The position numbers were made by a program, and so were the translations under genes. Shown in pieces: positions 1 through 34,998 of a DNA stretch of 34,998 nucleotides (the first letter of the stretch is position 1; every line of letters starts with the position of its first letter). Below the pieces are notes generated by a model that ran no database searches, had not been told where the DNA came from, and worked only from the letters and a program-made list of their open reading frames with translations. The stretch spans positions 28,873-63,870 of the forward strand of contig JAYOMI010000007.1 in the NCBI GenBank assembly GCA_038120765.1, given 5' to 3'. The stretch comes from Rhodospirillaceae bacterium (GTDB lineage Bacteria > Pseudomonadota > Alphaproteobacteria > MPNO01 > UBA830).

Positions 1-171
1 GCGGGAGACGGATACGAAAAAGGGACTGAATGCCGGATCGGTGAAAAGCCGCTCGTACAGACGGCGGTGTACCCGTTCCAGGCAGTCGCGCCCTCCCACG
101 CGGTCATACAGAGATTGCCGGGGGGAGCTGTTGCGGACCAGGTCGTCTTCGGATGTTCTTGTATCGCGCAT
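1..171 (-). CDS. Group I truncated hemoglobin (trHbN-like), 5' part only; runs off the window edge
   Basis: Hand translation from ATG at 171 (SD AAGGAGG upstream) gives MRDTRTSEDDLVRNSSPRQSLYDRVGGRDCLERVHRRLYERLFTDPAFSPFFVSVSR. SLYxRxGG...(F/L)Y...DP...FF is the 2/2 globin N-terminal signature. Absent from the ORF track. Confidence 0.8.
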   Translation of the reverse strand, partial: MRDTRTSEDDLVRNSSPRQSLYDRVGGRDCLERVHRRLYERLFTDPAFSPFFVSVSR

Positions 172-220
172 GACCGCGCCTCCTTCGGGACGACGCTAGC
201 CCACGGCCATGAACAGTTTC

Positions 221-1492
221 TTACCCGGCGCCGTTCTCCCGCGCCGCCCAGCGCGGCAGAATCTCGGCCATGGCCCCGGTGATGGCCGACAGTTCGGCGG
301 GCGTGACGGTGAACGGCGGCATGGTGTAGATCACGTTGCCGAACGGGCGCAGCCAGATGCCGGCCTCCACGAACTGCGCTTTCAGCCAGTCTTGTTCGTG
401 CTGGTCTTCGACCTCCACCGCGCCGATGGCGCCTTTGACACGCACGTCGACCACGCCGGGAATCGATGCCAGCGCCGCGAGGTCTCGCTTCAGCTGCGCC
501 TCTATTGATGCGACCTGTTGCAGGCGGGGCTCCGAGTCGAACAGGTCGAGCGACGCATTGGCGGCCGCACAGGCGAGGGGGCTCGCCATATAGGTCGGGC
601 CGTGCATCAGCGCCGCGTCGGCCCGGTCGGACAGGAAGGCGTCGAACACGTCCGCCGTCGCGACCGTGGCGGCAAGATTGATCGCCCCGCCGGTCAGCGC
701 CTTGCCGAGACAGATGATATCGGGGGCGATACCGGCCTGCGTGTGGGCGAACAGCGTGCCCGCGCGGCCGAAATTGACGGCGATCTCGTCGCAGATCAGC
801 AGCACGCCGGCTTCTTTCGCCGCGTCGGCGATTGTCTTCAGGGTCGCGCTGTCGTGCATTTTCATGCCGCCGGCGCATTGCACCAGCGGTTCGACGATGA
901 TGGCGGCAATCTCGTTCCCATGATCGGCCAGCAATTGCCGGAATGTCGCGGTGCTCCCCTCGTCCCGCGGGATCGGGGCGATCACCTGTTCCGGCAGGTA
1001 GCCCCTGAACAGCGCATGCATGCCCTCGTCCGGGTCGGTCACCGACATCGCAGCCAGCGTGTCGCCATGATAGCCGTGGCGGAAACTGAGGAAGCGGGTG
1101 CGTCCCGTCTCGCCCTGGTTGAGCCAGAACTGAACCGCCATCTTCATCGCGACCTCGACGGCCACAGAGCCTGAATCGGCGAAGAAGACCCGGTTGAGCG
1201 AACCCGGCAGCATGACCGCGAGGCGGGCGGCGAGTTTTTCCGCCGGGTCGTGCACCAGCCCGCCGAACATTACATGCGGCATGGCGTGAAGCTGCTTTTC
1301 CATCGCCATCGCGATATGGGGATGGTTGTAGCCGTGGCAGGCCGTCCACCACGATGCGACCGCGTCGATCAGTTCGCGCCCGTCCTCGAGGATTATCCGC
1401 GCACCCGCGGTCCGCGCCGCGCGCAGCGGCTCGGGCGCATCCTGCATCTGGGTATAGGGCAGCCAGAGATGTGCGGTCGGCACGCCCGACAT
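221..1492 (-). CDS. bioA: Adenosylmethionine-8-amino-7-oxononanoate aminotransferase
   Basis: HLWLPYTQM, SWW, DSGSVAVEVAMKMA, YHGDT, DEIA, GKALTGG (PLP lysine) and HGPTYM motifs; lies next to bioB. Confidence 0.97.
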   Translation of the reverse strand: MSGVPTAHLWLPYTQMQDAPEPLRAARTAGARIILEDGRELIDAVASWWTACHGYNHPHIAMAMEKQLHAMPHVMFGGLVHDPAEKLAARLAVMLPGSLNRVFFADSGSVAVEVAMKMAVQFWLNQGETGRTRFLSFRHGYHGDTLAAMSVTDPDEGMHALFRGYLPEQVIAPIPRDEGSTATFRQLLADHGNEIAAIIVEPLVQCAGGMKMHDSATLKTIADAAKEAGVLLICDEIAVNFGRAGTLFAHTQAGIAPDIICLGKALTGGAINLAATVATADVFDAFLSDRADAALMHGPTYMASPLACAAANASLDLFDSEPRLQQVASIEAQLKRDLAALASIPGVVDVRVKGAIGAVEVEDQHEQDWLKAQFVEAGIWLRPFGNVIYTMPPFTVTPAELSAITGAMAEILPRWAARENGAG

Positions 1493-1496
1493 CGGT

Positions 1497-2510
1497 TTAC
1501 TCTGCGGCAGGCAGGTCCGCCTGCATGTCCATCGGCATGGGCCGCACGCCGAGCTTGTCGAACAGGGCGCGGTCGGTGTGCTGGGACGGATTGCCGGTGG
1601 TCAGCAGCGTATCGCCGTAGAAGATCGAATTCGCGCCCGCGAGGAAGCAGAGCGCCTGTGTGGCGGCGTCCATTTCCAGCCGCCCGGCGGACAGGCGGAC
1701 CATGGATTTCGGCATCATGAGGCGCGCCGTCGCGATGGCGCGGACCAGTTCCAGCGGGTCCAGCGGATCGACGTCCGCAAGCGGCGTGCCGGGAACGGCG
1801 ACTAGCATGTTCAGCGGCACGCTTTCCGGGTGTTCGGGCAGGGTCGCCAGTTCCTGCAGCATGTCTGCGCGGTCGCCCCGCCCTTCGCCCATGCCGACGA
1901 TGCCGCCGCAGCAGACATTGATACCCGCATCGCGGACGCGGGCGAGGGTGTCGAGGCGGTCGGCGAAGGTCCGGGTCGAGATGATCTCTTCGTAGAACGC
2001 CGCGGACGTGTCGATATTGTGGTTGTAATAGTCGAGCCCCGCCTGTTTGAGGCGGTCGGCCTGGCCGTCATCGAGCAGGCCAAGGGTCACGCAGCTTTCC
2101 ATGCCGAGCGATTTGACCTCTGCGATCATGTCGCAGACGGCGTCGAGATCCCGGTCTTTCGGGCCGCGCCATGCCGCCCCCATGCAGAAGCGGGTCGCGC
2201 CTGCATCCTTCGCCCGCAGCGCCGCGGCGCGCACCGCTTCCAGCGACATCAGCTTGTCCGCGCCGACATCGGCCTCGTTATGTGCGCTTTGCGAGCAATA
2301 GGCGCAGTCTTCCGGGCAGCCGCCGGTCTTGATGCTCAGCAGGGTCGATACCTGGACTTCATTGGCATCGAAATGCCGGCGGTGCACGGTCTGCGCGGCG
2401 TGGATAAGGTCGTTGAAAGGCGCGTCCATCAGGGCGCGGGCTTCGGCCTTGGTCCAGTCGTGGCGGATGTCGCCCGCGTCGGCCAGGGGGAGAATCGGTT
2501 CATTTGTCAT
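1497..2510 (-). CDS. bioB: Biotin synthase (radical SAM)
   Basis: [30 protein letters not shown] and GANSIFYG motifs. Start moved to ATG 2510 (MTNEP) to avoid overlapping bioF. Confidence 0.97.
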
Positions 2511-2557
2511 GTCGGCTATACTACGGTCGGGGATGACCACGACAAGCAGGATTCCGC

Positions 2558-3742
2558 ATGTCCAACGAATCGCTCGACAGGTTCGCGAACGCAAAACTCG
2601 ACCGTCTGACGGCGCATGGACTGCGCCGGTCGGTAGTCGACACGCAGCGGACGGATGCGGTGCATATCCGCCGGGACGGGCGCGACATGGTGTCGTTCTG
2701 CTGTAACGATTATCTCGGGCTCACCCATCATCCCGCTGTCAAAGCCGCGGCGGCGGGCGCCGTCGAGTCCTATGGCGCGGGGGCCGGGGCGTCCCGGCTG
2801 ATTACCGGCAATCACGATTTATATGCCGTGCTGGAGGCGAAGCTTGCAGCGCTCAAAGGCACGGAAGCGGCCTGTGTGTTCGGCAGCGGGTATATGGCCA
2901 ATAGCGGCGTCCTGCCCGCCCTGGCAGGGCCGGGAGACCTCATTGTGATCGATGCGCTCGGCCATGCGTCCATGCATATGGGCGCGCGGGCGAGCCGGGC
3001 GGAGATAAAGACCTTCCGGCACAACGATCCTGACGATCTCGCGTCGTTATTGGACGATTGCCGGGACGCGTTCGGTACCTGCCTCGTCGTCACCGAAGGC
3101 GTGTTCAGCATGGACGGCGACCGCGCGCCGCTGGACCGGCTGGCAGCGGTCGCGGCGGATCGCGATGCCTGGCTGATGGTCGACGATGCCCACGGGTTCG
3201 GCGTTCTGGGCGGCGGTCGCGGCAGCGCCTGGGAATTCGATCCGCATCCCGACATACCGCTCCAGATGGGGACGTTATCGAAGGCGGCGGGCGTCTACGG
3301 CGCGTTTCTCTGCGCCAGCGCGCCGGTGATAGAGCTGATGAAAAACCGCGCCCGCAGCCTCGTCTATACGACCGGTCTGCCGCCGTCGGTGATCGCGTCC
3401 TGCATCGCCGCCGTCGATATTATCGCCACCGATACCGACCGTGTCGCGCGGCCGCTGAACACCGCGCGCGCATTCTGCGACGCGGTTGGCCTGCCTGCGC
3501 CGGACAGCCCGATCGTGCCCTTGGTGGTCGGTGCCGAGCAGGTGGCGCTCGATGCTTCGGCGGCGCTGGAGGAAGCGGGCTTTCTGGTGACGCCGATCCG
3601 TCCGCCGACCGTCCCCGCCGGCACGTCGCGGCTGCGCTTTACCTTTACCGCGGAACACACCCCGGCGCAGGTCGGCGCGCTCGCGGCGGCGGTAAACGCG
3701 CTCTCGCTGTCCGTTCCCGGCGCGACGGCCGTCGGGGGCTGA
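2558..3742 (+). CDS. bioF: 8-amino-7-oxononanoate synthase
   Basis: [35 protein letters not shown] and IRPPTVP motifs. Confidence 0.95.
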
Positions 3743-3743
3743 G

Positions 3744-4385
3744 ATGCCGGCCGTCTTCGTGACCGCGTCGGGCACCGATATCGGGAAAACCTACGTCGCC
3801 GAGGCCCTGCTGCGGCAATGGCGCCAGTCGGGCCGTACGGTCGCCGTCCTCAAGCCGCTGCTGAGCGGGTACGATCCGGCGGATGCCGCGAACAGCGATA
3901 CCGGGCGCCTGCTCGCGGCGTCGGGGGTCGCGATCACGCCCGAAAGCATCGATCTCGTCTCGCCCTGGCGGTACGCCGCCCCGTTGTCGCCCGACATGGC
4001 AGCCGCCAGGGAGGGGAAGTCGGTCTCGGTGAACGATGTGATCGCCTATTGCGCCGCGGCCATCGCCGAGGCGGACGAGGCCGGCATGTCCCTGCTGATC
4101 GAGGGAATCGGGGGTGTCATGGTGCCGCTGGACGATACGCGGACCGTCGCCGACCTGATTGCCGCGCTGGGCATCCCGGCAATCCTCGTCGGTGGCAGCT
4201 ATCTCGGCAGTCTCAGCCACTCGCTGACAGCCTATGAGGCACTGCGGGCCCGGAACGTTGCCGTCGATTGCGTGATTGTCAGCGAAACGCCGGACAGCGA
4301 CGTGCCGCTGGCGGAAACGCGGGATGTGCTCGCCCGGTTCGTCGCCCCCGTGCCGGTGGAGGTGATGCCGTTCGCGCCAAGCTAG
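3744..4385 (+). CDS. bioD: Dethiobiotin synthetase
   Basis: FVTASGTDIGKT P-loop, KP, EGIGG and YLGSLSH motifs; starts 1 nt after the bioF stop. Confidence 0.95.
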   Translation: MPAVFVTASGTDIGKTYVAEALLRQWRQSGRTVAVLKPLLSGYDPADAANSDTGRLLAASGVAITPESIDLVSPWRYAAPLSPDMAAAREGKSVSVNDVIAYCAAAIAEADEAGMSLLIEGIGGVMVPLDDTRTVADLIAALGIPAILVGGSYLGSLSHSLTAYEALRARNVAVDCVIVSETPDSDVPLAETRDVLARFVAPVPVEVMPFAPS

Positions 4386-4395
4386 CGCGACTGCG

Positions 4396-5247
4396 TCAGG
4401 GCGTGCGCGCGGTGACAATCCAGCAGGCGCCGGCGAGACGGACGATGCCGTCTTCGTCCTGGTTCTCTTCCAGCACATCCGTGATGGCGGCAATTGCCTT
4501 CCGGCGGTTTTCGCCCGTCACATTGCCCAGCGGCGCCGATAGCGGGCCCATCTCCATGACGAAGTTCAGCGCTTCTTCCAGTGTCCGGCCCAGTGGCACC
4601 TCGAAGTCCAGCGGGGCAAGGCCGATATCGGTCAGGCCCGCGCTGCCGAGAATGCGGCGCACGCGGTCCGGGTCGGCGAACGAGAAGGGGCCCGGCTCTT
4701 CCGGTCCGGGGCGCGGCGGCATGTCGAGGAATTCCCTCGCGGCGGCGACGGGGCCCATCGCCCACAGGTTTTCACGCGGCCCCCGCCAGACGCCGAGCGC
4801 AATCCGCCCGCCTGGATCGAGGGACGGCGCGAGACGGCGGAAGGTATCTGCCGGGTCGTCGAAGAACATTGCGCCGAGGCGGGAGACCATGGCGTCGAAT
4901 GAACTTGCGGCGAAGGGATAGACCGAGGCGTCGCCCAGCAGGAAATCGACATTGACCAGCTGCGCCGCGTCGCTGCGCTGCCGCGCTCGTTCGAGCATCG
5001 GGGCGGAAACGTCAATCGCGGTGACGCTGCCGACGGGCGTCACCCTTTCGGCGATGGCGAGCGAGGTGCCGCCGCTGCCGCAGCCGAGATCGAGCACCCG
5101 GTCCCCGGGGCTTATGTCGGCGGCGTTCAGCACGGCCTCCGTGATCTCGGCGAACATGATGTCGACGATGTCGGCATGGCGCGCCCATGCGCTGCCGTGA
5201 TCGCCATTCCAGAATTCGATCTGGTCCATGTTGGTGTAGTCCGTCAT
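4396..5247 (-). CDS. Class I SAM-dependent methyltransferase (UbiE/Methyltransf_25-like)
   Basis: VLDLGCGSG motif I, SRLGAMFF and PGPFSFADP. Start at ATG 5247 (MTDYTN) with SD AGGGAG; the longer track ORF runs across the rpsU terminator. Confidence 0.88.
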   Translation of the reverse strand: MTDYTNMDQIEFWNGDHGSAWARHADIVDIMFAEITEAVLNAADISPGDRVLDLGCGSGGTSLAIAERVTPVGSVTAIDVSAPMLERARQRSDAAQLVNVDFLLGDASVYPFAASSFDAMVSRLGAMFFDDPADTFRRLAPSLDPGGRIALGVWRGPRENLWAMGPVAAAREFLDMPPRPGPEEPGPFSFADPDRVRRILGSAGLTDIGLAPLDFEVPLGRTLEEALNFVMEMGPLSAPLGNVTGENRRKAIAAITDVLEENQDEDGIVRLAGACWIVTARTP

Positions 5248-5274
5248 ATCGCGCTCCCTGAAATTCCAGCCATG

Positions 5275-5301
5275 AAAAAAGGCCGCATAAAGCGGCCTTT
5301 T
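5275..5301 (-). terminator. Intrinsic terminator of rpsU (bidirectional-type)
   Basis: AAAAAA-GGCCGC-ataaa-GCGGCC-TTTT, about 35 nt after the rpsU stop. Confidence 0.85.
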
Positions 5302-5335
5302 AGAATTCTGTGCGGTTACATGTCCCGCGGGAAGG

Positions 5336-5539
5336 CTAGAAGCCTTCGCGTTCGATCCGCTTGCGTTCCAGCTTGCGGGCGCGACGGATGGCCTCTGCCT
5401 TTTCACGGGCACGGCGTTCCGACGGCTTTTCGTATGACCGGCGCATTTTCATTTCCCGGAAAATGCCTTCGCGCTGCATCTTCTTTTTAAGCGCGCGAAG
5501 CGCCTGATCTACGTCGTTGTCTCTAACACTAACTTCCAC
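5336..5539 (-). CDS. rpsU: 30S ribosomal protein bS21
   Basis: [21 protein letters not shown]...YEKPSE; GTG start with SD AGGAG. Confidence 0.98.
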
Positions 5540-5744
5540 GGTCCGATGGTCTCCTGTCGGGCGTTATAAAATTCGGTTATGATGATATTTCACTGCACAC
5601 AGCGAAAACCGGCATTTCCACCGGCTCGTTGACGGGTGTATAGCATATACGGGGGTTGATTTTAAAGTCCTTAACGCCATTCTCTCATATATGCGAAAAA
5701 CAGCCGATTTCTGCGTTTAAACAGCCTCAGGACCCCGATTTTCC

Positions 5745-6332
5745 ATGACTCTTCTCAAAATTGCCCGCATGGGACACCCGGTTTTGCTCAAAACGGCGGC
5801 GGAAATCGCCGATCCGACGTCGCGCGATGTCGGCCGTCTGCTCGAGGATATGGTCGAGACGATGGAGGACGCGACGGGGGTCGGACTGGCAGCCCCGCAG
5901 GTCTATGAAGGCAAGCGCGTGATCATTTTTAAATCGCCCCGCGAACGCGGCGAGGAAGATGCCGCCGCCACGGATTTTTCTCCGCTCACCGCGCTGATCA
6001 ACCCCGAATTCGAACCGCTGGACGACGAACTGGTCATGGGCTGGGAAGGCTGCCTGTCTATTCCCGGCATGACCGGCGCCGTGCCGCGCTATTCGCGTAT
6101 CGTCTATCGCGGCTATGCGCCGAACGGCGAAGCGGTGGAACGCGAAGCGACGAATTTTCATGCGCGGGTGGTGCAGCATGAAATCGATCACCTCGACGGC
6201 GTGTTGTTCCCTATGCGGATGACCGACCTGTCCATGCTGACGTTCAATGAGGAACTCAAGAACTTCATGGAATATGCGATGGCGCGGAATTCGGGCGAGG
6301 AGAATACCGATCCGGAAGAGGGGGACGCATGA
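5745..6332 (+). CDS. def: Peptide deformylase
   Basis: GVGLAAPQ, EGCLS and QHEIDHLDG motifs. Confidence 0.97.
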   Translation: MTLLKIARMGHPVLLKTAAEIADPTSRDVGRLLEDMVETMEDATGVGLAAPQVYEGKRVIIFKSPRERGEEDAAATDFSPLTALINPEFEPLDDELVMGWEGCLSIPGMTGAVPRYSRIVYRGYAPNGEAVEREATNFHARVVQHEIDHLDGVLFPMRMTDLSMLTFNEELKNFMEYAMARNSGEENTDPEEGDA

Positions 6333-7024
6333 CCGATCCCGAGCACGTCATCGATACCACCCTGCGCGACCGGCTGATTGTCGCGACCCTTGCGCATACT
6401 CCGTTCGATGGCTGGTCGCCGGCAGCGCTGCGCGCCGGGGCGCGGGATATCGGCGTCAGCGATGACGTCGCACAGGCGGCATTCCCCCGCGGCACGAGCG
6501 ATATGATCCGGCATTTTTCGCGCTGGGCTGACCGCTGCATGATTGCCGGTCTGGAAGCTGCGGATCTCGACGAGATGCGGATCCATGAGCGCGTCACCAT
6601 CGCCGTGGAGCTGCGGCTTGAAGCGCTGGAACCCCACAGGGAAGCCGTCCGCCGCGGTCTGTCCTGGCTCGCGATGCCGCAGAATGCGGCGCTCGGCGCG
6701 CGCCTCCTGTACCGCACCGTCGATGACATCTGGTATGCGGTTGGCGACCGCTCGGCCGATTTTTCGTTCTATACAAAGCGCGGATTGCTGGCGGGCGTGG
6801 TTGCATCGACCACCCTGTTCTGGCTGGACGACACCAGCGAGGGCGGGACGGAAACATCCGATTTTCTCGACGGGCGCATTGCGGATGTGATGCGCATTAC
6901 CTCGGTCCGCCGCCGCACGGAAGATATTTGTCAGAAAACACCGAACCCGCTGCGTATCCTGCGCGATGTCGCGCGCAAGCGTTACGGCGGACAGGCCTCA
7001 GGGGGCGGGTCGTACCCGGGGTGA
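6329..7024 (+). CDS. COQ9-family (rpsU-divergently transcribed) protein
   Basis: FDGWS and DDIWYAVGDRSADFSFYTKR motifs; ATGA overlap with def; typical position opposite rpsU. Confidence 0.9.
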   Translation: MTDPEHVIDTTLRDRLIVATLAHTPFDGWSPAALRAGARDIGVSDDVAQAAFPRGTSDMIRHFSRWADRCMIAGLEAADLDEMRIHERVTIAVELRLEALEPHREAVRRGLSWLAMPQNAALGARLLYRTVDDIWYAVGDRSADFSFYTKRGLLAGVVASTTLFWLDDTSEGGTETSDFLDGRIADVMRITSVRRRTEDICQKTPNPLRILRDVARKRYGGQASGGGSYPG

Positions 7025-8107
7025 CAGCCGGTTGACGTGGCCCATCTTGCGGCCCGGCCGGCTCTCGGCCTTGCCGTACAGGTGAAGGCAGGCGCCGTCT
7101 TCCTTCATCAGCTCCAGCCACCGGTCCGCCTCATCGCCGATCAGGTTGGTCATCACCGCGTTTGAATGACGTTCAGGGTCGCCCAGCGGCAGGCCGGCGA
7201 CCGCGCGGATAAACTGTTCGAACTGGCTGACAGCGCAGGCATCCATCGTCCAGTGGCCGGAGTTATGGGGCCGGGGGGCGATTTCGTTGACCAGAACGTC
7301 GCCGTCGCGGGTGACGAACATCTCGACCGCCAGCAGTCCGACCAGATCGAGCGCATCGGCAATCCTGTCCGCGATATTCCGGGCTGTCCTGGCGATATCG
7401 GCATTGACGGTCGACGGCGCGGTTGTGGTGAAAAGGATATGGTCGCGGTGGACGTTATCGACCGGGATATAGCTTCTGGTGTCGCCGCCGGGGCCGCGCG
7501 CGACGATCACCGATATTTCGCGCTCGAAATCGACGAAACCTTCCAGCACGGCGGGTGCTTCGTCTAGTTGTGCCCATGCGGCGGCGAGACCTGCGGCGGA
7601 CTCGACGCGCACCTGTCCCTTGCCGTCATAGCCGAACCGCGCGGTTTTCAGGATCGCGGGGAAGCCGATCCCGGCGGCAGGTTCAATATCCGCCGCGGTG
7701 ACGACAGGCGCCCACGGCGCGGTCCCGATTCCGTTATCGGCGAGAAACGTTTTTTCGATCGCCCGGTCCTGGGATATGTGGAGCGCATCGACGCTCGGTC
7801 GCACCGGCACGGCCTCCGCGATCACTGCGAGCGTTTCGTCCGGGACGTTCTCGAATTCGAATGTCACGACATCGACGGCGGCGGCGAAGGCGCGCGCGGC
7901 GTCCATGTCGTCATATGGCGCGGTGGTCTGTGCGGCGGAGACTTCCTTGGCAGGCGCATCGGCATCCGGGCTGAAGATATGACACCGGTATCCAAGCGCC
8001 GCGGCAGCGAGCGCCGCCATCCGGCCCAGTTGTCCGCCGCCCAGAATGCCGATGGTGGCGCCGGGCGGCAGCGGCGCGCCGGGATCTCGGCTTGAGCCGT
8101 TCGTCAC
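6998..8107 (-). CDS. purK: N5-carboxyaminoimidazole ribonucleotide synthase
   Basis: GILGGGQLGRM, GYDGKGQ, NEIAPRPHNSGHWT and HLYGK..RPGRKMGH motifs; GTG start at 8107, just after the purE stop. Confidence 0.96.
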   Translation of the reverse strand: MTNGSSRDPGAPLPPGATIGILGGGQLGRMAALAAAALGYRCHIFSPDADAPAKEVSAAQTTAPYDDMDAARAFAAAVDVVTFEFENVPDETLAVIAEAVPVRPSVDALHISQDRAIEKTFLADNGIGTAPWAPVVTAADIEPAAGIGFPAILKTARFGYDGKGQVRVESAAGLAAAWAQLDEAPAVLEGFVDFEREISVIVARGPGGDTRSYIPVDNVHRDHILFTTTAPSTVNADIARTARNIADRIADALDLVGLLAVEMFVTRDGDVLVNEIAPRPHNSGHWTMDACAVSQFEQFIRAVAGLPLGDPERHSNAVMTNLIGDEADRWLELMKEDGACLHLYGKAESRPGRKMGHVNRLSPRVRPAP

Positions 8108-8108
8108 G

Positions 8109-8645
8109 TCAGCGGCCCGTCGGGGAGTCCGGCACGTCGGCGGTTTGCTTCGCCCGCCATGCGTCCAGCTTTTTCGCCACCTTGTCGTCCTGCAGCGCGA
8201 TGATGGAGGCCGCCATAAGGCCGGCATTCTTGGCGCCGGGCGTTCCGATGGCCAGCGTCCCGACGGGAATGCCGCCCGGCATCTGGACGATGGAAAGGAG
8301 GCTGTCCATGCCGCTCAGCGCCTTGCTTTCGACGGGCACGCCCAGCACCGGCAGGGCGGTCATCGCGGCGACCATGCCGGGCAGGTGCGCCGCACCGCCG
8401 GCGCCCGCGATAATAACATTCAGGCCGCGCTCTTTCGCCGATTTGGCGTATTCGGCCAGCCGGTCCGGCGTTCGGTGGGCAGATACGATTTTCGTCTCGA
8501 ACGGTACGCCCAGCGCTTTCAGCATGTCGACGGCGTTCTTCATCGTCGGCCAGTCCGATTTCGAGCCCATGATGACCCCGACGACGGGCGCTTTCGCCGC
8601 CGGTTTGCGCCGATTGGTGGATCCCGCCGTTTTACCCGCAACCAT
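8109..8645 (-). CDS. purE: N5-CAIR mutase
   Basis: [24 protein letters not shown] and [11 protein letters not shown] motifs; ATG 8645 with SD AAGGGGAG. Confidence 0.97.
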
Positions 8646-8789
8646 GCTCGCTCCCCTTAAATGCCGCGCCGCCAGCCCGATAACCTCAGGATGGCGGCTA
8701 TACCTGAAAACACGTCCGATACCACGTGCCACAAGGGCCGTATTATAAGGCCGGGATCGGCCCACGCAAAGCGCAGGAATCCGCCACTC

Positions 8790-8805
8790 TAAACCAAATC
8801 TTAAC
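8790..8805 (+). promoter_or_regulatory. Putative CtrA box upstream of the GGDEF gene
   Basis: TAAA-ccaaatc-TTAAC, one mismatch to TTAA-N7-TTAAC, about 50 nt before ATG 8855. Confidence 0.5.
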
Positions 8806-8854
8806 GGTCCGGATGGTATCAGTTCCGCATACTGCAGAACCGGGTACCGTTCCT

Positions 8855-9580
8855 ATGCGCATAGACAATACACGCCGGCCGGCAGCTTCTGCCGGTGTCG
8901 GCTCGTACGAAAAAGCCAGCAAGACCGCCGAAAACGCGCCTGTCCGACGGGCGACGGATGCGGCATCGGTGCTCGGAATTCCGGCGAACGAGCTGACGCC
9001 GAAGGTGCAGGAAGCGATCACCCAGCTTATGGCCGAGGTCGATACGCTGCGCCAGGAGCTCAACGAGAGCAAGAATCGGATCGAATACCTGGAAGAGCTT
9101 GCCGATCAGGACACGCTGGCACCGGTCGCCAACCGCCGCGCCTTTGTGCGGGAACTGTCGCGCAACCTGTCCTATGCCGAACGCTACGGTACGCCGTCCA
9201 GCGTGATCTACCTGGACCTGAACGGGCTCAAACAGCTCAATGACGGCAAGGGCCACGCGGCGGGCGACGCGGCTATTCTGAAGGTTGCGAAAATTCTTGC
9301 AGGCAATGTGCGTGAATCCGACATCGTCGGCCGGCTCGGCGGCGATGAATTCGGCGTCATGCTGTCCCACGCCGATGAAGAGGCCGCCCGGAACAAGGCC
9401 GAGTTCCTTGCCAGGACAATCGCCGAGGACCCGCTCGAATGGCAGGGCGAGGAGATCACTCTGGATGTCGCCTTCGGGGTGCACACCATTCGCGGCGGCG
9501 GCGATGCCGGGGCGGCGCTGGAGGCAGCGGACAAGGCCATGTACGCCAACAAGGTGGGAACACGCGCCGAACCTGCCTGA
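8855..9580 (+). CDS. Diguanylate cyclase (coiled coil + GGDEF)
   Basis: DTL..VANRRAF, DLNGLKQLND..GHAAGD, RESD I-site and GRLGGDEF motifs. Start uncertain (8855 or 8813). Confidence 0.92.
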   Translation: MRIDNTRRPAASAGVGSYEKASKTAENAPVRRATDAASVLGIPANELTPKVQEAITQLMAEVDTLRQELNESKNRIEYLEELADQDTLAPVANRRAFVRELSRNLSYAERYGTPSSVIYLDLNGLKQLNDGKGHAAGDAAILKVAKILAGNVRESDIVGRLGGDEFGVMLSHADEEAARNKAEFLARTIAEDPLEWQGEEITLDVAFGVHTIRGGGDAGAALEAADKAMYANKVGTRAEPA

Positions 9581-9663
9581 CGGGAATCCCGCGCGCATAT
9601 GCCACTACGGGAACCGGACGATGTCTGTCCGGGGGGCCCTGATGCATACTTTCCGGATAAATC

Positions 9664-9864
9664 TCAGGCAATGATATCGGGCAGCAACTGGTCTTCGATG
9701 CCCGCTATCTGATCTTTTAGGATAAGCTTGCGTTTTTTCAGCCGCTGCAACTGTAGCTGGTCGTAGGGCGCGCGTTCTGTCAGCCGCGCGATGACGTCAT
9801 CCAGATCGCGATGCTCAAGCTCCAGTTCCACCAGCTTCTGGCGAAGGGCTTCCTGTTCGCTCAT
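9664..9864 (-). CDS. YdcH/DUF465 family small protein
   Basis: LELEHRDLDDVI...LQRLKKRKLILKDQI. Confidence 0.9.
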   Translation of the reverse strand: MSEQEALRQKLVELELEHRDLDDVIARLTERAPYDQLQLQRLKKRKLILKDQIAGIEDQLLPDIIA

Positions 9865-9967
9865 GAATTCAGTCTCATTTTAGTTCTTGCGGTGCGAAGG
9901 ATAGCAGAAACGGCTGCGTACTGTTAATTTTGAGCACGTCTTCGCAGCAGATTTATGGGGCTTATTC

Positions 9968-11086
9968 GTGACAGAAGCAAAAAGAATTGGCGTTCTGACG
10001 AGCGGTGGGGACTGCGCCGGGCTGAATGCCGCCATCCGGGCGGTGGCCTTTCGGGCGATAGACGGATACGGCTTTCGGGTTTTCGGAATACATCATGGCA
10101 CCCATGGTTTGATGGAGACCCCGGTGGTGGCCGAAGAGCTCACCCTGGAGCAGTTCGACGGCAATATTCTCCGGCTGGGGGGGACGATTCTGGGGTCCAT
10201 GAACCGCGGCGACCCGTTCGCCTATTCGATGCCCGACGGGACTGTCAGAGACCGCTCCGAAGAGATCATAGACGGCTACCACGAGCTTGGTCTTGACGCC
10301 CTGATCGGCATTGGCGGCGACGGCAGCCTTGCGATTCTGCGCAGGCTTGCCCTTCAGGGCGGGCTGAACCTTGTCTGCATTCCCAAGACGATCGACAACG
10401 ATGTCGACAAAACCGAAAACGCCATCGGCTATGTTACCGCCGTTGATGTCGCGTCCGAGGCCCTGGACCGGCTTCAGCCGACCGCGGCGAGCCACGACCG
10501 GGTCATGGTGCTGGAAGTGATGGGGCGGAATGCCGGACATATTGCCTTGTCCGCCGGGATTTCCGGTGGCGCCGATGCCATATTGATGCCCGAGATCCCG
10601 TGGACGACCGAAGGTCTCGCCCGGAAAATTCTCGATGTACGCAAGAACGGCCGGAATTTCGCGCTCGTGATCGTCGCCGAGGCGGCACAGCTGCCCGATG
10701 GTGAGGCCGTCGGTCGCAGACGCGCCGATGGCGGTTTCACCTTCGGCGGGGTCGGCCAGCGCGTCAGCGACCTGATCGAACAATCGACCGGCGCGGAATC
10801 GCGAATCACGGTGCTGGGACATGTCCAGCGCGGTGGCGCGCCGTCTCCGCGTGACAGGTTGTTTGCCTCCGCGTTCGGCGTTTGCGCCGTGGATCTTGTG
10901 GCGCACGGCAAGTTCGACCGCCTCGTGGTGTGGTCCAATAGGGAATGCCGCGATGTTCCGCTTGCGGATGGGATTCTAAACAGCCACCGGGTAGACCCGC
11001 ACGGAACCCTGGTGCATACCGCAGCCGGGCTCGGTATTTATATCGGCAATCCGGAGGCATCCGGTACGCAACCCGGGGCGGTCTGA
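9968..11086 (+). CDS. pfkA: 6-phosphofructokinase (group III, probably ATP-dependent)
   Basis: TSGGDCAGLNA, GGTILG, GGDGS, PKTIDND, EVMGR and LGHVQRGG motifs; GTG start. Confidence 0.95.
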   Translation: MTEAKRIGVLTSGGDCAGLNAAIRAVAFRAIDGYGFRVFGIHHGTHGLMETPVVAEELTLEQFDGNILRLGGTILGSMNRGDPFAYSMPDGTVRDRSEEIIDGYHELGLDALIGIGGDGSLAILRRLALQGGLNLVCIPKTIDNDVDKTENAIGYVTAVDVASEALDRLQPTAASHDRVMVLEVMGRNAGHIALSAGISGGADAILMPEIPWTTEGLARKILDVRKNGRNFALVIVAEAAQLPDGEAVGRRRADGGFTFGGVGQRVSDLIEQSTGAESRITVLGHVQRGGAPSPRDRLFASAFGVCAVDLVAHGKFDRLVVWSNRECRDVPLADGILNSHRVDPHGTLVHTAAGLGIYIGNPEASGTQPGAV

Positions 11087-11118
11087 TCCGGGTACGAGTT
11101 CAAACAAGGAGCGATTGA

Positions 11119-11676
11119 TTGGCTGAATTTCCCGAACACCCTTTCTGGGATTTTTCTCTCGGCGTCTACATGTCCGACGGCGTCGGCGCGGCCTGCCTGG
11201 AATTGCAGGATGCGCATGAACTGGATGTGAATGTCCTGTTGTTTTGCATGTGGCAGGGCGCGTCCGGCCGCGGGGCGTTGAGCGCAGAGGACATGAAAAC
11301 CGTTCTGGCAGCTGTCGAAGAATGGCATCACGACGTCGTTCGCGCATTGCGTGCGGTGCGGGTGCGCATGAAAGGCGGCATGCCGCCGGCACCCGCCGAG
11401 CTGACGGAATCCCTGCGCCAGCGAATCCAGAAGGCGGAAATCGATTGCGAACATACCGAGCAGCTCATGCTTGCCGGCGCGATTGTCCGCGACCCGGATG
11501 ATTCGCTCGGCCATGAAGCGCGGCTTGCCGATGCGGTGGCGACTCTGGCCGAGTATTTTTCCGCGATCGGCAGCGTTCCCGGCGATGCGGACCGTGCCAA
11601 TATCGCCCATATGCTGGGCGTCGCATTCGGCGATCTGGATCCGGCGATAATCCGGGATGCCTGCGCCCGCTTGTAA
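11119..11676 (+). CDS. TIGR02444/DUF2390 family protein
   Basis: FWDFSL..Y...GV..ACL.LQD...LDVNVLLFC.W and LRAVR motifs; TTG start with SD AAGGAG. Confidence 0.85.
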   Translation: MAEFPEHPFWDFSLGVYMSDGVGAACLELQDAHELDVNVLLFCMWQGASGRGALSAEDMKTVLAAVEEWHHDVVRALRAVRVRMKGGMPPAPAELTESLRQRIQKAEIDCEHTEQLMLAGAIVRDPDDSLGHEARLADAVATLAEYFSAIGSVPGDADRANIAHMLGVAFGDLDPAIIRDACARL

Positions 11677-11786
11677 TATCTTTCCGCTGAAGCGGCCCGG
11701 ATGCCGGCAAAACGCCGATTTACATTTCCGGTGATCGCGGTCTAGAATTTACCCGTCCTGAATTTCAATGACGGAGAGTATGCGAC

Positions 11787-11954
11787 ATGGGTGAAAGAGA
11801 GCGGATTGAGTTTCTGAAAACGAAACATGAAGCACTCGAGACGGAGCTGAAGGATGAGAAACGAAAACTTCAGCCCAACCCTGCCACCCTGGCGGCCATC
11901 AAGAAACGAAAACTCGTCGTCAAGGACGAGATGACGCGCCTCGCACATTCCTGA
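11787..11954 (+). CDS. Second YdcH/DUF465 family microprotein (55 aa)
   Basis: Hand translation MGERERIEFLKTKHEALETELKDEKRKLQPNPATLAAIKKRKLVVKDEMTRLAHS, with SD GGAG upstream and a terminator downstream. Below the ORF-track cutoff. Confidence 0.85.
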   Translation: MGERERIEFLKTKHEALETELKDEKRKLQPNPATLAAIKKRKLVVKDEMTRLAHS

Positions 11955-11974
11955 CAGGTTGCAATAGCCCGAAG

Positions 11975-12016
11975 AAAAAGCCCGCCCCGTGATTTACGGC
12001 GCGGGCTTTGTTTTTT
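11975..12016. terminator. Bidirectional intrinsic terminator
   Basis: AAAAAGCCCGCCCCGT-gattt-ACGGCGCGGGCTTTGTTTTTT between the convergent DUF465 and trcR genes. Confidence 0.8.
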
Positions 12017-12033
12017 CGTGCACGTCTTGCGAC

Positions 12034-12648
12034 CTAGAGTTTGAATTCCGGCATTGCGGGCGTTGAGGCTTTCGGCGTTTCCTCGATCACCGGCGCTTCC
12101 GATGTGGAAACGTAGCCGGCGCGCTTCACTTCCTTGTCGAGGTCCTGACGATTGCACAGGCCGAGGCCCACCGGATCACGCGCCGTGATTGCCGCCATGT
12201 TCCAGTGAGACCGGTCGCGGATCGCCGAGATCGTCGGCTTGGTGGTGCCGATAAGACGCGAGATCTGCGCGTCTTTCAGATTCGGGAAATGCTTCACCAG
12301 CCAGGCAATCGCATCCGGCTTGTCGCCGCGTCGGGCGACCGGTGTGTAACGCGGCCCCTTGGTGCGGCTGGCCGGGCGAGGCACCGTCGTGACCGCCATC
12401 TTAAGGCGTTCGGCCGGGTCTGCCTCGCAGCGTTCGATTTCTTCCCTGGTCAGCTGACCGTTGACGATCGGGTCGTACCCGACCATGCCGACGGCAACTT
12501 CGTCATCGGCGATGCTCTGAACTTCCAGATCGTGGAGACCGCAGAACGCGCCGATCTGGCGGAACGTCAATGCGGTGTTTTCGATCAGCCACACGGCGGT
12601 GGCTTTCGGCATCAGCGGCTTGGTGCTTTCGTTTGCGTCACGGCTCAT
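12034..12648 (-). CDS. trcR: DUF1013 family cell-cycle transcriptional regulator (TrcR-like)
   Basis: PLMPKATAVWL.ENTALTF.QI..FCGLH.LEV, GPRYTP..RR.DKPDAI.W and IGTTK.TI..IRDRSHWN motifs. Confidence 0.88.
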   Translation of the reverse strand: MSRDANESTKPLMPKATAVWLIENTALTFRQIGAFCGLHDLEVQSIADDEVAVGMVGYDPIVNGQLTREEIERCEADPAERLKMAVTTVPRPASRTKGPRYTPVARRGDKPDAIAWLVKHFPNLKDAQISRLIGTTKPTISAIRDRSHWNMAAITARDPVGLGLCNRQDLDKEVKRAGYVSTSEAPVIEETPKASTPAMPEFKL

Positions 12649-12709
12649 AACGTTGTGCTCTCTTGCTACGTTCGGTGTCCAGATTGAAGACCGTCATACG
12701 GCGCGGGCG

Positions 12710-13729
12710 TCAGCCTGCGTCTTCGACCGTCAGCATTATCTTCCCGATATGGCTGCTCGATGCCATCAAGGCGTGGGCCTCGGCGGCATTCTCCAGCGGG
12801 AAGGTTTTAAAAATCAGAGGCTTGATATCGCCTTTTTCGAATAACGGCCAGAGATTCTCGTACACCGCCTTCGCGACCGCCCCTTTTTGTTCGGTCGTCC
12901 TCGGGCGCAGCGTGGATCCGGTGTAGTGAATCCGCTTGGCCATGATGGTCGGTATGAACAGTTCGACCTTGGCGCCTTTCTGTACCGCGACCTGCACCAT
13001 GCGGCCATCGGGCGCAAGGACTTCGAGGTTCCGGTTGAAATAATCGCCGCCGACCATATCCATCACGACCGAACAGCCGATGCCGCCGGTCGCTTCCTTG
13101 ACGACCTCGACGAAGTCTTCCTCGGTATAGTTGATCGCGCGGGTCGCACCGAGCTCTTCGCAGGCTTTGCACTTTTCGGCGTTCCGCGCCGTGGTGAAGA
13201 CCGTTGCGCCGAAGGCCTTCGCGACCTGTATGGCGGCGGTGCCGATACCGCCCGATCCGCCATGAATCAGAATGGTATCACCCGCCGTCAGATGCACGCC
13301 GTCGAACAGGTTCGTCCAGACGGTGAAGAAATTCTCCGGGATGGCCGCGGCTTTCAGCATATCGTAACCCTTGGGCAACGGCAGGGCCGTTGCGGTGGGA
13401 ACGACGCAGTACTCGGCATAGGCGCCGCCGGAGACAAGGGCGCAGACCTCGTCGCCGGGTGCGCATTCCGTGACGCCGCTGCCGACCGCGACGACGGTGC
13501 CGGCGAGTTCGAGGCCCGGAATATCGGTCGTGCCGGGCGGGGGCGGGTAGGCCCCCTTGCGCTGCATGGTGTCCGGAAAATTCACGCCCACGGCCGCGGT
13601 CTTCACGAGCACTTCATCCGCGCCCGGCACCGGGGTCGGACGTTTCGCAGGCTTCAATACCTCGGGGCCGCCGAACTCGGCGATCTGGATGACGGTCATG
13701 GTATCGGGTATCTCGTAAGACACGGACAT
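12710..13729 (-). CDS. NAD(P)H-quinone oxidoreductase, PIG3/MDR family
   Basis: GVNFPD..QRKG.YPPP, PENFFTVW, HGGSGGIG, GSTLRPR and HIGKI motifs. Confidence 0.92.
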   Translation of the reverse strand: MSVSYEIPDTMTVIQIAEFGGPEVLKPAKRPTPVPGADEVLVKTAAVGVNFPDTMQRKGAYPPPPGTTDIPGLELAGTVVAVGSGVTECAPGDEVCALVSGGAYAEYCVVPTATALPLPKGYDMLKAAAIPENFFTVWTNLFDGVHLTAGDTILIHGGSGGIGTAAIQVAKAFGATVFTTARNAEKCKACEELGATRAINYTEEDFVEVVKEATGGIGCSVVMDMVGGDYFNRNLEVLAPDGRMVQVAVQKGAKVELFIPTIMAKRIHYTGSTLRPRTTEQKGAVAKAVYENLWPLFEKGDIKPLIFKTFPLENAAEAHALMASSSHIGKIMLTVEDAG

Positions 13730-13814
13730 CAACGCTCGGAAATGATGGAAACTAAGGTTGCAGGTCTATCGCCTCGGCGGCACACTGGCAAGCCCGGAGA
13801 GAGGAGAATTGCAG

Positions 13815-13997
13815 GTGCTGGAAAACGACGATCTACCGAAAAACATGCCGAAACCCAAACGGGACCTCGATCCGATCTCAATCGAGGAACTGCACGAGTA
13901 TATTGCGGAGATGGAGGAAGAGATCGAGCGGGTTCGTGCCGAAATCGCCCGCAAAGAGGCCCATCGGGCCGGGGTGGAATCGATCTTCAAATCCTGA
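13815..13997 (+). CDS. DUF1192 family small coiled-coil protein
   Basis: DL..ISIEEL..YIA.MEEEI.R.RAEI..K......AxSxFK-like pattern; GTG start after SD GAGGAG. Confidence 0.82.
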   Translation: MLENDDLPKNMPKPKRDLDPISIEELHEYIAEMEEEIERVRAEIARKEAHRAGVESIFKS

Positions 13998-14199
13998 ACC
14001 GGACCGTCGCGGCCCAAAAGCGGCCCAAAGCGGAAAAATTAACGCGTTTCGGGAATTAATTTATTTCAAGATCGGGTGACCTTCCTTTGAGTCTTGCAGT
14101 AAAAATTCATAACATATTGATTTATAATAGAAAAAGTACGAAATCCCTGGCGCACGAGAATTATGCCAGGTTGAGTTTTATGAAAATTTCCCCGGTGTT

Positions 14200-14215
14200 T
14201 TAAATTTTTGTTAAC
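14200..14215 (+). promoter_or_regulatory. Perfect CtrA full site
   Basis: TTAA-atttttg-TTAAC within an AT-rich intergenic region upstream of the sRNA candidate and rcdA. Confidence 0.75.
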
Positions 14216-14239
14216 CATTTCGGCCTTATCTTCTTTTTT

Positions 14240-14337
14240 GACGGTCCGGGCGACCGGGCCGTCGAAAAGGATCCTCATCCCATCCTTTTGACGCCTCCCT
14301 GTTGACTTGAGCCGCCCTCCGGGGCGGCTCTTTTTTT
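14240..14337 (+). ncRNA. Candidate trans-acting sRNA with anti-SD (CCUC.UCCC / CCUCCCU) seeds
   Basis: Hairpin 1 GACGGTCCGG-gcga-CCGGGCCGTC; hairpin 2 AAAAGGAT-cctcatccc-ATCCTTTT; single-stranded CCTCCCTGTTGACTT; terminator GAGCCGCCC-tccg-GGGCGGCTC-T7. Confidence 0.7.
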
Positions 14338-14387
14338 AGTTTACGCTTTGTTCAGGGCATAAACGGTAAGGTAAACATCCTCTCAGG

Positions 14388-14834
14388 ATGAAAAACCAGC
14401 CAAATATGGAACGAAACGACATGTCCGGTCCGCTTGCAGCCTTTATTGAAGACGCTTATCAGGACACGCTGTCGCTGATGACCGAACTGCGCGATTTTCT
14501 CGCGGAGGTGCAGGCGGCGCCCGAAGACCCGAATGCCGACCGCGCTCCCGATGTGCGGGCGCGGATCGTCAAGGAGATTTCGTCGGTTACGCGTGATCTG
14601 ACAGAGGCTATGGCGTGGCTCTTGCTGCAAAAGGCAGTGGCTGCGGGCGAAATAACCCCCGAAGAGGCGGAAACCCGCGCGGACGGGCTGCTGACGCGGA
14701 TTGATGCCGGTCGCGTCGCCGCCGCAGACGGTGCGCCTCTGCCGGTGGAAATCCGCGGATATATGGATCGCAGCCGCCGGCTGTACGATCAGGTGATCAG
14801 CCTGCGCGAAATGGCGTCAAAACAGGCCGGCTGA
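14388..14834 (+). CDS. rcdA: DUF1465 family, regulator of CtrA degradation (ClpXP adaptor)
   Basis: EI..VT..LTEAMAWLLLQKAV..GEI and LP......MDRSRRLY motifs; DUF1192-rcdA><rpmE arrangement typical of Alphaproteobacteria. Start could be 14421. Confidence 0.8.
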   Translation: MKNQPNMERNDMSGPLAAFIEDAYQDTLSLMTELRDFLAEVQAAPEDPNADRAPDVRARIVKEISSVTRDLTEAMAWLLLQKAVAAGEITPEEAETRADGLLTRIDAGRVAAADGAPLPVEIRGYMDRSRRLYDQVISLREMASKQAG

Positions 14835-14882
14835 CGCGAAATCGCTGCTGCGGCACCTGAAATCGGCGAATGATCCGTGAAC

Positions 14883-14914
14883 GCAAAAAAGGACGCCAGG
14901 GGCGTCCTTTTTGC
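14883..14914. terminator. Bidirectional terminator between rcdA and rpmE
   Basis: GCAAAAAAGGACGCC-agg-GGCGTCCTTTTTGC. Confidence 0.88.
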
Positions 14915-14944
14915 ATTTTCGGGGCCTGGAACCGTAACCGGTTT

Positions 14945-15178
14945 TTAGCTGCCGCTGCCGAGACCCATTCCCTGGAAGCGTTTGTTGAACTTCGCCACCT
15001 GTCCGCCGGTATCGACAAGGCGCTGTGAACCGCCGGTCCATGCCGGGTGCGACTTGGAATCGATATCGAGCTTCATGGTGTCGCCCGGGGCGCCCCATGT
15101 GGAGCGGGTCTTGTAGGTCGTACCATCGGTCATCACGACGTTGATTTCGTGGTAATCGGGGTGAATATCTTTTTTCAA
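14945..15178 (-). CDS. rpmE: 50S ribosomal protein bL31 (Cys-free type)
   Basis: [10 protein letters not shown]...[14 protein letters not shown]...[11 protein letters not shown]; TTG start with SD AGGAG. Confidence 0.97.
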
Positions 15179-15275
15179 CGCATTTCTCCTGCGAAAGTCA
15201 GCGGGTTATAGGGAATGGGCGGGGGCATTGCAACAAAAACCCGCGGCGTCGCCCCGGATCGGCGGGGTTTTGCTC

Positions 15276-16679
15276 TCAGCGCTGCGTCAGCTTGAACTCG
15301 ATGCGCCGGTTGCGGCGATAGGCGACCTCGTCGTTCTGGTCGTCAAGCGGCTGAAACTGGCCGAATCCGGCGGCGACAAGCCGTTTGGCCGGCACCCCGT
15401 ATGCGCGCAGCTGTTTCACGACCGCGATCGCCCGGGCCGATGACAGTTCCCAGTTGGAGGGAAATTGCGCGGTCCGTATCGGCAGGCTGTCGGTGTGGCC
15501 GTCGACCCGCAGAACCCAGTTAAGCTCATCCGGTATGCGGTTCGAGATTTCAATCAGCGTCTTTGCGAGTTGCGCTATCTGGTCGCGGCCGCCGGGATTG
15601 AGGTCCGAGGAGGCGGATGGAAACAGCACTTCCGACTGGAACACGAAGCGGTCGCCGACGATCCGGATATCCTGCTGGTCGCCCAGCGCTTCGCGCAACC
15701 GGCCGAAAAATTCCGAACGGTAGCGGGCAAGTTCCGCGACCTTGTTGGCAAGCGCCTGGTTCAGTCGTTTGCCGAGGGCGGCGATCTGCACGTTCTGTTC
15801 CGCCGCCTTGGCTTCGGAAGCGCCAAGGGCGGCGTTGAGCCGCGCAAGCTGGCGCCGCAGTGCCACCAGTTGAAGGTTCAGCGCCGCGACCTGTTTTTTG
15901 GCCTCCGCGCTTTCGCGCTGTTCTTCGGTCAGGTCCTCGCCGATCCGCTGCGCCTGTTCGCCAAGCTCCCTGATGGTGAGGTCTTTCTGCGCGATATCCT
16001 TCTGTGCGAGCGCCGTGCGCTCCTGTTCGGTGGAGAGCTTCGCTTCGAGTTCCTTCGACCGGTCGCGCAGCGCCGTCAGGGAGGTGTCGCGGGCCTGCAC
16101 CGTGGCGGCAAGGTCGCCGACCTGCTTTTCCAGGTCCGTCCGGAGTTCCCGCAGCGCCTTCAGGTCGCGGTTGAGCTGGGCGATTTCACCGAGCTGGGCT
16201 TCAATTGTTGCTTTGTCGGCCGTCACCGATTTTCGCGCTTCCTCCAGCTCCGCGGCGGATTTGTCGGCCATGGCAAGCGCGGTATCGAGTTTGCCCTGCA
16301 GGTCGTCGCGCGCGCGCGTCGCGTCCGCCAGCATCGATTCCAGCGCGTCCTTCTGGGGCAGCAATTCGGAAAGCTGGCTCGACAGGCGTTCGCGCGTCGC
16401 GCTCGAAGCGGATAGATCGGCCGATAGCTGGGATACCTCGTCGCGGAGCCGGACATTGGCCGAACGTTCCAGCGACAGCATCTCGCCCAGCTCGGCCACC
16501 TGCCGGTTCAGGCGGTCCAGCGCCTGATTGCGCCCCGACAGCATTTCGCTCAGGAAAAACTGCGCCAGGGTAAATACCATCAGCAGGAAAATGATGATGA
16601 TCAGCAACGCCGAGAGCGCATCGACAAAGCCCGGCCATATATCGAGGGAGGATCGACGTCGCCTTAATGCGCCGGGCAT
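15276..16679 (-). CDS. MotB-like membrane protein: single TM, long coiled coil, C-terminal OmpA peptidoglycan-binding domain
   Basis: WPGFVDAL TM segment with the conserved Asp, about 270 aa of heptad-rich region, and VDGHTD, NWELSSARA and RRNRRIE motifs. Confidence 0.9.
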   Translation of the reverse strand: MPGALRRRRSSLDIWPGFVDALSALLIIIIFLLMVFTLAQFFLSEMLSGRNQALDRLNRQVAELGEMLSLERSANVRLRDEVSQLSADLSASSATRERLSSQLSELLPQKDALESMLADATRARDDLQGKLDTALAMADKSAAELEEARKSVTADKATIEAQLGEIAQLNRDLKALRELRTDLEKQVGDLAATVQARDTSLTALRDRSKELEAKLSTEQERTALAQKDIAQKDLTIRELGEQAQRIGEDLTEEQRESAEAKKQVAALNLQLVALRRQLARLNAALGASEAKAAEQNVQIAALGKRLNQALANKVAELARYRSEFFGRLREALGDQQDIRIVGDRFVFQSEVLFPSASSDLNPGGRDQIAQLAKTLIEISNRIPDELNWVLRVDGHTDSLPIRTAQFPSNWELSSARAIAVVKQLRAYGVPAKRLVAAGFGQFQPLDDQNDEVAYRRNRRIEFKLTQR

Positions 16680-16702
16680 TTAAATCTTCCCCCGCCGCGG
16701 GC

Positions 16703-17854
16703 CTATCGGCCCGCTTTTTCGGCAATCGCCGCGAGCGTGCGCGACAGGACCCGGATCTCGTTCCGCAGTTCGTCGATCATCTCGGTTCGCCCCGTGGCGG
16801 TTTCTTCGAGCAGCCGGGCAAGATGGATGTCGATATTGCGGATATGGGTCGGCACCTCGTCGCTCCCGGCACCGCCGCCGAGCGCCGGCCGGCTCAAATG
16901 CTCGTCCAGTCTCGACAGGATAGGTTTCAGGTCCATCTGGCTCTCCGCCAGTTTGACCATCAGGTTCTGTTCGGTCTTCATCTGGTCGGTCAGGGTGCCA
17001 AGACGGTCAGCAAGCTTGCTGATGCCGGTATTCGCACCGATCCGCGATTCCTCGCCCCGTTGGAGGGTGCGTTGCAGGTTTTCGAGCCCGTCTGCCGTCT
17101 GTTCCAGCAACGCCTGAACGTAGGCCGGCACGGACTGGTCGCCTTCGCCGATGGAGGCGCCGGAGCCGAGCCGTGTCTGGCCCGACAGCCAGTCCTCCAG
17201 GTCGTTGTAGAACCGGTTCTGCGCCTGACCCGCCTGGAGTTCCAGGAAGCCGAGCACCAGCGAGCCAGCGAGGCCGAACAGCGACGACGAGAACGCCGTC
17301 CCCATGCCCGATAACGGCGCCTGCAGGCCTTTCTTGAGGTCGTCGAACACCGTGCCTATTTCGCCCGACCCGACATTGAGGGTCGCGATGACGTTGCTGA
17401 CCGCGCCGATGGTCTGCAGCAGCCCCCAGAAAGTCCCCAACAGACCGAGAAAGATGAGCAGGCCGATAAGATAGCGCGAGATATCGCGGGATTCGTCCAG
17501 TCGGGAGGCGAGCCCGTCCAGAAGCGAGCGCATCGATATCGTCGACAGGCTGAACCGGGCTGTGCGTTCGCCGAGCATGGCCGCCATCGGTGCGAGCATG
17601 CGCGGTTCCGGCGCGCCCGACAGGGCCGGCTGGCCGGCGCGGAAACTTTCCAGCCAGGCGACATCGCTGGTCAGCACGAAGACGGTGCGGAAAATATAGA
17701 CGATGCCGAGAATCAGGACGCCGACGATCAGGCCGTTCAGCGCGGCGTTTGCCATGAAGGCATCGCGAATGCCGCCCGACAGAACCCCGGCGAGGCCGAT
17801 CACGGCAACAAGGAAGACGACCATTCGGATCAGGTAGCGCCGCGGGTGGGTCAT
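16703..17854 (-). CDS. MotA/TolQ/ExbB-family proton channel protein (non-flagellar)
   Basis: Two N-terminal TMs, LIFLGLLGTFWGL and GMGTAFSSSLFGL motifs, and a helical C-terminal tail. Confidence 0.88.
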   Translation of the reverse strand: MTHPRRYLIRMVVFLVAVIGLAGVLSGGIRDAFMANAALNGLIVGVLILGIVYIFRTVFVLTSDVAWLESFRAGQPALSGAPEPRMLAPMAAMLGERTARFSLSTISMRSLLDGLASRLDESRDISRYLIGLLIFLGLLGTFWGLLQTIGAVSNVIATLNVGSGEIGTVFDDLKKGLQAPLSGMGTAFSSSLFGLAGSLVLGFLELQAGQAQNRFYNDLEDWLSGQTRLGSGASIGEGDQSVPAYVQALLEQTADGLENLQRTLQRGEESRIGANTGISKLADRLGTLTDQMKTEQNLMVKLAESQMDLKPILSRLDEHLSRPALGGGAGSDEVPTHIRNIDIHLARLLEETATGRTEMIDELRNEIRVLSRTLAAIAEKAGR

Positions 17855-17919
17855 CTTCAGGTTGGCTCCGTCAGCTGTCTGTCAGCGGGATATCTCGGGA
17901 TGCGGGCATCGATCGCGCA

Positions 17920-18939
17920 TTAGCGTGTGGTGACGATAACGTCGACCCGGTCAGGCGGCCCGCCTTCGGATTTGTTCCCGAGAGCCCGCACATCGACCCG
18001 AGTGCTACGCACGCCTTCCTTGATCAGGTGCGAACGGACGGCAAGCGCCCGCGACAGGGACATCCGCCGGGCCTGGCTCGGCGTTTGCGCGCTGCCGCCC
18101 GAAAAGGCCAGAAGCTGGATGCGCAATGTCTCGTCGCTCTTGAGCGATTTCGCAATGTTGTCGAGCTGCTCCGCGGCGGCTTTTTCGACCGCGGCCTCGC
18201 CGGCGCCGAACATCAGCCGGAACTGCTGCCCGGCATTCAGTTTTCCGCCGGTCGCCGGGGCCGATCTCAGCGCGGCTGTCTGTGTCGGGGGCGTTTGTGC
18301 GGCGGGCGACGGGTCCGGCCGCGTCGCCGGTATTGCGGGCGGGGCAGGTGGCGGCGCCGGAGGCGGCGGCGCTGGCGGGACACTGGCTATGCCCGACGGC
18401 GCAGTCGGCGGCGAAACGGGCAGGGGCGGCGTGCCCGCACGCTCCGGAATGGCGGGGGGCGACGGTACTGTGGGCGGCGCCGGGGGCTTCGCCGCCATCG
18501 CCGGAGGGGCAGGGGGCGTGACGCGCGGCGCGGCGGGTTTGGCGACAGGCCGCGGTTGCGTGGTTCGCGCAGGTGCCGGGCGGGCGGTCGCGGCAGGCCG
18601 CATCTGCGACGGCGGTTTCAGCGTCAGGCCGCTGGAGTCCGGCGCACCGTTACTGTTTGGCATCGCGGGCGCGGCCAGCGCAAACCGGGCGCCGCTGTTC
18701 TGGCGGGTATTCGGCATCAGCAGCGAGCGAACGCCCGGCCGAAGCAGTTGCGGCACATTCTGAGGCGTGCCAAGCGAATCGAGCACGCTGAGATCGACTG
18801 TTACCGACCCTGCGTCGCGTTGTGCCTGCGCCGTCGGGGCGACAAGTCCGGTGGTCAGGAGAGCGAGTGCCGCCGCGGTGAAAGCGCGCGGTGCAGCGGC
18901 CGCTAAGTGCCGCCCAAATCTGGAAGCCATCATTTCCAA
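17920..18939 (-). CDS. Exported Pro-rich protein with C-terminal OmpA-like domain
   Basis: Signal-peptide-like segment ending in AQA, a Pro/Ala-rich linker, and ARRMSLSRALAVRSHL..G and DRVDV motifs. Confidence 0.82.
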   Translation of the reverse strand: MEMMASRFGRHLAAAAPRAFTAAALALLTTGLVAPTAQAQRDAGSVTVDLSVLDSLGTPQNVPQLLRPGVRSLLMPNTRQNSGARFALAAPAMPNSNGAPDSSGLTLKPPSQMRPAATARPAPARTTQPRPVAKPAAPRVTPPAPPAMAAKPPAPPTVPSPPAIPERAGTPPLPVSPPTAPSGIASVPPAPPPPAPPPAPPAIPATRPDPSPAAQTPPTQTAALRSAPATGGKLNAGQQFRLMFGAGEAAVEKAAAEQLDNIAKSLKSDETLRIQLLAFSGGSAQTPSQARRMSLSRALAVRSHLIKEGVRSTRVDVRALGNKSEGGPPDRVDVIVTTR

Positions 18940-19064
18940 CCCGAATAATGAACGCGTAACCGGGCCTGATGCGGAGGCGCCGGACAGGGCAACATAACCG
19001 AGAGCGGGTGCGGCGACAACCGCTTTGGCGTGGCGTTAAGCAAGCAACCCATTGAAATAACGGG

Positions 19065-19886
19065 TCAATCGCTGAGCTTTAGCCCTTCGTTGCGGACCGC
19101 TTCCATCAGCATTTTTCGCAGCGGGTCATAAAGCTGCTGGTTTGCGGCAAGAATGGACTCGCCGTACAGCATGTTGTCGCGCCCGTCGATCTGGCTGACC
19201 AGCCCGCCGGCCTCACGGACGATCACGATGCCGCCTGCGATATCCCACGGTGAAAGCGCCGTTTCCCAGAAACCTTCATAACGTCCGGCCGCGACATATG
19301 CGAGGTCGAGCGCCGCGGAGCCCTGGCGGCGGACGCCGGCGGTGCGGCTCATCACGGCATTGAGCATGGCGGAGAAGGATTTCTTGCCGGGCCGGTTACC
19401 GAAAGGAATGCCTGTCGCGAGCAGCGCATCGCGCATATCGCTGCGTCCGGAGACCCGCAGGCGCTGTCGGTTCAGATAGGCGCCTTCATTGCGTTCCGCC
19501 CAGAAAACCTCGTCCCGGACAGGCTCGTAAACCATCCCGGCGATCAGTTCCTTTTCCCGCTCGACAGCGATGGAGATCGCAAAATGCGGAATCCCGTGGA
19601 GGAAATTCGTCGTCCCGTCGATCGGATCGATAATCCAGCGCTCGCTCGCGTTGTCGCCCTCGATCGCGCCGCCTTCTTCCATCAGGAAGCCGAAACCCGG
19701 ACGCGCCTTGTGCAGTTCCTCGTGCAGGATCTGTTCGGTGCGCTTGTCCGCTTCGGACACGAAATCGCCGGGCCCCTTGCGGGAAACCTGAAGCTGCTCG
19801 ACCTCGCCGAAATCGCGCATCAGCAGGCGCGATGCCTTGCGGGCGGCGTTGTTCATCACATTGATCAGGGGGGTCGGCATCGACAT
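19065..19886 (-). CDS. suhB: Inositol monophosphatase / Nus factor SuhB
   Basis: RDFGEVE.LQVS.KGPGDFVS, WIIDPIDGTTNF, GSAALDLAYVAAGR and WDIAGG motifs. Confidence 0.95.
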   Translation of the reverse strand: MSMPTPLINVMNNAARKASRLLMRDFGEVEQLQVSRKGPGDFVSEADKRTEQILHEELHKARPGFGFLMEEGGAIEGDNASERWIIDPIDGTTNFLHGIPHFAISIAVEREKELIAGMVYEPVRDEVFWAERNEGAYLNRQRLRVSGRSDMRDALLATGIPFGNRPGKKSFSAMLNAVMSRTAGVRRQGSAALDLAYVAAGRYEGFWETALSPWDIAGGIVIVREAGGLVSQIDGRDNMLYGESILAANQQLYDPLRKMLMEAVRNEGLKLSD

Positions 19887-19951
19887 TGCGTTTCAGGCTT
19901 TCCTGCAATACCGGGCCTGTATTTTCAGGCATGCCGGCAGATGGAGCGGTA

Positions 19952-20518
19952 TCAGTCCTTGGCGCGCTCGACGTAGGACGAATCTTCGGTGTTCACGACG
20001 ATCCGCGTGCCGGCTTCGATATGCGGCGGGACCATCACGCGGACGCTGTTCTCGACAACGGCGGGCTTGTAGGAAGACGACGCGGTCTGTCCTTTGACCA
20101 CCGGGTCCGCTTCGATCACTTCCATCGTGACATGCTGTGGCAGTTTCGCGCCGGCGACAACGCCGTCGATCAGTTCCGCAACGACAACCATGCCGTCCTG
20201 GAGAAACGCGGCGGAATCCCCGATGACATCCCTGTCGAGCGAGAACTGTTCATAGGATTCGCTGTCCATGAACATCATCTTGTCGTCTTCGGCGTACAGA
20301 TACGTCGCGTCCTTTTCCTCGACCATCAGCTTTTCGACGGTTTCCGCCGTCCGGAACCGCTCGTTGGTCTTGTTGCCGGACTTCAGATCGCGCATTTCGA
20401 CCTGGATAAAGGCATTGCCCTTGCCGGGCAGCAAAATCTCGGTTTTGAGCACGCGCCATTGCTTGTCGCCGTACTCGATGACGTTGCCGGGTCGAATGGT
20501 ATTGGCCTGGATCTTCAT
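19952..20518 (-). CDS. efp: Elongation factor P
   Basis: PGKG loop, FMD.ESYEQ, KGQTASSSYKPA, VPPHI and YVERA motifs. Confidence 0.97.
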   Translation of the reverse strand: MKIQANTIRPGNVIEYGDKQWRVLKTEILLPGKGNAFIQVEMRDLKSGNKTNERFRTAETVEKLMVEEKDATYLYAEDDKMMFMDSESYEQFSLDRDVIGDSAAFLQDGMVVVAELIDGVVAGAKLPQHVTMEVIEADPVVKGQTASSSYKPAVVENSVRVMVPPHIEAGTRIVVNTEDSSYVERAKD

Positions 20519-20615
20519 CCTGCAGTTCCGCTTTGAAAGTTTTCCGGGTAAGGGCGGCGGAAACTATCAGCTTGCCCCGGAATAGGCAATCGCATCGGTA
20601 TCGCTGAAACCGGGG

Positions 20616-21680
20616 TTATTTATCGACGTAATCGTGCGTTTCGCCGCGGAAATCGCGCAGTTTCCATGTTTTGCCTGGCGACCCGGCAGATGACCCCGGC
20701 GGAGCGTCCGATGGCGCAAGGCCCGCGACGGGCGTTTTGCCGTGCCCGCCCGGAATATCGACCACATAGGTCGGCTGGCACAGGCCGGAAATATTGCCCC
20801 GCAGCCCGGCAACCAGCGCCTGTCCTTCTGCCAGCGTCAGGCGGAATTTTGCGGTCCCGCGGGCCCGGTCCGGATGGTGCAGGTAATAGGGTTTGATCTT
20901 GAGCGCAATCAGGCGGCGCATCAGGTCGGTCAGGACCCCGATGCTGTCATTCACGCCCTTCAGCAGAACCGTCTGCGACAGCAGCGGGATGCCGGCCCGG
21001 GTCAACCTGTCGCAGGCGGCGGCGACATCGTTCGTCAGTTCGTTCGCATGGTTGGTGTGCAGTGCCATCCAGACAGGCATGTCCGACGTCAGGGCGGCGA
21101 TCAGCCCGTCGGTTACGCGGCCGGGGAGGACGACCGGCACCCGTGTGTGGATGCGCAGGTTGTTGAGGTGCGGAATGCTGTTCAGGCGGGCAACGATGCC
21201 GGCCAGGCGCGCGTCGGACAGCGACAGCGGATCGCCGCCGGTCAGGATGACTTCGCGGATGCCGGGATGATCTTCGATATAGCGGAAAGCGATGTCCAGA
21301 TCGTCCGCTGTCGGCGCGCCGGCCGCCCGCCCCACGCGGTCGCGGCGAAAGCAGTAGCGGCAATAGACCGGGCAGGCGAGGGTCGGCATCAGCAGCACGC
21401 GGTCGGGATAGCGATGGACGAGTCCGCGCACCGGCGAGTGGGTCTCGTCGCCGATCGGGTCTTCCAGTTCGTCGTCGCGCCGGACCAGCTCTGCCGGGTC
21501 GGGCACGAACTGTCGGGCGATGGGATCGTCCGGATTCGACCGGTCTATAAGCGCCGCAAGTCCCGCCGGCACCGCGATGCTGTATTCGGCACCGACGGCA
21601 TCCAGCGCCGCGATTTCCGATTCGGCGGTGAGCCCGGCCCGGAACAGGTCGGTGCCCGAGCGCAGCGTGGCGGATTTCAT
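20616..21680 (-). CDS. epmB: Lysine 2,3-aminomutase-like EF-P beta-lysylation protein
   Basis: HRYPDRVLL, CPVYCRYCFRR, LTGGDPL, QTVLLKGVND and DIPGGHGK motifs; lies between efp and epmA. Confidence 0.92.
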   Translation of the reverse strand: MKSATLRSGTDLFRAGLTAESEIAALDAVGAEYSIAVPAGLAALIDRSNPDDPIARQFVPDPAELVRRDDELEDPIGDETHSPVRGLVHRYPDRVLLMPTLACPVYCRYCFRRDRVGRAAGAPTADDLDIAFRYIEDHPGIREVILTGGDPLSLSDARLAGIVARLNSIPHLNNLRIHTRVPVVLPGRVTDGLIAALTSDMPVWMALHTNHANELTNDVAAACDRLTRAGIPLLSQTVLLKGVNDSIGVLTDLMRRLIALKIKPYYLHHPDRARGTAKFRLTLAEGQALVAGLRGNISGLCQPTYVVDIPGGHGKTPVAGLAPSDAPPGSSAGSPGKTWKLRDFRGETHDYVDK

Positions 21681-21754
21681 GGCGCGCAGACCGGAATGGG
21701 CATGGTCGATGACAAAGGTGACGTTCCCTGTGTTGATGGGGCATTATCGCCGCC

Positions 21755-22828
21755 ATGAAAAATTACGAAACCCCGTCCGAAAATCCCGCCGCCCGCACCG
21801 CCTGGTGGCATCCCGACCGTTTCGAAGACCGGGCGGATGCTCTCGTCCGCCGCGCCGACATGGTCAAATCCGTCCGCGAGTTCTTCGACCGGCGCGGCTA
21901 TGTCGAGGTCGAAACGCCCGTGCTGCAGGTCTCGCCGGGTATGGAGCCGCATCTGACGGCGTTCGAAACCTCGCTCGGCGAGCCCCATGGCGCGCGCCGG
22001 CCGGTCTATCTGCATACCTCGCCCGAATTCGCGATGAAAAAACTGCTGGCGGCGGGGATGCAGCGGATTTTCCAGCTTGCCCGCGTTTTCCGCGACGGCG
22101 AGCGCTCGGCCCGGCACCATCCCGAATTCACCATGCTCGAATGGTACCGCACCGGCGCGGACTGGCGGGATATCGCCGAAGAGGCCGCCGCGTTCATATG
22201 TGCCGCCTGCGGTCCGGTCGCACGGCGCGGCGATGTGATCTGCGATCTCGGCAAGCCGTGGGAATTCCTGTCGGTGCAGGCAGCGTTCGAGCGCTATGCC
22301 GGGATCGACCTGCTGGCGACGGCGGAGGATCCGCTGAACCCGGATACGGACATGCTGTGCATGTATGCCGACGGGCTCGGCGTGCGCACGGCGGCCAACG
22401 ATACCTGGGAGGATATCTTCTTTCGCATCTATCTCGACCGGATCGAGCCCAATCTCGGAATCGGCACCGCGACCGTGCTGCATTCCTATCCGGCGTCGAT
22501 GGCGGCGCTGGCGCGGCTGTCGCCGGAAGACGGGCGCGTCTCCGACCGGTTCGAGATATTTATCTGCGGGCTCGAACTCGCCAACGGATATGGCGAACTC
22601 ACCGATGCCGCGGAACAGCGGACACGGTTCGCCGCGATGACGGCGCAGCGCGTTGCCGAGGGCCGCGCGCCCTATCCGGTGGATGAGGATTTTCTGGCAG
22701 CGCTGGAAAGCGGCATCCCCGACTGCGCCGGCATTGCGCTCGGCTTCGACCGGCTGGTGATGCTGGCCACCGGGGCGGAACGGATCGAGGATGTGCTGTG
22801 GGCGCCGGTGGCAGATGCCGGCGTCTGA
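21755..22828 (+). CDS. epmA: EF-P lysine aminoacylase (GenX/PoxA)
   Basis: VETP.L, YLHTSPEFAMKKLLAAG, HHPEFTMLEWYR, ELANGYGEL and GIALGFDRL motifs; no anticodon-binding domain. Confidence 0.95.
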   Translation: MKNYETPSENPAARTAWWHPDRFEDRADALVRRADMVKSVREFFDRRGYVEVETPVLQVSPGMEPHLTAFETSLGEPHGARRPVYLHTSPEFAMKKLLAAGMQRIFQLARVFRDGERSARHHPEFTMLEWYRTGADWRDIAEEAAAFICAACGPVARRGDVICDLGKPWEFLSVQAAFERYAGIDLLATAEDPLNPDTDMLCMYADGLGVRTAANDTWEDIFFRIYLDRIEPNLGIGTATVLHSYPASMAALARLSPEDGRVSDRFEIFICGLELANGYGELTDAAEQRTRFAAMTAQRVAEGRAPYPVDEDFLAALESGIPDCAGIALGFDRLVMLATGAERIEDVLWAPVADAGV

Positions 22829-22863
22829 TCCCGACGTTTGACGCGGTTGTTTGACAACGAAGC

Positions 22864-23502
22864 CTAACCGGCCATTTTTTCGTTGAACGCCTTTACCGCG
22901 GCTGCGGGGCCGTCTTTGTAGTTCCAGACACCGCCGCCGACGGCGAGGAAATCCGCGCCGGCCTCGATAATCGTCTCGCAGTTTTCGACCGTGATTCCGC
23001 CGATCGCGACACAGGGGACAACCATCATTTCCTGCCACCAGGTCAGAATTTCGGTATCCGCAGGGATGGTGATCTGTTTGGTCGTGGACGGAAAGAACGC
23101 GCCGAAGGCGACGTAATCGGCGCCGCGTTCGCCCGCTTCGAAGGCCAGGTCGCGGTCGGCCTTGCAGGTGACGCCGACGATGGCCTCGTTCCCCATAATC
23201 CGCCTTGCTTCGTCATAGGGAGTGTCTTCCTGGCCTATATGGACGCCGTCGCATCCCGTCTCGGCGGCGAGATCGGCACGGTCGTTCAGGATAAAGGCGA
23301 CATCGCGATCCTGCGCGACGGGTCGCAGGACGTCACAGGCGCGCCGGATGTCGTCGTCCGACACGTCTTTCAGGCGAAGCTGGATGCAGGCGACGTCGCC
23401 CGCATCCAGCGCCGCTGTCAGGATTTCTGCAAAGGCTTCCGGTCCCCCCGCGTCGAAAGACGGCGGGGTGATCAGGTAGAGCTGGCAGGATTCGGCGCGA
23501 AT
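22864..23502 (-). CDS. thiE: Thiamine-phosphate synthase (ThiE family), apparent ATT start
   Basis: [42 protein letters not shown] and VAIGGIT motifs. The only start-like codon after the fbaB stop is ATT at 23502. Confidence 0.88.
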
Positions 23503-23506
23503 GGGG

Positions 23507-24427
23507 TTACGCCTTGCCCTGATAGATCTTGATGATCTCGCCCAGCATCGCCAGCGCCTCTTCCTTCGGACGCTGGAAGGTGTTGCGACCGATGATCGAT
23601 CCGTTGCCGCCGCCGTCGCGGATGGCCTTGGCTTCGGCATAGATGCCTTTCAGGTCCTTCGCTTCGCCGCCGGAGAACACGACAATGCGCCGGCCGTTGA
23701 AGCAGGACTGCACGACATGCTCGATCCGCTGGGTCAACGTCTTTACGGGAATCTTTTGGTCCTTGTAGACCTTCTTCGCGGGGTCCAGGAACAGGGCATC
23801 CGTCGGCGGTTTGACCTTGATGATATGCGCGCCCATCAACGCGGCCATATGCGCCGCATAGGCGCAGATATCCATCGCGGTTTCGCCTTCCTTGGTCACC
23901 ATGCCGCCGCGCGGATAGGACCACAGGACAACGGCGAGACCCACGGACTTTGCTTCTTCCGCCAGCTCGCGGATCTCTTCCATCAGTTCGAACTGGTATT
24001 CGGAACCGGGATAGATCGTGAACCCGATCGCGGCGCAGCCGAGGCGCAGCGCATCGTTGACCGACGCGGTGACGGCCTGGTCTTTTTCGGTCGCCAGCGA
24101 ATTGGCGGAATTGCATTTGAGGATCGTCGGGATCGCGCCCGCGAATGTGTCGGCGCCCGCTTCGAGCATGCCGAGCGGGGCCGCATAGGCCGACAGGCCG
24201 GCATCGACGGCGAGCTGGTAATGGTAGTGCGGGTCGTACCCTGCGGGATTGGGCGCAAAGCTGCGCGCCGGGCCGTGCTCGAAGCCCTGGTCGACGGGGA
24301 GGATGACGAGCTTGCCGGTGCCGCCCAGTTTTCCCTCCATCAATATCCGCGCCAGATTCCCCTTTGTTCCGGGATTGTCACTTTCGTAACCGGCTAGAAT
24401 TTTTTTGACTTTCTGACTGACGCGCAT
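23507..24427 (-). CDS. fbaB: Class I fructose-bisphosphate aldolase (DhnA/FbaB type)
   Basis: [26 protein letters not shown] (Schiff-base Lys), FSGG and GSIIGRN motifs; ATG 24427 with SD GAGG. Confidence 0.93.
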
Positions 24428-24644
24428 GTTCGGATTCCTCGATTGATAGGTTGCCACTGCTTAGCGTAAAGGCGCGGGCAATTCAATCGGTCGATTGGAC
24501 GCCGGGGGCGGAATTCCGGGGTTTTCAATGGGCGCGGATGGGGCGATTCGGGCCGAAGCCGGGGCATAACGGGCCGGTTGACGTGGCTTTGATGGGCATC
24601 GTATGGTGCAAAAACAACGAAAAATCGGCGGTTTACGCGCTTTC

Positions 24645-24887
24645 ATGTCGAAACTGGATGAAGCAGAACAGCGCTTGCAGCGCGCAGTCGCAGGACTGGA
24701 GGAAGCGGCACGGGCCGTTGCGTCTTCGTCAACGGCGACGGCAACTGCGTCCGCACCCGATCCCGCGGTCGCGGCGGAGCTTGCAGCGGCGCAGGCGCGC
24801 ACCACCGAACTGGAACAGGCGAACAAAGCTGTCGCCCAACGTCTCGACGGCGCAATCGCGCGGATCAAGACAATACTGGAAGACTGA
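24645..24887 (+). CDS. Small coiled-coil protein upstream of zapA (ZauP/DUF4164-like)
   Basis: MSKLDEAEQRLQRAVAGLE...VAQRLDGAIARIKTILED; ends 1 nt before zapA. Confidence 0.8.
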   Translation: MSKLDEAEQRLQRAVAGLEEAARAVASSSTATATASAPDPAVAAELAAAQARTTELEQANKAVAQRLDGAIARIKTILED

Positions 24888-24888
24888 C

Positions 24889-25239
24889 ATGCCGCAGGTC
24901 GATGTCGCCGTTAACGGACGAACCTACCAGATTGCCTGCGGGGACGGGGAAGAGGCGCACCTGGCCCAGCTTGGCGAATATGTTGACCGGCGGGTCAAGG
25001 AGCTTGTCGCCGCCGTCGGCCAGGTCGGCGATTCCCGTTTGCTGGTGATGGTCTCGCTCATGATCGCCGACGAGCTTGCTGAGACCTATGCCGAGCTGAA
25101 AAAAACCAAAACCGAGGCCGAATCGGCCGTTTCGCCGCAACAGCTTGAAGACCGCGTCGCCGAAATTGTCGATGCTGTGGCGGCACGGATAGAAGCCGCG
25201 ACGGCGGGCCTGGGGGGCGGCGCGCCCGCCGCCGACTAA
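24889..25239 (+). CDS. zapA: Cell division protein ZapA
   Basis: MPQVDVAVNGRTYQIACGDGEEAHL...GQVGDSRLLVM.SL.IADEL; true start ATG 24889. Confidence 0.95.
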   Translation: MPQVDVAVNGRTYQIACGDGEEAHLAQLGEYVDRRVKELVAAVGQVGDSRLLVMVSLMIADELAETYAELKKTKTEAESAVSPQQLEDRVAEIVDAVAARIEAATAGLGGGAPAAD

Positions 25240-25361
25240 GCCGCAATTGCCGCCCTCGGGATGCGATCTTTCACGGAGGATCGCGGTCCGGTTTTTCTGT
25301 CGGCAGTTTAAACTTGTTTATCCATTAGGAGTTTACAATTTATACACTAGGATGCGTTCCT

Positions 25362-25520
25362 GGCGGGGCTGTCCGGTGCGATGGGTCTCTACATCCCTGG
25401 GGCCAATACATCTCTCTCGGGAGCTGTCTCTGCGGGGATCTTGGTCTCAGCACGCGGCACCCACCTGTCTCGTACAGGCCACAGAGGATAACATAGACTG
25501 CCGGCTGTGATGGCTCCGCC
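25362..25520 (+). ncRNA. ssrS: 6S RNA
   Basis: Pairing termini GGCGGGGC/GCTCCGCC; alphaproteobacterial 6S blocks ATCCCTGGGGCC, GGGAGCTGTC and GGCACCCACCT; canonical zapA-ssrS-ygfA position. Confidence 0.9.
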
Positions 25521-25610
25521 GCCCGCGCTTTGCAGCTTTCGCGCTTCACAGCCCCGCGGGTTTCACAGCTCCCGGGCTTCAAAGCCAACTTATTTTTCCG
25601 GAACCCCGAC

Positions 25611-26207
25611 GTGACATCCGACCATATCCCTTTCGCCGCCGCCAAGCAGGCCCGGCGCGCAGAAGGCGCAAACCCCCCCCCGGCGGTTTACGCAGGCCGC
25701 CGCGAAATCGCGGGGGCCGCGCGGCCGCACCGCTTGGTCGCGGCATTTGCCGGAAAGCTGTCCGGAGCCGTGGTGTCGCTCTACTGGCCGATGCGCGACG
25801 AGGTTGACGTGCGCGACCTCATCGATGCGCTTGCCGCCGAGGGCGCGCGGACGGCCTTGCCGGTCATGTCGGGGCGGGACGCAGCGCTCGTGTTCCGCGA
25901 GTGGCGCACCGGCGATGCGCTGGCGCCGGGGACCTTCGGCGTCCACGAACCGGCCGCGGACGCCCGGATTCTTGTGCCCGACATCGTGGTGGCGCCGCTG
26001 CTTGCGTTCGATGCCGCCGGCAACCGCCTCGGCTATGGCGGGGGCTATTACGACCGCTCGCTCCGCGCCCTGCGCGCGGGCGGCGACGTTGTTGCCGTCG
26101 GCGTCGGCTATGACGAACAGGAAATTTCATCCGTCCCGGGGCATACGGGCGACGAGATTCTCGATATGATTATCACCGACCGGCGCACTCTTCGCGTCGG
26201 CAAGTAA
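25611..26207 (+). CDS. ygfA: 5-formyltetrahydrofolate cyclo-ligase
   Basis: YWPMRDE and PLLAFDAAGNRLGYGGGYYDR motifs. GTG start at 25611 is tentative and the N-terminus looks degraded. Confidence 0.9.
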   Translation: MTSDHIPFAAAKQARRAEGANPPPAVYAGRREIAGAARPHRLVAAFAGKLSGAVVSLYWPMRDEVDVRDLIDALAAEGARTALPVMSGRDAALVFREWRTGDALAPGTFGVHEPAADARILVPDIVVAPLLAFDAAGNRLGYGGGYYDRSLRALRAGGDVVAVGVGYDEQEISSVPGHTGDEILDMIITDRRTLRVGK

Positions 26208-26221
26208 GGAAGTTATTATCT

Positions 26222-27046
26222 ATGCGTGTTCTGTTATGCGGCGATGTGGTCGGGCGGACCGGGCGCAAGGCCGTGGTCAAGTACGTCCCCATGCTGCGCG
26301 ACCGCTACGGCCTCGATTTCGTGATCGTCAATGGCGAGAACGCGGCAGGCGGGTTCGGCATCACGCCGAAGATCTGCGACGAATTCTACGGCGTCGGCGT
26401 CGATGTGATCACCACGGGCAATCACGTCTGGGACCAGCGAGATATCATTCCCCATTTCGACCGGGAGCCGCGGATTTTGCGGCCCGATAACTTCCCCGCC
26501 GGCACGCCGGGACGGGGGGTCGCCGAATTCAGGGACGCGCGCGGACGGCGCATCGTCGTGATGCACCTGATGGCGCGGCTGTTCATGGATCCGCTGGACG
26601 ATCCGTTCGCGGCGATCACGGCGATGCTCAATACCTGGCGGCTCGGCGCGAATGCCGATGCCATCATTCTCGATTTCCACGGCGAGGCATCGAGCGAGAA
26701 AATGGCGATGGGTCATTTCGTTGACGGCAAGGTATCCGTGGTCGTCGGCACCCACACCCATGTGCCGACAGCGGATGCGCAGGTTTTCCCGGGCGGCACC
26801 GCCTACCAGACCGATCTCGGCATGTGCGGCGACTACGATTCCGTCATCGGCATCCGCAAGGAAATCTCGGTCGAGCGCTTCGTGCGCAAGATGCCCACGG
26901 CACGGATGGAAGCGGCGGCGGAGGAAGCCACGTTGTGCGCCGTTCTGGTCGATATCGACGACGGCACCGGGCTGGCAACCGATATCCGCCCGATCCGTAC
27001 CGGCGGTCGGTTGCGCGGGGAGATGCCGGAACAGGCCGTCTCCTGA
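26222..27046 (+). CDS. ymdB: YmdB/TIGR00282 family metallophosphoesterase
   Basis: GDVVG, NGENAAGG, GNHVWD, DFHGEASSEK, GTHTHV and TDLGMCG motifs. Confidence 0.93.
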   Translation: MRVLLCGDVVGRTGRKAVVKYVPMLRDRYGLDFVIVNGENAAGGFGITPKICDEFYGVGVDVITTGNHVWDQRDIIPHFDREPRILRPDNFPAGTPGRGVAEFRDARGRRIVVMHLMARLFMDPLDDPFAAITAMLNTWRLGANADAIILDFHGEASSEKMAMGHFVDGKVSVVVGTHTHVPTADAQVFPGGTAYQTDLGMCGDYDSVIGIRKEISVERFVRKMPTARMEAAAEEATLCAVLVDIDDGTGLATDIRPIRTGGRLRGEMPEQAVS

Positions 27047-27069
27047 ACCGCCGCGGGTGACCGGCTGCG

Positions 27070-27843
27070 ATGCAGGGAATTTCCATCGTCACGCTGAACA
27101 CCTGGAAGGGGGAGGGCGATTATCCCGCCCGGATGGCGACGACCATCGATCTGCTGGCAGGGCTTGATCCCGATATCGTGCTTTTGCAGGAAGTCTTTGC
27201 CGTGCCGTCGCGCGGGCTTTGTACCGCCGATACCCTGTCCGCCGCTCTCGGACTGCACTGTGCGTTTCATCCTGCGCGGAAGAAAATGCGGCCCTTTGAG
27301 GGCGGGGACGTGCTGTCGCAATCCGGGCTCGCCGTGCTGGCCAGGGCGGAAATTTTGTCGTCGTCGCCCGTCGCACTGCCGGACGATCCGCGCGACGGGG
27401 AGCGAATGGCACAAATTGTGCGGATTGGCGGCGCCGCGCCCGTGACCGTTCTCAACCTGCATCTGACGCATCTGCCGGATGCCGCGGCGCTGCGTCGGCA
27501 GCAACTGATCGCCGCCCTGTCGGCATTGCCGGACGGCATAAACGGGCCGGTCATTGCCGGCGGCGATTTCAACGATGCTGTCGACGATGGCTGGCTCGCC
27601 CCGGTCGCGGCGGCGCTGCCGGGACTGACGATCCGGAATGCCCGGCATGACGTCCCAAATGCGCCCGCCACCCCGACGCTGGTCGATCCGCCGTCCGACG
27701 GCCGGCCGGGCTGTATCGATCATATTCTGACGGTTCGGGCCGCGGAATCCGGGCCCGTCGGGACGCTGGAAACCGGTCACCATGGCGGTCGGGAGGTAAG
27801 CGACCACCGCGCGGTTCGGGCGGTTTTGTCCATCCCCGGCTGA
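27070..27843 (+). CDS. Endonuclease/exonuclease/phosphatase (EEP) family protein
   Basis: TLN.W, LQEV, NLHL, GDFN, IDHI and SDH motifs. Confidence 0.9.
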   Translation: MQGISIVTLNTWKGEGDYPARMATTIDLLAGLDPDIVLLQEVFAVPSRGLCTADTLSAALGLHCAFHPARKKMRPFEGGDVLSQSGLAVLARAEILSSSPVALPDDPRDGERMAQIVRIGGAAPVTVLNLHLTHLPDAAALRRQQLIAALSALPDGINGPVIAGGDFNDAVDDGWLAPVAAALPGLTIRNARHDVPNAPATPTLVDPPSDGRPGCIDHILTVRAAESGPVGTLETGHHGGREVSDHRAVRAVLSIPG

Positions 27844-27959
27844 TGGAGAGCGGATTCCCGTGTTTCATGAGAATTTTCGGCGATAGCCGTGCAATTCATT
27901 CGACGCCGGGGGGCTTCTCGCTGTATTGTCCCGCTTCATTGAATATGTGAGTTGTAGAT

Positions 27960-28172
27960 ATGTTCGGATCCAGCCGCGCCCGACGCCATGAAATTCCTGA
28001 CGGACAGCTTTTCAGAGCGGTCGGCGGGGGCACATGGGAATATATCGGTCCGGCGCCCACGGTCGCGCCCGAACCCCACGCACGTCTCGTGCGTCCGGGC
28101 GATCCGCGCACCATCAAGATCATCTCGATGGATGCCCTGACCGATACCAGCCTGTTCGAAAGGCTTTCCTGA
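27960..28172 (+). CDS. Hypothetical 70-aa protein
   Basis: Best-looking ORF in a gap of about 500 bp. Globular-looking composition (G.LF....GG.WEY...PHARLVR.GDP..IKIIS.DAL.D..LF) and an AT-rich upstream region. Confidence 0.55.
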   Translation: MFGSSRARRHEIPDGQLFRAVGGGTWEYIGPAPTVAPEPHARLVRPGDPRTIKIISMDALTDTSLFERLS

Positions 28173-28339
28173 GGCCACCCGTTCCCGACGGCTCTCTGCC
28201 CGCCCCATTCCTGCCACATTATCCCCCTATACCTTTTCACCGGCGCCCGAATCACGCGGAAATGTGGGGGTTCAGGGTCGCATTTGCACCAGATATGGTG
28301 TAATTTCGCGGCACTTTACGGGCATCTTACGGAGCGATC

Positions 28340-29086
28340 ATGGCGGGCCATTCCAAATTCAAGAATATCCAGTTCAGAAAAGGGGCGCAGGACGCGAAGC
28401 GCGCCAAGGTTTTTACCAAGCTGATCCGTGAACTGACAGTGGCGGCAAAAAGCGGCGATGACCCGGATGCGAATCCGCGTCTGCGCGCCGCGATCGCCGC
28501 GTCCAAAACCGCCAACATGGCGAAAGACACCATGGAACGCGCCATCGCGCGCGGCGCCGGCAACGAGGAAACCGAGCAGTACGAGGAAATCCGCTACGAA
28601 GGCTATGGTCCGAAAGGGGTCGCGGTGATCGTCGAGGCGCTGACCGACAACCGCAACCGGACCGCCAGCGACGTGCGCGCCGCCTTTACCAAGCATGGCG
28701 GCAACCTCGGAGAGACCGGCAGCGTCAATTTTATGTTCGATCAGGTCGGCCAGATACTCTATCCGGCCGATATCGCGTCCGCCGATGAAGTTTTCGAAGC
28801 GGCTCTCGAGGCAGGCGCGCAGGACGTTCAGTCCAGCGAGGACGGTCATGAGATCATTTGCGCGGTCACCGATTTCAACGAGGTGCGCGACGGACTGGAA
28901 GCGAAGTTCGGCGCCGCCGAATCCGCGGCTTTGTCCTGGAAACCGCAGAACACGATCGAACTCGATGCCGACAGCGCGGGCACGATGCTCAAGCTGATCG
29001 ATGCGCTCGAAGACAATGACGACGTGCAGAACGTGTCCTCCAACTTCGAGATCGACGACGACGCTCTCGCAAAACTCGCCGGCTGA
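28340..29086 (+). CDS. yebC: YebC/PmpR family protein
   Basis: [31 protein letters not shown] and [10 protein letters not shown] motifs. Confidence 0.97.
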
Positions 29087-29100
29087 GGGAAATTCGCGGG

Positions 29101-29613
29101 ATGCGTATCAGGTTGATTGGTCTCGATCCCGGTTTGCGCCGCTCAGGCTGGGGCGTCATCGAGGTCGAGGGGAATAGCCTGGTTCACGTCGCGAGCGGCG
29201 CCGTTACCTCCGATGCCAAGGCACCCCTCGCAGATCGTCTGTCGCAGCTGTTCACGGCGCTGACCGACGTGATTGCGACCTACGAGCCGGCAGAAGCCGC
29301 CGTCGAGGAAACTTTCGTGAACAAGAATCCGGCCTCGACGCTGAAGCTCGGTCAGGCGCGCGGCGTGGTTATGCTGGCGCCGGCGCAGCGCGGCCTGCCG
29401 GTCGCCGAATATGCCGCCAACCTGATCAAGAAATCGCTTGTCGGCACGGGCCATGCCGACAAGAACCAGGTGCAGGCCATGATCAATATCCTGCTGCCGG
29501 GCGCCAGGCCCGGAACGCCGGATGCGGCGGACGCGCTTGCCGTCGCCATTTGTCATGCCCATCACCGGCGCGTGCATCCTCTCGGCCAATCCGCGTTGAG
29601 GCAGTCCGCATGA
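29101..29613 (+). CDS. ruvC: Holliday junction resolvase
   Basis: [21 protein letters not shown] and [12 protein letters not shown] motifs. Confidence 0.97.
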
Positions 29614-30221
29614 TCGCCAAGCTGACCGGCATTCTCGATTCCATCGGCGACGACTGGGCAGTGATCGATGTGGGCGGCGTCGGCTATCTGGTGTTCTGTT
29701 CGACGCGCACCCTGGCGCAGCTGCCCGGCACCGGCGAGGCCGTCTCCTTCGTGATCGAAACCCATATCCGCGAAGACCATATCCATCTCTACGGATTCCT
29801 CGACCAGGCCGAGCGCGAATGGTTCAGGCTGCTGACGACCGTACAGGGCGTCGGCGCAAGGGTCGGGCTCGGCATCCAGTCGGTGCTCGGGCCGAAGGAA
29901 CTGACCGATGCGATCCTGTCCCAGGAGAAGGGCATGATCACCCGCGCCCCCGGGGTCGGCCCGAAGCTCGCCACACGGCTGCTGACGGAACTGAAAGACA
30001 AGGTCGGGGGGATTGCGTCCGCCGCGCCCGCGATGGCCGGCGCCGTTACCGCCAACGATGCGGACCGCGCCGCAATGGAAGATGCTGTCTCCGCGCTTGT
30101 CAATCTCGGTTATCGTCGGGGAGATGCTTTCGGCGCTGTGAACGGCGCGATGCGCAGTATCGGCGAAAATGCCGGTGTTGAAGATCTGATCCGCGCCGGA
30201 CTCAAGGAACTGACGGCATGA
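29610..30221 (+). CDS. ruvA: Holliday junction branch migration protein
   Basis: MIAKLTG, DVGGVGY, RED...LYGF, GVGPKLA and ALVNLGY motifs; ATGA overlap with ruvC. Confidence 0.97.
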
Positions 30222-31264
30222 CCGACCCAAGACCCATCGCGCCGGCCTATGGCGAAGACGATCTCGGCGAAGGCCATGTCCGCCCGCAGCAGCTCGACGA
30301 CTTTGTCGGGCAGCCCGCTTTGCGCCAGAACCTGCGCGTGTTCGTCGAGGCCGCGCGCGGCCGCGCCGAGGCGATGGATCATGTGCTGTTTCACGGCCCG
30401 CCCGGTCTCGGCAAAACCACGCTGGCGCAGATCGTCGCCCGCGAACTCGGTGTCGGCTTCCGGGCGACGTCCGGGCCGGTGATCGCGAAATCGGGCGACC
30501 TTGCCGCGATCCTGACCAATCTTGAACCGCGGGACGTTCTGTTCATCGACGAGATACACCGGCTCAATCCGGCGGTGGAGGAAATCCTCTATCCGGCGAT
30601 GGAAGACGGGAAGCTCGATCTGATCATCGGCGAGGGTCCGTCGGCGCGCTCCGTGCAGATCGAACTGTCGCCATTCACACTGGTCGGCGCGACCACGCGT
30701 TCGGGCCTTCTGACGACGCCGCTGCGCGAACGGTTCGGCATTCCCCTGCGGCTTGAATTTTACAATATCGACGATCTGGTCAAGATCGTCCGGCGCTGCG
30801 CCGGTGTTCTCGGCGTTGCCGTCACCGCCGACGGGGCGACCGAGGTTGCAGCCCGTTCGCGCGGCACGCCGCGCGTCGCCGTGCGGCTACTGCGCCGGGT
30901 CCGCGATTTCGCCGGCGTTGCGGGCGCGGACGCGATAGATGCGAAGCTCGCCGACCACGCGCTCGGCCAGCTCGAAGTCGACAAGATCGGTCTCGATTCC
31001 ATGGATCGCCGCTATCTTCTGTGCATTGCCGACAACTACGCCGGCGGACCGGTCGGGGTCGATACGCTCGCCGCGGCGTTGTCCGAACAGCGCGATGCGA
31101 TCGAGGACGTGATCGAGCCGTTCCTGCTCCAGTCCGGCCTGCTGCAGCGCACGCCGCGCGGCCGGATGCTGACGCTCAACGCCTATCGTCATCTCGGCGT
31201 AGCGGCCCCGAAGGGGCACGATTCTCAGATGGACCTGCTGTCCCGGGATGGCGGCGATGAGTGA
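30218..31264 (+). CDS. ruvB: Holliday junction branch migration helicase
   Basis: [31 protein letters not shown] and RTPRGR motifs. Confidence 0.98.
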
Positions 31265-31685
31265 CATCAGCGTCGAGCACGTGTTCCCGATCCGGGTCTA
31301 TTACGAGGACACCGATGCGGGCGGCGTGGTCTATCACAGCAACTATCTTCGCTTCGCCGAACGGGCGCGGACCGAACTGCTGCGCGATTTCGGCATCGAC
31401 CATCAGAGCCTGCTGGCGGATTACGGGCTGGTTTTCGCCGTCCGCCGATGCGAAGCCGAATATGTCCGTCCGGCGCATCTCGACAACGCGCTCGAGGTGC
31501 GCACCCGCTGCATCAGATCGGCGGCTGCGAGTTTCTGGCTCGAACAGCTGGTAGAGCGCAGCGGCGAGACCCTCGTCGAAATGAAGATACGGCTGGTCTG
31601 TCTGAAACCGGACGGCCGTCCGGCGCGTATTCCGGAAAACCTGCGCCTCGCGCTGGATCGCGCCGCCGCCCAAACGAAACATTAG
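31257..31685 (+). CDS. ybgC: Tol-Pal-associated acyl-CoA thioesterase
   Basis: [27 protein letters not shown] motif. Confidence 0.95.
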
Positions 31686-31703
31686 GAAACGAACGGAAGC
31701 TCC

Positions 31704-32429
31704 ATGGAAACAACCGCCGTCCAGTCCGCCGCCCTCGCAGGGTCGGTCGTCCACGATATGTCGATCTGGGGCCTGTTCCTGCAGGCGGATTTCATCGTCA
31801 AGGCAGTGATGATCGGGCTTGTCCTCGCCTCTTTCTGGTGCTGGGCGATTATTTTCGAGAAGATAATGCGGATGCGCCGCCTGCGCCGCCAGGCGAGCCA
31901 GTTCGAGGAAAGCTTCTGGTCCGGCGGGTCGCTGGACGATCTGTTCGATCGTATCGGATCGCGTCCGGTCGATCCGATGTCGGCCGTGTTTTCGTCCGCG
32001 ATGCGCGAATGGCGCCGGTCGACGTCACGGGGAGGCAAAGACAGCGATCAGCATCACAGCCTGTCGGAGCGCATCGATCGCGTCATGCAGATCACGCTCA
32101 ACCGGGAGCTCGAACAGCTTGAACGCTACATGACGTTTCTGGCCTCCGTCGGTTCGACCGCGCCGTTCATCGGCCTGTTCGGCACCGTCTGGGGGATCAT
32201 GAACAGCTTCGCGGCCATCGCGGTCAGCAAGAACACGTCGCTCGCCGTCGTGGCCCCCGGTATCGCCGAGGCGCTCTTTGCGACCGCGCTCGGCCTGGTC
32301 GCCGCGATCCCGGCGGTCGTCGCCTATAACAAGCTGTCGACCGACCTGAACCGGTATGCAGGGCGGCTCGAAGCGTTCGCCGGCGAATTCGGTACCATCC
32401 TGTCGCGTCAGAGCGAGGACGAGGATTAG
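31704..32429 (+). CDS. tolQ: Tol-Pal system protein TolQ
   Basis: APFIGLFGTVWGIMNSF and VAPGIAEALFATALGL motifs. Confidence 0.97.
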   Translation: METTAVQSAALAGSVVHDMSIWGLFLQADFIVKAVMIGLVLASFWCWAIIFEKIMRMRRLRRQASQFEESFWSGGSLDDLFDRIGSRPVDPMSAVFSSAMREWRRSTSRGGKDSDQHHSLSERIDRVMQITLNRELEQLERYMTFLASVGSTAPFIGLFGTVWGIMNSFAAIAVSKNTSLAVVAPGIAEALFATALGLVAAIPAVVAYNKLSTDLNRYAGRLEAFAGEFGTILSRQSEDED

Positions 32430-32432
32430 CCC

Positions 32433-32897
32433 ATGGCGATGATGTCCGGAAACGGCGGCCGCCGCGGCAGGCGGGGAGGACGGGGCGGATACGTGCCGAT
32501 GTCCGAAATCAACGTGACGCCGATGGTCGATGTCATGCTGGTGCTGCTCGTGGTCTTCATGGTCTCGGCGCCGCTGATGACCGTTGGCGTGCCGGTCGAC
32601 CTGCCGAAAACGGAAGCATCCCAGATGGTGGGGCAGGACGAGCCGCTGGTGGTCAGCGTCAATGCGAAGGGCGAGGTCTTCCTGCAGGAGACCAAAATCA
32701 CCCTCGAACAGCTCGTACCGCGGCTGGTGGCGATTACGCAGAACAAGAAAGACACGCGCATTTTCGTGCGCGGCGACAAGGCCATCGCCTATGGGCAGGT
32801 GATGGAGGTTATGGGGACCGTGAATCTGGCGGGCTTTTCCCGCGTGGCGTTGCTGACCCAATTACCGACGGGGAACGGCGCCGGAGGGGCACAGTGA
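32433..32897 (+). CDS. tolR: Tol-Pal system protein TolR
   Basis: SEINVTPMVDVMLVLL and RGDK...YG.V motifs. Confidence 0.96.
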   Translation: MAMMSGNGGRRGRRGGRGGYVPMSEINVTPMVDVMLVLLVVFMVSAPLMTVGVPVDLPKTEASQMVGQDEPLVVSVNAKGEVFLQETKITLEQLVPRLVAITQNKKDTRIFVRGDKAIAYGQVMEVMGTVNLAGFSRVALLTQLPTGNGAGGAQ

Positions 32898-32900
32898 ACC

Positions 32901-33866
32901 ATGCGCTACGGTGCCATATTTTCCGGACTGCTCCATGTCGGCATACTGATCGCCGTGATTGTCGGCCTGCCCGGTATGCTGCGGTCAGACCGCCAGGTGG
33001 TGGTGCCGGTTTCGGTCGAGATCGTGTCGGTCGAGGATCTGTCGAAACCGCCCGAGAAAAAGACGCCGCCCAGGCCGGCAGCGAAAAAGCCGCCGGCCGA
33101 AAAACCCGAGCCGCCGAAGACGGCGGAAAAGCCCCCGCCGCCGCCCACACCGCGTCCCACCCCGCCGCCTGCGCCGAAGGTGGCCGAGGCGAAACCGGAG
33201 CCCGCGCCGCCGAAACCCGAGGCGAAACCCGAGGCGAAACCCGAGGTAAAACCCGAACCGGTGCCCAAGCCCGAGGCGAAACCGGAAGCCCCGCCTGTGC
33301 CGAAGCCAAAGGCCAAGCCGGCGCCGCCGAAAGAGCCCGAAACCCGGGTAGCGGCAAAAATGCCCCCGGCGCCGACGCCCAGGCGCAAGCCCGAACCGCC
33401 GAAGCCGAAGCCGGACGAATTCCAGTCCCTGCTGAAGAACCTCGACCTTCAGAAGCGGGCGGCCGAAAAGGCAAAGGCCGAAGCGCCGGCCAGGGTCGCA
33501 AAACAGGTGGAGGAGGCGCCCAAACGCTCCGCCCTCGAGGACCGGAGAATAGCGGCGGGCCTCGCACAGGCGATCAACCAGCAGATCACGCCCTGCTGGA
33601 AGATCCAGGCCGGGGCGAAGGATGCCGCCAATATGAGCGTGGCGGTCAATATACGGCTCAACCCGGACGGATCGCTGGGCGGCGTTCCCAGGATCGAGGA
33701 CACCGCGCGGCTCGGACGCGATCCGTTTTTCCGCGCTGTCGCCGAGAGTGCGCTACGGGCCCTGCGGGATCCGGCCTGTATGCCGCTCCGGCTGCCATAC
33801 GAGAATTACGATTTATGGAAAGCTATCATCTTCACGTTTGATCCCAAGGAAGCGCTTGGACAATGA
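32901..33866 (+). CDS. tolA: TolA (cell envelope integrity protein)
   Basis: N-terminal TM with SxxxH (SGLLH), a Pro/Lys-rich linker, and a C-terminal CW...AESALRA...C.PL...Y..W...FDP domain. Confidence 0.9.
33211..33258 (+). repeat. In-frame 12-bp tandem repeat in tolA (KPE[A/V/P])
   Basis: CGAAACCCGAGG x3 followed by a degenerate TAAAACCCGAAC. Confidence 0.8.
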
Positions 33867-34990
33867 AAAAACTTTTGAGCATTGCGGCATTTGCCCGGCC
33901 GTCCCGACTGGCCAGACTGTCCACCCTCACCTTGATCGTCTTTGCTGCCGCCGCGGCGGCGCCCGTGCAGGCGCAGCTTCGCGTCGATATCACGCGCGGC
34001 ACGGTCGAACCCATGCCGATCGCCATTCCGGAATTTTTCGGCGCGACCCCGCAGGAAATAGAGACCGGCCTCAACATGGCCAATCTTATCTCGGCGGATC
34101 TCGAACGGTCCGGGCTGTTCAAGCCGATCGACCGCCGCGCCTTTATCCAGAAAGTCTCGGCGCTACGGGGCGTGCAGCCGCGGTTCGGCGACTGGCGCCA
34201 GATCAACGCGCAGGCGCTGGTCACGGGCAGCGCGCAGGCCCAGGGCGACGGCCGGCTGAAGGTCGAATTCCGCCTGTGGGACGTCTTCGGCGAAGTGCAG
34301 ATGACGGGCCTTGCCTATTTTACAGCGCCCGACAACTGGCGCCGTGTGGCGCATATCATCGCCGACGAGATTTACAAGCGGATCACCGGCGAAAGCGGCT
34401 ATTTCGATACCCGCGTGGTCTATATTTCCGAGCAGGGACCGCCGAACCGGCGGATCAAACGTCTCGCCATCATGGACCAGGACGGGGCCAATCACCGCTT
34501 CCTGACCGACGGACGGGCGCTGGTGCTGACCCCCCGGTTTTCGCCGACCGCACAGGAAATCACCTACTTGTCCTACGGCACGGGACAGCCGCGGGTCTAT
34601 CTGTACAATATCGATACCGGCCAGCAGGAAGTCATCGGTAACTTTCCCAGCATGACCTTCGCGCCGAGGTTTTCGCCCGATGGCAACCAGGTCGTCATGA
34701 GCATGGCGCAGGACGGCAATTCGGAAATCTACTCGATGGATTTGCGCACCCGTCAGGTTGCCCGTCTGACACGCCATCCGTCGATCGATACCTCTCCGTC
34801 CTATGCGCCGGACGGGCGCAGGATCGTTTTCACATCCGACCGGGGCGGGGCGCAGCAGATCTACGTGATGGACGCCAATGGCGGCGGGGTGAAACGGATC
34901 AGTTTCGGGCGCGGGGAGTATTCCACCCCCGTGTGGGGGGCGCGCCGCGGCCCCCTAGCCGAGACTACGAGCAAACACCGCCCCAATTAA
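33863..34990 (+). CDS. tolB: TolB beta-propeller protein, C-terminally truncated or garbled at the window end
   Basis: [38 protein letters not shown] and repeated PRFSP/PSYAP/PVW blades; homology is lost after about 34935. Confidence 0.93.
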
Positions 34991-34998
34991 AAAGACGG

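Follow-up and report, generated by a model that had tools for sequence, protein, structure and literature searches.

The closest described relatives of the element analysed here form a small RNA (sRNA) family that has been known since 2008–2012 under the names SmelC671, Sm84, ReC71 and, in Rfam, BjrC1505 (RF02356). In S. meliloti, sm84 was predicted between SMc03988 and SMc03989 together with a sigma-70 promoter, and a Northern blot gave a signal of about 80 nt (Valverde 2008, PMC2573895). Under the name SmelC671, the same RNA was reported as a 100-nt trans-encoded sRNA at 2986421-2986520 (+), with the predicted shape [][][], i.e., three hairpins, the terminator being preceded by 21 unpaired nt (Schlueter 2010, PMC2873474). 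Arrays in that report also gave strong induction of the SmelC671 sense probe under several stresses, which suggests that other regulatory inputs act on it. A family model, SmelC671 (ReC71 in R. etli), was subsequently described with extensive microsynteny (Reinkensmeier 2011, PMC3927594). For Sinorhizobium and Rhizobium, the rows listed there give DUF1192 as the left-hand and DUF1465 as the right-hand neighbour, and DUF1465 is the right-hand neighbour in Agrobacterium, Ochrobactrum, Brucella, Mesorhizobium, Parvibaculum, and Methylobacterium too; the main text of the same paper places relatives in Bradyrhizobiaceae too. BjrC1505 was confirmed in M. extorquens by Northern blot, in a preprint that also cites acetolactate synthase as a predicted target (10.1101/2022.01.24.477521). 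Discrete transcripts of the family have been reported by Northern blot and RNA-seq in S. meliloti and M. extorquens.

DUF1465 is the domain of RcdA, and rcdA has been treated as a target of the cell-cycle regulator CtrA. Conserved CtrA control of rcdA was predicted in a comparative study (Brilli 2010, PMC2877005). In S. meliloti, a CtrA motif was reported at 2986559-2986573, 5' of the rcdA start sites 2986607, 2986616, and 2986664, all of which are 3' of the sRNA; the motif is accordingly located 3' of the sRNA (Schlueter 2013, PMC3616915). ChIP-seq found CtrA bound in the S. meliloti rcdA promoter region, rcdA mRNA was reported as unchanged on CtrA depletion, and the accompanying table gives a peak at 2986298, labelled 'SMc03988 ov' and assigned to rcdA (Pini 2015, PMC4433202). 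This peak, a coordinate of limited resolution, is about 120 nt 5' of the SmelC671 5' end and about 260 nt from the rcdA-proximal motif, i.e., nearer to the expected sRNA promoter than to that motif. The box predicted for the S. meliloti sRNA lies about 26-40 nt 5' of 2986421. A literature search, with supplements of other ChIP-seq studies outside it, found no paper linking CtrA to SmelC671 or BjrC1505. The terms 'CtrA' and 'cell cycle' are absent from the main text of PMC3927594, and the supplement text of PMC3616915, in the part available, holds no start-site row near 29864xx.

The same gene order is found in the window, by which the whole 34998-base stretch of DNA that was analysed is meant: Pfam searches on its open reading frames identify DUF1192 and DUF1465 (rcdA), which lie on one strand with the sRNA element between them (Table 1). 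The preliminary description of this locus had proposed a perfect TTAA-N7-TTAAC followed by an element of about 98 nt, consisting of a 10-bp hairpin with a GNRA loop, an 8-bp hairpin, an unpaired stretch, and a terminator with U7, and each of these parts is present.

Table 1. Features of the DUF1192-sRNA-rcdA region (positions in the window)
Feature	Position	Strand	Basis or remark
DUF1192 gene, left flank of conserved synteny	13758..13997	+	Pfam PF06698, E 2.5e-20
CtrA-type box TTAA-N7-TTAAC, TTAAATTTTTGTTAAC	14200..14215	+	sole copy in window
Possible -10 element TATCTT	14227..14232	+	putative; relatives have a T-A-T-rich block at the aligned position
Small RNA, about 98 nt, SmelC671/Sm84/ReC71/BjrC1505 orthologue	14240..14337	+	fold, covariation, Rfam and R1 models
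Hairpin 1, 10 bp, GCGA (GNRA) loop	14240..14263	+	sequence variable, structure conserved
Hairpin 2, 8 bp, C-rich loop CCUCAUCCC at 14273-14281	14265..14289	+	fold, covariation
Unpaired seed GACGCCUCCCUGUUGACUU	14290..14308	+	invariant or nearly invariant columns
Intrinsic terminator, 9-bp G+C-rich stem, loop UCCG, U7	14309..14337	+	terminator scan
TTTACGCTTTGTTCA block right after terminator	14340..14354	+	conserved in family f1 rows; box-like, 2 mismatches
rcdA (DUF1465), longest ORF	14388..14834	+	Pfam PF07323, E 8.4e-13

The true start of rcdA is likely the ATG at 14421, as ATGTCCGG is kept at the matching position in same-genus relatives. The TTTACGCTTTGTTCA block may be part of the promoter of rcdA itself; it occupies the place at which S. 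meliloti has its reported rcdA-proximal CtrA motif and some named loci (see below) have a second perfect box. Farther outward from the DUF1192/rcdA pair, the window also carries TrcR and L31 genes. The sole match in the window at Rfam gathering thresholds is 6S RNA at 25363-25520.

The element is strongly structured, and the structure is conserved. The 102 nt from 14236 to 14337 fold at -51 kcal/mol, compared with -32.3 +/- 3.7 kcal/mol for 200 shuffles (z = -5.1), none of which folds equally well. In an alignment of 23 copies from the order to which the organism belongs, 91.7% of cells pair in the three-hairpin structure, against 29-55% when the partners are slid by 1-3 columns as a control. 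The sRNA gene with a terminator and C-rich anti-Shine-Dalgarno-like stretches that the preliminary description proposed is borne out as real and conserved. In the covariation count, a check named there, changes on both sides occur at 8 pairs, a number matched by 1 of 500 shuffles. Hairpin 1 contributes both-sided changes at 5 of its 10 pairs (90.2% of cells pair). The terminator, whose stem spans 14309-14330 with 9 pairs including 8 G-C and is followed by T7 at 14331-14337, contributes two compensatory pairs (94.6%). Hairpin 2 in its long form has one compensatory pair (90.1% of cells pair); a short alternative, GGAU-CCUC-AUCC, pairs in 73.9% of cells, is extended in family f5, and is favoured by RNAalifold. 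At the unpaired seed, the core UUUGACGCCUCCCUG, taken with the three U preceding the seed, is invariant or almost so in the 23-copy alignment, where GGAUCCUCAUCCcAUCC is nearly invariant too. The core recurs outside the order, both in members of the sRNA family from further families of the class and in named genomes that range from Bradyrhizobium to Sneathiella.

Relatives were searched for with 14150-14345 as BLAST query against 41 genomes (own genome and 40 relatives), and the element was found in 22 of them. Leaving the own genome aside, the positives are 12/24 in family f1, 0/5 in f2, 2/2 in f3, 3/5 in f4, and 4/4 in f5. Matches in close relatives begin at query position 46-49, which corresponds to 14195-14198, just 5' of the box. 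The f1 and f3 loci, and most of those in f4, are followed by an RcdA gene.

A permissive Rfam search of 13990-14400 returned 19 matches at E up to 10, all of them below cut-off. BjrC1505 matches 14186-14337 at 39.6 bits, about 10 bits short of its gathering cut-off of 50 bits, which is an operational threshold and not a biological feature. When RF02356 was run on 78 genomes of the order, 32 matched at E up to 0.001, the matches fell on the loci found by BLAST, and the scores graded without a gap from 52 down to 33 bits. The orthologous loci of three genomes from sister families (G026, G030, and G038) reach 52, 52, and 51.5 bits, above the cut-off. In a 151-genome sample of the class, 8 genomes exceed the cut-off, the top one at 92.9 bits, and their loci carry the core, the terminator, and the box at the equivalent place. 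Additionally, the opening part of the Rfam model, about 55 positions long, aligns with apparent promoter DNA, box included; the model seems to contain about 55 nt of promoter, which would lower the scores of divergent members such as the window element.

A search model built from the copies of this order (R1) scores the window element at 117.7 bits. It was applied to named loci, i.e., the matches listed from a pattern scan of public genomes (at least 80 loci), and recovers 79 of the 80 listed. The listed loci span Bradyrhizobium, Mesorhizobium, Brucella, Phyllobacterium, Stappia, Roseibium, Parvibaculum, and Sneathiella, and the lone miss (L115, on a Piscinibacter contig) is a chance match. 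Of the 80 named loci listed, 61 have a same-strand DUF1192-like ORF on the 5' side. Elsewhere in the own genome, a weak RF02356 match of 29.1 bits (G000:C50) is without the C-rich seed and was rejected as a paralogue.

Judged by its synteny, structure, and conserved core, the element is an orthologue of SmelC671/Sm84/ReC71, Rfam BjrC1505, and a divergent, sub-threshold member of that family. As a described family with the matching DUF1192-sRNA-DUF1465 synteny exists, the novelty that had been left possible for this RNA falls away. Like the window element, SmelC671/BjrC1505 lies between DUF1192 and DUF1465/rcdA on the same strand, has about 100 nt with three hairpins, an unpaired C-rich stretch of about 20 nt, and a Rho-independent terminator, shows the invariant core, and is preceded by a TTAA-N7-TTAA-type box about 80-88 nt 5' of the seed. 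The differences lie in hairpins 1 and 2, which diverge in sequence (the hairpin 2 loop is CCUCAUCCC in the window but CUCCUGU in the Bradyrhizobium type), and in the host, a marine alphaproteobacterium, which belongs to another order than the hosts of SmelC671, ReC71, and BjrC1505.

If any part of the locus is new, it is the conserved CtrA-type box. The motif TTAA-N7-TTAAC is unique in the window on either strand; shuffles lead one to expect 0.04 copies per window, and 4 of 100 contain at least one. In relatives, the box is kept with the sRNA at a fixed distance. Within the order, it is perfect in 18 of 23 loci and has at most one mismatch in 21, at -84 to -89 from the seed, with two mismatches in the remaining loci (G015 and G012). 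Among the named loci listed, a box with at most one mismatch precedes 76 of 79 sRNA copies at -87 to -65 from the seed (32 perfect; one locus without upstream sequence was dropped), compared with about 0.5% predicted from the background rate in these loci, whose genomes are related, so that their conservation does not amount to independent trials. Among the class-level loci listed, 11 of 11 have at most one mismatch in the box, judged by eye. The letters of the spacer vary, and the half-sites and the 7-nt spacing are kept. By these sequence comparisons, the box is assigned to the sRNA unit. In the own genome, where the TTAA frequency would predict about 1.4 sites of TTAA-N7-TTAA, 35 are present (~26-fold), and a CtrA orthologue scores 429 bits (cut-off 350). 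CtrA is a plausible regulator in this genome owing to this orthologue and the enriched motif.

The locus is best read, with a probability of roughly 0.6, as a free-standing, terminator-ended gene for a trans-acting anti-Shine-Dalgarno sRNA driven by the CtrA box. Transcription would start at about 14239, a placement taken over from S. meliloti, in which the 5' end of the sRNA precedes hairpin 1 by one base. The box would then occupy about -39 to -25 and overlap the -35 region, with TATCTT at -12 to -7. A consensus scan of 13700-14900 gave no complete sigma-70-type promoter, as expected for an activator-dependent promoter. With a full CtrA box (14200-14214) in place of a recognisable -35 hexamer, phosphorylated CtrA would switch on the sRNA late in the cell cycle. 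The transcript would end at the strong intrinsic terminator and display two C-rich stretches of anti-Shine-Dalgarno type, one being the loop CCUCAUCCC and the other the invariant unpaired UUUGACGCCUCCCUGUU, which may pair with GGAGG-type ribosome-binding sites and repress translation. CcnA is a CtrA-activated cell-cycle sRNA. In Caulobacter crescentus, it is an earlier example of a small RNA connected with the CtrA circuit (PMC8959179); the likeness concerns a possible mode of working, not membership, and implies no homology. BjrC1505 has no match in the Caulobacter control genome.

It is unlikely, on the evidence collected, that the CtrA promoter instead serves rcdA through a cis-acting leader or attenuator, with regulated read-through of the terminator and the short RNA as a by-product. 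The tandem arrangement is admittedly nearly universal (72 of the 80 named loci listed have a same-strand RcdA-like ORF on the 3' side), the gap from the U-tract to the longest rcdA ORF is only 50 nt, and the comparative work cited above assigns conserved CtrA control to rcdA (PMC2877005). Moreover, among the 77 named loci listed with enough downstream sequence, 58 have no second box with at most one mismatch between the terminator and rcdA; such a box is present in 19, and in 11 it is perfect, these 11 being from Rhizobiaceae, Phyllobacteriaceae, and the Brucella group. However, the RNA and its box persist where rcdA is not found: in the four f5 genomes, the gene next to both is a convergent rpmE (which in the window comes after rcdA), tblastn gave no RcdA gene downstream of these loci or of L034, and no DUF1465 match was obtained in the genomes themselves, which are 78-98% complete. 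Tandem copies of the sRNA in one genome (G040) each keep a box of their own. In S. meliloti, rcdA has its own start sites 3' of the sRNA, and its mRNA was reported as unresponsive to CtrA depletion. An unpaired stretch of 17 nt that does not change from family to family is characteristic of seeds acting in trans, and the terminator, with its 8 G-C pairs and U7, is strong. Among the metatranscriptome runs, a contig of X15 bridges 13750-14602, from the sRNA to rcdA, which agrees with read-through, but contigs from RNA libraries may derive in part from DNA and are no proof of a single transcript. Short pieces at 14101-14281 come from X17 (contigs only), and the sRNA stretch is missing from the contigs of X16 and X18.

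Improbable as well is an ordinary sigma-70 or stress promoter at which the box is no functional CtrA site and the TTAA halves are A+T-rich elements of the promoter or of UP type, or are bound by a different regulator. It would fit the sigma-70 promoter predicted for sm84 (PMC2573895) and the induction of SmelC671 under several stresses on the S. meliloti arrays, and no CtrA link is stated in the available text of the sRNA papers on this family. Against it stand the retention of both half-sites and their 7-nt spacing around a varying spacer, the missing sigma-70-type promoter in the consensus scan, the ~26-fold genome-wide enrichment of TTAA-N7-TTAA, and the CtrA ChIP-seq peak reported within the S. 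meliloti DUF1192-rcdA region (PMC4433202).

The RNA itself is ordinary, and its promoter may be what matters, as a full CtrA box travels with the sRNA across many alphaproteobacterial families and accompanies it even in genomes where no rcdA was found. If the gene is CtrA-driven, a widespread sRNA whose function is nowhere described in the literature searched becomes a cell-cycle output, and published assignments of CtrA sites to rcdA need re-reading. A wider proposition is doubtful and is put forward tentatively: that the conserved 'CtrA site of rcdA' of the comparative and ChIP-seq work would be the sRNA promoter in most lineages, and the family a widespread cell-cycle-timed riboregulator, the RNA arm of the CtrA circuit. 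Reading the site as the sRNA promoter would, if true, account for the S. meliloti finding of CtrA bound near rcdA while rcdA mRNA stays unchanged.

In lineages of the Bradyrhizobium type, GAGGCGU on the Shine-Dalgarno sequence of rcdA is complementary to an invariant part of the sRNA, ACGCCUC; if this pairing is real, CtrA would there activate an sRNA that lowers the translation of the adaptor responsible for CtrA destruction. The complement GAGGCGT was found in 17 of 72 named loci listed, compared with 9 of 432 control stretches; in 16 of the 72 it lies 4-12 nt before the rcdA start codon, and once more it occurs without a nearby ATG. It is present in 0 of 17 rcdA-linked loci of the order and is absent from the window. 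The idea of the neighbour as target is thus lineage-specific and does not apply to the window, whose sRNA would act on other targets. Pairing of the seed with the rcdA leader of the window was likewise rejected: the best duplex, at -11.6 kcal/mol, is not exceptional, as equal or stronger pairing is obtained with 92.75% of 2000 random genomic windows. For duplexes of the seed with the 300 nt after the terminator in the 72 named loci listed, the mean is -21.7 kcal/mol versus -20.8 kcal/mol in controls, which is not discriminating. A genome-wide seed scan near start codons passed 9658 of 11445 sites at -13 kcal/mol, 1945 of them with an ORF behind; such a scan does not discriminate without gene calls and conservation, and hence no target is claimed. 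When 25 genomes were searched for conserved targets with the complement of the seed, the sole recurrent match, ACAGGGAGGCTTCAC, proved to be no target but the opposite strand of another sRNA-like gene.

Membership of, or paralogy with, the suhB/MmgR (alpha-r8) or alpha-r14/cuckoo families was already disfavoured and is very improbable, as suhB/MmgR (RF00519; 36.6 bits, cut-off 41) and SorX (28.4 bits, cut-off 46.6) match the 3' half of the element and SorY (RF02651; 43.5 bits, cut-off 111) its 3' two-thirds only, all below their gathering cut-offs, and as its synteny and 5' hairpins are of the SmelC671/BjrC1505 type. The link to alpha-r14/cuckoo made in the preliminary description was not borne out: none of the 19 permissive Rfam matches (E up to 10) is to that family, and in place of its repeated hairpins with CCUCCUCCC loops the element has a single C-rich loop, CCUCAUCCC. 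The resemblance to suhB/MmgR proposed there stands for the 3' end and does not extend to orthology, since the genome has its suhB/MmgR match elsewhere (G000:C106, 46.4 bits, above the cut-off of 41). The C106 locus adjoins a gene for FGase (N-formylglutamate amidohydrolase), presumably the usual neighbour of mmgR. What MmgR/suhB, SorY, and SorX have in common with the window element is the 3' module, an unpaired CCUCCCU(G)UU..ACUU followed by a G+C-rich terminator, whereas MmgR/suhB differs in its 5' part and synteny. MmgR and the SuhB of Sphingopyxis have been described as Hfq-dependent anti-Shine-Dalgarno regulators, and control by NtrC and AniA, not CtrA, has been reported for mmgR. R1 matches the mmgR locus of the own genome at 33.2 bits, so that the CCUCCCU-terminator module is common to both families. 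Besides the window element and this mmgR-type gene, the genome carries a third such element on C42.

Immediately downstream of the terminator of the rcdA-linked sRNA lies TTTACGCTTTGTTCA. Allowing for two mismatches, this block looks like a CtrA box, and its position matches the site of the second perfect box in Rhizobiaceae-type genomes. The block may be part of the promoter of rcdA itself. In Bradyrhizobium-type named loci (e.g. L092 and L087, extracted from public genomes), the blocks GGAAACCATA..GCTGGACTC..GCGCAATGATTTGTTCATCATAA are kept between the sRNA and rcdA. An RpoE2-type promoter has been predicted for rcdA of S. meliloti in the interval matching these blocks (PMC3616915). Taken together, the conserved blocks and the predicted promoter point to a stress-sigma input to rcdA. 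The longest open reading frame of rcdA starts at 14388, and same-genus relatives keep ATGTCCGG at the position of 14421. The first aligned residue in tblastn alignments of the rcdA product is residue 12. The true start is probably 14421 and not 14388.

Features of the window, of related loci and of the rest of the window's own genome (G000)
Feature	Position	Strand	Remarks
TrcR gene	window 12034-12648	minus	Pfam, PF06242
TTTACGCTTTGTTCA block	window 14340-14354		immediately 3' of sRNA terminator; kept among relatives of family f1 (same order)
GGAAACCATA..GCTGGACTC..GCGCAATGATTTGTTCATCATAA blocks	100-200 nt past terminator		Bradyrhizobium-type named loci
6S RNA	window 25363-25520	plus	Rfam RF00013, 61.9 bits
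mmgR/suhB-type sRNA	G000:C106:4246-4322 (locus L001, 1501-1577)	minus	46.4 bits, above cut-off
Third sRNA-like element	G000:C42, about 8190-8260 (locus L232, 483-561)	minus	

In the Rfam model for this sRNA family (BjrC1505, RF02356), the 5' third (positions about 1-55) aligned with the CtrA-type box and the -10 region and not with the transcript mapped in S. meliloti. Promoter DNA appears to be part of this model, so that divergent members score lower.

Two further sRNA-like elements are encoded elsewhere in the same genome. The third element, on contig C42, has the same 3' module as the rcdA-linked sRNA, namely GCCUCCCUGUUAAACUU followed by a terminator and U7. Against Rfam, it scored 28.6 bits with SorX and 25.9 bits with suhB, both under the cut-off. 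In many relatives, the reverse complement of this element was found once per genome. Genomes of family f2 (same order) are among the carriers, and the rcdA-linked sRNA was not found there by BLAST. The mmgR/suhB-type sRNA has genes for an FGase and a GNAT acetyltransferase nearby, and a TTAA-N6-TTAA sequence, whose spacing is wrong for CtrA, lies ~130 nt upstream.

Within the window, the 6S RNA is the sole Rfam match over a gathering cut-off. Furthermore, the gene for the transcriptional cell-cycle regulator TrcR lies 1.5 kb upstream of the sRNA locus, thus placing two cell-cycle genes and the sRNA inside 3 kb.
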